Assembly (NCBI GenBank): GCA_044222185.1
Contig: JBGANV010000001.1
Coordinates: forward strand, 2,048,001 to 2,112,000
DNA length: 64,000 nucleotides
Direction: 5' to 3'
DNA from: Planctomycetota bacterium
GTDB taxonomy: Bacteria; Planctomycetota; GCA-002687715; CAIWVZ01
The position numbers and the translations under genes are program-made. Shown here piece after piece: positions 1 through 64,000 of this stretch (the stretch's first letter is position 1; each line of letters begins with the position of its first letter). The notes under the pieces are model-generated. The model was not told the origin of the DNA. It did no database searches and saw only the letters and a program-made list of their open reading frames with translations.

Positions 1-223
1 CCGAGGCCTCCGGTCGGACGTATGCGGCTCGATCGAGCCGGCGATCGTCGCGAACACGGGAGCATACCCCGCAAGCAACCTCGACGCGGCCGCTCGGCGT
101 GGTCCTTCTCGGCTGGGGAGATGAGTGACCGCGCGAGCTACAGTGCGCCCATCGAATCGCGTGGGAATCTTCCGGCACGTCGCCGTTGCGGGTCATCCAC
201 GCAGGGATTCAAGGAGCCTGTCG

Positions 224-631
224 ATGTCGAAAGTGGTGAACCTCGAGAGCGCGCGGCGCGTGATCGTCGCCGCCGAGAAGCGCGCGAAGAAAATCAAACA
301 GCCGATGAACATTGCCGTGGTCGACGCCGGTGGAAATCTCGTCGCGCACGTTCGCATGGACGGGGCCTGGATCGGCTCGATCGACATCTCGATCACGAAG
401 GCCTTCACCTCGCGCGCGTTCGACATCTCGACGAAGGACCTGGCCCCGCACTGCCAGCCCGGCGCGCAGTTCTATGGCATCCAGGGCAGCAACGGCGGCA
501 AGATCCGAATCTTCGCCGGTGGGCTTCCGCTGAAGGATGAGACGGGCGCCGTCGTCGGCGCCGTGGGAGTCAGCGGCGGCAGCGGTGACCAGGACCAGGA
601 CGTCGCCGAGGCCGGAGCCGCGGCGTTCTGA
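224..631 (+). CDS. GlcG/HbpS (DUF336) heme-binding family protein
   Basis: Motifs MNIAVVDAGGNLVAHVRMDGA, SIDISITKAFTS, FAGGLPL, VVGAVGVSGG. ATG at 224 follows AAGGAG (211-216), so the track start at 125 is trimmed. Confidence 0.9.
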   Translation: MSKVVNLESARRVIVAAEKRAKKIKQPMNIAVVDAGGNLVAHVRMDGAWIGSIDISITKAFTSRAFDISTKDLAPHCQPGAQFYGIQGSNGGKIRIFAGGLPLKDETGAVVGAVGVSGGSGDQDQDVAEAGAAAF

Positions 632-640
632 TGCGAGTCG

Positions 641-662
641 CCCGGCCGCGCGGGCGGCCGGG
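641..662 (+). terminator. GC-rich hairpin after the GlcG-like gene, no U-tract
   Basis: CCCGGCCGC-gcgg-GCGGCCGGG, perfect 9-bp stem about 10 nt after the stop. Confidence 0.35.
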
Positions 663-991
663 GCTCGTCGCGGCGCCCCGCGATCTCGCGCCGGGTTCGA
701 ACACCCTTCGCCGCGAGGACCGTCGCGCGGCGCCGCGATGCAGGCATCGCGCGACCCAAGCCGTGCGGGTGCACCGGGTCCCCACTGCGCGTCGGTCCAT
801 CCAGGCGCGGCGTCGCCGGGCCATCGCTCGACTGACGGAGCAACGACGCACGAGCGTTTCCGATGAAGCACCTGGCGCGTCACCACACGAAGGCGAGGTG
901 CGCGCCGCGGATGCGCTGCTTCCATGGAACGGAGCGTCCATCCGTAGGCGTTCGCCTCGGAGTCTTCGACGTGAGAAGGCACACACCGTGC

Positions 992-1414
992 GTGAGGCTG
1001 CTTCTGGCCCTCGTCGTCCTGAGTCTCTCGTTTGCCGGATGCGGGCGCACGCAACCGTCGCCCTCCGAGAGGCTCCTCGGTGAATGGACGAACTCGGAGC
1101 GTCTGATCGCCGCCACCCCGGGAGAGGTCCGCATCACCTTCGAAGCCGGCGGAACCGCCCGCATCGCCTTCGATCGACACAGGTACGTGTTTCCGTTCGA
1201 CACGTTCCGCTGGTCCGTCGTCGGGCCGGAGCTGGTGATCAAGTTCGGAAACCCTCCGTGGCCCACTCCCAAGGCGGAGGAGGACTTGACGTTCCGCATG
1301 ACGCTCGCGTTCGAGGGCGATCACCTCGTTGCGCGAGGGTCGAAGCCGTCGATCTTCCAGCGAGTCGCGCTGCGACGAGTTCCCTCGGGAACGCCGCGAC
1401 CTGCGGACCGTTGA
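992..1414 (+). CDS. Hypothetical lipoprotein
   Basis: GTG start gives VRLLLALVVLSLSFAG-C (lipobox), followed by a small beta-rich domain (LLGEW...). Confidence 0.6.
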   Translation: MRLLLALVVLSLSFAGCGRTQPSPSERLLGEWTNSERLIAATPGEVRITFEAGGTARIAFDRHRYVFPFDTFRWSVVGPELVIKFGNPPWPTPKAEEDLTFRMTLAFEGDHLVARGSKPSIFQRVALRRVPSGTPRPADR

Positions 1415-1460
1415 GCACCAACGCGACGGTGGGGCGGGGCCAGGCCCCCGGGAAATCCAC

Positions 1461-1481
1461 CGGGCCGCGCGGCGCGGCCCG
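1461..1481. terminator. Hairpin between convergent genes
   Basis: CGGGCCGCG-cgg-CGCGGCCCG inverted repeat in the convergent gap. Confidence 0.3.
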
Positions 1482-1586
1482 ACGGCCCGGGCGCCCCGCG
1501 GCCATTGGCTTGGAGACGTCACCGCTTGGCGGAAGCTGGCGAAACCGATGGCGTCCGAGCGCGGGGTCCGCTCACCTGGCCGGCGT

Positions 1587-3095
1587 CTACTTCCCTGAGT
1601 TCTTCTTCGCTTCGCTCAGCCCGTCGAGCGAGACGCGACGCTTGGGATCCTGGGCGAGCACCTTCTCGAAGAGCGGAATCGCCTCTTCGTACTTCCCGAG
1701 CTTGTTCATGCACTTGCCCAGGTTTTCGAGGGCGTCGATCCACGTGGGATTGAGGGCAAGCGCCTTGCGGTAGAACTCGATCCCCTTCTCCATGTTGCCC
1801 AGGTTGTAGTGGTGGATGACGCCCAGGTCATTCACGACTCCTGCCTTCTCCGACGGCGAGGCGTTGGGGTCGGCCTGCACGAGCTTGGCGGCCTTCTCGT
1901 AGTAGCCGAGAGACTTCTCGTTCTTCGCACGCGCTTCGTCCCTCTTGCCGCGCATGGAGTCGGCCCAGTCTCGATAGGCGAGCCCCAGGTTGTTCATCGT
2001 GTGCCAGTCGGATTCACCCGCGGGCAGGGCGTACTTCTCGAGGAACTCCGTCCCCTTCGCGAACTCGTTGTTCTGGAGGAAGCCCTCGAAGGCGACGCGG
2101 TTCAGTTGCGAGAGGGGGCTCGTCGCGGGATCCGGCCACTCGGCCTGGAGCTTCATCGCCGTCGCGAACCACTCCCCCGCCTTGGCGGGTTCGTTCTTGC
2201 GGCCGTGGGCCATGCCGAGTTCGAGGGCCGCGCCCGCGTGGTTCTTGCCTGAGAGCTCGAAGCACTTCGTGTAGTTCGTGATGGCTTCGTCGTCGTTCTT
2301 TTCGATGCCGCGCACGTAGCCCATCCAGAGGTACGCGAGCGGGTCGTTGGCATGAGCCGTCGCCCACGCCTTCGCGAGTTCGTAGGTCTCCGCGAACTTG
2401 CCAGCCGAGAGGAGCTTGTCGCTCACGAGCGCCATGAGGTCCCCGCCGAAGCCGGCGGCGAGGTTCTTGGCCATGAGGCCTTTCTTCACGGTCTCCACGG
2501 CTTTGCCCTGGTTCTCGGCCGCCACGTGCGACCGCGCGAGCGCGAAGAAGTACTCGCTGTTGTCAGGCTTCAGCGCGACGAGCTTCTCGAGAACGGCGAT
2601 CGACTCCGCCGCCTTGCTCTGCCCGTACAGGGCGTAGCCCTTCCACTCGAGCGCCTCGGGATCGTCGGCCTTCAGAGCGAGGGCCTTGTCGAATGCCGCG
2701 ACGGCCTGCTCGAAGAACGCGTTCACCTTCCCGCCGCTCGCCAGCTTGTCGGACTTGGCGCCTTCCGCTTCCTGGCAGTGAGCCTTCCCCACCAGGAAAT
2801 GAGCGTCGTAGTTCTTCGGGTCGAGGTCCGTCGCGCGCGCCGCGAACGTCCCGCACTTGCCGAACTCGCCCATGCCGAAGTTGGCCTTGGCCCGCAGCAA
2901 CACGGCTTCCGCATTCTCGTGGACGAGCTTGGCGACGCCGGCCAGTGCGTTCTCGGCGTCCTCGTACTTCTCGGCGGCGATGGCTGCCTTCGCGGCGGCG
3001 ACGGCGTCTGCGAGCTTCTTCTTGTCGTCATCCTGCGCTCGCGCTTGCGGGACGACTGACAGAACGAGGAGGGCGGCGAACAAGAGCTTCTTCAT
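1587..3095 (-). CDS. Secreted tetratricopeptide-repeat protein
   Basis: Signal peptide MKKLLFAALLVLSVVPQARA-Q; many TPR units (e.g. ALENLGKCMNKLGKYEEAIPLFEKVLAQDP); GGAG upstream of the ATG at 3095. Confidence 0.88.
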   Translation of the reverse strand: MKKLLFAALLVLSVVPQARAQDDDKKKLADAVAAAKAAIAAEKYEDAENALAGVAKLVHENAEAVLLRAKANFGMGEFGKCGTFAARATDLDPKNYDAHFLVGKAHCQEAEGAKSDKLASGGKVNAFFEQAVAAFDKALALKADDPEALEWKGYALYGQSKAAESIAVLEKLVALKPDNSEYFFALARSHVAAENQGKAVETVKKGLMAKNLAAGFGGDLMALVSDKLLSAGKFAETYELAKAWATAHANDPLAYLWMGYVRGIEKNDDEAITNYTKCFELSGKNHAGAALELGMAHGRKNEPAKAGEWFATAMKLQAEWPDPATSPLSQLNRVAFEGFLQNNEFAKGTEFLEKYALPAGESDWHTMNNLGLAYRDWADSMRGKRDEARAKNEKSLGYYEKAAKLVQADPNASPSEKAGVVNDLGVIHHYNLGNMEKGIEFYRKALALNPTWIDALENLGKCMNKLGKYEEAIPLFEKVLAQDPKRRVSLDGLSEAKKNSGK

Positions 3096-3346
3096 CGACG
3101 ATCTCTCCGTGGGTGGATCGCGCGGATCCGCCATCGTCCCCTGTCGCGTCGCCATCTGACTGGCGCGCCCGGCCGGGATCGCGTGTGATCCGCCGCCTGC
3201 ATCGGCCGGGCTCGAGCGCGGTTCGCTCATCACTCGACTGCGACGGTGGACGAATCTGGCGGCACGCGCGGCGGCATGGTATCACCCCGGGCCCCGGCCG
3301 GAAAACACCTCAAACGGGGTCGGGCGTCACAGAAGGAGCCTGTTTC

Positions 3347-4819
3347 ATGGCCGCCGAACAGTCCGGCGATCAACGCGAGGTTCGTGTCGCCAAGCTCTCG
3401 CGCCTGCGTGCGCTCGGCATCAACCCCTACCCCGAACGTTTCGAGCGGACCCACAAACTCGCCGAGGCCCGTGCGCTCCCCGCCGGCACGGCGCCCGTGC
3501 GGGTCGCGGGGCGCGTGATGATGTTCCGCGTGCTCGGCAAGCTGTCCTTCGCGACGCTCCAGGACGAGACCGGCCGCTGCCAGGTCTCCGTTTCCCAGGA
3601 CGATCTCGGCGAGGAGTTCTACAAGGAGAACTGGAAGAAGCTCGTCGACAACGGCGACTTCGTCGGCATCGAGGGCGAGGCGTACATCACGAAGACGAAC
3701 GAGCCGACGATCCGTGCTCGGACGGTCACGTTCCTCGGGAAGACCCTCAGGCCGCTGCCCGAGAAGTGGCACGGGCTCACCGATCGCGAGTCGTGCTATC
3801 GCCAGCGGTACCTCGACCTCGTCATGAACCGCGAGACGATGGATCGGTTCCTCTTCCGGGCCCGTCTCGTGCGATCCATGCGGACGTTCCTCGAGAACGA
3901 CGGGTTCATCGAGATCGACACCCCCATCCTCTCGACGAAGGCGTCAGGCGCCGCTGCCCGCCCGTTCAAGTCGAAGCACAACGCGCTCGGCATCGACGTC
4001 TTCCTGCGCATCGCGCCGGAGACCTACCTGAAGCGCGCCGTCGTCGGCGGGTTCGACAAGGTGTTCGAGTTCGCGCGCTGCTTCCGCAACGAAGGCATGG
4101 ACCCGTCCCACCTGCAGGACTTCACCATGCTCGAGTGGTACGCGGCGTACTGGAACTACGTCGACAACATGAAGTTCACCGAGCGGATGGTGCAGCACGT
4201 GCTGCAGGAGACGCTCGGCACCCAGGTCGTGGAGATCCGAGGCCAGAAGATCGACTTCTCGGGGTCGTGGCCCCGGGTCACGTTCCGCGACCTGATCCGG
4301 CAGGACTGCGGAATCGACATCGAGGACTACCAGGACGTCGTGGCCCTGCGCGCGGAGATCAAGCGCCGCGCCATCCACCTGGACGAGGACATCGAGAAGC
4401 TCGGCCGCGGAAACCTCATCGACACGCTCTACAAGAAGGTGTCGCGCCCGAAGCTCACCGGCCCGCTCTTCCTCTGCGAGCACCCCATCGACCTGTCGCC
4501 GCTCGCGCGGCGCAACGACCACGTGGCGCATCTCACGGATCGCTTCCAGGTCGTCGTCTGCGGATGGGAGATCGTCAACGCCTATTCGGAACTCGTCGAC
4601 CCCATCGATCAGCGGCAACGGTTCGAGGAGCAGGCCGCGTTGAAGGCCGGCGGCGACGAAGACGCCATGGACATGGACGAGGACTACCTCCTCGCCATGG
4701 AGCACGGGATGCCGCCCATCTCGGGGTTCGGCATGGGCATCGATCGATTCTGCGCGCTTCTCACGAACTCGGACAACCTGCGGGACGTTGTGCTGTTCCC
4801 GCTGATGAAGCCGACCTGA
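3347..4819 (+). CDS. lysS: Lysine--tRNA ligase (class II)
   Basis: PLPEKWHGL, RQRYLDL, LRIAPETYLKR, FRNEG, EIVNAYSEL, GMGIDR, DVVLFP. AAGGAG RBS before ATG 3347. Confidence 0.97.
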   Translation: MAAEQSGDQREVRVAKLSRLRALGINPYPERFERTHKLAEARALPAGTAPVRVAGRVMMFRVLGKLSFATLQDETGRCQVSVSQDDLGEEFYKENWKKLVDNGDFVGIEGEAYITKTNEPTIRARTVTFLGKTLRPLPEKWHGLTDRESCYRQRYLDLVMNRETMDRFLFRARLVRSMRTFLENDGFIEIDTPILSTKASGAAARPFKSKHNALGIDVFLRIAPETYLKRAVVGGFDKVFEFARCFRNEGMDPSHLQDFTMLEWYAAYWNYVDNMKFTERMVQHVLQETLGTQVVEIRGQKIDFSGSWPRVTFRDLIRQDCGIDIEDYQDVVALRAEIKRRAIHLDEDIEKLGRGNLIDTLYKKVSRPKLTGPLFLCEHPIDLSPLARRNDHVAHLTDRFQVVVCGWEIVNAYSELVDPIDQRQRFEEQAALKAGGDEDAMDMDEDYLLAMEHGMPPISGFGMGIDRFCALLTNSDNLRDVVLFPLMKPT

Positions 4820-4840
4820 TGCGGCTCCGCGAGGTGCGCC

Positions 4841-4867
4841 CGGGAGCGCGACGACGCCGCGCTCCCG
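4841..4867. terminator. Possible bidirectional hairpin between lysS and the convergent gene
   Basis: CGGGAGCGCG-N7-CGCGCTCCCG, perfect 10-bp stem, no U-tract. Confidence 0.4.
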
Positions 4868-4876
4868 TGGCCTCGT

Positions 4877-7800
4877 TCACTTCACCAGGCGCATGATCTT
4901 CTCGACCGTCGAGGCCGTCGCGTTCGGATGGTCGAGTTCGAGGGCGCGATCGCGCATGAACCGGACGCGGCGCCGGTTGCGGACCATGTCCAGAATCTCG
5001 GATTCCAGCCCGCCTTCGTCGCGAACGGCGACGGCGACGCCCGCGGCGAGCAGACGATCCGCCACGCGCTCCTCCACGCCGGGCGTCGGGCGGATGAGCA
5101 GCATGGGCAGCCCGCAAGCGATCGCCTCCGCGACCGTGTGAGGCGTGGCTCGGGTGACGAGCATGTCCGACGCGGTCATGAGCTCGTGGATGTTGTCCAC
5201 GAACCCGAACGACTTGAGCAGACACTTGTCGTCGACCGGGACCTGCTCCAGTTCCTCACGCAGCCGGTCGTTCTTGCCGGCGACCACGAGCACGTTCATG
5301 GCGAACGTCGACGCCATGAGGCGGCGCACCAACGCGACGATGCGATCGGTCTGACCGATGCCGCCCGGGCGAATCATCACCGTCGGGACGTCCTTCCGCA
5401 GACCGAGCTCGCGCGCGATCGGCTCACGTGCGAGATCGAGCGAGAAGGCTTGATTCACGGGAACGCCAACGACCTGGATGTTCTCGGGCGGAACCCCTCG
5501 CGCCACGAGGCGACGCTCGAAGTCCGCGTTGGAGACGAGCCAGAACTTCACGAGCGGAGACCACCAGTAGTCGTGGTAATCCGGATCCGACGCCACGGCG
5601 ACGATCTTCGGGACGGTGACGCCTGCCGCGTTCTGCTGTTCGAGCCAGCGGAACGGGAGCCAGTGGCTGCAGACGATCCACTCGGGACGTCGGTCGAGCA
5701 GCGACTGCTGCAGCTTCTCGGCGAAGAGCGCCGTGAGGAAGTCGTCGAAGTCCGCAGGCATCATCTCCGCCGCGGTCAGGGGCGAGGTCTCGAAGGGCGC
5801 GCCGAACAATGCCGGACGGCGCTGGATGTCCTCGAGCACCGAGCGCACGTAGGGCGCGCGGTACGGGGCCGCCAGGTGATCGAGGAGATCGACCTCGCGC
5901 AACGTCAGGTTGCGATCGAGGATCTTCAGGCCCTCGGTGACCGCATGGGCGACTCGCAGGTGCCCGCTCCCCGTGCTGGCGCCGCAGATGACGACTTGTT
6001 TTGGGGGACGCAGGAACGGGATCAGGTCACGGAGGGTGACCCCCGGCTCGAGGCCACGCCGCCGACGCTCTTCGCGAGGGCTGTCGAGGGCATCGATGCC
6101 GCTGGACGACGCGCCCAGCTCCTCGACGTCGCGGCCTCCGCGATCGCGCCGGCCGCGGCGGCGCGTGCGGTCCTCGTTCTCGAGTTCTTCGACGAGCGTC
6201 CACTCGCGGCCGTCGTCTTCGGCTTCGACGGGCTTCGGCGCCGCCTCTTCGTCGGGCGGCAGGATCTCGTCCGGCGTCGGCTCATGGCGACCGGCGCGCT
6301 TGATGTCGCGGAAGATGTCGCCCTGGGAGCCCTCCCGCCCTGGATCCGTGATGGACACGTCGTGGCGAGATTCCGCGGCGACGTCGCGGCGTGGATCCTG
6401 ATCCGGATCCCGGCGACCGTCGCGGCGCTCGTCCCGGCCGCCCTCGCGGCCGCCGCGGTCACGGTCGCGGTCGCGATCACGCCCGCCGTCCCGCTCGCGT
6501 CCTGAGTCCCGTTCCCGGTCGCGCGACGCGTCGCGATCACGGCCGCCGTCCCGCTCCCGGCCCGGCTCACGGGCGGCGTCGCGGTTGGGCTCGCGACCGC
6601 CCTCGCGACCGCCCTCGCGATCGCGGCCACCATCCCGTTCGCGGCCGCCGTCCCGACGTTCGTCCCGTCCACCGCGACGATCCTGACGAACGCGATCACC
6701 GCGATCGTTCCGCCCGCCACGGTTGTTGCCGCCACGGTCTCCCTGCGGGCGATCGCCGGCAGGTCGGTCGCCACCACGCTCGGGTCCGCGATCGCCGCGG
6801 TCCTGTCGCTCGCCGCGCTCGCTGCCCCGGTCACCACCGCGGTCGCCCCGGTCGCCGCGTCCGACTCGCTCGCCGGTGCGATGCCGCTCGATCCGCTCCG
6901 GAGGCTCCGAAGGCGCGGGCGGAGGGGGCGGTGCACGGTGAAGCTCGTCGATCTCCTCCAACTCGTCGGCACCACCGAGACCACCGATCTCGACGACCTC
7001 GGGCTCGTCGTGTGATTCACGGCGCGCGGAGTCGGAATCCGACTCGGACTCGAGCCTCTCGTCGCGGGTCGATCCCAGCTCCTTCTCGTCGTCCCCTTCG
7101 ATCTCGTCGCGATTCTCGCCCATGTCGGTTCCTTCGGCGCTCGAGGGAGCGCCGTGTTGATCCTTCTGTGATTCTGACGACGTCGATCGATCGAGGCCGC
7201 GAACGTCGACACCGGCGTTGGCCGGGCTCTGCCGCAGTGTGCGGGCCACGATCTCTTCGACACGCTCGACCGCCGTTCGCAAGTCGAAGGGCTGCGACGC
7301 CCGCAGCGCTTCATCCTGGATTCCCTGCAAACGGGGCGCGTCTTCTAACAAGCGGACGAGAGCCGCTCCCGCGGCCACCGGGTCGTTTTCGTCGAGGAAC
7401 AAGGCCGTTTCGCCGTCGATGAGATAGGAGGGCGCCATCTGGGCGACGGACAGCGGGATCGCCGGTGCAACGTGCATCGCCATGGCGTCGAGGCAGGCCC
7501 CCTCCTGCACCCGACGGCCGTCCGCAACCAGCAGGACTTCCGCCGCCGTGTAGGCGGCGAAGGAGTCACGTGGGTCCAGGGAATGGCCGACCACGACCGC
7601 GTCCGTGCCCCCAGCGTCGGTGATCATCCGCTGAAATGCCGGCGCCGCCTCGGCCTCGGTCAGGAGGTAGAGCATGACCGCCGGCAGCCGGCCGTGGACC
7701 TCGCGCAGGACGGTGAGCAGCCGGGACGCCTCGGAGGGCTCGCAGGTGTCGAGTCGCGCCAGGAGCAGTCGGCGTCCAACGGCGCCCACTCGGACGAGGA

Positions 7801-8377
7801 AGCCTTCCAGGTCGCGGCGAGTCGTACGTCCGAACCGGAAGGCGTTGAGGTCCACGCCGTCGGGCACCAGGGTGGAATCCGCGCCGAACGTCTCGCGCAG
7901 GAGCATTCGACACGTCGGGCCGGCCGCAGCCAGGACATCTGCTCGAGCGAGCATGGCCTCGATCCGACGTCTGAGGTCCCGGCCCGGGACGTCGCCGAAG
8001 TCATGACAGATCCCCGAGGTGTCGCACCGCGCCCGGACGATCAGGGGGAGATCGGAATCGTTGGCCGCCCGGGCCACGACTTCGGTCAGCCGCGAGAGGC
8101 CGTCCGCGAACACCCATTCGGCAGCCGTCTCACGCAGATATTGAGCCAGGCGCTCCCGTACGGCCGCCTCCGCCTGGGGCGAGGGATCGTCCGTCGGACC
8201 GTCGAACGGCAGGCGCAGGACCACCAGGTCCTCCGGCGCCTTTTCGACGGCGGCCGGCGTCGAGACGACGCTGACCTGGTGCTCGCGGAACTGCATCCGG
8301 CGAATGAGCGACTCGACCTGCCGCCCGCTGCGAGCCGCAGCCCTGAAGAGACGCGGATGTGAGAAACAGATCCTCAT
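4877..8377 (-). CDS. Fusion: GT4-like glycosyltransferase domain, ~400-aa R/D/E/G disordered linker, MGDG-synthase/UgtP (GT28)-like domain
   Basis: N-term VPDGVDL...CLDAMA...IDGETALF; C-term STGSGHLRVAHAV, GVPV, VVAGKN, FGFVDNIHELM, EAIACGLP. One uninterrupted frame. Confidence 0.8.
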   Translation of the reverse strand: MRICFSHPRLFRAAARSGRQVESLIRRMQFREHQVSVVSTPAAVEKAPEDLVVLRLPFDGPTDDPSPQAEAAVRERLAQYLRETAAEWVFADGLSRLTEVVARAANDSDLPLIVRARCDTSGICHDFGDVPGRDLRRRIEAMLARADVLAAAGPTCRMLLRETFGADSTLVPDGVDLNAFRFGRTTRRDLEGFLVRVGAVGRRLLLARLDTCEPSEASRLLTVLREVHGRLPAVMLYLLTEAEAAPAFQRMITDAGGTDAVVVGHSLDPRDSFAAYTAAEVLLVADGRRVQEGACLDAMAMHVAPAIPLSVAQMAPSYLIDGETALFLDENDPVAAGAALVRLLEDAPRLQGIQDEALRASQPFDLRTAVERVEEIVARTLRQSPANAGVDVRGLDRSTSSESQKDQHGAPSSAEGTDMGENRDEIEGDDEKELGSTRDERLESESDSDSARRESHDEPEVVEIGGLGGADELEEIDELHRAPPPPPAPSEPPERIERHRTGERVGRGDRGDRGGDRGSERGERQDRGDRGPERGGDRPAGDRPQGDRGGNNRGGRNDRGDRVRQDRRGGRDERRDGGRERDGGRDREGGREGGREPNRDAAREPGRERDGGRDRDASRDRERDSGRERDGGRDRDRDRDRGGREGGRDERRDGRRDPDQDPRRDVAAESRHDVSITDPGREGSQGDIFRDIKRAGRHEPTPDEILPPDEEAAPKPVEAEDDGREWTLVEELENEDRTRRRGRRDRGGRDVEELGASSSGIDALDSPREERRRRGLEPGVTLRDLIPFLRPPKQVVICGASTGSGHLRVAHAVTEGLKILDRNLTLREVDLLDHLAAPYRAPYVRSVLEDIQRRPALFGAPFETSPLTAAEMMPADFDDFLTALFAEKLQQSLLDRRPEWIVCSHWLPFRWLEQQNAAGVTVPKIVAVASDPDYHDYWWSPLVKFWLVSNADFERRLVARGVPPENIQVVGVPVNQAFSLDLAREPIARELGLRKDVPTVMIRPGGIGQTDRIVALVRRLMASTFAMNVLVVAGKNDRLREELEQVPVDDKCLLKSFGFVDNIHELMTASDMLVTRATPHTVAEAIACGLPMLLIRPTPGVEERVADRLLAAGVAVAVRDEGGLESEILDMVRNRRRVRFMRDRALELDHPNATASTVEKIMRLVK
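6400..6870 (-). repeat. Low-complexity coding repeats (GRD/GGRE/RGDR units)
   Basis: Translation RGDRGDRGGDRG...RDGGRERDGGRDREGGREGGRE...RDRDRDRDRGG; boundaries approximate. Confidence 0.8.
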
Positions 8378-8512
8378 CGTCGAACGGTTCCAGACCCGGC
8401 GCGGCGGCCGGAATCAGCATGGTGTGTCGCGAGACCACGGCGCCGGGCACCATCCCCACATCCCGCACGCGATTGATGCTCCGCGAGATGCCGCCTAAGC
8501 TCTCGGCTCGTC

Positions 8513-9802
8513 ATGGGAAGGTGCCTTCGATCCTGCGTGCTGCTTTCCCTCCTTTGGGTAATGACCCTGGGCGGTGCTGCACAGGATACACGGCCGACCT
8601 CCCGCCCGGCGCCCTCCGATGCCGAGATTGCCGCCGCCATCGGGGACCTCGACGCCGAGAGTTTCGCGCGACGCGAAGCGGCGACGGCCGTCCTGCTGAA
8701 CGCCGGCGAAGCCGCGCGCATGCGCCTCCGCGAGGCCGCAGAAAGCGATTCCCTCGAACGGAGCACCCGGGCCCAGAACATCCTGGCCCAGATAGGCGTT
8801 CGCGCCGAGTCTCGTCGCGCCCACGCCGACGCCACGCTGGTCACGTTCCAGGCTGAAAGCCGGCCCCTCTCCGAAGTCGCCGCGAAGCTTGCGTCCGAGG
8901 CTCGGTATCCGGTCCGCGTCTCGGCGGGAGGCTCGGGCGACCGGCCGGTCAGCGTCACCTGGCGCGACACGCCGTTCTTCGAGGCGCTGGATCAGTTGGC
9001 CCGAGCCGCGGGACTGGGCGTGAACCGGGACCCTCGCGACAACACGTTCATCCTCGAGCCGGCGGTCGAGAAGCCGCCGCCTACGGCCTACGCCGGCCCC
9101 GTCCGCGTCTCCCTGACGATGATGTCCGTGACCCGTCAGATCCGCTTCGGCGGACAGGCCTTCGTCTCCGCGACGCTCCAGCTCCGAGTGGACGCGGAGG
9201 ATCGCGTCGACACGCTCGGCATGCTCTCGCCGCTGACGCCGGCGGAGATCACGGACGACCGCGACCGATCCCTGATGCTCGCCGGTCAGCAGGCGAGTCA
9301 ATCGACGTACGTCGTCCGTTCCGATTCCCGCCGACAGATCCAGACGTTCATCCAGATGCAGTCGCCCGAGCCCGATGCCAAGGCGATCAAGAAGCTGCGG
9401 TTCAACGTCCCGCTGATCCTCCCGGAAGAGCTCTTCGAGGCGAAACTCACCGAGCTCACGCCGTCCCCGAACCCGGCCGCGAGCCAGGGCAACTTCCGCG
9501 TGTGGATCGAGGATTGGACGGAAACGGCGGAGAAGCGTTCGGTCCGCATCAGCCTGGACCGCCCAGCAGCCGACGGCCCGCTCCCGCAGGCCTACCCCCT
9601 CTACGACGACGTCATCACGTTCCTCTCGCCGGATGGGACGGTGATCCACCCCAGAACGTCGCAGACGGCGCTCGGTGGCCGCAAGTACACGCTGACTGCC
9701 GAGCTGCCCGTAGGACCCGTCGGTTCGGTGAACGTCACGTCGCTGAAGCGGGCGCGCGTTCTCGACCTCATGTGCACGTTCGAGAACGTCCCGCTGCCCT
9801 GA
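8513..9802 (+). CDS. Secreted hypothetical protein with a HEAT-like helical N-terminus and a secretin/TonB N-domain-like segment
   Basis: Signal peptide; LDAESFARREAATAVLLNAGEAARMRLREAA; VSVTWRDTPFFEALDQLARAAGL. Confidence 0.7.
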   Translation: MGRCLRSCVLLSLLWVMTLGGAAQDTRPTSRPAPSDAEIAAAIGDLDAESFARREAATAVLLNAGEAARMRLREAAESDSLERSTRAQNILAQIGVRAESRRAHADATLVTFQAESRPLSEVAAKLASEARYPVRVSAGGSGDRPVSVTWRDTPFFEALDQLARAAGLGVNRDPRDNTFILEPAVEKPPPTAYAGPVRVSLTMMSVTRQIRFGGQAFVSATLQLRVDAEDRVDTLGMLSPLTPAEITDDRDRSLMLAGQQASQSTYVVRSDSRRQIQTFIQMQSPEPDAKAIKKLRFNVPLILPEELFEAKLTELTPSPNPAASQGNFRVWIEDWTETAEKRSVRISLDRPAADGPLPQAYPLYDDVITFLSPDGTVIHPRTSQTALGGRKYTLTAELPVGPVGSVNVTSLKRARVLDLMCTFENVPLP

Positions 9803-9806
9803 ACAA

Positions 9807-10148
9807 ATGATCACCCTCCGCGTGAAGGACCCGAGTCAGTCGGCACGGTTCTACCGGGACGTCCTCGGGTTCCAGGTCGAGATCGCAGACCAGTCACTGG
9901 CCCACGTCGTCCTGCCGCAGGGAATTCTTCGGCTGGTTCACGACGATCGGATGGACGAGTTGCACGGGCCCGGCTCGGGGAGGCACCGCCTTGGAGTCGG
10001 TGTCGAGATCCACGTGTCGACGCCGTCACCCGCCGAGGTCGCCGAGCGCATCCGGACCCGCGGCGGCTTTCTCGTTCGGGAATCGGAGGATTCGGTGACC
10101 GCCCGGGATGGCGACGGCTACGTCGTGACGTTCGAGCGCGCCGTCTGA
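9807..10148 (+). CDS. VOC/glyoxalase family protein
   Basis: ITLRVKDPSQSARFYRDVLGF ... RDGDGYVVTF; starts just after the upstream stop. Confidence 0.85.
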   Translation: MITLRVKDPSQSARFYRDVLGFQVEIADQSLAHVVLPQGILRLVHDDRMDELHGPGSGRHRLGVGVEIHVSTPSPAEVAERIRTRGGFLVRESEDSVTARDGDGYVVTFERAV

Positions 10149-10151
10149 GGA

Positions 10152-10541
10152 TCAGCCCGACCAGGCCGTGGCGACGGTACCGGCAAGCGGGCGGCGGCGA
10201 TCGTGCGTCTCGCCGACCGGGTACCACTCGCTGAATCCCGGCTGCCCCGGCCGCCAGGTGATGAAGGCGTCATGGCCCTCGACCTCCGACCGGCAGCAGA
10301 CCAGGCCCAGATCGTGGTCGAGCAGCACGCAGCCCAGGCGATCGAGCTCCGAGATGCACCGGTCGAACTCGGCACGGCAGAACGCCAGGTCGATCCCGTG
10401 ACGCGTCATGGGCGTCTTCGGCGACGGCGCACCCGCGGCCGTCGCCCGACGGATGAGGCGGTGATGCGCACGCGCCGTCGCGACGATTCGACGAAGGAGA
10501 GGAACCATGCGATCGGCTTCGCGGATGGTGAGATGACCCAT
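10152..10541 (-). CDS. DUF2203-like protein
   Basis: LTIREADRMVPLLRRIV ... ELDRLGCVLLDHDLGLV ... ITWRPGQ..FSEWY..GE...RRPL matches the DUF2203 pattern from memory; start approximate. Confidence 0.65.
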   Translation of the reverse strand: MGHLTIREADRMVPLLRRIVATARAHHRLIRRATAAGAPSPKTPMTRHGIDLAFCRAEFDRCISELDRLGCVLLDHDLGLVCCRSEVEGHDAFITWRPGQPGFSEWYPVGETHDRRRPLAGTVATAWSG

Positions 10542-10763
10542 GGAGGACCGGACTCCCGCCCCAACGACCGGCTCGCAGGTCAAAGGGACGCGCGGACTGT
10601 ACATGTTTCGGGCGTGCTCGTCCAACGACGGCCTCGAGTGAACGCTCGCGACCGTCGGGAGATTCCGCGCCAAGTCGCCGCGGATCCCTTGCGGTCTGTA
10701 CGGTCTGCGGTCTCCGGACGTGAGATCCGGGCTTCGGCCTGAGCAGCCCACTCCCTCCACGCG

Positions 10764-12074
10764 TCAGCGCGACGTCGGGCCGACGTCGATCCCGTCCGCC
10801 GTCAACTGCTCCGGTGTCGCGGCGCTCGCCGTTTCGCCGTCCGGGCTTGGGTACCACCCTGGGTCGACGTCGCCGGCGATCCGGTCGCGCACCTTCAAGA
10901 TCGTGAACATGCCGCCCATGGTGATGTAGCCCTTCGGACCGCGACCGCCGATCATCGGCAGGCTGTTCTTCGGGACCTCCATGCCCATCTCCCCCATGTC
11001 GCCCATTCCGGTCTGCCCCATCGTCATGTAGTCCGGCAGGAACCGACGAATCCTCTCGTCGAGGCCCGCGGGGTCGACGCCGATCATGTTGGGAACGCCA
11101 TGGCCCATCTGGGTCATGACGTGGTGGGTCATGTGGCAGTGCATGGCCCAGTCGCCAGCTACGTCGGCGACGAACTCCACGGTCCTGGTCGTCCCCGTCG
11201 GGACGAGGACGGTCGTTTCCGGTTGGCGCGCCGACTCGGGCACGTCACCACCGTCCGTCGCCGTCACGTGAAACCGGAAGCCGTGCAAGTGGATCGGATG
11301 ATGATCCATGGCGCTTAGATTCCCGAATCGGATGCGGACTCGTTCACCGACGGCAGCCACGATGGACCGCGTTCCCGGGAAGACGCGTCCGTTCAACGTG
11401 AGCACGTTGAACTCGGTCATCTCGTTCGGGTCCGGGCGACTGGTGCCCGGCGCGACTTTCCACTCGCCGAGCATGTAGACGTAATCGCGGTCCGGTGGCG
11501 GAGCGGCCTGGTCGCGGGGGTGGACGACGATCATCCCCATCAAGCCCATGGCCATCTGCGTCATCTCGTCGTGATGCGAGTGGTACATGAACGTTCCGTG
11601 CTGGCGCAGCGTGAACTCGTAGCGGTAGGTCTCGCCCGGCTCGATCGCCTTCTGGCTCAGGCCTCCGACGCCATCCATTCCGCTCGGCACGAAGACACCG
11701 TGCCAGTGCACGGTCGTGGCCTCGGGCAGTCGGTTCGTGACGTAGATCCGCACGTGGTCGCCTTCCACGACCTCGATCGTGGGACCGTGGACTCGCCCGC
11801 AGTAGCCCCAGCACTGGGCCGTGAGCCCGGGCGCGAATTCATGGTCCACCGGCCCCGCCACGAGGTGGAACACCTTGACTCCGTCCACGAGGCGAAACGG
11901 CAACGTCGCGCCGTCAGGGGTGACGACGGGGCGGTACGGACCCGACGACGCGACGGTCCCGCGCGGCGCGGTCGCCTCCTCGTTGCGCGTCGCCCGATCC
12001 GGACGCGTCACGGCCGCGACCGCCGCGGCTCCTGCGAGGATCGCTCCCCGGCGTGAGACCTTCTTCTCCAACAT
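10764..12074 (-). CDS. Tat-exported multicopper oxidase (two-domain type) with Met-rich C-terminus
   Basis: SRR Tat motif; copper motifs HWHG, MYHSH, HPIHLHG, HCHMTHHVM. Confidence 0.93.
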   Translation of the reverse strand: MLEKKVSRRGAILAGAAAVAAVTRPDRATRNEEATAPRGTVASSGPYRPVVTPDGATLPFRLVDGVKVFHLVAGPVDHEFAPGLTAQCWGYCGRVHGPTIEVVEGDHVRIYVTNRLPEATTVHWHGVFVPSGMDGVGGLSQKAIEPGETYRYEFTLRQHGTFMYHSHHDEMTQMAMGLMGMIVVHPRDQAAPPPDRDYVYMLGEWKVAPGTSRPDPNEMTEFNVLTLNGRVFPGTRSIVAAVGERVRIRFGNLSAMDHHPIHLHGFRFHVTATDGGDVPESARQPETTVLVPTGTTRTVEFVADVAGDWAMHCHMTHHVMTQMGHGVPNMIGVDPAGLDERIRRFLPDYMTMGQTGMGDMGEMGMEVPKNSLPMIGGRGPKGYITMGGMFTILKVRDRIAGDVDPGWYPSPDGETASAATPEQLTADGIDVGPTSR

Positions 12075-12092
12075 GGCGCAGCCCTCGCTTCG

Positions 12093-13523
12093 TCAGAAGT
12101 GTTCCGGTACCGGGGTCGTCATGGACTCGCGGGCACGCCCCGAACCGTGATCGGCCGGGCGCACTCCGCTCGTGAGCCGGGAGACGTCACCGCGCGCGAG
12201 CCAGTAGTCACGTCGAGCCTCGAACACCTGCAGCGATGCCTCGATCTCAGCCGCCTTGCCCTCGATCAACTGAAACGCCCCCGTCAACATGCCGTTGTAC
12301 TGGAGCTGCAAGTCGGCGGTGCTGTCGCGGCGCAACGGCAACACGGAGTCACGGAGGAACAGCGCGCGGTTGCGCGCAGCGACGAGGCGCGCGCGAGCCA
12401 CACGCGCAGCGGAACGGATCTCCACGGCCAGTTCGACGTGGCGGGAAAGCCCTCGCCGCAACCGGGCCTGGGCCGCCGCGACCCTCCCCTGACCTTGGTC
12501 GAAGATCGGCAGCGGGACCGTCAATGCGGGCCCCAGCCCCCAGGTGCCATCGACCTCCTTCTTGACCGCGACACCTGCCTCGGCGTCCGGGATCAGGGAC
12601 GACCATTCGGTGAGGCCGGCGGCGTTGGCCTCCGCCTGCAGGCGGCGCCGTCCCGCAGCCAACTCGAGGCTCGCCGCGATGGCTCGCGATTCCAGATCGG
12701 TCAGGTCCGATTCCGCTGGTGGAACCTCATCGAGAGTCTCCCCAACCCGCCACGCGGCGTCGGGCCCCCACAGGCCGAGCAGCACCGTCAGCGCCTCGCG
12801 GTTCTCGAGGGCGGCGACTTCCGCGTCGGCGAGATCGAGGCGGGCCTGGGCGTGAAGCACGCGCAAGCTCGCTGCGTCCACTTCGCGAATGTTGCCCGCC
12901 GCTCGCAAGCGAAGCGCCAGGTCGGCGGCCGCGCCCCGTGCTTCGACCTCGCTGCGACGCAGCTTTAGGAGAGACTCGTCCGCCACGACGTGGGCGAATC
13001 GCTCGCGCACGCGCGCGGCGAGATCCACCGCCTTGGCGGTGACGACGAGCTGCACCTCGGCCAGATGCTCGGCCGCGACGGCACGCGCCAACGGAATGAA
13101 CGCGACGTCGAGGAAGCTGCGGGTGACGCCGAACTCGATCTCCGTCGCCCCACTGAAGGAGAACTTGGTGTTGCCGGAGAACACGGGATTTTGCAGCAAG
13201 CCCGCCTGCACCAGCTCGGCCTGCGCGATGCCCAGTTCCTCGAACGTCGCACGCAGGTCACGGTTGTTCAGCAGTGCGATCTGGACGGCGGCATCCGCGG
13301 TGAGCCCTCCATCGAGCAACGCACGCGCGGCGGCTGCGACCGCGCCATCTTCCGGTGAGTCGTGGCTCCATTCGACCTGCGCGCCCGTGCGAGCCACCAC
13401 GGCGCCGCGCACGTCGTCGAACGTGGACTCCACCGACGGCGCCGAACACGCCGCAAAGGCACACCACGCGAGCGCTGCGCAGGAGAGGCGGAACGTCCCG
13501 GACGGTCGACCCGCGGGGCTCAT
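12093..13523 (-). CDS. TolC-family outer membrane lipoprotein (copper-resistance associated)
   Basis: Lipobox FAAC; [35 protein letters not shown] overlap with the upstream gene at 13520-13523. Confidence 0.9.
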
Positions 13524-13840
13524 CGGTCGGAGCCCTCCTTGCGCAGAGCCATGCCGCAGATCGGACACGCGCCCGGCTCATTGCGTCGGATCTGCGCGTG
13601 CATGGGGCACACGTAGGGACCGGCCGGCGAGGCCGACTCCTCCCTCCGACTCGTGGGTGCGGACTCTGCGGCGAGACCCTCGCCCGGCTGCCAGGAAGGC
13701 CCGGAAGACGCGTCGGGGCTCGCTGGGTGCGTCGCAGGGAAGGGCGGCATCGGCGGCGCCGGGGTGCAACCCGAAGCCGTCAACCAGAGCAGCAGGGCGA
13801 CGCCGGCCGCGAGGGCGACCGAAGGCGGGCGCCCGTTCAC
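13520..13840 (-). CDS. Heavy-metal-binding-domain lipoprotein
   Basis: [24 protein letters not shown] motif; lipobox ASGC; GTGA overlap with the YHS gene. Confidence 0.85.
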
Positions 13841-14484
13841 TTCTCGTGCTTCTCTTCCGTCGGCTCTGCCATCTTCGGTGCGGACGCCTTCGCCTTCTCC
13901 AGGTACTTCGCGGGGTCCTTCTTGATCTCGTCGACCGAATCCTTGGACGCGAGGTGGATCAATCGGTCGCCGACGACGACGAACGTGTTGTCCATCACGG
14001 TCTTGTCACTGACCGGATCCTTGGTGTTCTTGAGATCCTTGACCTTCGGGTTCGTCAGCAGCGTCAAGACGATGTCGCCGTTGTCGCGAACGGGTTTCGA
14101 GCAGTCGGCGCAGCACACGCGAATCTCCCGTCCCTGGTAGATGACGGCGACCCCCTCACCGCTCTTGATCGCCTCGCCGCTCACGGGGCAGATCGTGTTG
14201 CCGAGCTTCTCCAACTTGGGGTAGGCCTTGGCGTATGCGGCCGCCGGGTCCTTCTTCACCTTCTCGACACACATCTTGCAGCAGAGAAACACGCGTCCCT
14301 GATCCGTGTCGACGAACACATCGGCCTTCGTCGCCTTCCCCATGATCGGGCAGGTGGGGTTCATGAACGTTGGGACGGAAACGGCCGGTGTCACCTTCGG
14401 GTCGACGGGTCGCGATTCCTGCGCGTCCATTGGGAACGCGACGAGCACGGCAGAGACGACGAGAATGGAAACAGGTCGAAGCAT
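13837..14484 (-). CDS. Secreted YHS/TRASH-repeat metal-binding protein
   Basis: Two CP(I/V)xG...CCxxC units plus a third Cys-less copy; signal peptide; AAGGGAG RBS. Confidence 0.85.
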
Positions 14485-14756
14485 GACGACACTCCCTTTT
14501 CGACGATCGACGCCCGTGCGTCGCACCCTGGCGGACCACGCCCTACCGTGCGATGGGTCGACTTTGATGTTGGTTTCGAGGCGTGACGTGGGGACCTCGA
14601 GTATCGGACCAGGACGCGGCAGGGTCAACTCGGCGTCGAACAAACGCGTGGCCCCCGACGAGCACGCGGGCGCATCGTCGTCGAGGACGTGCCGCCCGCG
14701 CGACCGCGAAGCGCTGCCGATTCGGCTGCAATCACCGTCGCGCCGCGTGGGGTCTG

Positions 14757-15272
14757 TCACGGAAACACGAAGGTTGCGACGTTCGTCAGCGTGACGATCA
14801 TCCCACCACCGCAGTTGATCGTGCTTCCTGAGCCTGGGCCACTCATGCCGCCCGAGCCCATGCCGCCCGAGCCCATGCCGCCCGAGCCCATGCCGCCAGT
14901 GCCCATCGTCCCGGACATGCTCACGACTCCGCCTTGCACGTAGGCCATCGTCCCCGAGAGCGGCGGCGGTATGGAGCCCGGAAGGATGTTGACCGTGAGC
15001 GAGAGCGCCCCGCTCGCGTTGGTGGTCCCCATATCCATGAGGATCCATGGCGGCGCGATTCCGAGCGTGACGCCGCCCATGGTCCCGGGTCCCAGTTGGA
15101 GTGAACCGGCGAGGATCACGTGCGCATTCGCTGCCGCCCCCGACACGCTGATCGTGACCGCTGGCGGCGACGTCGTGCCCGTCGCGGCAAGGGTCGGCCC
15201 CTGGGCGGCCAGAACACCTGCAAGCAAGAACGCGGCGATCGAAACGGACCAGCTGCAGTGTGAACCACGCAT
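14757..15272 (-). CDS. Small secreted protein: candidate C-terminal domain with a Met/Gly-rich insert
   Basis: Signal peptide ending VLAA-Q; IPPPLSGTMAYVQG ... (GGMGS)n ... LTNVATFVFP; GGAG RBS. Confidence 0.7.
   Translation of the reverse strand: MRGSHCSWSVSIAAFLLAGVLAAQGPTLAATGTTSPPAVTISVSGAAANAHVILAGSLQLGPGTMGGVTLGIAPPWILMDMGTTNASGALSLTVNILPGSIPPPLSGTMAYVQGGVVSMSGTMGTGGMGSGGMGSGGMGSGGMSGPGSGSTINCGGGMIVTLTNVATFVFP
14844..14903 (-). repeat. 15-bp tandem repeat encoding GSGGM (3 perfect copies, 1 degenerate)
   Basis: catgccgcccgagcc x3 then catgccgccagtgcc on the + strand. Confidence 0.9.
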
Positions 15273-15644
15273 GATGATCGTCTCCGTGAGGAACGTCCGA
15301 GGCGGCGTTCCCGCGACCGTGCGGGGACGCTCGCCGACCTGGATGCTGTCGCCGATCTCTCCCGGCAGTACGGGCTGAAGTGCGACGCCATCGCGCGCGA
15401 GTCTGGACCTCACCGGCGCCTGAGTGCCTGCCTTGGAGAACCTCTGGCCGCGGACGTCAGGCGGCGCTCGGACGGTCCGTCGGTATGGCCCAGGGTCGCC
15501 ATGCAGCCGGCGGCTCCACCGCAAGGAGGTTGCGCGCGGATCGAGGACGAGGATCTGGGTCACGGGGTCGCCCGGACGCAGGAGCAGCGCTGGCAATCGA
15601 CCGCGCAGGGTTCTTCGCGGCCGAGCGCGCGTCGGCCCGAACGG

Positions 15645-16082
15645 CTAGGCGACGCGCGCCGGATCGATGAGGCGGCTGAGCAGGGCGATCTGTCCCTGGC
15701 CGCGAGCGTCGGCGGCGATCAGATTGGCGACGACGGCGACGGCCGCGACGGGGTCCGCATCGTCCTCGATCATGCCGCGCACGATCGAGAGCGTCGCCTC
15801 GCGGACGGCGCGGAGCGAAGACGTGGCCTGCAGAGGGCTCGCCGTCTCGCGGACCGGGCGCGCGATCGGACGCAGGCTCTCACGAGAACCTGCGAAGAGT
15901 TTCTGGGCTTGTTTCCACTCCTCGTCGAGGAGTGCCGCTGCGATCGATTTCGCGCTCGGGATGCCGTCGTCCGGAGCCCAATCCCACTCGTCGCGGCTGA
16001 TGCGCGCGACGACCGTCATGAGCGAAGTCCGAACGGACTCAGCCTGCGCGAGCAGTTGATCGACTGATGAGCTGGGGGTCAT
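15645..16082 (-). CDS. DinB/YfiT-like four-helix protein, apparently lacking the His ligands
   Basis: RTSLMTVVARISRDEWDWAPDDGIPSAKSIAAAL and ADARGQGQIALLSRL resemble DinB 'LDW.P....S...L.H' and 'HE..H.GQI..L.R'. Confidence 0.55.
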   Translation of the reverse strand: MTPSSSVDQLLAQAESVRTSLMTVVARISRDEWDWAPDDGIPSAKSIAAALLDEEWKQAQKLFAGSRESLRPIARPVRETASPLQATSSLRAVREATLSIVRGMIEDDADPVAAVAVVANLIAADARGQGQIALLSRLIDPARVA

Positions 16083-16225
16083 GCGAAGGTGCAGAGAGAG
16101 GGAACGAACCGCCGGGTGAGGAACCGGTTGGGGTCCGCCGCGGACACGCGCGGTGGAACGCCTGAAAACGCAACAACCGTCTTTTCGACCAACGGAGCCG
16201 GTGGGTTGAGACGCGTGCCGGGTGA

Positions 16226-17470
16226 TCAAAGCGACGGCAGCACGTGCGGCACTCCATGACCGTCGATCCGGAACCGCTCGACGGCGACGTCGAACGGCGA
16301 TCGGCTCGATCGCTTGGAGGCTTGGAGGACTTCGTCCACGATCCATCCGCACAATCGCTGCGTGCGCGCAGCCGCGGCTCGGCCGTCAAAAGCGTCCTTC
16401 ATGCGAGCCTCGAGCACCGCATGGATCGCCGCCCCCGCGCCCGTGAGCCAGTCCGGAATGAAGAGGATGCCTCGCTTGAAAAGCTGCGCCGCAAGCCGCC
16501 CTTCCTCCTCGATCCCATCCGCCACGAGTATGGCGTCGGCAACGCCGACGATGGCCCGGCACTTCAAGGCCTGAACCATGTCGGCCGCGATGACGTTGGC
16601 CATCGCATTCGGACAGAAGATGTCGCTCTCGACCTCCAGAATCTGATACGGAGCCATCACGCTCACGAGCTTGCGCTCGAGCACGGGCAGTGCTTCGAGG
16701 AAACGATCGATGGCCTTCAAATCGCGATCGGTGACGACGAGTTTTGCGCCGTCCGCGGCAAGCAGGCGCGCGATCTCCGCCCCGGCATGGCCGAGCCCCT
16801 GGATCGCCACCGTCGTCTCGTTGGGGGCCTTGCCGAGCGCAGCCGCCGTCGCGCGGATCGCGGCGTGCACGCCCACGGCCGCCGTCGCTCCCGAGCCGCC
16901 CCCGCGGACCCCGACCACGTTCCCCACCCGCGCCGAAAGCTTCTTCGCAAGGTCGACGGTGAACCCGGAGTCGACCGTGAGACTGGCGCCGCCCAGTTCG
17001 ATTTCCTGCGCGATGGCATCGACCCAGGGCGCCACGTTGTACTCAGGCACGGCCGGCCCGTGCATGAGGAGCGCCGAGCCTCCGCATTGGGCGCCGGACA
17101 ACCACGCACGCGTCGTCGCGAGCCGGGCGAGGCGAACCGCGAGATCGAAGAGGGTCTTCTCCGGCGTCGCGAATTCCATCCGTCGGATCGCCCCCAACGT
17201 GCGTCCGGAGACAGGCTGGTGCTGGACCCAGACGAGTCGCAACCCGAGATCCGACCGGTTGACGAGTTCGATGCGCTGGGGCGGCGACACACGGAGGGAG
17301 CGAGCGAACTCGTGCAGGTGCCAATCCAGTTGCGGAGCCAGTTCGCCGAGGGGACTCCACTCGCCGTCGGGCACGGCTCCGACCCGTCGCCAGTCGCCAT
17401 CGACCGGGCGGAGCCAGACGCGCTCGAGGCCCTTGTCGCGCATCGTGTCGAAGACGGTCCAGTCGGTCAT
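16226..17470 (-). CDS. Glu/Leu/Phe/Val dehydrogenase homologue (catalytic Lys apparently absent)
   Basis: TVAIQGLGHAG Rossmann motif, DIFCPNA, RGILFIPDWLTGAGAAI; N-domain TLGAIRR...RLARLATTRA..SGAQCGGSA. Confidence 0.85.
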   Translation of the reverse strand: MTDWTVFDTMRDKGLERVWLRPVDGDWRRVGAVPDGEWSPLGELAPQLDWHLHEFARSLRVSPPQRIELVNRSDLGLRLVWVQHQPVSGRTLGAIRRMEFATPEKTLFDLAVRLARLATTRAWLSGAQCGGSALLMHGPAVPEYNVAPWVDAIAQEIELGGASLTVDSGFTVDLAKKLSARVGNVVGVRGGGSGATAAVGVHAAIRATAAALGKAPNETTVAIQGLGHAGAEIARLLAADGAKLVVTDRDLKAIDRFLEALPVLERKLVSVMAPYQILEVESDIFCPNAMANVIAADMVQALKCRAIVGVADAILVADGIEEEGRLAAQLFKRGILFIPDWLTGAGAAIHAVLEARMKDAFDGRAAAARTQRLCGWIVDEVLQASKRSSRSPFDVAVERFRIDGHGVPHVLPSL

Positions 17471-17483
17471 TCGGCGGGATCCC

Positions 17484-18155
17484 TCATGTCGCGAACGGGT
17501 TCGCCGTCCTCACGCACGCGAACACCGTCCAGATCGCGACGCCGCCCATCACCGCGACGTAGAGCGTCCCCGGCCAGCCGAGCAACGCGCCGGACCGGTG
17601 GCGCCGCGCCGCCGCGAGCGCTGCCAGTGCCGCCGCAGCGATGGCGCCGATCGAGTGAAACGCACCTCTGACCGGCCGGTTGGAGAACGCCTTCACCATG
17701 CGGAACCAGGGACTGCCATCCGCGCCGACGATGCGATCCGCGTCGCCGACCTGCGCCGTCGCATGCACGACGCCGACGGCATCGATCGCTGGACCGGTCG
17801 CCTGCGCCACGAAACGATGCGGCAGGCCCACGCTGCCCGCGTGCACGATCCCGAACACCACCGTGCATCCCAGGAGCGACGCCGCGACGAGGTTCCGATG
17901 CCCGCCGCGGTTGCGGCGGCGGAGGACGTCGACGAGGAGGATGGCGACCGGGATCCCGACACAGGCGACGCCCAGAACGAAACGCGGCGTCATCCCCGCG
18001 GCAGCCGCAAGCGCAACTCGATCGTAGGTGGTCTGGCCGCGGACGAACGCCATCTCGAGCCCCAGGTGTGCTGCGATGAAGGCGCCCAGCACCCAGGCCG
18101 CCCATCGTGCCAACTGCGCCGGGCGCATCGACTCGTCCGTCATCTTCGGTTCCAT
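17484..18155 (-). CDS. Multi-TM membrane protein resembling SdhC/cytochrome b558
   Basis: LGAFIAAHL...RGQTTYD, VFGIVH, MVKAFSNR..AFHSIG resemble Bacillus-type SdhC; start approximate. Confidence 0.5.
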   Translation of the reverse strand: MEPKMTDESMRPAQLARWAAWVLGAFIAAHLGLEMAFVRGQTTYDRVALAAAAGMTPRFVLGVACVGIPVAILLVDVLRRRNRGGHRNLVAASLLGCTVVFGIVHAGSVGLPHRFVAQATGPAIDAVGVVHATAQVGDADRIVGADGSPWFRMVKAFSNRPVRGAFHSIGAIAAAALAALAAARRHRSGALLGWPGTLYVAVMGGVAIWTVFACVRTANPFAT

Positions 18156-18246
18156 CGCGATCGCCGTGCGCGGGTCGAGGATGATCTCACGCCGGCGAGG
18201 CGCGATGCTACCCCGGGTTGATTGGAGGCCCAACGCGCCGACGGCT

Positions 18247-19167
18247 TCAGTCGCCGCCGAACAGCTTGCGAAGAAGGCCGCGAATTCCCGCTTCTTCCTC
18301 GGCGGAGCAGCCTGCTTTGAGCGCGTTGCGAACGCGTTCGATCTCGGCGCAGACCTCCTCGCACGTCGACGGCCGGCGCGCGGGATTCTTCTTGATCATG
18401 CGTTCGAGCAGGTTGGCGACCGGCACCGTCACCGATTGGTTGAGCTTGGTGATGGCGATGGGCTCGCGCTTCAGCGTGCTTTGAAGCACCTCGTTCGTGT
18501 GCCGCCCCTGGAAGGCCACCTTCCCCGTGAGCATCTCGTAGAGGATCACGCCCAGCGAGAAGATGTCGGCCCGCGCGTCGATGGGGTCACCCCGGATCTG
18601 CTCGGGCGCCGAGTACGCGGGCGTTCCGATGTACGTGCCCGGTCGCGTCAACTGGACGGACTGGTTCATGTCCTTCGCGATACCGAAGTCGAGGACCTTC
18701 ACGACCCCGTCCGCGGTCCGAACCATGATGTTCTCGGGTTTCAGGTCGCGGTGGACGACCGCCTGGCGGTGGGCCTCCCCGAGGCCGAGCGCGGCGTCGC
18801 TGATCGTCGCAAGAGCCCGATCGACGGGGAACGCGCCATCCTTCACGAGGATCTGGTAGAGGTTCAATCCGTCGACGAACTCGGAGGCGATGTAGAAACA
18901 GCTCTCCTCGCGACCGAGAGCGTAGATGCGCACGAGATTCGGGTGCCGGAGCGCTCCGAAGCGCTTGCCCTCGTTCTTGAAGCGCGTGATCGCCTCCGCG
19001 TCGACTGGACCGTCGGTTCGCAGGAATTTCAGCGCGACGGTCCGGTCGTGCTTGAGGTCGTGGGCCCGGAACACGACACCCATGCCGCCCTCGCCCAACT
19101 TCTTGTCGATGCGGTACTGGCCGTCAGGTCCGAAGGTTCGTCCGACGAGTTCGTCGGAGAGATTCAT
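18247..19167 (-). CDS. Hanks-type Ser/Thr protein kinase (stand-alone, cytoplasmic)
   Basis: LGEGGMGVVF, VALK, HRDLKPEN, DFGIAK, GTPAYSAPE, DIFSLG. Confidence 0.95.
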   Translation of the reverse strand: MNLSDELVGRTFGPDGQYRIDKKLGEGGMGVVFRAHDLKHDRTVALKFLRTDGPVDAEAITRFKNEGKRFGALRHPNLVRIYALGREESCFYIASEFVDGLNLYQILVKDGAFPVDRALATISDAALGLGEAHRQAVVHRDLKPENIMVRTADGVVKVLDFGIAKDMNQSVQLTRPGTYIGTPAYSAPEQIRGDPIDARADIFSLGVILYEMLTGKVAFQGRHTNEVLQSTLKREPIAITKLNQSVTVPVANLLERMIKKNPARRPSTCEEVCAEIERVRNALKAGCSAEEEAGIRGLLRKLFGGD

Positions 19168-19224
19168 CAGGGGGTCCTCGTCGCTCCAGCCTTCGTCGAG
19201 CGCAACTCCATGGATTGAAGAAGC

Positions 19225-19461
19225 TCAGTCCTCGCCGTCATCGCCGATCGCTTCCACGGGGCACTGTTCCAGTGCATCGCGGCAAGCCTTGATCTCTTCC
19301 TCGTTCTGAGGCTGCTTGTAGACGATGTCGTGGTCGCCCTCGCCGCTCTCCTTGAAGTTGTTCGGAGCAAGGTCGGAGCAAAGAGAGCACAGGATGCACT
19401 CCTTGTCGACATAGAACTTGCCGGAGACGTTGTCGTCCCACTTCTCGTTTCTGTTGGCCAT
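19225..19461 (-). CDS. Ferredoxin (single Fe-S cluster)
   Basis: FYVDKECILCSLC ... QCPVEAIG. Confidence 0.92.
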   Translation of the reverse strand: MANRNEKWDDNVSGKFYVDKECILCSLCSDLAPNNFKESGEGDHDIVYKQPQNEEEIKACRDALEQCPVEAIGDDGED

Positions 19462-19618
19462 ATTCGACTCGCGGAGACGCAGTCTGCGGCCCTGCGGCCG
19501 CACAGCATACCCCCGTGGTTTCGCATGGCCAAGACAGCGCGACCCGCGCACGACGGCGTTGCGCGGGTCGCATTCAGGCGTCCGCTCGACGAAAAGCGCC
19601 CGCCGAGGCCGGGAATCC

Positions 19619-22600
19619 TCAGCGTTCGGCGACGGCAACCCGGTCGGCGAGTTCAGCGACCGCGGTCACGGCGCCATCGCCCGCGTTGCTGATGAGCAGC
19701 ATGCCGCGTTCGTCGGTCGAGCCAGCGAACCAGACCTTTCCGTTGGCGCCAACCGTGATCCGGGCCCCACGCACGGGCTGGTCCTTCCCGTCGACGAGCC
19801 AGGCGCGAAGGCCGGTTTCGTCGCGTTGGAGCCGCAGCGTCCACTCCGTCGCCAGGAGCACCGTCGTCACGCTGCGTTCGCCGTCGGAGACGACGACGAG
19901 ATAGGCCCCCGCGCCCAGGTCGGGCAGCGGCAGCTTCACCGTTCCCGACTTGTATGCGGCGAGGCCCGTCTCGTGCGTCACCGTGTGTTGCGGAGCGATG
20001 CCCGAAAGGTCCGCCTGGTTCAGCTTCGAGAAGCTCTTGCGAACCGCGAAAAGGACCGTGAGGTCGACGGGAAACACCTGCGCGGTGAGCTTCGTCACGT
20101 TCTTGGCCCGCACGTCGAGCGTGCGGCCCGCGCCGGGGACGAGCGTCGTCACGGATGCCACGTCGAGCTCGTGCTCCGTGAAGAACTTCCACGACTGCAT
20201 GGCGTCGGGCACGGCATTGCGCGCCTCGCCGTACCACTTGACCGCCTCGTCGAGCTGCCCCTCGATGTGCGCGATCTTGCCCAGGAGGTACGCCATGGCG
20301 GGTCTCTCCGAGCTCTCGCGAGCGTCGCCGTTGGGATCGGCGGGCGTCCGCCACTTCTCGTCGATCACGCGGCGAGCGAGGGGCTTGACGTCACCGTACT
20401 TGCCCAGTTCGAAGAGCGCGCGGGCCTCGTCCGCGAGGACCTGGTCGAGGAGCAGCGACTTCTGGAACCGCTCGCGGAACGCAGCCGTCTCGAGGACTAC
20501 GCGTTGCGACGCGCCCAACGCCGTGAAGACGCCGATGCGATTGAAGTGCGCCGCCTCGGCCAGCGACCCGAGCGGATGCCACGCCATGAGCCGCGAGTAC
20601 GCGGTGACGGCGTTCTTCCACTGGCTCCGTTGAACGTCCTTCGCCACCGGCCCCTTCACTGCAGGATCGATCAAACCGGCGTAGAGCCCGGCGATCTCCC
20701 GCTCGACGGCGGGCACGGACCCCGCGGCCGGATATCGCGCAACGGCCTGCTCGAGCCAGGCCACGGCGTCATCCCCGCGACCGATCTCCGAGAGGAACCG
20801 GGCGGGCTTGCACTCGTGCGTGAAGGCCGCCTCGAACACGCGGAGGAACTGCTCCCGTGCTCTCTCCGGATCCCCGACCGCGATGTACGAGCGCCCGAGG
20901 CGAAGCGTATCCGCGACGCTCAGGTCGGTCTTGGTCGGGTTCCGCATGAGGAGCGTGTCCCGCACGCGGATCGCCTGCTGGCTCTGATCGAGACGGAGGT
21001 AGGCGATCTGGAGCATGCGGAGTACGTCGTCGTGCGCCGCGTCCGTGAGCGCGTACTTCGACGGAAGCTCGGCGAGCAACGCGACGACGTCCTCGAAGCG
21101 GGACTTGTCGAACGCGCTGGCGGCCGCGGCGATCCGCGCGTCCGGCGTCTTCTCGGCCGGCGGCGGCGTCGCCATCGACGACGCATCGACCAGGACCTCG
21201 AGGCGCATGGAATCGGATCGGCCCCAGACTTCCGGTGCGTACATCTCGGACGCACCCGTTGGCAACGCGGAGAAGCGCCCCGCGAACACGGCGAAGCAGG
21301 GGTACGTGATCGTGATCTCCGAGCCCTTCTTCAGGTGATCGAAGAAGAACACCAGCGCACTCCCCCGGCGCTCGAACCGATCGAACGGACCGCGCACGCC
21401 CGTCTCGATGACGTCCAGCCCCGCCAGCTGCGGCTCCTCGACGACGAGATAGTTCACGTCCTCGCGGACTTTCATGACGACGCGGACGGTGACCTTGCGA
21501 CCGACCACGGTCTGCGCCAGCGACGGCGGGGGAACGAAGACCGGCCGCTTGCTTTCCTCGACGCAATTGAACCCGTCGCGCCACTTGGGTTCGACTCGAT
21601 CCGGGTCCTGGTACGCCACGACGCGCCGCTCGACGGCGACGACGTTGCCGGCAGCCGCAACCGTGTCCGCCGGCTTGACGCCCGTCACGACGACGCGGCA
21701 GTCGGCCTCGCCGCCGCCGGTACGTTGGACGACGAAGGTGTGCTTGCCCGGCGTGAGGCGTTCCTGCGGGATCGAGATCACGGCCCGGGGATTCTTGCCG
21801 TCGATCGTGACGGGGTCACCGACCGGCCGACCGTCCAGCTGCACCGACACCTCGCCCTGCAACGCGGCCGCGCCCTCACCCTGGACGAAGCGCACGAGCG
21901 CCAGCACCGAGGTCGCGGTCGCACGCGTGTGGAAACACCCTCGGACGGCGATTTCGCGGCGCAGGCGGCGGACGAGCCCCTCGATCTCGTCGGGACGGCC
22001 GCCGGACGCTTGCAGCGCCAGGAGACAAAGAGCCGTCGTCTCCTGATCGCTGCCAAGCCATGGATCTCGGGCGATTCCACCGAACGGCCAGAAGTCGACT
22101 TGATCGGCGCCAGGGTTGCGGCGCCGGCCGCGCAGCGTCTCGAGCAGCGTCGGAACGATAGCCTCGCGTCGATCCGCCACCGCCGCAAGCAGCAGGCGTG
22201 CGAGGCTCGGCGTGCTCAGGCTTTCACGATCCCGATACAGCGCGTTGATCTCTGCCGACGGTGCGGCGCCGATCGAGGCGAGCGCGTACACGAGCCACGT
22301 CCGCTGATCGCGAGTGAAACGACCTTGCGCGAGCAGCGACTGGGCTCCGGCGGCCGACGAGCTGACCAGCTCGGTCGGCGGGGCGAACCCGGCACCGCGC
22401 AGGCGGGCGAAGGCATCGAGAGCGATGGCCGTCGGCTCGGGCTCGCTGGGGCGGCCCGGCCAGAATCCGAACCCGCCGTCGTCGTTCTGGAATCCACGCA
22501 TCTCCTGGAGGCTGCTCTTGGCGAGCTGCGCGACGGCGTCCGCGTCCAACGGCGACGGTTGCGACGCGGCCGCGAACGCCTGGTTCAAGAGGTACGCAGG

Positions 22601-25600
22601 GACGAAGCGGTTGACGGTCTGTTCCAGCCCGCCATGGGAGACGGAGCGCAGGAACGCGAGCCCATCCAAGAGCTCGAGCGCCAGACCGCCCTGCACCACG
22701 ACCGATCCGCCGACCGACCCGGTGACCGGATCGAACGGGATCTCCACGGGGACCGTGACCTTGTCGCCGAGGATGCGATGTTCGACCGTGCGCCACGGCT
22801 CGCCGAACGGAACGACGTCGAGGGTGTGGACGAGCGCGTCGCTGGCGCGACTCGACAGCGCCTGGACCTCGAGCCTCGTGCTTCCGGAGCCCCGTGCCTT
22901 CACGCGAACGTCCATCGACGTCGCGGTTCGCGCGAGGACGTCCTTCTCCAGTTCCGCGGCGCCCTCCAAGCTCACGACCCCAGGCGCGTCGGCCTTGAGC
23001 GTGAGCGTCATGCGGACGGATTCGCCCAGCGTGTTCTGCCCGATGACCGGAAGCACCGCCTCGTCCGTGTGGAACAAGAAACGCGGCTCGGCGAGCCGAA
23101 CCACGACGTCCTTGCGGACCTTCACGTTCGCCGACGTCCGCCCCACGGCGACTTGCCGGTTCGTGCCCGTGACGTTGACGCTCCAGACGGTCAGGTTGTC
23201 TGGGACCTTGACGTCGACCGAGCTCTCCCCCGCTTCGTTCGTGATCACGTTTGGATGCCACGCGGCCACGTCGACGAGCACCTCCCGAACCTCTGGCGGT
23301 GCGGTCGCCAGGCCGCCACGGAGCAGCCCCTCGCCCGCGCCCCCGAGGAAGCCGAAGCTGCCACCGCTCTGCATGGGCTGGAGGCTCGGAGCGGGGAACT
23401 TCCACGAGTGGGCGATCTTCGGGTCGGCCCTCACGAACAGCTGGGGCACTGCGATCGTGTTTCCGACAGGGAGCTGTTCGAGCCCGCGATACGCCAGGCC
23501 GTACGTCGCGGATTGGAAGAGGACCGCTCCGTCGCCCCATTCGCCGAGGCCGGCGCGCTCTTCGGCATCGTGGGCCTCCTCGCCGCGCTCCAGGTCGTCC
23601 TTCCCGCCCAGGCGCTGCGCGACTCTTGCGGCTTCGCCTGGCTTCGCATCCGACTTGGACTTCTCTGCGTCGGAGGATCGACGCTTCGAACGACTCCCGC
23701 CGAACGCGCTCCCCTTGCCACCGCCGGCGCCGCCACCGGTGGGGGGGTCGGCAGCCGCGGGCGCTCCTGGGGCGTTCGCGGCGAGGCTGTCCTCGAGTCC
23801 CGCCTTCAGAGCGACGCTCTCCCTTTCCTTGAGCGCGTAGGCCTTGTCCGCGTTCTTCCGCAGCTCCTCGCCTGCCGCGAGCAACGTCAGCGATCGATCG
23901 AGTCCGACCACGTCGGAGTCGATGGCCCGCGCCACCGCGTCGACGCGGAACGCGTGCGACGCGCCGGTCTTCACGAGGTGCGGTCGCACGTCGCGATTGA
24001 AGATGAATCGGGGGTCCTGCGTGCCGACGCCACCGAGCGCATCCAGTGCGCCGTCGCTCATGGCGAGCGTGAGTGCCGCAGCCACGGGCTTGCCAGCCTG
24101 GTCCGTCGCTCGCATGGCGAGCTTGACGGTTTCGCCGGGCCGAGCCACGTCCGCGGACGGCTTGAGCGTCACGTCGAGGTAGCGCAGGACGACGACCGGG
24201 TCGTCACACATGAGGAGGGCATGATCGTGTGGAACCGCCCAGCTCGCGACCACGTTCGGCGCGAGCAGTTCGGGCATCTCGATCTCCACGACGGACGCCT
24301 TCTCGCTCACCGTGATCACGCGGTGCATCAACACCGTTTCACCCTCGAACGTGAGGAGGCCGGTCACGGGAGCCGACGGCACCTCGATGAACAAGCGGGC
24401 CTTCTCTCCCGCCCTGTAGACCTCGCGTTCGAAGAGGATCCGGGTCTCCTTGGCGAGATCCGGCCGATCGCCCGAGACCTCCGCGCCGGCCTCCCCGACG
24501 ACCTTCATGCCCTTGCCATCCTCCCCGGCGAACCGGACGAGATGTGTGCCGGCCTTCGGCGCGTCGAGCTTGACCTCGGCTTCCCCGGACGCTCCCAGAT
24601 CGACCGGCGCATCCGCGACGACGACCTCCACCATGCGACCGCCTTCGCTCCGGAGCGCGATCAGCTGGGCCTTGCCCTTGGCCGGAAGGGGCTGACTCGC
24701 CCAGTCGACCCCGATCACGCGCGCAGTGATGCGATCGCCGGCACGGTACGTGCGTCGATCGGGCAGCACGATGACGTTCCCCGGCGTCCAGCACGCGTAC
24801 GCCGACGCCGAGCCGCTGACGACCTGATGGGTGAGATCCTGAACGGTGACGACCGCGATGTACCGCCATGCGCCGGCCGCACTCGCCGTCGTGAACGAGA
24901 ACTCGGCCTCGCCCTTCTCGTCGGTGCCACCACTCCCGTTGGCGACGAACGTCCAGTCCGGCTCAGGTGTCGGATCCTTCGTCTTCTCGACGGCGTGATA
25001 GAACCACGACGCCTCGCGGTAGCGCGTCGCATCGAAGGTCGTCGGCACGCGCCAAACGCGCCAGTCGTACGGTGAGCCACCGATGACGCCGCCCACGAGC
25101 GATTCCACGGCGACCTTCACGGGCACCGAGTCGCCGGGTCGAACGACGGCATTCGCCACCTTGGCGGTGACGCGAAGTTCGGGTTTCACGAACGCCTTGC
25201 ACGTCACGGCTTCGTTGAAGACCTGGGATGCGAATTCGACGCGGAGCGAGTAATCGCCCACGGCGCCATCACTCGGCATCCGGAACTGTCCGTCGATCGT
25301 GCCGAATGCGCCCGTCGTGTGCTTCGACTGGTAGAGCGTCCGGCCGCGCGGATCGATCCAGGACACCTGGACCTCCTGCTTCTCCGGCGTGACGAACGAC
25401 CCGTCGGCGACCGCGCGCAGGATCATCGACCAGCGGACGGCGTCACCGGGACGGTAGATCGGTCGGTCGAACGCGAAGTGGACTCGCGGCGTCAACGCCG
25501 TCTTCCCCCCGGCTGCCGGGTTGGCGGCGAGACCGGGCGCGACCGACGCGCCGAGCGCACCGATCACCTCGCAGGGTCCCTGTCCTTCCTTCACGGCGAA

Positions 25601-27661
25601 GCGGACGGTGCCATCGGCGCCGGTCTTGCGCGAGTCCTTCAGGGCCTTCCCCCGAACGATGACTTCCACGTCCGCGATCGGAGCGCCGCTCACCGTGTCC
25701 GTCGCCCACGCGAACACCTCGGTCGGAGCCTGCTTCACGACGAGCATGACGCGCGAGACGACGACGAGCACGACGGCGCGACGTTGTTCGGCTTCCGCGG
25801 TGACGACGTAGGTCCCCTCGGGCAGAGCCTTGTCGCCGATCTTCAGCGCGACCGACGTGCGGTCGCGCCGGTAACGAACGTAGTCGGTCACCGGATGAGT
25901 GAACGTCAGATCGGCCTTCACCAGCGCCACGTCCAGGGCGTCCGTGCCCGTGAGCGTGCCCTTGCGTTCGAAGTAGGTGCGAGCATCGAGCTTGTAGAGC
26001 CGAACGGTCGCCTCGCGCACGTTCCGTGTGGCGAGATCGATCGTGGCAGCTTCCGTGGGAGCGAAGATCCGCGGACTCGTGAGCTCGAGCTCGATCCCGG
26101 TGAGGCGTGCGAGGCGGGCGTTGGCGTCTGACGCCGGACGCGTGTTGGAGAACGACATCACGACGACGCGGTAGGCCTCCGCCGCCGCTTCGAGCTCTCG
26201 CCGATCGTCCTCCTCGATGATCCCCACCTGCAGCCCGGCGCGTGCGGCCCATTCCGGCTGGGCGGTCCGGTAGCGCTCGCGCGCATCGCGGAACGCATCA
26301 CGCGCCGCATCGAAGTTCTTCAGCTGGCGGTACTCGTTGCCGATCTCGAGAGAGATGGCCGGCGCCTGCTCGGACAGCGGATAGACCTCGACGAACTCGC
26401 GGTAGACCTTGATCGCCTCCTCGCGCTTCTTGTCCGTGAGGAGCAGCTTCGCCTTGCCGAGGAGGCACTCGGGCAGCGCGCGCTGGACGTTGGGCACTTC
26501 GGGATGCGCGGCATGCTGCGCGAGGAACTGCTGGTAGGCGGCGCGGGCCTCGTCGAACCGGTTGAGCTGGAAAAACGCGCGGCCCGTCTGGACGCGGGCC
26601 CAGGCCAGGTCGTCGCCCGACGTCTTCGGCGCGTCGACGATGTCCTTCAACGCCGAGATCGCTTGTTCGAGCGCACCCTGCGCGAGGCACGCCTCCGCGA
26701 TCGCTCGACGAACGGGTCCGGCCTCGGGGCGATCGGGCCACGTCTTCAGGAACTTCCCGTAGGCGTCCTTCGCGAGCGCCAGTCCTTCCGCGCCGCCGTC
26801 GGCGACGTGACTGCGCCCGAGCAGGATCAGGGCTCGCGGCCCCCACGCGGTCTCGTCCGGCGCACGACTCCGGAGGAGCTCGAGCAACTCCGTACGTGCG
26901 TCCACCGTGCGGCCGAGCAGGAGCTGCGCCTCGGCCCGGTAGGCGTGGGCCGCGAACATGCGCTCCTCGGTGAGCGACTTGGGATTGTTGATCCCGATCT
27001 CCAGCGCCCGTCGTCCGGCCGCGTCCGCCTCGTTCGCCTGCTTCAGCACGAGGTGGAGGCGCGCGACCTCGACCCAGTGAGGTGCCGACGCCGTGTCGCG
27101 GTCGAGGGCATCGATCCCGAGCCGATAGGCCTGGATCGCGCGAGCGGGATCGGGCGGAATCTCAGGACGGACGGCGTCCGGTGACTTCTCGCCCTTGGCG
27201 AACCGGTCGGCCCACGCGAAGAACGTGGCGGCCACTCGCGCCCGGTGCTCGTCCGAGAGCACGACCTTCGCCCGCTCGAGCTCGATCGTCGCGGCCTCGG
27301 CGACCTTGCCCTGAACCTCCGTGGCCTTCGCGAGGAGGCTGTTCGTACGACCGCGCCAGGGCTCGTCCTCGGGCCAGCCCGCGAGCGCCTTCACCGCCAG
27401 GCTTGCCGCTTCGTCGCCCTTCTTCGCGAGGACGAGGGCGTGGATCCTCAGGACGAGTGCCTCCTTGGCGACGGGGTCGCGCCCCACGTCGCCGGGAACC
27501 GTCTCGAGGGTCCGTGCCGCCTCGAGGAACGTTCCCGCCGCGATCTGATCGCGTCCCCGGGCCAGGATGGCGTCCGGGTCGTCCGTCCCGTGACGGGCGA
27601 GCACGAACGGAACACAGACGACGAGAATCAGAGCTGGCGCGAACGCGAGGCGTCGGTTCAT
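19619..27661 (-). CDS. Giant alpha-2-macroglobulin-family protein with N- and C-terminal TPR arrays
   Basis: DRPIYRPGD (MG2), PDNLTVWSV, PRFL, LEQT, FQNDDGGFGFWPG, MYAPEVWGRS; flanking TPRs; signal peptide. Confidence 0.93.
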   Translation of the reverse strand: MNRRLAFAPALILVVCVPFVLARHGTDDPDAILARGRDQIAAGTFLEAARTLETVPGDVGRDPVAKEALVLRIHALVLAKKGDEAASLAVKALAGWPEDEPWRGRTNSLLAKATEVQGKVAEAATIELERAKVVLSDEHRARVAATFFAWADRFAKGEKSPDAVRPEIPPDPARAIQAYRLGIDALDRDTASAPHWVEVARLHLVLKQANEADAAGRRALEIGINNPKSLTEERMFAAHAYRAEAQLLLGRTVDARTELLELLRSRAPDETAWGPRALILLGRSHVADGGAEGLALAKDAYGKFLKTWPDRPEAGPVRRAIAEACLAQGALEQAISALKDIVDAPKTSGDDLAWARVQTGRAFFQLNRFDEARAAYQQFLAQHAAHPEVPNVQRALPECLLGKAKLLLTDKKREEAIKVYREFVEVYPLSEQAPAISLEIGNEYRQLKNFDAARDAFRDARERYRTAQPEWAARAGLQVGIIEEDDRRELEAAAEAYRVVVMSFSNTRPASDANARLARLTGIELELTSPRIFAPTEAATIDLATRNVREATVRLYKLDARTYFERKGTLTGTDALDVALVKADLTFTHPVTDYVRYRRDRTSVALKIGDKALPEGTYVVTAEAEQRRAVVLVVVSRVMLVVKQAPTEVFAWATDTVSGAPIADVEVIVRGKALKDSRKTGADGTVRFAVKEGQGPCEVIGALGASVAPGLAANPAAGGKTALTPRVHFAFDRPIYRPGDAVRWSMILRAVADGSFVTPEKQEVQVSWIDPRGRTLYQSKHTTGAFGTIDGQFRMPSDGAVGDYSLRVEFASQVFNEAVTCKAFVKPELRVTAKVANAVVRPGDSVPVKVAVESLVGGVIGGSPYDWRVWRVPTTFDATRYREASWFYHAVEKTKDPTPEPDWTFVANGSGGTDEKGEAEFSFTTASAAGAWRYIAVVTVQDLTHQVVSGSASAYACWTPGNVIVLPDRRTYRAGDRITARVIGVDWASQPLPAKGKAQLIALRSEGGRMVEVVVADAPVDLGASGEAEVKLDAPKAGTHLVRFAGEDGKGMKVVGEAGAEVSGDRPDLAKETRILFEREVYRAGEKARLFIEVPSAPVTGLLTFEGETVLMHRVITVSEKASVVEIEMPELLAPNVVASWAVPHDHALLMCDDPVVVLRYLDVTLKPSADVARPGETVKLAMRATDQAGKPVAAALTLAMSDGALDALGGVGTQDPRFIFNRDVRPHLVKTGASHAFRVDAVARAIDSDVVGLDRSLTLLAAGEELRKNADKAYALKERESVALKAGLEDSLAANAPGAPAAADPPTGGGAGGGKGSAFGGSRSKRRSSDAEKSKSDAKPGEAARVAQRLGGKDDLERGEEAHDAEERAGLGEWGDGAVLFQSATYGLAYRGLEQLPVGNTIAVPQLFVRADPKIAHSWKFPAPSLQPMQSGGSFGFLGGAGEGLLRGGLATAPPEVREVLVDVAAWHPNVITNEAGESSVDVKVPDNLTVWSVNVTGTNRQVAVGRTSANVKVRKDVVVRLAEPRFLFHTDEAVLPVIGQNTLGESVRMTLTLKADAPGVVSLEGAAELEKDVLARTATSMDVRVKARGSGSTRLEVQALSSRASDALVHTLDVVPFGEPWRTVEHRILGDKVTVPVEIPFDPVTGSVGGSVVVQGGLALELLDGLAFLRSVSHGGLEQTVNRFVPAYLLNQAFAAASQPSPLDADAVAQLAKSSLQEMRGFQNDDGGFGFWPGRPSEPEPTAIALDAFARLRGAGFAPPTELVSSSAAGAQSLLAQGRFTRDQRTWLVYALASIGAAPSAEINALYRDRESLSTPSLARLLLAAVADRREAIVPTLLETLRGRRRNPGADQVDFWPFGGIARDPWLGSDQETTALCLLALQASGGRPDEIEGLVRRLRREIAVRGCFHTRATATSVLALVRFVQGEGAAALQGEVSVQLDGRPVGDPVTIDGKNPRAVISIPQERLTPGKHTFVVQRTGGGEADCRVVVTGVKPADTVAAAGNVVAVERRVVAYQDPDRVEPKWRDGFNCVEESKRPVFVPPPSLAQTVVGRKVTVRVVMKVREDVNYLVVEEPQLAGLDVIETGVRGPFDRFERRGSALVFFFDHLKKGSEITITYPCFAVFAGRFSALPTGASEMYAPEVWGRSDSMRLEVLVDASSMATPPPAEKTPDARIAAAASAFDKSRFEDVVALLAELPSKYALTDAAHDDVLRMLQIAYLRLDQSQQAIRVRDTLLMRNPTKTDLSVADTLRLGRSYIAVGDPERAREQFLRVFEAAFTHECKPARFLSEIGRGDDAVAWLEQAVARYPAAGSVPAVEREIAGLYAGLIDPAVKGPVAKDVQRSQWKNAVTAYSRLMAWHPLGSLAEAAHFNRIGVFTALGASQRVVLETAAFRERFQKSLLLDQVLADEARALFELGKYGDVKPLARRVIDEKWRTPADPNGDARESSERPAMAYLLGKIAHIEGQLDEAVKWYGEARNAVPDAMQSWKFFTEHELDVASVTTLVPGAGRTLDVRAKNVTKLTAQVFPVDLTVLFAVRKSFSKLNQADLSGIAPQHTVTHETGLAAYKSGTVKLPLPDLGAGAYLVVVSDGERSVTTVLLATEWTLRLQRDETGLRAWLVDGKDQPVRGARITVGANGKVWFAGSTDERGMLLISNAGDGAVTAVAELADRVAVAER

Positions 27662-27739
27662 TTCAGTCTTCCTGTTTGACGAGGCGCGCGCCCAGGAGGG
27701 CGGCGAGCCGGGCCACAGACGCAGACCCTTGGAAAAAGT

Positions 27740-28480
27740 TCACCGCAGGAACGACGTGACCGCGGTCGGGATGTCGGTGATGAGACCGCAAACGCCCACG
27801 GACAGCAGAGGGCGCACCTGCCGCAAGTCCTTGACCGTCCACGTCCAGACACGCCGACCGTTGCGGGACCACGCAGCGACACGATCGCCCGTCACCAGGT
27901 CGACGTCGACCCCGAACCCAAGGAGAGGCAGGTCGGAGAACACCTGCGAGTCCGTCTCGGAGTCGATGAGCGCGAGGAGCGGAAGGTCGGGCACCGCGCG
28001 GTGCGCCGCGCGCAGGACGGCCCCCGAGAACGAGGCGATCACGGCGTGCTCCCGATGCGCCGACGCCGCGACGGCGCGGGCCGAAACGGCGCCCAGCCGG
28101 GAATCGTCCGCGGTCGGCTTGACCTCGACCATCAGCACCGTCCTCCCCCATGGGAAGCTCAGGACTTCTTCGAGCGTCGGGACCGTCTCCCCTTCGGCTC
28201 CCGGCCCATGGCTCCAACCGAGGTCGACCCGACCCAGCTCGGCGGCGGTCTGGTGGTCGATCGCCACCCGCGTCCCCCGGGTGTCCACGACGACCTCCGC
28301 GTCGTGAATGACGACGGGGACGCCGTCAGCCGAGAGCCGTACGTCCCATTCCACGCCAGGATGGCCGCGGGCGATCACGTCGTGGAAGGCCCTGCGCGTG
28401 TTCTCCGGGCTTTCGGCCGCTCCACCGCGATGTGCGATGACGAGCGGGCGGGCGGAATCGTGCGGGACCAGGAACGTCAT
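27740..28480 (-). CDS. Glycerophosphodiester phosphodiesterase (GlpQ/UgpQ family)
   Basis: IAHRGG..PENT, EWDVRLSADGVPVVIHD, EVK, WTV, LITDIP; ATGA overlap with aroA. Confidence 0.92.
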   Translation of the reverse strand: MTFLVPHDSARPLVIAHRGGAAESPENTRRAFHDVIARGHPGVEWDVRLSADGVPVVIHDAEVVVDTRGTRVAIDHQTAAELGRVDLGWSHGPGAEGETVPTLEEVLSFPWGRTVLMVEVKPTADDSRLGAVSARAVAASAHREHAVIASFSGAVLRAAHRAVPDLPLLALIDSETDSQVFSDLPLLGFGVDVDLVTGDRVAAWSRNGRRVWTWTVKDLRQVRPLLSVGVCGLITDIPTAVTSFLR

Positions 28481-29796
28481 GTCGTCAGCCTCGACGACGC
28501 ACGTCGAACGTCCTCGGAGATCCAGTGCCCGCCGGCCGGAAACACTTCGAAGAATGTGGGGAACGACTTCGAGACGACCTGGGCGTTCCGAACGATCACG
28601 GGACGGGCGAGTCCGAACAACGCGGCCGTCATGGCGAGCCGGTGATCGCCCCGCGGGTCGACCGGGATCGCGAGCTTCGCCGTTTCCTCCGTCATGGCGA
28701 TGGGACCACGAACGACGAACCCGTCGTCGCGTGCCTCCGCCTGAACACCCGCCTCCGTGAGTACGGCGACGAGGTGGTCGATCCGGTTGCTCTCCTTCAA
28801 GCGCAGGTGCGGTGCGCCGAGAACGGTGACACCGTCGGCGGTGAGCGCGCCCAGCGCCGCGACCACCGGAGCGAGGTCCGGCGTCCGATTCAGATCGAAG
28901 ACGCCGCCCCGGATGACGCGCCCCGAGCACCGGACGCCGCCGTCGTCTTCTTCGACCAGCAGCCCGAGTTCACGTGCGAGCTCCGCAAATGCCGCGTCCG
29001 GGTGGGGCGATGCGAGCCGCAGCCCGGGAACGCGAACCGGCACGCCCAAGAACGCGGCCGCAGCCAGCATCGTCGCCGCCCCGGACCAGTCGACGTCCGC
29101 ATGGAGGTCCCGCGGCGCCGGACCGAACCCCGGTTCCACGCGCCAGCAGGAACCGTCGGCATGGACTCGTCCGCCTGCGCGTCGGATCACGTCGAGCGTG
29201 AGGTCGATGTACGGCGCCGAGACGACGGCCCCGGTCGCCCGGACCTCGACCGCTTCGGCGCAGGACGGCGCCACGAGCAGCAGCGCCGAAACGAATTGAC
29301 TGGATTCGGCCGCGAGGTCCGCCTCGACGATGCCCCCATGAAGCGGCCCGCGGATCGTCACCGGGAGCCCGGGCCCTCCCGCGACCTCGGCCCCGAGCGA
29401 CCGCAGAGCCTCGATCAGAGGCGCGAACGGACGGGCGCTGAGGCGCGGTCCGCCGGTCACGGTCACCGAACGTCGCCCGATCGCGGCGAGCGCGATGAGG
29501 AATCTCGCCGGTGCGCCACCCTCCTCGACGTGGATCGCGACGGCGCCGCTCGCGCGCCGATCGATCGTTCGAACGACGACGACGCGATCGGACGCGGGCA
29601 CGAGTTCCACGCCGAGCCGGCCCAGCGCCGACAGGAACTGCCCCACGTCCTCCCCGCGAGGTGGAGTGTCGAGGACCGCGCCTCGGCCACGCTGCGCGAG
29701 AAGCGCGAGCGCCCGAAGGATCTCGCTCTTCCCCGACGGCACGGGGCACGAGATGTCGGCGCCGGTCGACGGGGCTGGAAGTACGAGTCGGTCCAC
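28477..29796 (-). CDS. aroA: 3-phosphoshikimate 1-carboxyvinyltransferase (EPSP synthase)
   Basis: GKS..RAL, SSQF, PYIDLT, PDL, LRLKESNRI, DHRLAM, KSFPTFF; GTG start at 29796 inferred. Confidence 0.9.
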   Translation of the reverse strand: MDRLVLPAPSTGADISCPVPSGKSEILRALALLAQRGRGAVLDTPPRGEDVGQFLSALGRLGVELVPASDRVVVVRTIDRRASGAVAIHVEEGGAPARFLIALAAIGRRSVTVTGGPRLSARPFAPLIEALRSLGAEVAGGPGLPVTIRGPLHGGIVEADLAAESSQFVSALLLVAPSCAEAVEVRATGAVVSAPYIDLTLDVIRRAGGRVHADGSCWRVEPGFGPAPRDLHADVDWSGAATMLAAAAFLGVPVRVPGLRLASPHPDAAFAELARELGLLVEEDDGGVRCSGRVIRGGVFDLNRTPDLAPVVAALGALTADGVTVLGAPHLRLKESNRIDHLVAVLTEAGVQAEARDDGFVVRGPIAMTEETAKLAIPVDPRGDHRLAMTAALFGLARPVIVRNAQVVSKSFPTFFEVFPAGGHWISEDVRRASSRLTT

Positions 29797-29829
29797 GGCC
29801 GCATCGTATCGGCGGATACAATCCGCCCC
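29797..29829. promoter_or_regulatory. Back-to-back -10 boxes for two divergent, apparently leaderless genes
   Basis: TACGAT on - (29808-29803) is 6 nt before the aroA GTG; TACAAT on + (29817-29822) is 7 nt before ATG 29830; no SD on either side. Confidence 0.55.
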
Positions 29830-30144
29830 ATGGCTCGACGCCGAGGTTGCCGCGTGCTCGACTCGCTCGCCGTCGCCCGCACGTTCGCGGACGACTTCGG
29901 TGAGGATTGGGTCGTTCCGCGCGCGGCGATCCGCTACGTCGTCGTGCGCGAGAGCGGACCGGAGGCGATCCTCACGGCGTTCGGGCCCCAGGCCCAGATC
30001 GTCGGCGAACGACATTTCCCGGACGGTGCCCAGGCCATGCGGGCCATCGAGCGGCTCGCCAGCGACGGCTCCGCCGAGCCGGTCCGTGACCTGCCGGAGC
30101 CGCCGGCGAGCGCGACCCGGTTCCTCGACGAGAGACTCCCATGA
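29830..30144 (+). CDS. Hypothetical protein
   Basis: Fills the gap, has a -10-like box upstream and an ATGA overlap with the next gene. Confidence 0.55.
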   Translation: MARRRGCRVLDSLAVARTFADDFGEDWVVPRAAIRYVVVRESGPEAILTAFGPQAQIVGERHFPDGAQAMRAIERLASDGSAEPVRDLPEPPASATRFLDERLP

Positions 30145-30671
30145 GCATCGACTTCAGCCAGTTCCTCCCGGCCGGCCCGGTCCCGCCCGACTTCCACTCG
30201 ACGCACGACGAGGGGCCGTTCTCACGGTGCAGCGATTGCGGCGCGCCGCTCGGCGGCCAGGATGCGCTTCACCTGATCGGCAAGGTCTGGCGCGACGGCG
30301 ACGTGATCTTCGAGTACGCCCTTTGCTCCGGATGCGTGATCGGTCTCTACGAGCAGTACAGCGAGGAGTCCAAGCGCAACCTCTCCGAGTACTTTGCCCA
30401 GGTGGCACCACCCCGTGACGATGGTGCGCCGCAGTGTCACCGCTGCGGACAGTCCGGGGAGGTCCTCGCGAACGAACACTCGGCCGAGGCCATGGCCATG
30501 GGTTCGACCCTGCTCGGGACGCCGATCCGCGTGTGCGCGGCCTGCACGGAAGGCGCGGAAAAGGTGCTTTCCAAGCAGACACGGAAGGTCTTCGACGACT
30601 TCGTGCGCCGCGTGGCTCCGCTCCTCCCGGAGGACGTGGGCATTCCGTCGCCCGTGCTGGCGCTGCCGTAA
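30141..30671 (+). CDS. Hypothetical protein with four CxxC motifs (two putative Zn sites)
   Basis: CSDC, CSGC, CHRC, CAAC arranged as a duplicated unit. Confidence 0.8.
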   Translation: MSIDFSQFLPAGPVPPDFHSTHDEGPFSRCSDCGAPLGGQDALHLIGKVWRDGDVIFEYALCSGCVIGLYEQYSEESKRNLSEYFAQVAPPRDDGAPQCHRCGQSGEVLANEHSAEAMAMGSTLLGTPIRVCAACTEGAEKVLSKQTRKVFDDFVRRVAPLLPEDVGIPSPVLALP

Positions 30672-30764
30672 CGTCGACCCGTTCTCCGCCGCCGCGCTGG
30701 ATGGACGGCATGCGACCGCGCACAATCGCGCCATTCGACGGCCGCGCGCCGTCCCTGGAGCCGC

Positions 30765-32414
30765 ATGCAGAACCGCATCTTCTTCCGCGGGCCGACTCTC
30801 GTCAGCCTGAACCCGCTTCGCGTCGAGTACGCCGACGTCCTCGTCGGTGACGGCCGCATCCTGAAGAAGGGCTGGCGGCTCAACGTGCCGCACGGAGTCG
30901 ACGTCGTGGACGCCCGCGGCAAGATCCTCATGCCGGGCCTCGTCGACGCGCACTTCGACCTGGCGCGGACGTTCGCGCGGTTCATTCCACCGCCACCGTC
31001 CGGTGCCACGCACGGCCGCCAGCTCACGGAGGAGATGCTCATCTGCGCGGCCTTCGGCGCCACGCTCGAGGCGCTGCGCAACGGAACGACGACGTTCATC
31101 TGCCATCACGGCGCATCCGGGTTCGTACGGGGCTCGCTCTTCCGGATCCGCGACGTCCTGCTCTCCGTGGGCGTGCGGGTGTGCGCGTCGTTCGCGGCCG
31201 GCGGACACGACGCCGCCGCGGACGTCGAGGCCGCGCTCGCCGAATCGCGTGACGCGGCGGCATTCGGACTCAGCAGCCGCTGCCGGTTCATGCTCGGCGC
31301 CGCGGCGTGTGATCAGGTGGCGCAATCGACTCTCGAGAGTCTCGCGGAACTCGGTGCGCGGTACGACTGCGGGCTCCACACGACGGTCGGATTCGGTTCG
31401 TCGTCCGTGGATGACGACATCGAACGACTGCTGCGTTCGAAGGCCCTGCGTCCCGGCTCGCTCGTGATGCTCGGAGGTCGCCCCAAGCCGGCGCACATCG
31501 ACGCGCTACGCGAAGCGAAGGTCACCCTCATCCACGCACCCTCCGGCCAGATGCTCTCCGGGCGCGCCATGCTGCCCGTCGACACGTTCGCCAACGGTGG
31601 GACGCTGGGGTCTGCCGGAACCCGGCCCGACCTCTTCGAGGAGGCGCGCCTCGCCTACACGCAGGCCATCGCGAAGGGCGAGGCGGCGACGCCCGCCGAC
31701 GTCGTGGCTCTGCTCGCCCGGGGCCAGGAGGTCGCGAGCGGGCTGTTCCACACGTCGCTCGGCAACTTCGAGCCTGGCTCGGCGGCGGATCTGCTCGTTC
31801 TCGACTATCGCCCCATGACCCCGCTGAATGCGGCCACGCTGCCGTGGCACGTGCTCTTCGGGTTCAGCTCGGCCCACGTCCAGCACGTGATGATCGATGG
31901 CCAGACGATCATCCGCGATCGCAGCTTCAACCGTTTCGACGTGCGGAACCTCTTCCGCCAGACGCAGCGAGCCGCCCTCGACCTGTGGGCGCAATCGTCC
32001 ACGGAGGAGTACCCCGGCCTGAATCTCCCCCTGCGAGAGGATGTGGTGGCCTCGGCGCCGGAGAGAGAAGAACAAGCGAGCGTGTTTGCTGCCGACGAAT
32101 CCGACCTCGAGTTCGAGCCGCTGGAGGTCGGGGCCGACGTCGCGCGTCCGTGGCTCGTGGCGAACCCTGACGCGAATGCCCGCGGCAACGGCGAGACGGG
32201 GCTCGAGCTCGCGGTCGAACCGCCGAAGCTCCCCCGGCAGCCCGCCGAACGTCCGGCCGCCCCCCCGCCGCCGCCACGACGAACGCGGCCGACGGCAGCT
32301 CCGGCCGCCGAGGCTCCCCCTGCACCGGCTCCAGCTCCGACACCGCCCCCGATGCCACCGCCGGAACCCCCAATCGAGCCACCGGCGGATCCCTTCGGCT
32401 TCGGGATCATCTGA
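30765..32414 (+). CDS. Amidohydrolase-superfamily (SsnA-like) homologue with degenerate metal site and Pro-rich tail
   Basis: DARGKILMPGLVDAH, ALRNGTTT, GNFEPGSAADLLVLDY, VQHVMIDG. Confidence 0.85.
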   Translation: MQNRIFFRGPTLVSLNPLRVEYADVLVGDGRILKKGWRLNVPHGVDVVDARGKILMPGLVDAHFDLARTFARFIPPPPSGATHGRQLTEEMLICAAFGATLEALRNGTTTFICHHGASGFVRGSLFRIRDVLLSVGVRVCASFAAGGHDAAADVEAALAESRDAAAFGLSSRCRFMLGAAACDQVAQSTLESLAELGARYDCGLHTTVGFGSSSVDDDIERLLRSKALRPGSLVMLGGRPKPAHIDALREAKVTLIHAPSGQMLSGRAMLPVDTFANGGTLGSAGTRPDLFEEARLAYTQAIAKGEAATPADVVALLARGQEVASGLFHTSLGNFEPGSAADLLVLDYRPMTPLNAATLPWHVLFGFSSAHVQHVMIDGQTIIRDRSFNRFDVRNLFRQTQRAALDLWAQSSTEEYPGLNLPLREDVVASAPEREEQASVFAADESDLEFEPLEVGADVARPWLVANPDANARGNGETGLELAVEPPKLPRQPAERPAAPPPPPRRTRPTAAPAAEAPPAPAPAPTPPPMPPPEPPIEPPADPFGFGII

Positions 32415-32745
32415 CGTCTGTTCCGAGTGACGCACCGGTCGCGCCCTGATGCCGCCGACCCCCAGGCGCGCCCGCGACCAGCGAACCCCCGCGGCCGCCT
32501 TGGTCACCACGCCAACCGGACGCCGTCGCGCGGGTCGGCGCCGCACGCGCGACGCTGACCCGGGGATCGAGGCCCGACGTCGTGCCGTCACCGCCGTGTG
32601 ACACCTGCGTGCGAGGTCCCGCTTCCAAGACAGGGCCCCGGCGAGCGACGCCAACGCGCGCCGGCCGAAGGCCGCACTCAGGGAGTATTTGCTTCGACGC
32701 ACGCGAGACTTCGGTCGAAGATGTGTAAGTCTTGCACGCCCTGCA

Positions 32746-32758
32746 GGGGGGGGGGGGG
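32746..32758 (+). repeat. G13 homopolymer tract
   Basis: ctgca-G13-ccgacgacacATG. Confidence 0.9.
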
Positions 32759-32768
32759 CCGACGACAC

Positions 32769-34502
32769 ATGAAGGACCTCGACCTGGCCGCTCGGATGAA
32801 AACTCGAAAGCGAATCGTCCGGGCAGGCACGTTCCTGGCCGTCCTCGCGCTCGCACCGGTTCTCGGCGGCTGCGGCGGCAGCCCTGCCCCCCAGGGAACC
32901 GACGTTGCGGATGGAGCCGATCCCCCCGAAGTCCAACTGGGTGAACGGTTGTTCGTCGAGACGCGCTTCGCGCAAGTCTTCGCGGCAAACGCTTCGGGCG
33001 ACGTGAACGCGCCGCTCCAGACCGGAGACCCGACGCTCGACGTCCTGGTTACGTCGGGCGCGCCGCTCCCCGGTCCCTTCTCGGGCGCGACGATCAACTG
33101 CCGTCAGTGTCATCTGGTCGACGAGGCGGACGGCGTCCAGGGAGGTGGGATCAGGACCTACGGTGACTTCGCGCCCCGCTCAGCCATCCCGGCACGGCTC
33201 GACGGCCTGGTCACCGCACCGCGGAATTCGCCGCCCCTGGTGAACGCGTCCCTCGATCGGACCGGGCCTTTCGTCCTTCACTTCGACGGCGAGTTCGAGT
33301 CGATCGAAGCGCTCGTCGTCGGGACGCTCACGGGCAGGAACTACGGATGGCTGGCCAACGAACGCAGCGCCGCACGTGCGCACATCGCGCGCATCATCCG
33401 GGAGGACGATGGCAGGGGGCCGATCGCCGCGGACTTCGGCGGACTCTCGTACGCCGAGGTCCTGAAGTCGTCGCCGACGGTCCGTGCGCCGTGGCGCCTT
33501 CCCGCCGACCTGCGCCTCGACGTGGAGGTGGCATCCGACGACTCCATCATCGAGGTCGTCGCGCGCTTGATCGCGATCTACGTCAAGCAGCTCGAGTTCG
33601 CCCGGAACGAAGCCGGCGAGTTCGTGGGCAGCCCGTTCGACCTCTTCCTCGCACGCAATGGGCTTCCCAGGCAACCGGACGCTGGCGAAACGCCGCTCGC
33701 CTATGCGCGTCGACTTCGTGCGTCTCTCGGGCACCTCTCCCCGCCGCAGTTCATCACGCCGGCGGATGGCACCTTCATCCACCACGCGCAGCCATTCGTA
33801 TTCGGGGCCACCGAGCTCGCCGGCCTGACGACCTTCCTCGCGGAACCCTCCACGATGCCCCCGTCGCCGGCCGAGATCGCACAAGGCACGATCGGAAACT
33901 GCATCGCCTGCCATCAGCCGCCGGTGTTCACGGACTTCGCGTTCCACAACGTCGGCGTCTCCCAGGCCGCATTCGACTCGCTCCACGGGCCGGGCGCCTT
34001 CTCGAACCTGCCCATCCCCGACCTCGCGGCGCGGTCACTCGCCCCGTCACAGTGGCTGCCGCCGACGGCAGAGAACCCGATCGCGGCGAGCGTCTTTCGG
34101 AGCGTGCCGAGCCTGTCGGACCCCGCAGCGACGGACCTGGGGTTGTGGAACGTCTTCGCCAACCCCGCGCTCCCGGGCCCGCAAGCGGCGTTGACGTCGA
34201 TCGTGCAGGAAGTGTTCTCCCTCCCGGCGACGACCACCGACCCGGCTCGGCTCCTGCCGATGACCGTGGCGTTGTTCAAGACGCCGAACCTGCGGGACCT
34301 GGGCCATGGCGCGCCCTATTTCCACGACGGATCGAAGGAAACGCTCGACGACGTCGTTCAGCATTACAGGGTGTTCTCGCCCCTCGCCCGGGCAAAGCAG
34401 GTACGGAACGCGGACCCGCGGCTTCAGGGCATCGCACTGAACGCGGGCGACGTCGCGCCGCTCATCGCATTCCTTCAGTCGTTGAACGAGGACTACGAGT
34501 GA
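32769..34502 (+). CDS. Di-heme cytochrome c peroxidase/MauG-superfamily lipoprotein
   Basis: LGERLF, CRQCH, RNSPPLVN, CIACH, FTDFAFHNVG, FKTPNLRDL..APYFHDG; lipobox LGGC; start 32769 or 32796. Confidence 0.88.
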   Translation: MKDLDLAARMKTRKRIVRAGTFLAVLALAPVLGGCGGSPAPQGTDVADGADPPEVQLGERLFVETRFAQVFAANASGDVNAPLQTGDPTLDVLVTSGAPLPGPFSGATINCRQCHLVDEADGVQGGGIRTYGDFAPRSAIPARLDGLVTAPRNSPPLVNASLDRTGPFVLHFDGEFESIEALVVGTLTGRNYGWLANERSAARAHIARIIREDDGRGPIAADFGGLSYAEVLKSSPTVRAPWRLPADLRLDVEVASDDSIIEVVARLIAIYVKQLEFARNEAGEFVGSPFDLFLARNGLPRQPDAGETPLAYARRLRASLGHLSPPQFITPADGTFIHHAQPFVFGATELAGLTTFLAEPSTMPPSPAEIAQGTIGNCIACHQPPVFTDFAFHNVGVSQAAFDSLHGPGAFSNLPIPDLAARSLAPSQWLPPTAENPIAASVFRSVPSLSDPAATDLGLWNVFANPALPGPQAALTSIVQEVFSLPATTTDPARLLPMTVALFKTPNLRDLGHGAPYFHDGSKETLDDVVQHYRVFSPLARAKQVRNADPRLQGIALNAGDVAPLIAFLQSLNEDYE

Positions 34503-35176
34503 ACCAACCGGATGCCCCAACCGTGGCTCGAACGCGTCCGATCGACCTCCGCCTCTCGCACCAGGTGCGGCGGGCTCGGCGGCCGATCCTGATCGCCATC
34601 TTGCCGAACTGCGCGATCCTCGGCGCCTTCGCGGCCTGGGGCCTCGCGAGCCATCAACGCCTCGACCATTTCACCGGCGATCCCGTGGCACTGCTCCATG
34701 GGTCCGCATCCACCGGCGCGGTCTCCATGCTCGGAGCCATCCTGTGGGCCGCGGCGACGGCGCTCGCGGTCTTCGGGATGCTGTTCCGGTTGCCGGACTC
34801 CGACCTCACGCGCAGGTTCCTCGGGTGGACGGCCGCGTTCAGCGCATGGCTGATGCTCGACGACGTCTTCCTCCTGCACGAACGGGTGTTTCCCAAGTAC
34901 ATGAACATCCCGGAACCGGCGGTGTTCGTGGCGTACGTGGGTTCCTGCGTCGGATGGCTCGGCGCGTTCTGGCGCCGAATCCTCGCGACTGACTGGCTTC
35001 TGATGGTGACCGCCTTCGCCTTGCTCGGGGCATCGATGGGCATCGATGCCTGCATTCATTGGGACTCGCACGTGGTGACCTTCATCGAGGACTCGCTGAA
35101 GTACCTCGGGATCGCGGTCTGGGTCGCCTACACCGGCAGCGTCGCGCGGCAGGCCGTCGGCCGCGCGGGGACGTAG
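34499..35176 (+). CDS. Integral membrane hypothetical protein
   Basis: About 6 hydrophobic segments with LDDVFLLHE and EDSLKYLG motifs; GTGA overlap with the peroxidase gene. Confidence 0.8.
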   Translation: MNQPDAPTVARTRPIDLRLSHQVRRARRPILIAILPNCAILGAFAAWGLASHQRLDHFTGDPVALLHGSASTGAVSMLGAILWAAATALAVFGMLFRLPDSDLTRRFLGWTAAFSAWLMLDDVFLLHERVFPKYMNIPEPAVFVAYVGSCVGWLGAFWRRILATDWLLMVTAFALLGASMGIDACIHWDSHVVTFIEDSLKYLGIAVWVAYTGSVARQAVGRAGT

Positions 35177-35490
35177 CGCGCGAAGGTCGAGGCCGCGCGC
35201 TCGGACCCGACGAGCAAGGACGCGGCGGGCACCCGCCCCGGTTCGCGCGATCCCCCATCCGAGAACCCGCCGGCTGAGACGGCGGCGTCGCCCCGGCCCC
35301 GCGTCACACGGAACCCGTCGTCCCCCGGCGTGCGGTTTCCCGGGCACGAGTCTCGACAGGTGCGCAACGGTCGGTCGCTCGGCGCCGTCTGACGTCGAAA
35401 CGCCCCGGAACGTCCCGCGAGTTCCCGGGGCGCACGGTCAGACTCGCGCCGCCCGGGGCGTCGCGCTGCGGTGCGGTCGGCGCCGTTCAT

Positions 35491-35496
35491 TACAAT
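35491..35496 (+). promoter_or_regulatory. -10 box (TACAAT), leaderless start candidate
   Basis: 7 nt before ATG 35504; no SD sequence. Confidence 0.5.
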
Positions 35497-35503
35497 CCCC
35501 GCC

Positions 35504-38347
35504 ATGCACGGCGTGACATCGGCGGCGCGGGCGCTCCTCGGACTGGCTCTCCTCGGGCTTTCAGCGTTCGGACAGGACCCCACGGGCGCAGCGGCCGCGC
35601 GCGTGACGCTCGAGTCGCTGATCCCCAAAGGCACGAAGGACATCACCGCCGTACTCGACAAGCGCGGCAACGACGTCTTCGACGTGCTCGTGACCGCCGT
35701 CGGAACCGACCCCGCGCCGCTGGCCAACGCGAAGAAGGTCGCCGAGTTGCTCGCCGGTCCGGAACGGGATGGCGTGAAACAGATGCTCTCGGCGATGGAG
35801 GCGGCAAAGCCCGAGGAGCGGGAGGCGTTCGCGCGGGGCGTCGCGGGCCTGGGCGCTCTGGAGTCCGCACTGATCGACCCGAAGGGGATCGTCAAGGCGG
35901 TCGCGGAGGCACAGTCCGCGCTGAAGGAGAAGCTCGGGGCGACACCGCACCCCTGGCTCAAGGCGCGAGCCGCCGTCGCCGACGCACTCGCCGGGATCAC
36001 GAACGATTCAGCGTCCGCCGAGCCGGCCCTGAAGGAAGCCGTGACGGCGTTCGCCGCGGTGAGCGATCGCTACCATCTCGCGCTCGCGTCAGCCCTGTGG
36101 TCGAAGGCGTTGCTCGATGCAAACCAGGGATTCGATTCGATCCGTGCCCGTGAGAACGCCCAGGCTCTCGTCGCCGAGCTGAAGGTCCAGCTCGACCGCC
36201 CGGGGCTCGTCACGACGGTGCTTGCGCGCGTGGACCTCGTCCTCGCCCGACGCATGTTCGACGAAGGCTGGGACGAGCCCGCACTCACCGCTGCGCAGCG
36301 TGCGCGGTCGACCTTCAAGACCTACGATCCCACGCGTGATCTCGACGCGGCCGTCGTCTTCGCGTGGTTGATGATCGAGCGCCGGAGCTTCGCCGCCGCC
36401 CTGGAAGCCCTGAAGCCCTACCAGGCGAAGATGATGGCGATCGAGCGTCGCGAGTTGCTCCTGCGCTACTCGAACTGCCTCGCGACGGCGCTTCGACTGT
36501 CCGGCAAGCCACAAGTCGGGGCGGACATCCTGAAGAAGGTCCTCGTTCAAACGAAGCAGATGAACGCCGACCCGAAGGACGAGGTCGTTCCGCGCTTCGC
36601 GCTCGCTCTGTGCCTCGCTCAGAGCAACCAGACCGAGGCTGCTGCCGTGGCGTTCGAGGGCGTGGCCAGGCAGGCGGACGATGCCGGCGTGCCGGCCATC
36701 GGGCGGGCCGCCATCATGAACCGCGCCCTCCTCCAGCTGTCGCAGAAGCGTGACGTCGACGGCACGAAGACGATGGAACGCGCCATCGCGCTCTCCGCAG
36801 GCGGGCCGACGCTCGACCGCATCCAGGGATCCAGCGCGATGATGGCGTACGCGGAACTCCTGGTGGACATGGAGAAGCTGCCGGAGGCCATGAAGTGGTT
36901 CAAGCTGGCCTCGGGTGTCGCGGAGGAGCTGGGCGTCTCGCCCGACGACCTGCGCAGCGCCTCGGGAATGGTCGTCGCGCCGACGGGCGTCCCCATGGCG
37001 ACGCGCCTGGCCTCGACGATCACGACCGCGGAGGTCCGCCTCGACTGGGCGTCGCTCGAGCCCGCATTCCTCGCAGCAGAGCGCCCCGGGTTCGACATCA
37101 TCGCGAAGCTTGCGAGCGACGACACGGCCACGCCCGAGATGATCGAGCAGGCGCAGAACTCGCGCCGCCAGATCACGCGGATCCTGCGCGGACTCGCCGG
37201 CCTGCGCCCTGCGATCTCCGAGGATGAGACGGCGCGGATCGTGCGCGAGCGAAAGGGCCTCATGGACGGCGTCTGGACCGCGAATCCTGCGTTTGCCACG
37301 AAGGCGTTCCCGCGGATTGCATCGATCGCCCGAACCAGGACGCATTACTGCGGAATCGACGGCGCCGTCTTCCACGCCGTCATCACATCCGGTGGTTCCT
37401 ACGTGATGGGGTTCTCGCGCCACCAGATGTCGCTCCGCGCCTTGAACACGGCGCAACCGGCGACGATGGATCTCGTGGCCGCCTACCGAGCGGTGATGAA
37501 GAACCCCAAGTCGTCGATCCCCGAGTTCCTCGCGGCCGCGGGTCCGCTCTACGACCGAATCATCGAGCCCGTGAAGAACACCTTCGAAGGCAAGAAGTGG
37601 ATCGCGGTCTACGTCGACAAGGAGCTGGACGACGTCCCGATCGAGTGCCTGGTGCCGCCGGGGACGACGGCCACGAGCTGGAAGTCCATGCCGTTCCTCA
37701 TGAACTCGATCGCGATCGCGCGCGTCCCGACGGCGAGTCGCGCCCTCATGCCACGGGAGCGGCGCACCACGAACTGGCTGTCGACGCCGTGGCTCGGCGC
37801 CGTCGTCACGGGCGCGCCGGACGAGGTCCTCGCCGGGGCGCGCTACTTCGACCCGAGCCTGTCGGCGACGCAGCTGAAGGGAGATCGCGCGAACATCCTG
37901 ACGCTCCCCGACTACAAGTCGCTGTTCGTCAAGTCGGACCCGCCGCCCGAGGGCCGGTTCCCCAACGGAGGCGTGCTCTGGTTCGGCCCCGGTTACACGC
38001 AGAAGTTCTGCGACTGGCCCCACGGCAGCACCCCCGAGGTCGTCGTTTCCTCCGATCTGCTCACGCCGCAGTACAACGGCGACGATCTGCCCATGCGCCT
38101 CCTCGGCAAGGGCCCGCGGGCGGTCGTCCACCCGCGGGCGAAGATGGACAAGGCTCTCGCGCTTGCGCTCGTGCAGGCGACGCTCCAGGGAATGGGGCAG
38201 CAAGGGCTGAGCCCCGCGGAGGCCGTCACCGAAGCGAAGAAATCACTCGTGCAGGGCACGCTGAAGGTCGCGGGCGCGCCGCCCAAGGACGAGATGCTTC
38301 ATCCGGCCTCCTGGTGCCCCATGGAAGCCTGGGTCGTGCAGCCCTGA
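35504..38347 (+). CDS. Secreted TPR plus CHAT-like protein with degenerate catalytic dyad
   Basis: Signal peptide; TPR-like helices; LYDRIIEPV..WIAVYVDKELDDVPIECLV and terminal HPASWCPM resemble CHAT boundaries. Confidence 0.75.
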   Translation: MHGVTSAARALLGLALLGLSAFGQDPTGAAAARVTLESLIPKGTKDITAVLDKRGNDVFDVLVTAVGTDPAPLANAKKVAELLAGPERDGVKQMLSAMEAAKPEEREAFARGVAGLGALESALIDPKGIVKAVAEAQSALKEKLGATPHPWLKARAAVADALAGITNDSASAEPALKEAVTAFAAVSDRYHLALASALWSKALLDANQGFDSIRARENAQALVAELKVQLDRPGLVTTVLARVDLVLARRMFDEGWDEPALTAAQRARSTFKTYDPTRDLDAAVVFAWLMIERRSFAAALEALKPYQAKMMAIERRELLLRYSNCLATALRLSGKPQVGADILKKVLVQTKQMNADPKDEVVPRFALALCLAQSNQTEAAAVAFEGVARQADDAGVPAIGRAAIMNRALLQLSQKRDVDGTKTMERAIALSAGGPTLDRIQGSSAMMAYAELLVDMEKLPEAMKWFKLASGVAEELGVSPDDLRSASGMVVAPTGVPMATRLASTITTAEVRLDWASLEPAFLAAERPGFDIIAKLASDDTATPEMIEQAQNSRRQITRILRGLAGLRPAISEDETARIVRERKGLMDGVWTANPAFATKAFPRIASIARTRTHYCGIDGAVFHAVITSGGSYVMGFSRHQMSLRALNTAQPATMDLVAAYRAVMKNPKSSIPEFLAAAGPLYDRIIEPVKNTFEGKKWIAVYVDKELDDVPIECLVPPGTTATSWKSMPFLMNSIAIARVPTASRALMPRERRTTNWLSTPWLGAVVTGAPDEVLAGARYFDPSLSATQLKGDRANILTLPDYKSLFVKSDPPPEGRFPNGGVLWFGPGYTQKFCDWPHGSTPEVVVSSDLLTPQYNGDDLPMRLLGKGPRAVVHPRAKMDKALALALVQATLQGMGQQGLSPAEAVTEAKKSLVQGTLKVAGAPPKDEMLHPASWCPMEAWVVQP

Positions 38348-38354
38348 CGCCGCA

Positions 38355-38933
38355 GTGCGCGCCGACGAACTCATCGCGCGGCTCTCCACGTCGCGCCCGA
38401 CGGAGCTCCCGCTCGAGCCCGGCGACGTTCACGCCGCCGTCGCCGTGATCCTCAGCGACCGTCCCGGCGCGGGAACGGCGGTCCTGTTGATCCAGCGCGC
38501 GATCCGCGAGGGGGATCCCTGGTCGGGCCACACGGCGTTTCCCGGCGGCCGTGTGGAACCGCAAGACCGCTCGCTCGCCGACACGGCGCGACGAGAGACG
38601 TGGGAGGAAGTCGGCCTCGAACTGGATGCTGAGGAGATCCGCGGCACCGGCAGCGACATCCGTGCGTGGCGACAGGGGCGTCCAGCGCCCGTGATCGTCC
38701 GGCCGATCCTCTTCCAGGTCGCCCGGCCGCCGTCGCTGACCCTCTCGAACGAAGTCCAGAAGGCGTGCTGGACGCCCATCGACGAGCTCACCGCGGAGCG
38801 GAACCGCACCACGCACAGCGTCCACGATCGGACACACCCGGCGATTCGCACGAACGAGCTGTTCGTGTGGGGCCTCACCTACCGCGTGCTTTCCCAACTG
38901 TTCTCCCGCGCTGGCGTCTGCTCGCTTCCCTGA
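38355..38933 (+). CDS. Nudix hydrolase, CoA pyrophosphatase-like
   Basis: AAVAVIL, GDPWSGHTAFPGGRVE..D..LADTARRETWEEVGL, VWGLT. Confidence 0.9.
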   Translation: MRADELIARLSTSRPTELPLEPGDVHAAVAVILSDRPGAGTAVLLIQRAIREGDPWSGHTAFPGGRVEPQDRSLADTARRETWEEVGLELDAEEIRGTGSDIRAWRQGRPAPVIVRPILFQVARPPSLTLSNEVQKACWTPIDELTAERNRTTHSVHDRTHPAIRTNELFVWGLTYRVLSQLFSRAGVCSLP

Positions 38934-38959
38934 CGGCGACAACGCGGCACAATCGTCCC

Positions 38960-40090
38960 ATGTCGCACCCCCGCCCTTCCGTCGCGTCCCGACTCGGCCC
39001 CGCCGCACTGCTGCTGGGCGTCCTCACCCTCCCGCTCGCAGGACTCCTCGCCCAGGAGACCGCGTCGAAGCCCGCGAAGCGGATCCACTGGAGCATCCAG
39101 GCGCCGATCGCCGGGGTGCCGTGTCCGTCGCACGTCCAGAAGCTCGATGCGCCCGAATCCTGCGTGTTCGGGACCTTCCCGCTGGCGACGTCGCGCAAGC
39201 CCGTCGTCGACGGCGACACCATCCGCGTGGAGGGCAAACAAGAGTCGCTCCGCCTCATCGGCCTCGATTGCGAGGAGACGTTCAAGGACGAGGGGAAGCG
39301 TCAGCTCGCGCGAGCCGATTGGAACGAGTACGTGAAGACGGAGCTCGCGGGCCACGACCCGGCGCGTCCTCCCAAGTACGCCACGTGGATGGGTGAAGCC
39401 GCCAAGGACTTCGCCGAACAGTTCTTTGCCGGCAAGAAGACCGTGCGGCTGGAGTGGGACGAACCGTCGCGCAAGATCGACACCTACGGCCGCCACCTCG
39501 TGCTGATTCTCGTCGAGGACGCGGGCCACTGGGTCAACTTCAACGTCGAAGTCGTCCGGCAGGGACTCTCGCCGTACTTCGTGAAGTACGGTCGCAGCGT
39601 CCGCTACCACGACGCCTTCGTGGCGGCGCAGAAGGAGGCGCAGACGGCGGGACGAGGCATCTGGGCGACCCCGGGACCGTTCCAGCACTACCCCGACTAC
39701 GCCGTGCGCCTCGCGTGGTGGAACGAGCGTGATGCCGCCATCGCCGAGGCGGAGGCCTTCCGCAAGACCCACGAGGATCTGTTCATCCTCGGCGTCGACG
39801 CGGAATGGCAACGGCTGCTGAAGGCCGAGGGGAAGCCCGTCACGGTGTTCGGATCGACCGGCGACGTGAAGACGGCGGGCGAGCACGTGATCCAGCACTT
39901 CAACCACGCGAAGGGCGTGGACTTCGCCGTGGTCGGGTCCAGGGCCGAGATCGACGCGCTCGCGTTCACGGCCCAGGAGGGCAACCTCCTCTACCTCCAC
40001 GGGACCCTCGAGCTGTACCAGGGCAAGCCGCAGTTCCGCGCCGCCACGGTCAAGGTGACGCGAAAGCCCCCGGAGGCCGCAGCGAAGTAG
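38960..40090 (+). CDS. Secreted thermonuclease (SNase-like) with extra C-terminal beta domain
   Basis: VVDGDTI, LRLIGLD..E, DTYGRHL, NVEVVRQGL, AQ.AGRGIW; signal peptide. Confidence 0.87.
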   Translation: MSHPRPSVASRLGPAALLLGVLTLPLAGLLAQETASKPAKRIHWSIQAPIAGVPCPSHVQKLDAPESCVFGTFPLATSRKPVVDGDTIRVEGKQESLRLIGLDCEETFKDEGKRQLARADWNEYVKTELAGHDPARPPKYATWMGEAAKDFAEQFFAGKKTVRLEWDEPSRKIDTYGRHLVLILVEDAGHWVNFNVEVVRQGLSPYFVKYGRSVRYHDAFVAAQKEAQTAGRGIWATPGPFQHYPDYAVRLAWWNERDAAIAEAEAFRKTHEDLFILGVDAEWQRLLKAEGKPVTVFGSTGDVKTAGEHVIQHFNHAKGVDFAVVGSRAEIDALAFTAQEGNLLYLHGTLELYQGKPQFRAATVKVTRKPPEAAAK

Positions 40091-40184
40091 CCGCCCCTCA
40101 TGGCGCGCGGCGCGCCGTCTTTCCCCGATGCCCGCCGCTGCTACGGTTCGCCTCGTTTCGCTCGATCCATTCGCGATCCGCAGC

Positions 40185-42242
40185 ATGGGCCTCACGCAGC
40201 CGATCCGTCGCCGCGCGGCGAAGTTCTTCCGTGAACGTGAAGACGAGATCTTCTTCGCGTTCTGTGGATTCATCGGCGTTCTCGCGAGTCTCGTCGCCGC
40301 TGGCTTCCGAATCGGTACGGATTGGCTGCGAAGCCACCTCGTCGGGCCGCAAACGAACGTGCTCGACGCCATGGCGGCGCTCGATCCGCTGCAACGCGTG
40401 TTGATCCCCGCGGCGGGCGGCCTGGTCGTCGGGTTGATCCTTCTCGTCCTGCGACAGGATGACGGCTCGGGCCACGGCGTCCCCGAGGTCATGGAGATCT
40501 TCGTCCTCGGCAAGCGGTCGCTGCGACTGCTGTCGGTCCTGAAGAAGTCGTTCGCGTCGATGGTCGGCATCGTCACGGGGAGCTCGGTCGGACGCGAGGG
40601 TCCGATCATCCAACTCGCAAGCGCGATTGCAGCGCGGGCGGGAATCCGCGCGCGCCTCAGCGACGAGAGTTACCGGATCCTCACGGCAGCGGGCGTCGCC
40701 GCCGGCGTGGCGGCCGCCTATCACACGCCACTGGCTGGGACGCTGTTCGTCGCGGAGATCATCGTCGGGACGTTGAACGTGCGCGTCCTCGGTGCGGCCG
40801 TGGTCGCCGCCGTCTCCGCGTCGGTCACGTCGGACGCGATCCTCGGAATGGAACCGCCCCTCTACGCGCTGCCGCCCTTCCACGTGGCGTCCGTCGCGGA
40901 GTACGGCGCGTACGTCGTCCTCGGTGGGCTCGCCGGAGTCGTCGGGGTGGCGTTTCTCGCGACGATCCGCGGCGGGTCGTGGGTCTTCGCCCGCGTCCGC
41001 CTTCCCATTCCCGTCCGCACGGCCCTCGGCGGTGCCATCGTCGGTGCGATCGGCCTGAGGTTTCCCGAGGTCTATGGAAACGGTTACGAAGCCACGCGCG
41101 CCATGCTTCAGGACGCGTTTCCGCTTGGCGTCCTCGTGGCCCTCGGCGTGCTGAAGATGATCGCCACGGGGACGAGCGTCTCGAGCGGCGTGCCCGGCGG
41201 GATCTTCACGCCGACCCTCTTCGGCGGAGCGGCACTCGGCGCCGCATTCGGCCACGTGGTCGCCAAGTACGTTCCGATCGCATCGACCCAGGTGCCGTCG
41301 TACGCGCTGCTGGGAATGGCCGGAGCCCTCGCCGCGACCATGCACGCTCCGCTGCTCTCGACCGTGATGATCATCGAGCTCACGAACAACTACAGCATGG
41401 CGCTCCCTCTCCTCGTCGTCAGTTTCGTCGGACGCACGGTGGCGAAGGGGCTCCACAAATCCTCCGTCTACACGGAAGTCCTCGAGAAGAAGGGGCTCCC
41501 GACGGAAGGGTCCATGGAATCCCGGATGATGGGCTCGCTGAAGGTGAAGGACCTGGTCCGCACGGACGTGGAGCTCCTGCCGCAAGCGACGCCGCTCACG
41601 GAGATCGTGCGGCGGTTCTCCGAGTCCAGGGCCCTGTACCTCTACGTGGGTGACGACGACCGCAGGCTCGTCGGCGCGATCGACCTGCACGACCTGAAGG
41701 GCGCGCTGGGCGAACACGACATCAGCGCGGTGATCATCGCCCGCGATCTCGCCAAGCCCGTGCCCGTGGGATATCCGCACGAGTCCATCACGGAGGTGAA
41801 TCACCGCCTGTGGCTCCAGGACGTGGGCCATCTCCCCATCGTCAAATCCGAGGAGGATCACACGTGGCTCGGCGTTCTGACGCGTCGCGACGTGCTCGGC
41901 GCCGTGGACCGCGAGATCCTCAAGCGCAACCTCATGATGGCGCCGATCCGAGCAGCCGGTGCCGAAGAGACCGACTGGTTCGAGTTGCCGCCCGGCGGGC
42001 GGCTGGAGGCGATCCGCGTTCCCGCCGACCTGATCGGGAAGACCATTGCCGAGGCGGGCCTGGGCCAGCGGCTCGGGGTCACGATCCTGGCGATCCGGCG
42101 GCGCGGCAAGAACGGCGAGGAGTCGAGGTACCTCCCGCGACCGGACATCCGCCTCGAGGGGGCGGACCTCATCGTCGTCCTGGGTCCGAACGACGTCGTC
42201 GGGGCCCTCCTCGAGGGAAAGACGCCCGACGGCCTGGGCTGA
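40185..42242 (+). CDS. ClC-family chloride channel/antiporter with CBS pair and TrkA_C domain
   Basis: GHGVPE, GREGP, GGIFTP, APL; CBS pair; LIGKTIAE...VTILAIRR (TrkA_C); start 40128 or 40185. Confidence 0.93.
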   Translation: MGLTQPIRRRAAKFFREREDEIFFAFCGFIGVLASLVAAGFRIGTDWLRSHLVGPQTNVLDAMAALDPLQRVLIPAAGGLVVGLILLVLRQDDGSGHGVPEVMEIFVLGKRSLRLLSVLKKSFASMVGIVTGSSVGREGPIIQLASAIAARAGIRARLSDESYRILTAAGVAAGVAAAYHTPLAGTLFVAEIIVGTLNVRVLGAAVVAAVSASVTSDAILGMEPPLYALPPFHVASVAEYGAYVVLGGLAGVVGVAFLATIRGGSWVFARVRLPIPVRTALGGAIVGAIGLRFPEVYGNGYEATRAMLQDAFPLGVLVALGVLKMIATGTSVSSGVPGGIFTPTLFGGAALGAAFGHVVAKYVPIASTQVPSYALLGMAGALAATMHAPLLSTVMIIELTNNYSMALPLLVVSFVGRTVAKGLHKSSVYTEVLEKKGLPTEGSMESRMMGSLKVKDLVRTDVELLPQATPLTEIVRRFSESRALYLYVGDDDRRLVGAIDLHDLKGALGEHDISAVIIARDLAKPVPVGYPHESITEVNHRLWLQDVGHLPIVKSEEDHTWLGVLTRRDVLGAVDREILKRNLMMAPIRAAGAEETDWFELPPGGRLEAIRVPADLIGKTIAEAGLGQRLGVTILAIRRRGKNGEESRYLPRPDIRLEGADLIVVLGPNDVVGALLEGKTPDGLG

Positions 42243-42253
42243 AACGACTCGAG

Positions 42254-42327
42254 TGGGCGCTACTGGGGTCGAACCAGTGACCTCTGCGGTGTGAACACAG
42301 CGCTCTAACCAACTGAGCTAAGCGCCC
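42254..42327 (-). tRNA. tRNA-Val (anticodon CAC); CCA not encoded
   Basis: GGGCGCT/AGCGCCC acceptor stem, D arm AGCTCAGTTGGTTAGAGC, anticodon arm CTGTG-TTCACAC-CGCAG, T arm GGTTCGACCCC. Confidence 0.95.
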
Positions 42328-42384
42328 CGAGAAGGCCCCGGTTCTACTGACGCCGGGAGCCTCGTTCAACCGCCGAGGTTCACG

Positions 42385-44931
42385 TCACCAGCCGCCCTCG
42401 TATGCGACGCGGGCTGCCTGGTAGGCGTTTCCCCACCGGAGCGCGTTGCCGATCACCTTCGACTCGGACGATGGGTACTGGTACGGCCGGCACGTGATCG
42501 ACGACCAGGTGCCCGGGTTCAGGACGTTCTGCGGCCCCATGGTCGGGTATCCCTGCGGGTACCGGGTGAGCGTGTCGAAGAACATCTGCCCCCACAGCAG
42601 GTCGATGGGATCCTGCGAGATCACGTAGGTGTACGCGAACGACTCGACGAACGGCCACGCGAGGTGGATCGACGTTCCGCCCGGGTTCGTCGGCGACCAC
42701 TGGTCGTGGACGGAGGGAAGCGTCATCGCGGTCAGCGGGCCGGACGGGAGCGACGTCACCGCCGTCTTGAACCAGTTGCGCATGCGCCCGAGGAGCGGCA
42801 GGTACGTGGGATCGCCGCTGTTCAGGTAGTACTTGCACGCGGCGATGTAGAAGATCGCCTCGCCCCACGATGCCGTGAGCCCGTTCGCCGGATTGATGAC
42901 GTACCCGTTGGCGCCGCCACCCACCTCGATCTGCTCGTAGCGTTGGATGCCGAGCCGCGCTTCGTTCAGGTAGACCGGGTCGCCGAGGTAGTTCGACGCC
43001 GACACGAGCGAGTCGATGGACCAGCCCGGACCGCGCGAACCCCAGTGCCCCGACCAGTTCTTCGGTGCTGCGGCGCGGATGATGTACCCCAGGTTCTCGA
43101 CGGCCGCCTCGCGAGTGCCCTCGTCGCCGGTCATCGCGTAATGGACGAGGAGCCCCTCGACCCAGTTATGCGTGTCTCGGCCCGTGGTCGCGTTCCCGTG
43201 CCACCAGCCCTTCTCGTAGAACTGCGCCCCTCGCCACGTCTCCGCCGGGTTCGTCGAGTGGTTCTGGTTGTAGTCGCGCCGCGACGCCGCCATGTCGCGA
43301 CCGAAGTCGTAGAAGCGATAGTCGCCCGTCCGCCAGAACGCATAGAGGATCGACGCGGTCCAGTCGTAATGCTGGGAGCAGAAACCGTCGGCCCACCAGA
43401 TGTCGCCGTAGTGATCCCACCCGAACGTCTGGTTGCCTCCGTAGGTGCCCCCGCGACGGAGGAATTTCTTCAGTCCGATGCGCTCCTGCCCCGTGAGGTC
43501 CGCCTGATTGTCGTCGACGAGCATCATCGACATGCGGTCGAAGCGCTGGAAGCCCGGATCGGTCCAATTGCGGTGCTCCATGAACAGGGTGCCCGTGGCG
43601 CCGGAGCGACGAACCCACGAACCGTTGGGCATTCCGAAGAGCGGTGCGTTGGCGCGCGCCGACGCGGCCGCGACGTTCGCCTGGCTTCGGGGCCCGCCGC
43701 CGTGGAAATCGAACACGACGCGGTGAGTCTTCCAGCGGCCGCCCTCGAAGCGGTAGTTCGTGAGCGACATCGGATCCGGAAGCGTCGGCGAGCTCGGGTT
43801 CTCGTATGGGCCTTTGTACTCGGGCCCGTTCCCCCACTCGGGGAAGATCCCGACCTCGACGGCACCGTCCCGCGCCCGGATCGCCTTGGGGAACTGTTGC
43901 CAGAAACGATCGATCGTCACGGTCGCACCTGCGCTCGAGTTGGCGAGGTCGACGGCCCCGCAGGATCGCGACCCTGACGCCATCTGGACGCCGTCGATGC
44001 CCTCCGTGAATTGGAATCCCGTGTACAGGTCCAGGTTGTTCGTCGGGGTGACGAAGCGCTGGCGAAGGTCGTAGAGCTGCCCGACGGCGAGCGGCTGCAC
44101 GAGACTCTCGCTCGCGACCGTCATGCCGGCTGCCGGGCCGATGGGCTGCACGAGGTAGATGCGATCGAAGTACTGCTGGCCGTCAGCGACGTTCTGGTCG
44201 AACAGGCCGTACGCCGCGCGATTCTCCAGGCGAAACTCGAACGCCACGTCGGATCGGCCCCAGTAGAAGAACCACCGGCACGTGAAGCGAAGCTGCGCGA
44301 CGATTCCCGTTTGCTTGACGACGGCGCGCACCGACGGCCAACCGGCGTACTCCTCGAGCTCCGTCGACGTCACTTGCACCTGGGGGAAATCCCCCGCACC
44401 GCCCACGAAGTCCATGTGGCCGGGCGACGCCATGGTGACGCCGTCGACGATGGCCGAATCGAACAGAGTGAATGCATTACGGCGGATCGTGAACCAGGTG
44501 CTCGGGCCCGTGTGGACCTGGATCGTCTGCGCGTCTTGTTGCGCCCAGAGGCCGGATGTCGGCTGCGGCGTCCCGATTGCGAGGTGGTACGTCGCGTTCC
44601 CATTGGCGGGCGCGTCGGCGAGGAACGAGACGAGCACCCACCGGATCGGCTTCGTCGCATCCGTTCGGGTGCCGCCCCAGCGCGTGAGCACCTTGAACTG
44701 ACAGGGCACGGAGTGAAGCGATGGGTCGAGCACGCCGATGCCCGCCATCGAGAACGTCGCCGGCTGTGCCGGGAGCGGGATGCCGAAACTCGTCGGCTCC
44801 TGCACGCGAGGCTGGCTCGTGCCGTTCATGACGGTGAGATCGAGAACCGGAGTCCCCTGGCCCAGGGCGCTCAACGCACAGGAAACGACGGCGGCGAGAC
44901 ACACGACGGCACGGCGAGTTCGTGACCACAT
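42385..44931 (-). CDS. Secreted protein resembling exo-rhamnogalacturonan lyase (PcRGLX/YetA-like)
   Basis: N-term EPTSFGIPLP..VPCQFKVLTRW..IRWVLVSFLA; FWQQFPKAI; GWDHYGD; HNWVEGLLVHYAMTGD helical toroid; GGAG RBS. Confidence 0.7.
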   Translation of the reverse strand: MWSRTRRAVVCLAAVVSCALSALGQGTPVLDLTVMNGTSQPRVQEPTSFGIPLPAQPATFSMAGIGVLDPSLHSVPCQFKVLTRWGGTRTDATKPIRWVLVSFLADAPANGNATYHLAIGTPQPTSGLWAQQDAQTIQVHTGPSTWFTIRRNAFTLFDSAIVDGVTMASPGHMDFVGGAGDFPQVQVTSTELEEYAGWPSVRAVVKQTGIVAQLRFTCRWFFYWGRSDVAFEFRLENRAAYGLFDQNVADGQQYFDRIYLVQPIGPAAGMTVASESLVQPLAVGQLYDLRQRFVTPTNNLDLYTGFQFTEGIDGVQMASGSRSCGAVDLANSSAGATVTIDRFWQQFPKAIRARDGAVEVGIFPEWGNGPEYKGPYENPSSPTLPDPMSLTNYRFEGGRWKTHRVVFDFHGGGPRSQANVAAASARANAPLFGMPNGSWVRRSGATGTLFMEHRNWTDPGFQRFDRMSMMLVDDNQADLTGQERIGLKKFLRRGGTYGGNQTFGWDHYGDIWWADGFCSQHYDWTASILYAFWRTGDYRFYDFGRDMAASRRDYNQNHSTNPAETWRGAQFYEKGWWHGNATTGRDTHNWVEGLLVHYAMTGDEGTREAAVENLGYIIRAAAPKNWSGHWGSRGPGWSIDSLVSASNYLGDPVYLNEARLGIQRYEQIEVGGGANGYVINPANGLTASWGEAIFYIAACKYYLNSGDPTYLPLLGRMRNWFKTAVTSLPSGPLTAMTLPSVHDQWSPTNPGGTSIHLAWPFVESFAYTYVISQDPIDLLWGQMFFDTLTRYPQGYPTMGPQNVLNPGTWSSITCRPYQYPSSESKVIGNALRWGNAYQAARVAYEGGW

Positions 44932-45012
44932 GACGGCTCCAGTCACCCGGCATGTTTGCCGGAGATCTACCGTCCGTATCGTCGTGTGCATGCGCCCGGC
45001 TTGGGCGCGAGA

Positions 45013-46791
45013 TCACGTGCCCTGGTAACGAGTCCCGGTATCGAGCTGGCGCACCGACAGAGCCCCTGCGACGACGGCGAGAGCGATCAGACCCGCGGCC
45101 TTGAGCGGCGCGCCGAAGATGATTTCGCCAGTCGCTCCAAGTACGGAATAGACAGCGACCACCGAAAGGAGCGTTCGCGCGAAGCTCACGAAGACGAAGC
45201 GGAACTGTCCCGCGTGCGCACCGGAGAAGGGACGCCAGCCCGGACCTTCGGGCCGTATTTTTGCGTAGAAGCGATCGAGCACGCCGCGGTCGGTCGCAGG
45301 CATGATGAACGTCAACCCGACCCACGCGATCGTCGTCACGCCCGCGATCACGAGGAACCGCACGCTCACGTCGTCGAGTCTGTCGCCCGCGAGACCGGGA
45401 ATGCGATTCACGACGATGGCCATGATCAACGCGACGACCATCGCCGAGATCTCCGACCACGCGCTCACCCGCCACCAGTACCACCGCAACGCATACACGG
45501 CGCCCGTGCCGGCGCCCACGGCGAGGAGCCACTCCCACGCCGTCTTGATGGACTCCATCTGCGGCGTGACGAGGCACGATGCCAGCAACACGATCGCGGT
45601 CGCGATGCGTCCGGCATTCGCCTGTTGCCGCGGCGTGGCGTCGCGCTTCATGAACCGCAGGTAGACGTCACCGACGAGGTACGACGCGCCCCAGTTCAAC
45701 TGAGTCGACAGCGTCGACATGTACGCCGCAGCGAAGCTCGCGAGCATCACGCCACGCCACGCCGGCGGAAGGTGGTCGATGAGCACTTGCACGTAGAGCT
45801 TGCCCGGGTCCTTCGCATAGACCCCGCCGCCCGGATAGAGGACGAGGGCGCACAGCCCCACGATGATCCAGGGCCACGGCCGTAGCGCGTAGTGCGCGAT
45901 GTTGAACCACAGCGTCGCGAGTACGGAGTCACGCTCGCTGCGCGTGGCGAGGAGTCGCTGCACGATGTAACCGCCGCCGCCGGGTTCCGCGCCCGGGTAC
46001 CAGCTCGCCCACCACTGCGCGCCGAGGTAGACGAGGAACGTCATCAGGGGAACGGCCCACGGCTGTCCGTGCGGCAGGAGCGAAAGTACGGCATCGGCAC
46101 TCCCGAACGGCACCAGGCTGCCGGCGGGCGTGGCCTGACCGAGCTTCTGTACGAGCGCGTCCACACCGCCTACGGCGGAGAGCGAGTACAGCGCCAGAAC
46201 GACGGCACCGACCATGGCGATCACGAACTGGATCGCATCCGTGAGCACCACGCCCCACAGCCCCGACAACAGGGAGTACGCCCCGGTGACCACGACACAC
46301 GCAGCCAGCGACTGGAACATGTTCCAGCCGAGCGTGAGTTCGAGGATCTTCGCCATGGCGAGGTTGACCCATCCGATGATGAGGCAGTTGGCGAAGAGCC
46401 CGAGGTAGACGGCGCGGAACCCGCGCAGGAAGGCCGCAGGCCTTCCCGAGTACCGCAGCTCCGCGAACTCCTGATCCGTCATCACCTCCGACCGTCGCCA
46501 CAACTTCGCGAACGCGAAGACCGTCAACATCCCCGAGAGCGCGAACGACCACCAGAACCAGTTGCCCGCGACACCGTACTTCGTCACGAGTTCGGTCACG
46601 GCGAGGGGCGTGTCGGCGGCGAACGTCGTCGCCACCATGCTCGTCCCCGCCAACCACCACGGAAGCGTGCGCCCCGAGAGGAAGAACTCGCTGCTGCTCG
46701 TCCCGGCGCGTTTGGAGTATCGAAGGCCGATCCAGAGCGAGAGCGCGAAGTAGGCCGCGATGACGACGCCGTCCAGGATCCCGAGTTGCAT
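45013..46791 (-). CDS. Sodium:solute symporter (SSS) family transporter
   Basis: EFFLSGRTLPWWLAGTSMVATTFAADTP, WGVVLTDAIQ, YIVQRLLA, AAYMSTLST. Confidence 0.93.
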   Translation of the reverse strand: MQLGILDGVVIAAYFALSLWIGLRYSKRAGTSSSEFFLSGRTLPWWLAGTSMVATTFAADTPLAVTELVTKYGVAGNWFWWSFALSGMLTVFAFAKLWRRSEVMTDQEFAELRYSGRPAAFLRGFRAVYLGLFANCLIIGWVNLAMAKILELTLGWNMFQSLAACVVVTGAYSLLSGLWGVVLTDAIQFVIAMVGAVVLALYSLSAVGGVDALVQKLGQATPAGSLVPFGSADAVLSLLPHGQPWAVPLMTFLVYLGAQWWASWYPGAEPGGGGYIVQRLLATRSERDSVLATLWFNIAHYALRPWPWIIVGLCALVLYPGGGVYAKDPGKLYVQVLIDHLPPAWRGVMLASFAAAYMSTLSTQLNWGASYLVGDVYLRFMKRDATPRQQANAGRIATAIVLLASCLVTPQMESIKTAWEWLLAVGAGTGAVYALRWYWWRVSAWSEISAMVVALIMAIVVNRIPGLAGDRLDDVSVRFLVIAGVTTIAWVGLTFIMPATDRGVLDRFYAKIRPEGPGWRPFSGAHAGQFRFVFVSFARTLLSVVAVYSVLGATGEIIFGAPLKAAGLIALAVVAGALSVRQLDTGTRYQGT

Positions 46792-46973
46792 GGGGGCAGA
46801 TGACACACGCAGCGGCGCGCGGCGTCAAGCTCGGAAACACGGCGCCTGAAGCGGGGACGGTCCGCGCGAAACCCGATCCGCGCGCGGCGCCGAGGGCGGA
46901 CGGCGACCCGTCCCTGCGCCGGGGCTGCGCGAATCCCGAGGCGTCCTCCTCGGCCGTTAGGATCCCGGCCGAC

Positions 46974-48047
46974 GTGAGCGGCCCCTCAACACCTGGTCGC
47001 GGAGCCGGATTCAACCCCGCCAATCGCTTCGGCGCGAATCACCTCGAGCCGTTCGACGTGGACGTTCCGTGTGAAGACGACGTGCCGCGGACTTTGAAGA
47101 CGACGTTCTTCGCCGACCGTTCGAAGTCGATCCTCACGCGGAACGACAGTCCCGACGTCCCGTTCACGTGGAGCATCAACCCGTACCGCGGCTGCGAGCA
47201 CGGATGCATCTACTGCTACGCGCGGCCGAGTCACGAGTACCTGGGCTTTTCGGCAGGGCTCGACTTCGAATCGAAGATCGTCGTGAAGCCGGACGCACCC
47301 GAGCTCCTGCGGGACGCGCTCCAATCGCGGAAATGGGAGCCTCAGGTCGTTTGCATCTCCGGGAACACCGACGGCTACCAGCCCGTCGAGCGGGCACTGG
47401 GGATCACCCGCAAGTGCCTGGAGGTCTTCCGAGACTTCCGCAACCCCGTCGCCGTCATCACGAAGAACGCGCTCGTCTCCCGCGACACCGACATCCTCGC
47501 GGACCTCGCTCGGTTCGACGCCGTGAACGTGACCTTCAGCGTGACGACGTTGGACACCGACGTCGCGCGGTCGATGGAGCCGCGCGCGTCAGCTCCCATG
47601 CGCCGCCTCGCTGCCATGCGAACGCTCGCGGATGCGGGGGTGCCCGTGGCCGTCAACATCGGCCCGGTCGTGCCCGGGCTGACGGACGACGAGATTCCCG
47701 CGATCCTGGCGGCTGCGAAAGCGCACGGCGCCACGGGCGCGGGCTTCTTGATGATGCGCCTCCCCGGGCTCGTCGAACCGCTGTTCGTCGAGTGGGTGCA
47801 GCGGGTCTTCCCGGCCCGTGCCCAGAGGGTCCTCGCCCGCATCCGCGACGTCCGCCAGGGCGATCTCCACGACACACGCTTCGGCACCCGCATGCGGGGC
47901 GAGGGCGCGATAGCCGACGCCGTCGCGCGCCTCTTCGAGATCCACGCCGCGAGACTCGGTCTTGGAACGCGGCGATTCGACCTCTCGGCCGCACACTTCA
48001 TCCGACCCGGCGGGCGACAGGGGGAGCTCTTCCACGGCGGAGACTGA
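46974..48047 (+). CDS. Radical SAM protein, PA0069/Rv2578c family
   Basis: SINPYRGCEHGCIYCYARPSH, GNTDGYQPVE, EPRA; GTG start inferred. Confidence 0.92.
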   Translation: MSGPSTPGRGAGFNPANRFGANHLEPFDVDVPCEDDVPRTLKTTFFADRSKSILTRNDSPDVPFTWSINPYRGCEHGCIYCYARPSHEYLGFSAGLDFESKIVVKPDAPELLRDALQSRKWEPQVVCISGNTDGYQPVERALGITRKCLEVFRDFRNPVAVITKNALVSRDTDILADLARFDAVNVTFSVTTLDTDVARSMEPRASAPMRRLAAMRTLADAGVPVAVNIGPVVPGLTDDEIPAILAAAKAHGATGAGFLMMRLPGLVEPLFVEWVQRVFPARAQRVLARIRDVRQGDLHDTRFGTRMRGEGAIADAVARLFEIHAARLGLGTRRFDLSAAHFIRPGGRQGELFHGGD

Positions 48048-48152
48048 TGGCACGTCCGGCCCCTCCTCCCGTGACGGATCCCCGTCGTCTTGGACCTTTC
48101 TGGCGGCGACGGTCGCAAGTACGCTCGGGCGCCGCGCGGATCGGCACCGACC

Positions 48153-50891
48153 ATGGACCCCGACGACGATCGGCCCGTTGACCACACGCGGCGCGCACCT
48201 GCTGCGTGGTGGCTCGCTGCCCTGGCATGCCTCGCATGCGACGTCGCGCTCCTCGCACCGGCACTGTTCACGGATCGAGTCCGCGCCCCCGGTGACATCC
48301 TGGACGCCACGCGCCCGTTCACGCCACGTGAACGGCCCACCTCGACACCGGCGAACCCGCTGCTTGGCGACTGGCCGTCCCAGTTCCTTCCGTGGCAGCG
48401 GCTCGTGCGGCGCTCGTGGCTGTCCGGACGCGTGCCCCTGTGGAACGACCTCTCCGGGAACGGGGCCCCACTGCTCGCGAACGTTCAATGCGAAGCGCTG
48501 TCCCCCTACCTGCCTCTCATGCTCGCAGGCGGCGATCAGTTCGCCGACCTGAAACAGCTGGCCCAGCTCCTCATCGCGCAGCTCGGATGCCTCGTTCTCG
48601 CCCATCACCTCCGGCTGCGCGCGACGGCGGCCTGCCTCGTCGCGCTGGCGTTCTCGTTCTCTTCGTACATGCAGGCGTGGGCCATGCACCCGCACTCCGG
48701 GGCGGCCGCCTTCGCGCCTCTCGTGGCATGGACGCTCCTCCGCCTGCGCGAGTCTCCGTCCCTCTCCCGCGTGCTGTGGGCGGCGGTCCCGATCGCGGCG
48801 TCGATCCTGGCCGGCCACGTGGAAACGGCGTTCACGTTCACGGCCGGTGCGTGCCTCGTCGCCTGGCTCGCCGTTTCACCACCGAGGCACGCGGTGGCGC
48901 GCGCGGTCGCCTTCCCCGTGCTCGCGCTCGGAAGCGGCGCAGTGGCTGGCGCCCTGTGCGCCGGGCTGATCGCGCCATTCTTCGAGTACGTCGCGCTGTC
49001 GCCCGTCGTCCAGCTTCGGACCTTCACGACACCCACGCCGCTCCCTGCATCACAGTTGCTGTCGTTGCTCGACCCGTTCGCGTTTGGAAGCCCGGTCGCA
49101 GGAGCGCGTCCCTACGCTGGCGACGGGAACGTGGCCGAATCCACGATCTTCGTCGGGCGCATCGCCCTCGCGTTCGCGGGCATCGGGTTCGTGAACGGCA
49201 TGCGGTCGCGACGGGCGGCGACGCTCGCCCTCGCGTGTACGATCGCCGTGGGGTTCCTCCTCGCGTGCATGCCGGCGGGACTGGCTCCCCTCCTCACGCA
49301 GCTGCCGCCCCTGGACCGCATGCCGCTCGGCCGGATGACGTCCATGGGAATCCTCCCGATGGCGCTGCTCGCGGGTCTGGGCTGGGATGCCCTCGGCGAT
49401 GCCGCGATGTCGATCCGCGCCCGCCGGGTGGACGCAGTCGTCGGGTTCGCATCCGTGGGCCTCGCGATCGCCATGCTCCGTGTCGCGGCGGCGCCCGCGC
49501 CGGATTCGTTCGTGCTCCGCTCGGCGACACTCGGGTTCGCCGGAGCGGCCCTGACCCTCGGAGCCTCGCGGGTCGTCGTCCCGAATCGGCCGGCATTCGT
49601 CCGCTGTGTGTCGCTCGTGTTCGTGGCAGCGGTCGGCCTCGAATGCGTCTCCACGTGGCGGGATTGGGTGCCGACCGTCGAGCCCGGCGTGCTCGGTCGC
49701 CGACCGTCGATCGTCGAGGCCTGCCCGCCCACGATGCTCGAGACGGGGCGCTGCCTCCCCATGGACACGTTGTTCCACCCGGAGACCGGCATCCTCGCCG
49801 AGGTCCCGAATCTGCGCTCCGGCGACGCACTCGGTTTCCTGCGCCGCTGGCAACTGATGTTCGCGTGGCAGGCGTTCACCCTCGCGTGGGGTTCGCAACC
49901 GACGGCGTCCGCAGACCCGAGGCTGCTCGACATGATCTCGGCGCGTTGGATCGTCGCTGATTGGCCGGTGAGCCAGACGGTGACGGCCGACACCGCCCTC
50001 GTGACTTCCGCGGAACCTCACGACCTCGTGGCGAGCGCTCCGCGTTGCATCGAGTTCCTGCTGCACCGCGGCCCAGGCGCGTCGGTGCGCGATGGAACCA
50101 TCACCATCGAAGCGTCACGGGACGTGGCGGAGCCCGAGCAGCGACTCCTCACCGAGTCCGCCGGCGCGGAGGTCCGCGGTTCGCGCATCACGTTCCCCGT
50201 GCCCGACCGAGCGCTCGCGTCCCTGATCGCCGCGGGGCTCCCGGGCATCCGCCCCGCGTTCGTGCGGATCCCGACCGACGCCGTCCATTCGGTGGCGTCG
50301 GTGCGAGTCCGCGTCGCGAACGGGGCTGCGCCGGTCCAGATCGTGCGGATTTCGCGCGATGGGCTCGGCCCGACGCGCGTTCTGGCCACGCGGGACGGGT
50401 ACGAGCTGGCGGAGCGAGTCACGGCCCTCCCCCGCGCCTACCTGACACCGGCCGTCGTTTCCGCCGCCGACGCGGAGGGCGCCACGCTCGCGACGCGCGC
50501 GCCGGGATTCGATCCCCATCGAGCGACGATCGTCGAGGGAATCGCCCCAGATGACGCGACGCGGCGCCGCCTCGATCGAACCGTTCCGCTCGCCGTCGAG
50601 TCACCGTCGCCGCAGGAGTTGCGAATCGCCGTGGACGCGCCCGGAGATTGCGTGCTGGTCGTCACCGACGCCTACTGCCCTGGCTGGGTCGCCTCGATCG
50701 ACGGCAACGAGACTCCGATCCGCGCCGCCAACGTCGCCGGCCGCGCAATCCTCGTCCCGGCCGGTCGCCACGACGTCCGATTCGAATATCGACCGCGGAC
50801 GTTCACCGTGGGAATGGCGGTCTCCGGATTCACGGCACTCGCGATGGCCGGGTGCCTGCTGCGCGGACGCAGGCGCGCCCGAGCTACTTGA
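48153..50891 (+). CDS. YfhO-family (GT-C-like) membrane protein
   Basis: GRVPLWN..SGNGAPLLAN, LAGHVE, many TM helices, LVVTDAYCPGWVASIDG..IRAAN..RAILVPAGRHDVRFEYRP. Confidence 0.88.
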   Translation: MDPDDDRPVDHTRRAPAAWWLAALACLACDVALLAPALFTDRVRAPGDILDATRPFTPRERPTSTPANPLLGDWPSQFLPWQRLVRRSWLSGRVPLWNDLSGNGAPLLANVQCEALSPYLPLMLAGGDQFADLKQLAQLLIAQLGCLVLAHHLRLRATAACLVALAFSFSSYMQAWAMHPHSGAAAFAPLVAWTLLRLRESPSLSRVLWAAVPIAASILAGHVETAFTFTAGACLVAWLAVSPPRHAVARAVAFPVLALGSGAVAGALCAGLIAPFFEYVALSPVVQLRTFTTPTPLPASQLLSLLDPFAFGSPVAGARPYAGDGNVAESTIFVGRIALAFAGIGFVNGMRSRRAATLALACTIAVGFLLACMPAGLAPLLTQLPPLDRMPLGRMTSMGILPMALLAGLGWDALGDAAMSIRARRVDAVVGFASVGLAIAMLRVAAAPAPDSFVLRSATLGFAGAALTLGASRVVVPNRPAFVRCVSLVFVAAVGLECVSTWRDWVPTVEPGVLGRRPSIVEACPPTMLETGRCLPMDTLFHPETGILAEVPNLRSGDALGFLRRWQLMFAWQAFTLAWGSQPTASADPRLLDMISARWIVADWPVSQTVTADTALVTSAEPHDLVASAPRCIEFLLHRGPGASVRDGTITIEASRDVAEPEQRLLTESAGAEVRGSRITFPVPDRALASLIAAGLPGIRPAFVRIPTDAVHSVASVRVRVANGAAPVQIVRISRDGLGPTRVLATRDGYELAERVTALPRAYLTPAVVSAADAEGATLATRAPGFDPHRATIVEGIAPDDATRRRLDRTVPLAVESPSPQELRIAVDAPGDCVLVVTDAYCPGWVASIDGNETPIRAANVAGRAILVPAGRHDVRFEYRPRTFTVGMAVSGFTALAMAGCLLRGRRRARAT

Positions 50892-52170
50892 GCCCGGACT
50901 TCAGGACCTTCTCCAGCACCTCGCTGAACAGGTCGACCTCGCGCAGCTGCGTGTACACGTTCGGGGAGATCCGCAGACCTTTGAACTGCGTGTGGTTGAT
51001 GCCCACGGTGAAGATGCCGTGCTTTTCCATGAGGTGCGACACGATCGCCGTCGGATCGACGTCATGGATCTCGACGAAGCCCAGGCCGCACGACTGCTGG
51101 GGGTCGTCCGGCGTCAGCACCTTCGCGTTGGAGACGTTCACGATCCGGTCCGCCCAGCGCTTGCGCAGAAAGCGGAGCCGCTCCGCCTTGCGCGCGATGC
51201 CGATCGCGTGGTTGAAGGCGATCGCTTCGCCGATGGCGTAGGGAATGGCGGACGGGTGGGTGCCGATCTCCTCGAACTTGCGGATGTCGTCCTTCTTTTC
51301 GTCCGGCGCGGCCATCAACGGCCACACGGATCCGATCTTCGACTTCCGCACGTAGAGGAACCCCGTGCCGATGGGCGCGCCCAGCCACTTGTGCAGACTC
51401 GTCGCGTAGTAGTCGCAGTCGAGCTCGTCGCGAGTGAACGGAAAGTGGGCGAATGCGTGGGCGCCATCGACGATGACCTCGATCCCCTTCTTGCGCGCCA
51501 TGTCGACGATCTCACGCACGGGATAGATCTGGCCCGTGAGGTTCGTGATGTGACACACCTCGATGACGCGTGTCTTCGGAGTGATCGCCTTCTCGAATGC
51601 CTTCGTGAGGTCGGACCACCGGTCCGGCGGCGCGGGCATCGGCAGCGGGTTGAAGAGGATGCCCTCGCGGGCGCGCCGCTGGCGCCAGCTCTGGGCCATG
51701 CGGGGATAGTTCTGATCGGTCGCCAGGACCTCGTCGCCGGGTTTCAGGTCGAGGCCGAAGATCAGCGCCTCCAACCCTTCGCTCGCGTTGCGAGTGATCG
51801 CCAGCTCTTCCGGGTCGCAGCCGAACATGCGCGCCAGATCCCGCCGCGTGCTCTCGAGCTTCGGATCCATCTGCCGCCACATGTAGTACGACGGGATCAG
51901 ATTCTGGATGTCGATCCCACGCTTCTCCGTGTCGATGACCCCGCGGGGGGCCGGTGCCACGCCACCGTTGTTGAGATTGATGATCTGGGGATCGACGGTG
52001 TACGCCTGCCGGATCGTGCCCCAATAGTCCTCGTCCCCCGCCAGCTCCGCCGGTGACTTGCCCTCCACGCTCCGGTTCTTGGCGAGGACGTCCGCGAGTG
52101 CCTCGGGACGCCGCATGGCGAGGGCCGCACCGGAACCGAGAATCTTCATGACGTCGCGACGGTTCAGCAT
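50884..52170 (-). CDS. Tat-exported class V aminotransferase (isopenicillin N epimerase-like)
   Basis: NRRDVMK Tat motif; LNNGG, RNASEG, VDGAH, SLHKWL (PLP Lys), LRISP; GGGGAG RBS. Confidence 0.92.
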   Translation of the reverse strand: MLNRRDVMKILGSGAALAMRRPEALADVLAKNRSVEGKSPAELAGDEDYWGTIRQAYTVDPQIINLNNGGVAPAPRGVIDTEKRGIDIQNLIPSYYMWRQMDPKLESTRRDLARMFGCDPEELAITRNASEGLEALIFGLDLKPGDEVLATDQNYPRMAQSWRQRRAREGILFNPLPMPAPPDRWSDLTKAFEKAITPKTRVIEVCHITNLTGQIYPVREIVDMARKKGIEVIVDGAHAFAHFPFTRDELDCDYYATSLHKWLGAPIGTGFLYVRKSKIGSVWPLMAAPDEKKDDIRKFEEIGTHPSAIPYAIGEAIAFNHAIGIARKAERLRFLRKRWADRIVNVSNAKVLTPDDPQQSCGLGFVEIHDVDPTAIVSHLMEKHGIFTVGINHTQFKGLRISPNVYTQLREVDLFSEVLEKVLKSGLK

Positions 52171-52293
52171 GGCGGTCTCCCCGTGGTTCGGCCGATCATC
52201 GCCCCGTCGCCCGGCGTTGGCAACGACGAAGTAGCCTCGGGGATTTCGTGAGTTAGCCTTGCCGCGCGAACCAGGACTCGAAAGGAGCCCCAA

Positions 52294-53493
52294 GTGTCAC
52301 GATCCGTCCTTCTCGCTCTCGCCTTCGTCGTCTGCGTGCCGGCCCAGACCGACACGAAACCCGTCACCGGCGGAGACCCGGTCATGCCGGCCGACACCGA
52401 AATCAAGACGACTCCGTCCGGACTCAAGTACTCCGTGCTGAAGGCAGGCAAGGCCGACGGCCGTACGCCTGGGCCGGGCGACAAGGTCCGCGTCCACTAC
52501 AGCGGCTGGCTGACGGACGGCAAGCTCTTCGACTCGTCGGTGAAGCGCGGGCAGCCGTTCGACTTCAGCGTCGGGTCCGGCGTCATCCAGGGATGGAGCG
52601 AAGCCGCCCAGCTCATGACCGAAGGGCAACGCATCAAGGTCACGATCCCGCCGAACCTCGGCTACGGCGAGCGCGGGTCGCCGCCGGTCATTCCGGCGAA
52701 CGCGACGCTCGTGTTCGAGATCGAGTTGCTCGACATCCTGGCGATCGCGCCCAAGCTCCCGGAGTCGCACGCCGACAAGCAGAAGACGACGGCCTCCGGT
52801 CTGAAGTACGAGGTGATCCAGGAAGGAAGCGGCGACTCGCCCAAGGAAGAGGACACCTGGGAGCTGAAGTACGCCTTCTGGAACGGCACGGGCAAACTGA
52901 TCGACTCGTCGGAGGCGAACGGTCGTCCGTTCAAGGGATCCGCGAAGACGATGCGCTTCAAGTTCCTGCAGGAGGCGCCGGCACTGATGAAGGTGGGCTC
53001 GAAGGTCCGCTTCGACGTCCCGCCCGAGCTTCTGTTCGGCGCGCAGGCGCGCGGCCCGGACCTCCCCGCCAACTCGGCGACGGTGTGGTTGCTCGAGCTC
53101 GTCCAGATCGTGAAGCCGCTGCCCATTCCCGAGTTCGCCAAGAGCGATCCGGCGAAGCTCCAGAAGACCGCGAGCGGCCTCCAGTACGAGGTGATCAAGG
53201 AAGGCACGGGCAAGACGCCCACGATGGGTCAGAAGGTGACGGTCCACTACGCCGGCTGGCTCATGGACGGCAAGCTCTTCGACTCGTCCTTCGGCCGCGG
53301 TGAGCCCATGTCCTTCACCCTCGGCGCCGTCATCAAGGGCTGGAACGAAGGCCTGCAGATGATGAAGGAAGGTTCGATCTACAAGCTCACGATCCCGCCC
53401 GAGCTGGCGTACGGATCGCAGGGCGCGCCGCCGACCATCCCGGCCGAGGCGACGCTCCTCTTCTACGTCGAGCTGATCAAAGTCGGCGAGTGA
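52294..53493 (+). CDS. Secreted FKBP-type PPIase with three FKBP domains
   Basis: Three SGL(K/Q)Y-led domains; VHYSGWL..FDSS, VIQGW, IPP.LGYG; middle domain divergent; AAAGGAG RBS. Confidence 0.93.
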   Translation: MSRSVLLALAFVVCVPAQTDTKPVTGGDPVMPADTEIKTTPSGLKYSVLKAGKADGRTPGPGDKVRVHYSGWLTDGKLFDSSVKRGQPFDFSVGSGVIQGWSEAAQLMTEGQRIKVTIPPNLGYGERGSPPVIPANATLVFEIELLDILAIAPKLPESHADKQKTTASGLKYEVIQEGSGDSPKEEDTWELKYAFWNGTGKLIDSSEANGRPFKGSAKTMRFKFLQEAPALMKVGSKVRFDVPPELLFGAQARGPDLPANSATVWLLELVQIVKPLPIPEFAKSDPAKLQKTASGLQYEVIKEGTGKTPTMGQKVTVHYAGWLMDGKLFDSSFGRGEPMSFTLGAVIKGWNEGLQMMKEGSIYKLTIPPELAYGSQGAPPTIPAEATLLFYVELIKVGE

Positions 53494-53596
53494 TCGAACG
53501 GCTGCACTCCCGCAGCCCACGTTGCGGCGCGTCACTGCGCCGCCAAGCAACTCCACGAGCGGCAGCCGTCCCCACGGCGGGCCGCTCGCTTCGTCG

Positions 53597-53911
53597 ATGG
53601 GGCGCGGTTCAGCGGGATTCTCGGCGCCGCTCTCCGTGTTCGAACCGAACGGCGCGCCCTGGGCGAAGGTCGCACCGAATGGCCCCGGCAACATTCCCGT
53701 GCCGCCGTTCGGTCACATCCTGATCGATCCGTCCTCGTCCATCGTGCTTGCACCCGGCACGATCACACCACCGTCGGGCACCACCGTCACCGTCAACGTC
53801 CCGCCGAACCCCGCGCTCGCGGGGTTCTCGGTCTGGTGGCAGGCCCTCATCGTCGAACCGGCCGGACCCCGGCTCACGGGCGCCGTCGTGACGACCGTGC
53901 TCTGGATTTGA
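53597..53911 (+). CDS. Orphan copy of the candidate C-terminal domain, no signal peptide (possible remnant)
   Basis: VNVPPNPALAGFSVWWQALIV...RLTGAVVTTV; start unclear. Confidence 0.45.
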   Translation: MGRGSAGFSAPLSVFEPNGAPWAKVAPNGPGNIPVPPFGHILIDPSSSIVLAPGTITPPSGTTVTVNVPPNPALAGFSVWWQALIVEPAGPRLTGAVVTTVLWI

Positions 53912-54054
53912 AACCCGCGCCTTTGCGTCGACGCGTCGGCGCATGCTGACCAGGAACGCGCCACGACGCCGCGTGTCGCGGTCCCCGACCGCGCGCGCAG
54001 GCCGCGTAAAACGCCGGTCGCGCGGCGCTCATGGTGGATCGAAAGGTCACAACC

Positions 54055-56982
54055 ATGCACCACAGGCTCCTGCTCGTCGTCGCCTCGCTCGCCTTCCCGG
54101 CGGCGAGCCAGATGACTCTCGTTTCCATCTCCCCGCCCTCCGCGATCGTCGGAGGTCCCGGCTTCACGCTCTCGCTCACCGGAAGCGGATTCGCGTCGAC
54201 GAACGTCGTGCTGTGGGACGGTGGCACGCTCGCCACGACGTTCTCCAACTCGACGCACCTGACGGCCGCGGTCCCGGCGGCGTTGATCGCGACGGCCGGC
54301 ACCGCCACCGTCCGCGTCAGGCAACTCCTTCCGACGCCCACCTTCTCCAACTCCCTCGTCTTCTCCATCAACAACCCCGCGCCGGTCCTCGCGACCGTGA
54401 CGCCATCGACGTTGCAGGTCGGCGCCGCATCGACGACGCTGACGATCACGGGGTCGGCCTTCAGCCCCGCGACCGTCGCGCGCATCGGATCCACGGACCT
54501 GTCGACGACCTTCGTCAGCTCGACGGTGATCCAGGCCGTGGTCCCGGGCAGCCTCACGAGCGTCACGGGGAACGTCCAGTTCTCGATCTTCAATCCAGCT
54601 CCGGGCGGTGGCACCTCGTCGGTCGTGAGCTTGAGCGTGCAGAATCCGCTGCCGGTCCTCTCATCCATCAGTCCGAATCAGGTCGGCGTCGGGAACGTCG
54701 CGGTCACGATCGTCGCGTCCGGCAGCGGGTTCGTCCCGGGATCCACCGTTCGACTGGGCGCCGGTGCCTTGTCGACGACGTTCGTCAGCTCCACGCAGCT
54801 CTCGGCCATCCTGCCCGCGTCGGCCCTCGGGAACGCAGGAACGAGCCAGATCTCCGTCACGTCGCCGACGCCCGGTGGCGGCACGAGCCTGGGGCAGCCG
54901 TTCACGGTGACGAATCCGGCTCCGACGCTCTCGAGCGCGACGCCCACGGTCGTGCCCGCCGGCACGGCCACGACGCTCACGCTCGTCGGGACGGGATTCA
55001 ACGCACAGACCGCGGTGCAGGCCGACGGCGGCGTGTTGCAGACGTTCCTCGTGAGCTCCACGCAGCTCACGGCGATATTCGTCCCGTCGATCGCGGGAGT
55101 CGGCAACCTCGTGGCGATCACGGTCGTGAATCCGTCCCCGGGCGGCGGCACGACCGCGGCTCAGACGCTGGCGATCGGCAACCCGATCCCATTGCTGTCG
55201 ATCGTGACACCGCCCACCGTCACGGCGACGACGACCGGCTTTGGGATCGCCGTGATCGGTTCGAGATTCGTGCCGACGAGCACCGTCCAGTGGGACTCCA
55301 CCACACTCTCGACGACGTTCGTCAATTCGCAGCAGCTGCTGGCGACGGTCCCACCCGGCTTCGCGACGATCGCCGCCGCGCACACCATCGCGGTCTTCAG
55401 CCCGGCGCCGGCCGGCGGCGTCTCGTCGACGAGGACGCTGACCGTCGAGAATCCGGTTCCGACGCTCACGTCGATCGAACCTGCGGCCGTTGCGGTCGGG
55501 ACTCCGGCCCTCACCATGTCCATCGTCGGCGCGGACTTCGTTCCGTCGAGCTCTGCGTTGGTGGACGGCGTCCCGGTCACCACCACGTTCATCGACTCGT
55601 CGTCCCTGATCGCGACCGTTCCCGCGTCGGCGCTTCTCGATCCAGCGGTGCGCCTCATCGCCGTCTCGAATCCAACGCCCGGCGGCGGCGTCACGGCCGC
55701 GCTCAGTCTCACCGCGGTGAACGCGATCCCGAGCATCACCTCCGTGAGTGCGGTGCAACCACCCCTCGTGGTCGACGGCCCGGAGACGCTTTCCATCGCC
55801 GGCTCGGGGTTCCACGACTTCTCCGTGGCGAAGCTCGATGGCGCCGCGTTGGCCACGACATTCGCCGGATCGTTGACGGGCCCTGCGACCTTGACGGCAA
55901 CCGTTCCGGCCAACTTCCTCGGTGTGGGTGGGCCGCACCAGCTCACGGTGTTCAACTCCGGTAACGGCGAAGGAGAGTCGGCGCCCGTCACGATCGTCTT
56001 CGAGAACCCCCACCCCGTGATCGCATCCCTGTCCCAGGCGTCGATCCCGGGAGGCAGCACCGACACGACCGTCGTCGTGAACGGCTCGGGGTTCGTCACA
56101 TCGACGGTCGCGACGCTTTCGGGATCGCCGGTGGCGTCGCTCTACTTCGGCCCGGGGACCATACACGTCGTCGTCCCCGCGGCGTTGGAGCGGGCGTCAC
56201 GGCAGTTCTCGCTGGGACTGACCAACTCGGGGCCCGGCGGAGGCAGCACATCGACCCCGCTCCTCGTCACGGGTCCCGTCGTCGCGTCCGTGGTTCCCGC
56301 AGCGGTCCCCGTTCTCGCGCCCGGCTCGACGCCGGTCTCCCTGACCGTGACCGGCGGGCCGTTCCAGCCCTCGGACACGATCCACCTGAACGGCGCAGCG
56401 TTCGCGACGAACCACCTGACGGCACCCACGCTGACGTGCACGCTCGATCCGAACGTGCTCGTGGTGCAATCGCCCGGCGGATTCGCGCTCACGGTCGTCC
56501 GTTCCGGCACCGCGGGGCTCGTCGCGTCGAATGCGGTTGGCGTCGCCGTCGGTTCGCCCGACAACGCCGGGACCGTCACGCTCGCGCCGCGGGCGCCTCC
56601 GCCCGGACAGGGGTTCAACGTTCGCGCCGAGTTCCCCGTCGGCTCCGTGCCGTTCACGCTTCTCGCGGAGATTCCGGCGCCGACGGCGCTCCTGCTCTCG
56701 ATCACTCCGTCGTTCGAGCTGGCGCTCGGGCCGGGCCTCGCGTCGCCCATCGTGCTCGTGGACGGGCTCGGTCTCTTCGGCCCCGCGTCGGGTGCGGTCA
56801 CCGCACCCGACGACCTGTCGGTCCTCGGCGGACCCGCCGCCCGCAGCCTCTTCGAGATCCCGGGACTCGTTGCGCCGTCGCCACCGCTCGGCACCACGTT
56901 CTCGCTCGCGGCGATCTTCGCGGACCCCTCGTCGCCGATCGGGCTGAACGTCACCCACATCGGTGGACCGCACGGAATGTGA
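54055..56982 (+). CDS. Secreted protein with ~9 IPT/TIG Ig-like repeats plus C-terminal domain
   Basis: ~90-aa repeats NP.P.LSSI.P...G.GF...L.TTFVSSTQL.A.VP...NP.PGGG.S; signal peptide; GAAAGG RBS. Confidence 0.88.
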   Translation: MHHRLLLVVASLAFPAASQMTLVSISPPSAIVGGPGFTLSLTGSGFASTNVVLWDGGTLATTFSNSTHLTAAVPAALIATAGTATVRVRQLLPTPTFSNSLVFSINNPAPVLATVTPSTLQVGAASTTLTITGSAFSPATVARIGSTDLSTTFVSSTVIQAVVPGSLTSVTGNVQFSIFNPAPGGGTSSVVSLSVQNPLPVLSSISPNQVGVGNVAVTIVASGSGFVPGSTVRLGAGALSTTFVSSTQLSAILPASALGNAGTSQISVTSPTPGGGTSLGQPFTVTNPAPTLSSATPTVVPAGTATTLTLVGTGFNAQTAVQADGGVLQTFLVSSTQLTAIFVPSIAGVGNLVAITVVNPSPGGGTTAAQTLAIGNPIPLLSIVTPPTVTATTTGFGIAVIGSRFVPTSTVQWDSTTLSTTFVNSQQLLATVPPGFATIAAAHTIAVFSPAPAGGVSSTRTLTVENPVPTLTSIEPAAVAVGTPALTMSIVGADFVPSSSALVDGVPVTTTFIDSSSLIATVPASALLDPAVRLIAVSNPTPGGGVTAALSLTAVNAIPSITSVSAVQPPLVVDGPETLSIAGSGFHDFSVAKLDGAALATTFAGSLTGPATLTATVPANFLGVGGPHQLTVFNSGNGEGESAPVTIVFENPHPVIASLSQASIPGGSTDTTVVVNGSGFVTSTVATLSGSPVASLYFGPGTIHVVVPAALERASRQFSLGLTNSGPGGGSTSTPLLVTGPVVASVVPAAVPVLAPGSTPVSLTVTGGPFQPSDTIHLNGAAFATNHLTAPTLTCTLDPNVLVVQSPGGFALTVVRSGTAGLVASNAVGVAVGSPDNAGTVTLAPRAPPPGQGFNVRAEFPVGSVPFTLLAEIPAPTALLLSITPSFELALGPGLASPIVLVDGLGLFGPASGAVTAPDDLSVLGGPAARSLFEIPGLVAPSPPLGTTFSLAAIFADPSSPIGLNVTHIGGPHGM

Positions 56983-57195
56983 CGTCGGAGTCGAGGCCGC
57001 GGTGGCCGAGTGACCGCCGCGGTCGCTCGGCTCCGGCACTCCCGCGCACGACGTGCTACCGCCGTCGGCTCGGTGTTCCTGCGACTCATGTCCGCCTTCG
57101 CCTCGACGACGCGCCTGGGCCGAATCAGAAGCCGGACCGCTCGGCCTCGCACCCCGGCTAAGATCGCGACCGTCTCGATCGCAGGGAGGTGCCCC

Positions 57196-57882
57196 GTGAA
57201 AGTCGCCATCATGATCGCCGTCGTCGCGCTCGGCCTCGCGGGCTGCGGAGCCCCCGACTCCCGCCCCACGGCTGGCGCCTCGCCCGATGCGGCCGCATTC
57301 GCCCAGCTCCCCATCGAACTGACGGTGAACCAGCGGACGACGACGCCCCTTCCCGGATCCGTGGGCCCGATCAGGCTCACGATCGACGACGTCACGCGCG
57401 GTCAGGTGATGACGAGCCTGGCGGCGCACGAGGGGACGACGCTGCTCGCTCCGACGTCATTGCGCGAGGGCGATACCGCCCCGTTCCAGGCCGGATCGCG
57501 TACGTATTCACTGCGCCTGAAGACGCTCACCAACAACCTGATCGGAAACGACTCGGCCACGTTCGTCGTCGAGCCCGATGGCGCCGTGAGGCCCGCGAGC
57601 GCGACGATCGAGACGCTGATCACCGCCGTCGCGAACATGGACGGAGCGGTGTTCATCCGGAATGGAGCCGAGTACTCGGCCGGGGACGCCGCAGATCACC
57701 TCCGTGCCAAATGGCAGGCTGCTGGCGAGGCCGTGACCACCGTCGACGAGTTCCTGCGGCAGGTCGCCGGTGGTTCCTGGTTGACGGGAAAGCCGTATCG
57801 CGTGCGCTTCGCAGACGGTTCGACGCGCCTGCTCGTCGACGTTCTGCGTGAGCGCCGCGCGGAGATCGAACGCCACGACTGA
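57196..57882 (+). CDS. Lipoprotein with C-terminal DUF5329 (YfeK-like) domain
   Basis: Lipobox LAGC; FIRNGAEYSAGDAADHLRAK...EFL..VA..S..TGKPY.V; GGAGGT RBS. Confidence 0.8.
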   Translation: MKVAIMIAVVALGLAGCGAPDSRPTAGASPDAAAFAQLPIELTVNQRTTTPLPGSVGPIRLTIDDVTRGQVMTSLAAHEGTTLLAPTSLREGDTAPFQAGSRTYSLRLKTLTNNLIGNDSATFVVEPDGAVRPASATIETLITAVANMDGAVFIRNGAEYSAGDAADHLRAKWQAAGEAVTTVDEFLRQVAGGSWLTGKPYRVRFADGSTRLLVDVLRERRAEIERHD

Positions 57883-57942
57883 ATCGTCGCCATCGCCGAC
57901 GGAACCGGCGTGCGATCGTCACCTCTGTCGGGACCCCGCGCT

Positions 57943-58413
57943 CTAGAAGAACGACGCCGCCAGGCCGTTCGACATCTGGAAGCTGCTGCAGAGGCAGAAC
58001 GTGTCGAAGTGCCGTGCCGCGCCCTGAACGTAGACCACGATGCCGGCCAACGGTGGGCCGGACGGGAGTTGGAGCATCAACGTGTCACCCGACGACGACG
58101 GCCACTCGAGCACCGCGATGTCGGGATTGACGAGCAAGGAGCACCCCGTCCCGATCGTCGGGAGCGGAACGTTCGCAGGTGAGGTCCCCAGGGCGAACAC
58201 ACGCCCCACGAGATAGACGTTGCAGCAGACGGGCGACGCCTGAACGCGCAGACTGACGGCGCAGGCGTTGGGGTCATACGACCCCGAAAGGATTGGCACG
58301 ACTCCGAACGGGGCGCATCCCGCGCCATAGGACGAGAACGAGACGCCCGAGAGGTTGTTGCACTGCCCGAGTGCTGCTGCGCACACGATGACGGCGAGGA
58401 TTGCTGACTTCAT
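57943..58413 (-). CDS. Small Cys-rich secreted protein consisting of the candidate C-terminal domain only
   Basis: MKSAILAVIVCAAALG-Q; YGAGC ... GCSLLV ... PPLAGIVVYVQG ... MSNGLAASFF. Confidence 0.75.
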   Translation of the reverse strand: MKSAILAVIVCAAALGQCNNLSGVSFSSYGAGCAPFGVVPILSGSYDPNACAVSLRVQASPVCCNVYLVGRVFALGTSPANVPLPTIGTGCSLLVNPDIAVLEWPSSSGDTLMLQLPSGPPLAGIVVYVQGAARHFDTFCLCSSFQMSNGLAASFF

Positions 58414-58584
58414 GGGCGCCGATCGTACTGCGCAGGTTCCGGCTGATGAAAGCTGCGCCCTTCGGCCGGCGACGGGGATCACGCGACGACGCACAGGTCG
58501 TTCATCCACGATCCGCGTTCGACAGTCCGCACTGGCGCAAACCCCGTGAGTGGTCTATGTTCCGGCACCGACCGGAGGTCGCAA

Positions 58585-60834
58585 ATGAGGTTGAAGCGCG
58601 CCGCTTTGGCGTTCACACGAACGCCGAAGCGCTGGATCGACGGCTGGAGCCCGTGCCTCGACGCACGACGGCGCGGGCCCACGCCCGTGCTTCGAGCCAT
58701 CGTTGCGACCTTGTGCTTCGCCACGGCGTCGGCCGGAGAGCTGTCCGCCCAAGCCCACACGCGCGGAAGCGGTCAGATCATCCTCGCGTCGCGCTGGAAC
58801 GACGAACCGGTCGTGGAAGTCGCCGCCGGAAAGGACCACGCGTTGGCGCGCCGCGGCGACGGCACCGTCGTCGCCTGGGGGCGCAACGTCGAAGGCCAAT
58901 GCAACGTGCCAACCCTTCCGCCGGGCGTCGTCTTCGTCGCCATCGCCGCGGGCGGCAACAACTCGCTCGCGAAACGAAGCGATGGATTGGTCGTCGAGTG
59001 GGGCGACAACACGTTCAATCAGAACACGGTACCGGCACCGCCAGCCGGAACGTCCTACGTCGAGTTCTCCATGGGCCTGAGCTTCACGCTCGCGCGCCGG
59101 AGCGACGGAGTGGTCAGGGGCTGGGGTGCAACGACGTTCGGACAGGCCAACGTCCCCGCTCCAGCGGCGGGGGTGACGTACACGAGGTTCAAGGCCGGCG
59201 CCTACCACGGGATCGGCCTGCGCAGCAACGGAACGGTCGCGACGTGGGGGCTGTGCCTCGGCGGCGCATGCGCCGTCCCGTCACTGCCCGGTGGCGTCGT
59301 GTGGGTGGACGTCGCCGCTGGCGAAGGCTGGTCCACGGGACTGCGCAGTGACGGCTCCGTCGTGGGCTGGGGAAGCGGGACGACGTCGTCGATCGCGGCA
59401 TCGCTGGTGCCCGCTCTTCCACCAGGCGTGTTCTATGACGCCGTCCTGACGGGCTGGGGATTCCCGGTGGCACGCCTCACCGATGGAACCTACGTGGGTT
59501 GGGGTTACCTGGGAGCCAATGCTCCCGCTCCGCCTCCCCCGCCTGTTGGGATGTCATACACGAGCGTGGGCAGCGGGCGGCTCGCCGGCGTTGCTGCGCG
59601 ATCCGACGGACTTCTCGTCCCCTTCGGTGACAACGCAGCCGGGCAGATGAACGTGCCGGCGCTCCCGCCCGGGATCTCGTACTTCGATGTGAAGACGACC
59701 TCGACCCACACCCTCGCATTGCGAAGCGACGGCATCGTGGTCGCCTGGGGGACCAACGCGAACGGCGAGCTCTTCGTCCCCGCCTTCCCGCCAGGCGTCC
59801 TCGGCACCAAGATCGCCGCGGGTGCCACGCACAGTGCGGCCCTGCTGAGCGACGGGTCGATCACGGCCTGGGGCAATACGCAGAACAACCTCACGTTCAC
59901 TCCGCCGCTCCCGCCGGGGGTCACGTACACGGACGTCGCCGCGGGAGACCTGCACGACTTCGCGCAGCGCAGCGACGGAACGGTGGTGGCCTGGGGTGAC
60001 AACACCTACGGGCAGTTGAACATCCCCGCTCCGCCCAGCGGTCAGACCTACAACGTGATCGCCGCGGGACCGCGCAGCAGCTTCGCGGCGCGCAGCGACG
60101 GCGTGATGCTCGCGGCCGGGCAGAACCTCTACAACAACCTGAACGTGCCCGCGCTTCCGCCGGGCGTGTTCTACGTGCAGGTCGCGGCCTCGCTCGAGCA
60201 CACGCTCGCGCGGCTGAGCAACGGCACGGCCATCGCGTGGGGTTGGAATGCCTACGGCCAATGCAACGTGCCCGCGCTCCCGCCGGGAGTGAGCTACACC
60301 GACATCGCGGTCGGGAGCCAGTTCAGCCTGGCGCTACGCAGTGACGGCGTACTCGTGACCTGGGGGAACAACGGCGCGCACCAGCTCGACATCCCCCCGC
60401 TGCCGGCAGGCCTCGTGTACACGGGCATCGCCGCACGCGATGCGGAGGTCATCACGCTCGACAGTCCATCCGTGCCCGGCGTCCTCGAGCTCCACTTCTC
60501 ACAGCCATCGGGGCCCGGGACCGGCCTCGCCATCGCCGAGTTCGGCCTCACGGCGGGTCGCGAGTACCGCACGATCTTCAGCCTGGATCTCTGCCCCGCG
60601 GGTCCCGGGACGGGCCCGCTCGGCGGGTTGTGTTTCAACAACCTCTCGTTCCTCGGACTGCAGGTCCTCTACCCCGTCAACGCATTGCCGTTCCACTTCG
60701 CGCCGTTCGGGCCCGTCAACGTCTTCGGACCCTATCGGCTCCAACCGGGGCTCACGTTCGAAGCCATCACCGTGGACGTGACGAACGGGGTCCCGGGGCT
60801 GATATCACCAGCCGTGCGGTATTCGGTGCTCTGA
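58585..60834 (+). CDS. Secreted RCC1/BLIP-II-like repeat protein (~14 repeats) plus C-terminal domain
   Basis: Thirteen full ~40-aa units (VPALPPGV.Y..IAAG..H.LA.RSDG.VV.WG.N..GQ) and one partial; start 58585 (GGAGGT) or 58687. Confidence 0.88.
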   Translation: MRLKRAALAFTRTPKRWIDGWSPCLDARRRGPTPVLRAIVATLCFATASAGELSAQAHTRGSGQIILASRWNDEPVVEVAAGKDHALARRGDGTVVAWGRNVEGQCNVPTLPPGVVFVAIAAGGNNSLAKRSDGLVVEWGDNTFNQNTVPAPPAGTSYVEFSMGLSFTLARRSDGVVRGWGATTFGQANVPAPAAGVTYTRFKAGAYHGIGLRSNGTVATWGLCLGGACAVPSLPGGVVWVDVAAGEGWSTGLRSDGSVVGWGSGTTSSIAASLVPALPPGVFYDAVLTGWGFPVARLTDGTYVGWGYLGANAPAPPPPPVGMSYTSVGSGRLAGVAARSDGLLVPFGDNAAGQMNVPALPPGISYFDVKTTSTHTLALRSDGIVVAWGTNANGELFVPAFPPGVLGTKIAAGATHSAALLSDGSITAWGNTQNNLTFTPPLPPGVTYTDVAAGDLHDFAQRSDGTVVAWGDNTYGQLNIPAPPSGQTYNVIAAGPRSSFAARSDGVMLAAGQNLYNNLNVPALPPGVFYVQVAASLEHTLARLSNGTAIAWGWNAYGQCNVPALPPGVSYTDIAVGSQFSLALRSDGVLVTWGNNGAHQLDIPPLPAGLVYTGIAARDAEVITLDSPSVPGVLELHFSQPSGPGTGLAIAEFGLTAGREYRTIFSLDLCPAGPGTGPLGGLCFNNLSFLGLQVLYPVNALPFHFAPFGPVNVFGPYRLQPGLTFEAITVDVTNGVPGLISPAVRYSVL

Positions 60835-60921
60835 CGTCCGCGGCGCGTCCGCGTTGCGAACGTCCTCGGCCGGGCGGTGCCGCCGCGTGCGACGACATCG
60901 CGGCGGGCACACGCCGCGCCG

Positions 60922-61779
60922 TCACTTCTTCGCCGGAGCCATCCACTCCTCGAGCAGCTTGCGGAGCCCGGCGATGTACTCCTTCGGCGCCTTTCCCTCC
61001 GCGATCTCAGCGGCCTTCTCCACGCAGGGCACGGCTTCGTCGCCACGGCCGAGTTGTTTGAGGATCCGCCCCTTCCACTCCCACGCCCAGAAGCTGTTGC
61101 TCGCGACGCGAGCCTCTTCGGCCCAGCCGAGCGCCTCCGTGAGCCGCGTGCCCTTGTTGCTGTAGTACTTGGCCGCCTGCAACAGCGGCGCCACGTCCTC
61201 TTTCTTGCGAGTCGCGAGCGCAGTCGCGAGCTTGCGGTCGACGATGGCGCTCACGTCGACGTGCACGCGGAACGACCAGCGGATCCGATCCCAGCGGAAC
61301 GACACCTCGGCGTTCTCGTCGTCGACGGGATCGATCGCGAGAGTCATCCATTCGCAGACGTCGGCTCGGGACTCCGCCTTCACGTCGAAGCGAAGCACGT
61401 CCGCTTTCTCGTCGTAGAAGTACGAACCCCACTGTTTGGCCTGCCGATTGAGGATGATCGTCCACGCATCGTCCTTGACCGTCGCGAAGAGGGCGTACGT
61501 ACCGGCCGCCAGCTCCTTCCCGGCGATCGTGCACGGGTCTCCAACCTCGAACGTCGTGGCTTCGTTCGCACCGAGACGCCAGACCACGCCCGCGTTCGCG
61601 ATCTCCTTGCGCAGGTCGCGTCCCTTCACGGCGGGCCGGTGATAGCGAACCTCGATCTTCGTGGTGCCGACCACGAGGCTCGAAGATGCCGCCGGGCTCG
61701 GCCATGGCGTGAGGGGCTCCTGTGAGATCAGGTCGACCGAACAGACCATCGCCAGGATCAACGCAGCGGAACGAATCAT
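60922..61779 (-). CDS. DUF2911 domain protein with C-terminal TPR
   Basis: YHRPAVKGR, VWRLGANEAT, LAAGTYALF, WTIILN, QWGSYFYD..DVLR; AGGAG RBS; signal peptide. Confidence 0.9.
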   Translation of the reverse strand: MIRSAALILAMVCSVDLISQEPLTPWPSPAASSSLVVGTTKIEVRYHRPAVKGRDLRKEIANAGVVWRLGANEATTFEVGDPCTIAGKELAAGTYALFATVKDDAWTIILNRQAKQWGSYFYDEKADVLRFDVKAESRADVCEWMTLAIDPVDDENAEVSFRWDRIRWSFRVHVDVSAIVDRKLATALATRKKEDVAPLLQAAKYYSNKGTRLTEALGWAEEARVASNSFWAWEWKGRILKQLGRGDEAVPCVEKAAEIAEGKAPKEYIAGLRKLLEEWMAPAKK

Positions 61780-62100
61780 GAGAACTCCTCAGGTAGGGGC
61801 CGTGTCACGATGTCTCAGGTCGGAAAAAGCTTACGAGGTCGACCGAAAACCCGTCCACCGTGTTCCTCTTAACCGAGTGTGTCGGATTCGTTGGACGGAC
61901 GAGACCAAACAGCCGGTTTGACTCTCCTTCGCGAAATGCTGATGATCCGGCCGCAACCTTTCCGGGACGGCCTCGACGTCCCCCGCATGCAGCCGCGAAT
62001 CGACGCGAAGGTCGCCGCGGGCAGGCGCAATGGCACGTACTTGCCGTCACGCTGACGGACTCGTCCCTACCCGCGAACCACGCAACCCAGGAGTGATCGA

Positions 62101-63588
62101 ATGTCCAGGATCGCCAACGTCCGGCGCGCGCTCGGCGCCGTTCTCGTCACCCTCTGCATCTCCCTCGGATCGACGGCCTCTGCGCAGTCACCCATCGGAA
62201 CCGGGAACCTGGTCGCCGTCCGCATCGGCGACGGCGTGGCCGCGCTCAGCGGTTCGTCCCAGGCGACGTTCCTGGACGAATTCACGACGGCAGGAACTGC
62301 CGTGCAGTCCGTCGCCATGCCGACGGCGGTGAGCGGAACCAACTACCGGCTCACGAACTCGGGCACGGCGACGTCCGAAGGCAACCTGAACCTGTCGACC
62401 GATGGCCGCTACTTGATCCTGTGCGGGTACGACGCGGCGCCCGGAACGACCGGCATCGCAGCCACGACCACCAGCGGCGCCACCGCCGTCCTCCGCGTGA
62501 TCGGCCGCGTCGATCGCAACCTCGGCATCGACACGACGACGGGTCTCACGGCGTACTCCGCCACGAACATCCGCTCGGCGACGAGCGTCACGGGCAACGA
62601 TTTCTGGGTCGGTGGACCGACGAACGGCGTCAGCTACGTGCCCAGCGTCGGCGCGACGACCTCCACCCAACTCGTGACGAACCCGAACAACATCCGCGTC
62701 GTTCGGATCTTCGGCGGCCAGCTCTTCACCGGTTCCGCCACGGGTGCGTACCAGGGCGTGAGCGCCGTGGGCGTCGGGACTCCGACCACGTCGGGACAGA
62801 CTCTCTCGCTCCTCCCGGGATTCCCCACGGCGACCGGTCCATCGGCCTATGACTTCTTCTTCGCGGACGCGAACACGCTCTACGTGGCCGACGACCGCAC
62901 GAACGGGTCGGGCGGGATCCAGAAGTGGGTTCTCACGGCCGGGACGTGGACGCTCCAGTACACGCTCGCCATCGCGCCGACGGTCGGCTGCCGCGGCCTC
63001 ACCGGCGTCGTCTCGCTCGGCACGACCACGCTCTATGCCACCACGACGGAATCGAGCGCGAATCGCATCGTGACGGTGACGGATGCGGGCGCGGGATCGC
63101 CCTTCACCGTTCTCGCCACGGCCGCCGTGAACACGGTGTACCGCGGCCTCCGCTTCATGACGCCTCTCGCGAGCGTGAGCGTCGTCGGAACCGGCTGCCC
63201 GGGTACGGGCTCGCTCGTTCCCACGCTCTCCACGTCGCAGCTGCCGTTCCTCGGCAACCTCGGTTTCTCGGTCGACGTCGCGCAGGGTGCGTCCGGCTCG
63301 GCGGCCTTCCTCTACGTGTCGCTCGGGACGGATCCGAACGGCGTGGCCGTCGGTGGCGGCTGCACCGTCTACCTCGATTTCCCGAGCCTCCTGATCCTGC
63401 TCCAGGCGAACATCACGCCTACGGGCCCGGTGCCCACGGGCATCGCCGGTGACGCCGTGATTCCGTTCCCGATCCCGGATCTGGCGCAGCTCGCCGGTCT
63501 GCACGTCGGGTTCCAGTCGGCGATCGTGGATGCCGGCTCACCGCTCGGGCTCACGCTCACCAACGCGCTCGACTGCGTCCTGAACTGA
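62101..63588 (+). CDS. Secreted Thr/Gly-rich beta-propeller-like protein plus C-terminal domain
   Basis: Signal peptide ending TASA-Q; GNLVAVRIGDG..FLDEFTTAG..SGTATSEG.L.LS.DGRYL, LYVADD..GGIQKW; AGGAG RBS. Confidence 0.85.
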   Translation: MSRIANVRRALGAVLVTLCISLGSTASAQSPIGTGNLVAVRIGDGVAALSGSSQATFLDEFTTAGTAVQSVAMPTAVSGTNYRLTNSGTATSEGNLNLSTDGRYLILCGYDAAPGTTGIAATTTSGATAVLRVIGRVDRNLGIDTTTGLTAYSATNIRSATSVTGNDFWVGGPTNGVSYVPSVGATTSTQLVTNPNNIRVVRIFGGQLFTGSATGAYQGVSAVGVGTPTTSGQTLSLLPGFPTATGPSAYDFFFADANTLYVADDRTNGSGGIQKWVLTAGTWTLQYTLAIAPTVGCRGLTGVVSLGTTTLYATTTESSANRIVTVTDAGAGSPFTVLATAAVNTVYRGLRFMTPLASVSVVGTGCPGTGSLVPTLSTSQLPFLGNLGFSVDVAQGASGSAAFLYVSLGTDPNGVAVGGGCTVYLDFPSLLILLQANITPTGPVPTGIAGDAVIPFPIPDLAQLAGLHVGFQSAIVDAGSPLGLTLTNALDCVLN

Positions 63589-63640
63589 CGCGCGGAATGC
63601 GCTCGCACCGGCGTCGGCCCGTCGCGGGCCGGCCCGGTGA

Positions 63641-64000
63641 TCAATCGAGCAGTGTCACACCGAGGATCACGTCTCCCGGGACGAGAGCGTCGACGACGTC
63701 CATCCCGGACTCGACGTCACCGAAGTTCGTGTAGCGGCCGTCGAGGTGCGGTGTTGCGCGGTGGCAGATGAAGAACTGGCTGCCACCCGTGTCCTTGCCG
63801 GCGAGCGCCATTCCCACGGACCCGCGAACGTAGGGGCGGGCATTCAGCTCGCAGCGAATCGTGTAGCCGGGGCCGCCCCAGCCATCGCCGCGCGGGCATC
63901 CCGCCTGGGCGACGAACGCGGGCACGACGCGGTGCCACAGGATGCCGTCGTAGAAGCCCGACTTCGCGAGGCGCACGAAGTTCGAGACGGTGATCGGCGC
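63641..64000 (-). CDS. Cyclophilin-type PPIase, C-terminal part (runs off the window)
   Basis: [47 protein letters not shown]. Confidence 0.92.

Follow-up and report, generated by a model that had tools for sequence, protein, structure and literature searches.

Two uncatalogued families of terminal beta-sandwich domains on putatively exported proteins of a Planctomycetota lineage, with a possible role in sorting or anchoring

The window analysed here, a stretch of 64,000 nucleotides from a Planctomycetota genome (GCA_044222185.1, contig JBGANV010000001.1), contains six open reading frames whose products carry a small beta-rich domain at the C-terminus, or consist of little else (Table 1). ORF calls on the window recovered all six frames with the C-terminal sequences quoted for them in the initial annotation, as well as signal peptides, present as proposed on five of the six (all but T3), and the G.GC and GC pair, which is seen in T1 and T2. 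The passengers attached to these tails are of different kinds. That of T5 matches TIG repeats (1.4e-35) and, in nine stretches, the model NF058597 (1.3e-147; 480.3 bits, cut-off 30), which NCBIfam names 'choice-of-anchor Z', so that it belongs to the choice-of-anchor Z repeat proteins, while that of T6 matches RCC1_2 (2.5e-66); Pfam and NCBIfam thereby bear out both of the repeat types first recognised by eye. No Pfam or NCBIfam family is matched by the T1 passenger. The T1 tail is 36-53% identical to nine proteins whose passengers are mutually dissimilar. The tail of T5 has 20 paralogues, all on proteins of 780-1680 aa, and that of T6 has 18, in both cases ending 0-5 aa from the C-terminus. 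T4 is distinguished by a Gly/Met-rich insertion ahead of the last strand and has one close paralogue (C3:7693-8232).

Table 1. Tail-bearing proteins of the window, with their strand, organisation and tail position.
Protein	Coordinates	Strand	Organisation	Tail
T1	62101..63588	+	Signal peptide, passenger of ~345 aa, family A tail	~63127-63585
T2	57943..58413	-	Signal peptide and family A domain, nothing else; longest ORF to 58509	
T3	53522..53911	+	Lone family A domain, N-terminally truncated, without signal peptide	
T4	14757..15272	-	Signal peptide and divergent family A-like domain	
T5	54031..56982	+	Signal peptide, TIG/'choice-of-anchor Z' repeats, F5 tail	~56563-56979
T6	58546..60834	+	Signal peptide, RCC1 repeats, family B tail	~60445-60831

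T3 has the appearance of a gene remnant, since it is devoid of a signal peptide, lacks the first ~19 positions of the domain profile (positions 20-143 of 146 are covered) and starts 28 nt past an FKBP gene. An independent metagenome contig (53111-53677) spans the FKBP junction with 0 differences. The closest paralogues of T3 are proteins of 830-970 aa, and T3 is probably what remains of an FG-GAP/VCBS gene.

The tails had been described as copies of a single shared C-terminal domain, a description which holds for T1 to T5 and fails for T6. An HMM for the domain termed family A, trained on 135 copies from elsewhere in this genome and on none of the six window proteins, matches T1 (2.1e-29), T3 (1.7e-17) and T2 (3.9e-06, residues 45-188), with T4, T5 and T6 unmatched. 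Profile-profile comparison with family A using hhalign gives probabilities of 95.5% for T2, 96.4% for T4 (over 90 columns), 94.1% for T5 and 0.5% for T6. Taken together, the HMM matches and the hhalign probabilities indicate that T1 to T5 are homologous and that T6 represents a separate family, referred to as family B. By these sequence comparisons T1 to T5 make up one superfamily, in which T4 and the tail type of T5 (F5) are placed as distant branches of family A; family B is of the same broad fold class, with a sequence relation to family A being undetectable. In a genome of 67% G+C, a chance or compositional resemblance between domains that are not related would be consistent with the tails failing to find one another in single-sequence phmmer searches (no mutual matches; best E 0.081, for T3-T2) and with a six-way alignment that has a mean column identity of 31% and no invariant column. 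Such an origin is nevertheless extremely improbable in view of the independent HMM E-values of 1e-6 to 1e-29, the profile probabilities of 94-96%, the confident folds obtained from paralogue alignments and the 4,032 public protein clusters which match family A at E<=1e-10 (21,443 clusters match in all). Chance resemblance is refuted for five tails, and between T6 and the others a sequence-level relation is indeed absent.

A search of 40,934 six-frame ORFs of the 7.08 Mb genome detected 197 family A domains (E<1e-3) on 196 proteins, family B in 29 and F5 in 37, the union of the three being 261 proteins. Copies ending within 5 aa of the C-terminus number 164 of 197 in family A, 28 in family B and 32 in F5, or 83-97% of copies. 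The strictly C-terminal placement that had been anticipated does not hold for 28 of the 197 family A copies (14%), which are separated from the end by more than 20 aa and are N-terminal, internal or in tandem: in some proteins the signal peptide is directly followed by the domain and then by Kelch-like regions, and one protein of 396 aa consists of three copies in tandem. Of the tail proteins, 72-77% pass a crude signal-peptide rule, compared with 35% of 1,248 control ORFs, and the passengers are diverse, as had been proposed for tails on signal-peptide proteins with unrelated passengers. Among 76 public homologues of family A, Pfam identified FG-GAP passengers in 50, Kelch in two and Laminin_G_3 in two, along with single cases that include trypsin, matrixin, Ig, PPC and beta-helix, and 14 were without a match. 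Within the genome itself, 17 family B proteins carry Laminin_G, subtilase, RCC1, Rax2/DUF5122 propellers, C-type lectin and peptidase C25 passengers. A single-protein search returned mainly FG-GAP matches from many phyla. Taking the signal peptides together with the conserved Cys pairs, the domains would be located outside the cytoplasm. Two further possibilities concerning the placement of the tails were discarded. A genomic island is not indicated, as the five window genes found within 10 kb are no denser than a random placement of 261 genes (at most five tail genes in any 12 kb, against 4.1 +/- 0.6 expected), and an outer-membrane beta-signal is not borne out, since an aromatic residue (F, Y or W) comes last in just 40 of the 144 C-terminal copies and Pro, the commonest, in 32.

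The beta-rich character noted at the outset agrees with AlphaFold2 models of the T1 and T6 tails, both of which are beta-sandwiches (pLDDT 93.8 and 92.0, respectively). The family A domain is predicted to be an Ig/macroglobulin-like sandwich of ~125 aa and ~10 strands. Its best structural match is alpha2-macroglobulin (6tav; Z 9.2, rmsd 3.0, 101 residues), with 499 chains at Z>=5, and that of family B is the IL-23 receptor (8oe4; Z 8.1, rmsd 3.0, 89 residues); 12 entries are common to the best 50 similar solved chains of each family. According to these models, the tails belong to the Ig/MG/FnIII-like beta-sandwich fold class, an assignment to fold class which does not imply homology. MG and Ig/FnIII domains are the closest structures, but at 9-12% identity and with Z values typical of a common arrangement, which carry no functional inference. 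Conserved columns include a Gln (91%) and a Ser/Thr (96%), which along with weak Foldseek similarities to ester-bond domains (TM 0.27) hint at a Thr/Ser-Gln ester cross-link; strand parity suggests that the Gln pairs with an Asn column rather than with the Thr/Ser.

Of the Planctomycetota genomes sampled (251), family A turned up in 55, in a distribution that is largely all-or-none by family, with roughly 16 tail-bearing families in the phylum. Both A and B occur in all 22 genomes of the order to which this genome belongs, and B in none of 18 other families. Comparison of the six window proteins with Pfam and NCBIfam (E<=0.1) yielded no matching domain model for the tails, and hhalign probabilities against the T9SS CTD and Soli_cterm are below 1%, in accordance with the earlier view that no known sorting domain is matched. 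These domains were likewise not described in the literature retrieved on planctomycete C-terminal sorting, type IX secretion, FG-GAP or choice-of-anchor proteins, where PMC7783341 concerns PEP-CTERM only. The tails are an uncatalogued and lineage-restricted terminal domain system, whose function we infer from its context.

Passengers of the 'choice-of-anchor' type are defined by carrying alternative terminal tags, and such alternatives are found on the homologues of these proteins. Among 118 homologues of one FG-GAP passenger, family A is present in 86 (C-terminal in 84) and the T9SS CTD (PF18962) in seven. Among 119 homologues of the T5 passenger, seven end in F5, four of those tested end in Soli_cterm (TIGR03437), one has PF18962 and one has a dockerin; Soli_cterm reaches the last residue in 4 of 6 tested CoaZ/TIG homologues, from Acidobacteria. 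The tails occupy the position which the T9SS CTD, Soli_cterm and dockerin domains take on homologous passengers of other phyla, and the support lent to a sorting or anchoring role is of the nature of an analogy. The type A CTD of T9SS (PF18962/TIGR04183), from Bacteroidota, is similarly a small Ig-like sandwich, found at the very end of many Sec-exported proteins whose passengers are unrelated. The window tails differ in being longer (~125 aa, ~10 strands), and family A is also found N-terminally and in tandem. T9SS CTD models did not match the six window proteins at E<=0.1, and seven genuine T9SS CTDs gave hhalign probabilities of 0.06-0.67% against A, F5, B and T4. The best 50 structural matches of the A and B models contain no T9SS CTD chain, which speaks neither for nor against a shared fold. 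The TIGR04183 (Por_Secre_tail) model has no match genome-wide, control genomes being equally silent. Soli_cterm, classed as a paralog_domain, is also lineage-specific, uncharacterised, paralogous and C-terminal, and in Acidobacteria it ends the same giant CoaZ/TIG proteins that carry F5 at the end in the Planctomycetota genome. At 225 positions it has about twice the length of the window tails; it did not match the window proteins, its hhalign probabilities against A, F5, B and T4 stay under 1%, and no paper on Soli_cterm/TIGR03437 was found in the literature search. PEP-CTERM/exosortase and LPXTG systems resemble the present one in placing one terminal tag on diverse passengers. Their tags (TIGR02595 in the case of PEP-CTERM) consist of a short motif, a transmembrane helix and a basic cluster, whereas the tails here are folded domains of ~125 aa ending in a beta-strand, and no NCBIfam match to PEP-CTERM-type signals was obtained on the window proteins at E<=0.1.

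An uncharacterised export or assembly pathway had also been postulated, to be traced through co-occurring outer-membrane or peptidase genes, and the candidates examined did not bear it out: T9SS-component models, a FadL/PorV-type barrel and a C25 peptidase yielded neither an export or assembly apparatus for the tails nor a partner, a receptor or an enzyme that would process them. The SprA model has no match in the genome, control genomes being silent too. The sole match of PorV_fam (25.5 bits, cut-off 90) is on a Toluene_X/FadL (FadL/TodX) barrel, whose gene adjoins that of a Kelch protein bearing family A at its N-terminus; this barrel was rejected as a partner, being present in only 5 of the 22 genomes of the order. 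The PorU model scores 134.9 bits (cut-off 420) on a secreted, single-copy C25 peptidase that is closest to PorU by sequence (6za2, 1e-10), with aligned GHG and AC motifs (His, Cys), and that is full-length in 18 of the 22 genomes. Matches to C25 occur in 29 of the 55 family A genomes (15 of 40 outside the order), compared with 86 of the 196 that lack family A, so that C25 peptidases are not associated with it. The phyletic pattern thus fails both candidates, and the peptidase was set aside as a tail-specific sortase for want of association with family A, the same contrast being without power for the order-restricted family B.

The likeliest reading, put forward here tentatively, is that the tails stay on the mature proteins as terminal modules and keep or place them at the envelope, a functional counterpart of the C-terminal sorting and anchoring domains of other phyla. 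Two families of small, disulfide-containing Ig/FnIII-like sandwich domains (A, including F5 and T4, and the separate B) would have been added by domain shuffling, in one clade of Planctomycetota, as the last part of hundreds of Sec-exported proteins that are otherwise unrelated in function, where the tail may bind an envelope component or receptor and so retain the protein at the cell envelope. A kept module is favoured over a cleaved export signal by the order of signal peptide, domain and Kelch regions, by the tandem copies and by the domain-only proteins T2 and T4. Considerations that count against anchoring are that the candidates examined gave no partner, receptor or processing enzyme, that the choice-of-anchor argument is an analogy, that the structural matches are generic and that 35% of controls pass the signal-peptide rule. 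The locus is listed for no RNA run, a result that is neutral on this point.

Folds of the Ig-like sandwich type are very common outside the cell, where they can provide spacing, adhesion or substrate binding and take no part in sorting. A generic extracellular module of this kind (spacer, adhesin, or substrate- or prey-binding), its C-terminal bias arising from shuffling at 3' gene ends, is somewhat unlikely, even though the generic Ig/MG/FnIII sandwich, the 28 N-terminal, internal or tandem copies, T2 and T4 as domain-only proteins, candidate machinery that does not co-vary with the tails and tail genes scattered as under random placement would all be expected from it. What it leaves unaccounted for is that, independently in three families, 83-97% of copies terminate no more than 5 residues before the stop codon, the same position being held by bona fide sorting domains on homologous passengers in other phyla, and the similar placement of two unrelated families in the same order. 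The analogy with T9SS could also be taken further, to an undiscovered translocon and attachment system of the outer membrane, with the tail being recognised, the cargo crossing that membrane and a sortase-like peptidase removing the tail. The predominance of strictly C-terminal copies, the T9SS CTDs on homologous passengers and the PorU-like C25 peptidase of the order (18/22) agree with such a cleavable signal, which is still decidedly improbable: N-terminal and tandem copies are incompatible with a signal that is cleaved from the C-terminus, the profile probability against the T9SS CTD is below 1%, SprA is unmatched (as in controls), PorV amounts to a 25.5-bit match on a FadL-type barrel found in 5/22 genomes, and C25 is not associated with family A (29/55 against 86/196). 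Unlikely as well, if less so, is an independently evolved functional analogue of T9SS in planctomycetes, an undescribed pathway that would sort or attach proteins at the outer membrane and have A and B as the tags of its cargo; a machinery gene family would then track the roughly 16 tail-bearing families.

To our knowledge, how Planctomycetota carry very large secretomes across the outer membrane and keep them there is poorly understood. Some 260 proteins in a single genome carry such a domain, as do more than 21,000 public protein clusters, yet it has no Pfam or NCBIfam entry. Both families merit database models, by which the proteins would no longer be labelled just 'VCBS repeat-containing' or 'hypothetical', and the all-or-none pattern by family offers a template for seeking a partner system. 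The tails define a candidate surface proteome and provide a testable fusion tag.

All six open reading frames (T1 to T6) whose C-terminal ends had been quoted in the initial annotation are present. When each tail was used as a single-sequence phmmer query against the full set of 40,934 six-frame ORFs from the genome, no tail retrieved another; paralogues were found for T1 (16), T3 (21), T5 (20), T6 (18) and T4 (3), T2 found itself only, and nearly all of these paralogues reach 0-5 residues of the C-terminus. An HMM of family A, a beta-sandwich tail domain of about 125 residues, was built from 135 other copies of the genome with the six window proteins excluded, and it matches T1 (2.1e-29), T3 (1.7e-17) and T2 (3.9e-06), with no match to T4, T5 or T6. 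In profile-profile comparisons with family A, probabilities of 95.5% for T2, 96.4% for T4 (90 columns), 94.1% for T5 (106 columns) and 0.5% for T6 were obtained. Judging from the HMM matches and these probabilities, the tails of T1 to T5 belong to one superfamily, with family A proper comprising T1, T2 and T3 and with distant branches represented by T4 and by T5 (branch F5), and the T6 tail represents a separate family, B, without sequence relation to family A. The single domain first proposed for all six ORFs is therefore upheld for five of them, but not for T6.

Tail-bearing ORFs of the window (window coordinates) and two candidate partner genes on contig C1 of the source genome (G000)
Feature	Coordinates	Strand	Description
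T1	62101-63588	+	495 aa
T2	57943-58509	-	188 aa; likely start at Met at 58413
T3	53522-53911	+	129 aa
T4	14757-15596	-	likely start at 15272
T5	54031-56982	+	983 aa
T6	58546-60834	+	762 aa
FadL/TodX outer-membrane barrel (L144)	G000:C1:1663341-1664777		ends in SFWF; directly downstream of a Kelch protein with an N-terminal family A domain
C25 peptidase (L326:2137-4812)	G000:C1:2008849-2011524		892 aa, single-copy, signal peptide; about 37 kb upstream of the window

Across the 135 copies, the family A consensus contains a Gln (91%), a Ser/Thr (96%) followed by Asn (54%), two Gly (92-93%) and a Pro (91%), and a Cys pair (G.GC ... GGC) is carried by part of them. In family B, a different set of columns is invariant (G, P, G, P, P), and Cys positions are conserved as well. 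AlphaFold2 models, built with alignments of paralogues, predict a beta-sandwich for both the T1 tail (pLDDT 93.8, pTM 0.86, about ten strands and one short helix) and the T6 tail (pLDDT 92.0, pTM 0.83). A Foldseek search with the family A model gave no PDB match at E<=1e-3. With an exhaustive aligner, the solved chains closest to family A were macroglobulin domains (6tav, Z 9.2, rmsd 3.0, 101 aligned) and Ig-like receptors, and those closest to family B were FnIII/Ig domains (8oe4, Z 8.1, rmsd 3.0, 89 aligned). The top-50 lists of the two models have 12 entries in common, and the structural scores point to a shared fold class only.

The genome (7.08 Mb, 16 contigs, 67.5% G+C), for which ORFs are longest-frame calls in high-G+C sequence, holds 196 family A proteins with 197 domains, of which 164 end within 5 residues of the C-terminus, 5 at 6-20 residues and 28 more than 20 residues away. 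Family B occurs in 29 proteins (28 copies within 5 residues of the end) and F5 in 37 (32 copies), the union of the three being 261 proteins. A rough signal-peptide rule was passed by 148/191 proteins of family A, 21/29 of B and 28/37 of F5, compared with 433/1,248 long high-GC3 control ORFs. The genome-wide search thus yielded many C-terminal matches on signal-peptide proteins, as anticipated, but not the strict C-terminal placement. The non-terminal family A copies are real: in several proteins the domain directly follows the signal peptide and precedes Kelch-like sequence, and one protein of 396 residues consists of a signal peptide and three tandem copies.

The RpoB protein of this genome shows 59-68% identity to Planctomycetota and at most about 55% to other phyla among the matches listed, and the window DNA has been found again in activated-sludge and bioreactor metagenomes. 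In public protein data, the family A profile matches 21,443 cluster representatives (E<=1e-3), 4,032 of them with E<=1e-10, reaching within 10 residues of the protein end in all 150 representatives listed. For both the A and B tails, the nearest Atlas clusters consist of Planctomycetota hypothetical proteins that are unnamed and share no Pfam family. Both families were detected in 22/22 other genomes of the order, which are kin rather than independent, so that co-occurrences at this level carry little weight; of 18 other taxonomic families among close relatives, A was found in 3, and B was found in 0/18 other families. Across a phylum sample, 55/251 Planctomycetota genomes have family A, largely all-or-none by family (e.g. 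7/7 and 6/6 as against 0/13 and 0/14). Among named genomes, a MAG labelled Phycisphaera mikurensis has at least 80 matches (candidates were scored up to a cap per genome, so that cross-genome match numbers are lower bounds and not copy numbers); none were obtained in Zavarzinella formosa, three other Planctomycetota genomes, a Sedimentisphaerales MAG and four genomes of other phyla.

The passengers, i.e. the protein parts other than signal peptide and tail, are diverse. Among 76 public family A proteins, Pfam detected FG-GAP/VCBS in 50, Kelch in 2 and Laminin_G_3 in 2, with trypsin, matrixin, Ig, PPC, beta-helix, DUF3466, Rax2+Ig and GBD_T9SS_assoc seen once each and no match in 14. In 17 family B proteins of the source genome, Laminin_G_3, subtilase, RCC1, Rax2/DUF5122 propellers, C-type lectin and a C25 peptidase with propeptide were found, and five had no match. 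Nine proteins have tails with 36-53% identity to that of T1 and passengers without similarity to the T1 passenger (E>0.28). Together with the family counts, this diversity bears out the architecture initially described, a terminal domain on exported proteins with unrelated passengers. The IPT-type and RCC1 passengers were likewise recovered, T5 matching TIG (1.4e-35) and NF058597 'choice-of-anchor Z repeating domain' (1.3e-147) and T6 matching RCC1 (2.5e-66); neither the tails of T1-T6 nor the entire T1-T4 match a Pfam or NCBIfam model at E<=0.1. One family B protein, a gingipain-like protein (L303, G000:C1:676855-679443), combines Propeptide_C25, Peptidase_C25 (4.1e-59) and CarboxypepD_reg with the tail at its end, and has no close orthologue among 40 relatives searched.

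Passenger-only searches were made with an FG-GAP passenger of about 850 residues and with the choice-of-anchor Z (CoaZ)/TIG passenger of T5. Of 118 FG-GAP passenger homologues, 86 have family A at the end (84 within 5 residues), 7 have the T9SS C-terminal domain PF18962 with typical endings, and 25 have neither. Among 119 homologues of the T5 passenger, 7 terminate exactly with the F5 tail; TIGR03437 Soli_cterm ends 4/6 scanned homologues, and PF18962 and a dockerin were each detected in one. Since alternative known tags end homologous passengers, the tails occupy the slot that, in other phyla, is taken on these passengers by recognised or suspected sorting or anchoring domains. The T9SS domain shares this slot with family A on the FG-GAP passenger, and Soli_cterm shares it with F5 on the CoaZ/TIG passenger, yet hhalign detected no profile relation of A, F5, B or T4 to either (7 T9SS domains and 4 Soli_cterm domains, all <1%). 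Five public FG-GAP passenger homologues without family A at E<1e-3 (P0213, P0214, P0233, P0242, P0249) have in common the C-terminal pattern Q.WYR..(A/S).FC(T/S) ... TNGL..(V/T)W, which may mark a further divergent branch of the superfamily.

Five of the window's tail genes lie together in a 10-kb stretch, which is the expectation for 261 randomly placed genes. The group is flanked by two folding catalysts, a protein with a signal peptide and three FKBP_C domains (52294-53493, 5.5e-77) and a cyclophilin-type isomerase (63641-64000, 6.2e-26) cut by the window end, and includes a lipobox DUF5329 protein (57010-57882, 3.3e-18) and a minus-strand DUF2911 and TPR protein (60922-61779, 9.8e-44). T3 starts 28 nt past the FKBP gene stop and lacks a signal peptide, a passenger and the first 19 or so profile positions (the N-terminal strand); the junction is identical (0 differences) on a contig from a separate study (run X2) spanning 53111-53677. 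T3 is probably a relic, likely the remnant of an FG-GAP/VCBS gene. In T4 (14757-15272), the conserved Gln strand is separated from the last domain strand by a Gly/Met-rich low-complexity insertion (GGMGS-type repeats), also found in one paralogue (G000:C3:7693-8232). The adjoining minus-strand ORF (13837-15048) encodes a protein with a signal peptide and repeats of CP..G / CC..C motifs, Cys-rich and of metal-binding appearance; it overlaps T4 in a different frame, and its true start is therefore probably internal.

The search for export or assembly machinery covered T9SS models, a PorV-like barrel and a C25 peptidase, and none was identified. SprA and Por_Secre_tail models had no match in the genome, yet control genomes were equally silent, which makes this result uninformative. 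The single PorV_fam match, the FadL/TodX barrel, scores 25.5 bits against a cut-off of 90; it was rejected because it is found in only 5/22 genomes of the order. In sequence, the 892-residue peptidase (Pfam C25, 5.5e-73) resembles PorU, the T9SS sortase (6za2, 1e-10), more closely than it resembles gingipain R (2e-5). The GHG and AC motifs, presumed to hold the catalytic residues of C25 peptidases, align in all three, and full-length orthologues of the 892-residue protein occur in 18/22 genomes of the order. Nonetheless, C25 matches, present in 115/251 genomes of the phylum sample, show no association with family A (29/55 genomes with it, 86/196 without), and the peptidase was therefore dropped as tail-specific machinery. 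The two candidates, an outer-membrane and a peptidase gene of the kinds initially suggested as co-occurring partners, thus fail to track family A.

These results establish that exported proteins carry terminal beta-sandwich domains of two large families, both uncatalogued and restricted in lineage. A role of the tails in envelope placement is favoured by their strong concentration at the very C-terminus, seen in three families, and by the known alternative tags on homologous passengers. The existence of N-terminal, tandem and domain-only forms argues for a folded module that functions at any position, and the same forms speak against a cleaved C-terminal export signal, which is an improbable explanation. 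A serious rival, albeit a rather doubtful one, is that the tails would be generic Ig-like domains that serve in adhesion or as spacers and take no part in sorting. The best reading, held tentatively and fitting these forms better than a cleaved signal, is that the tails would be retained on exported proteins as anchoring or binding modules at the envelope.
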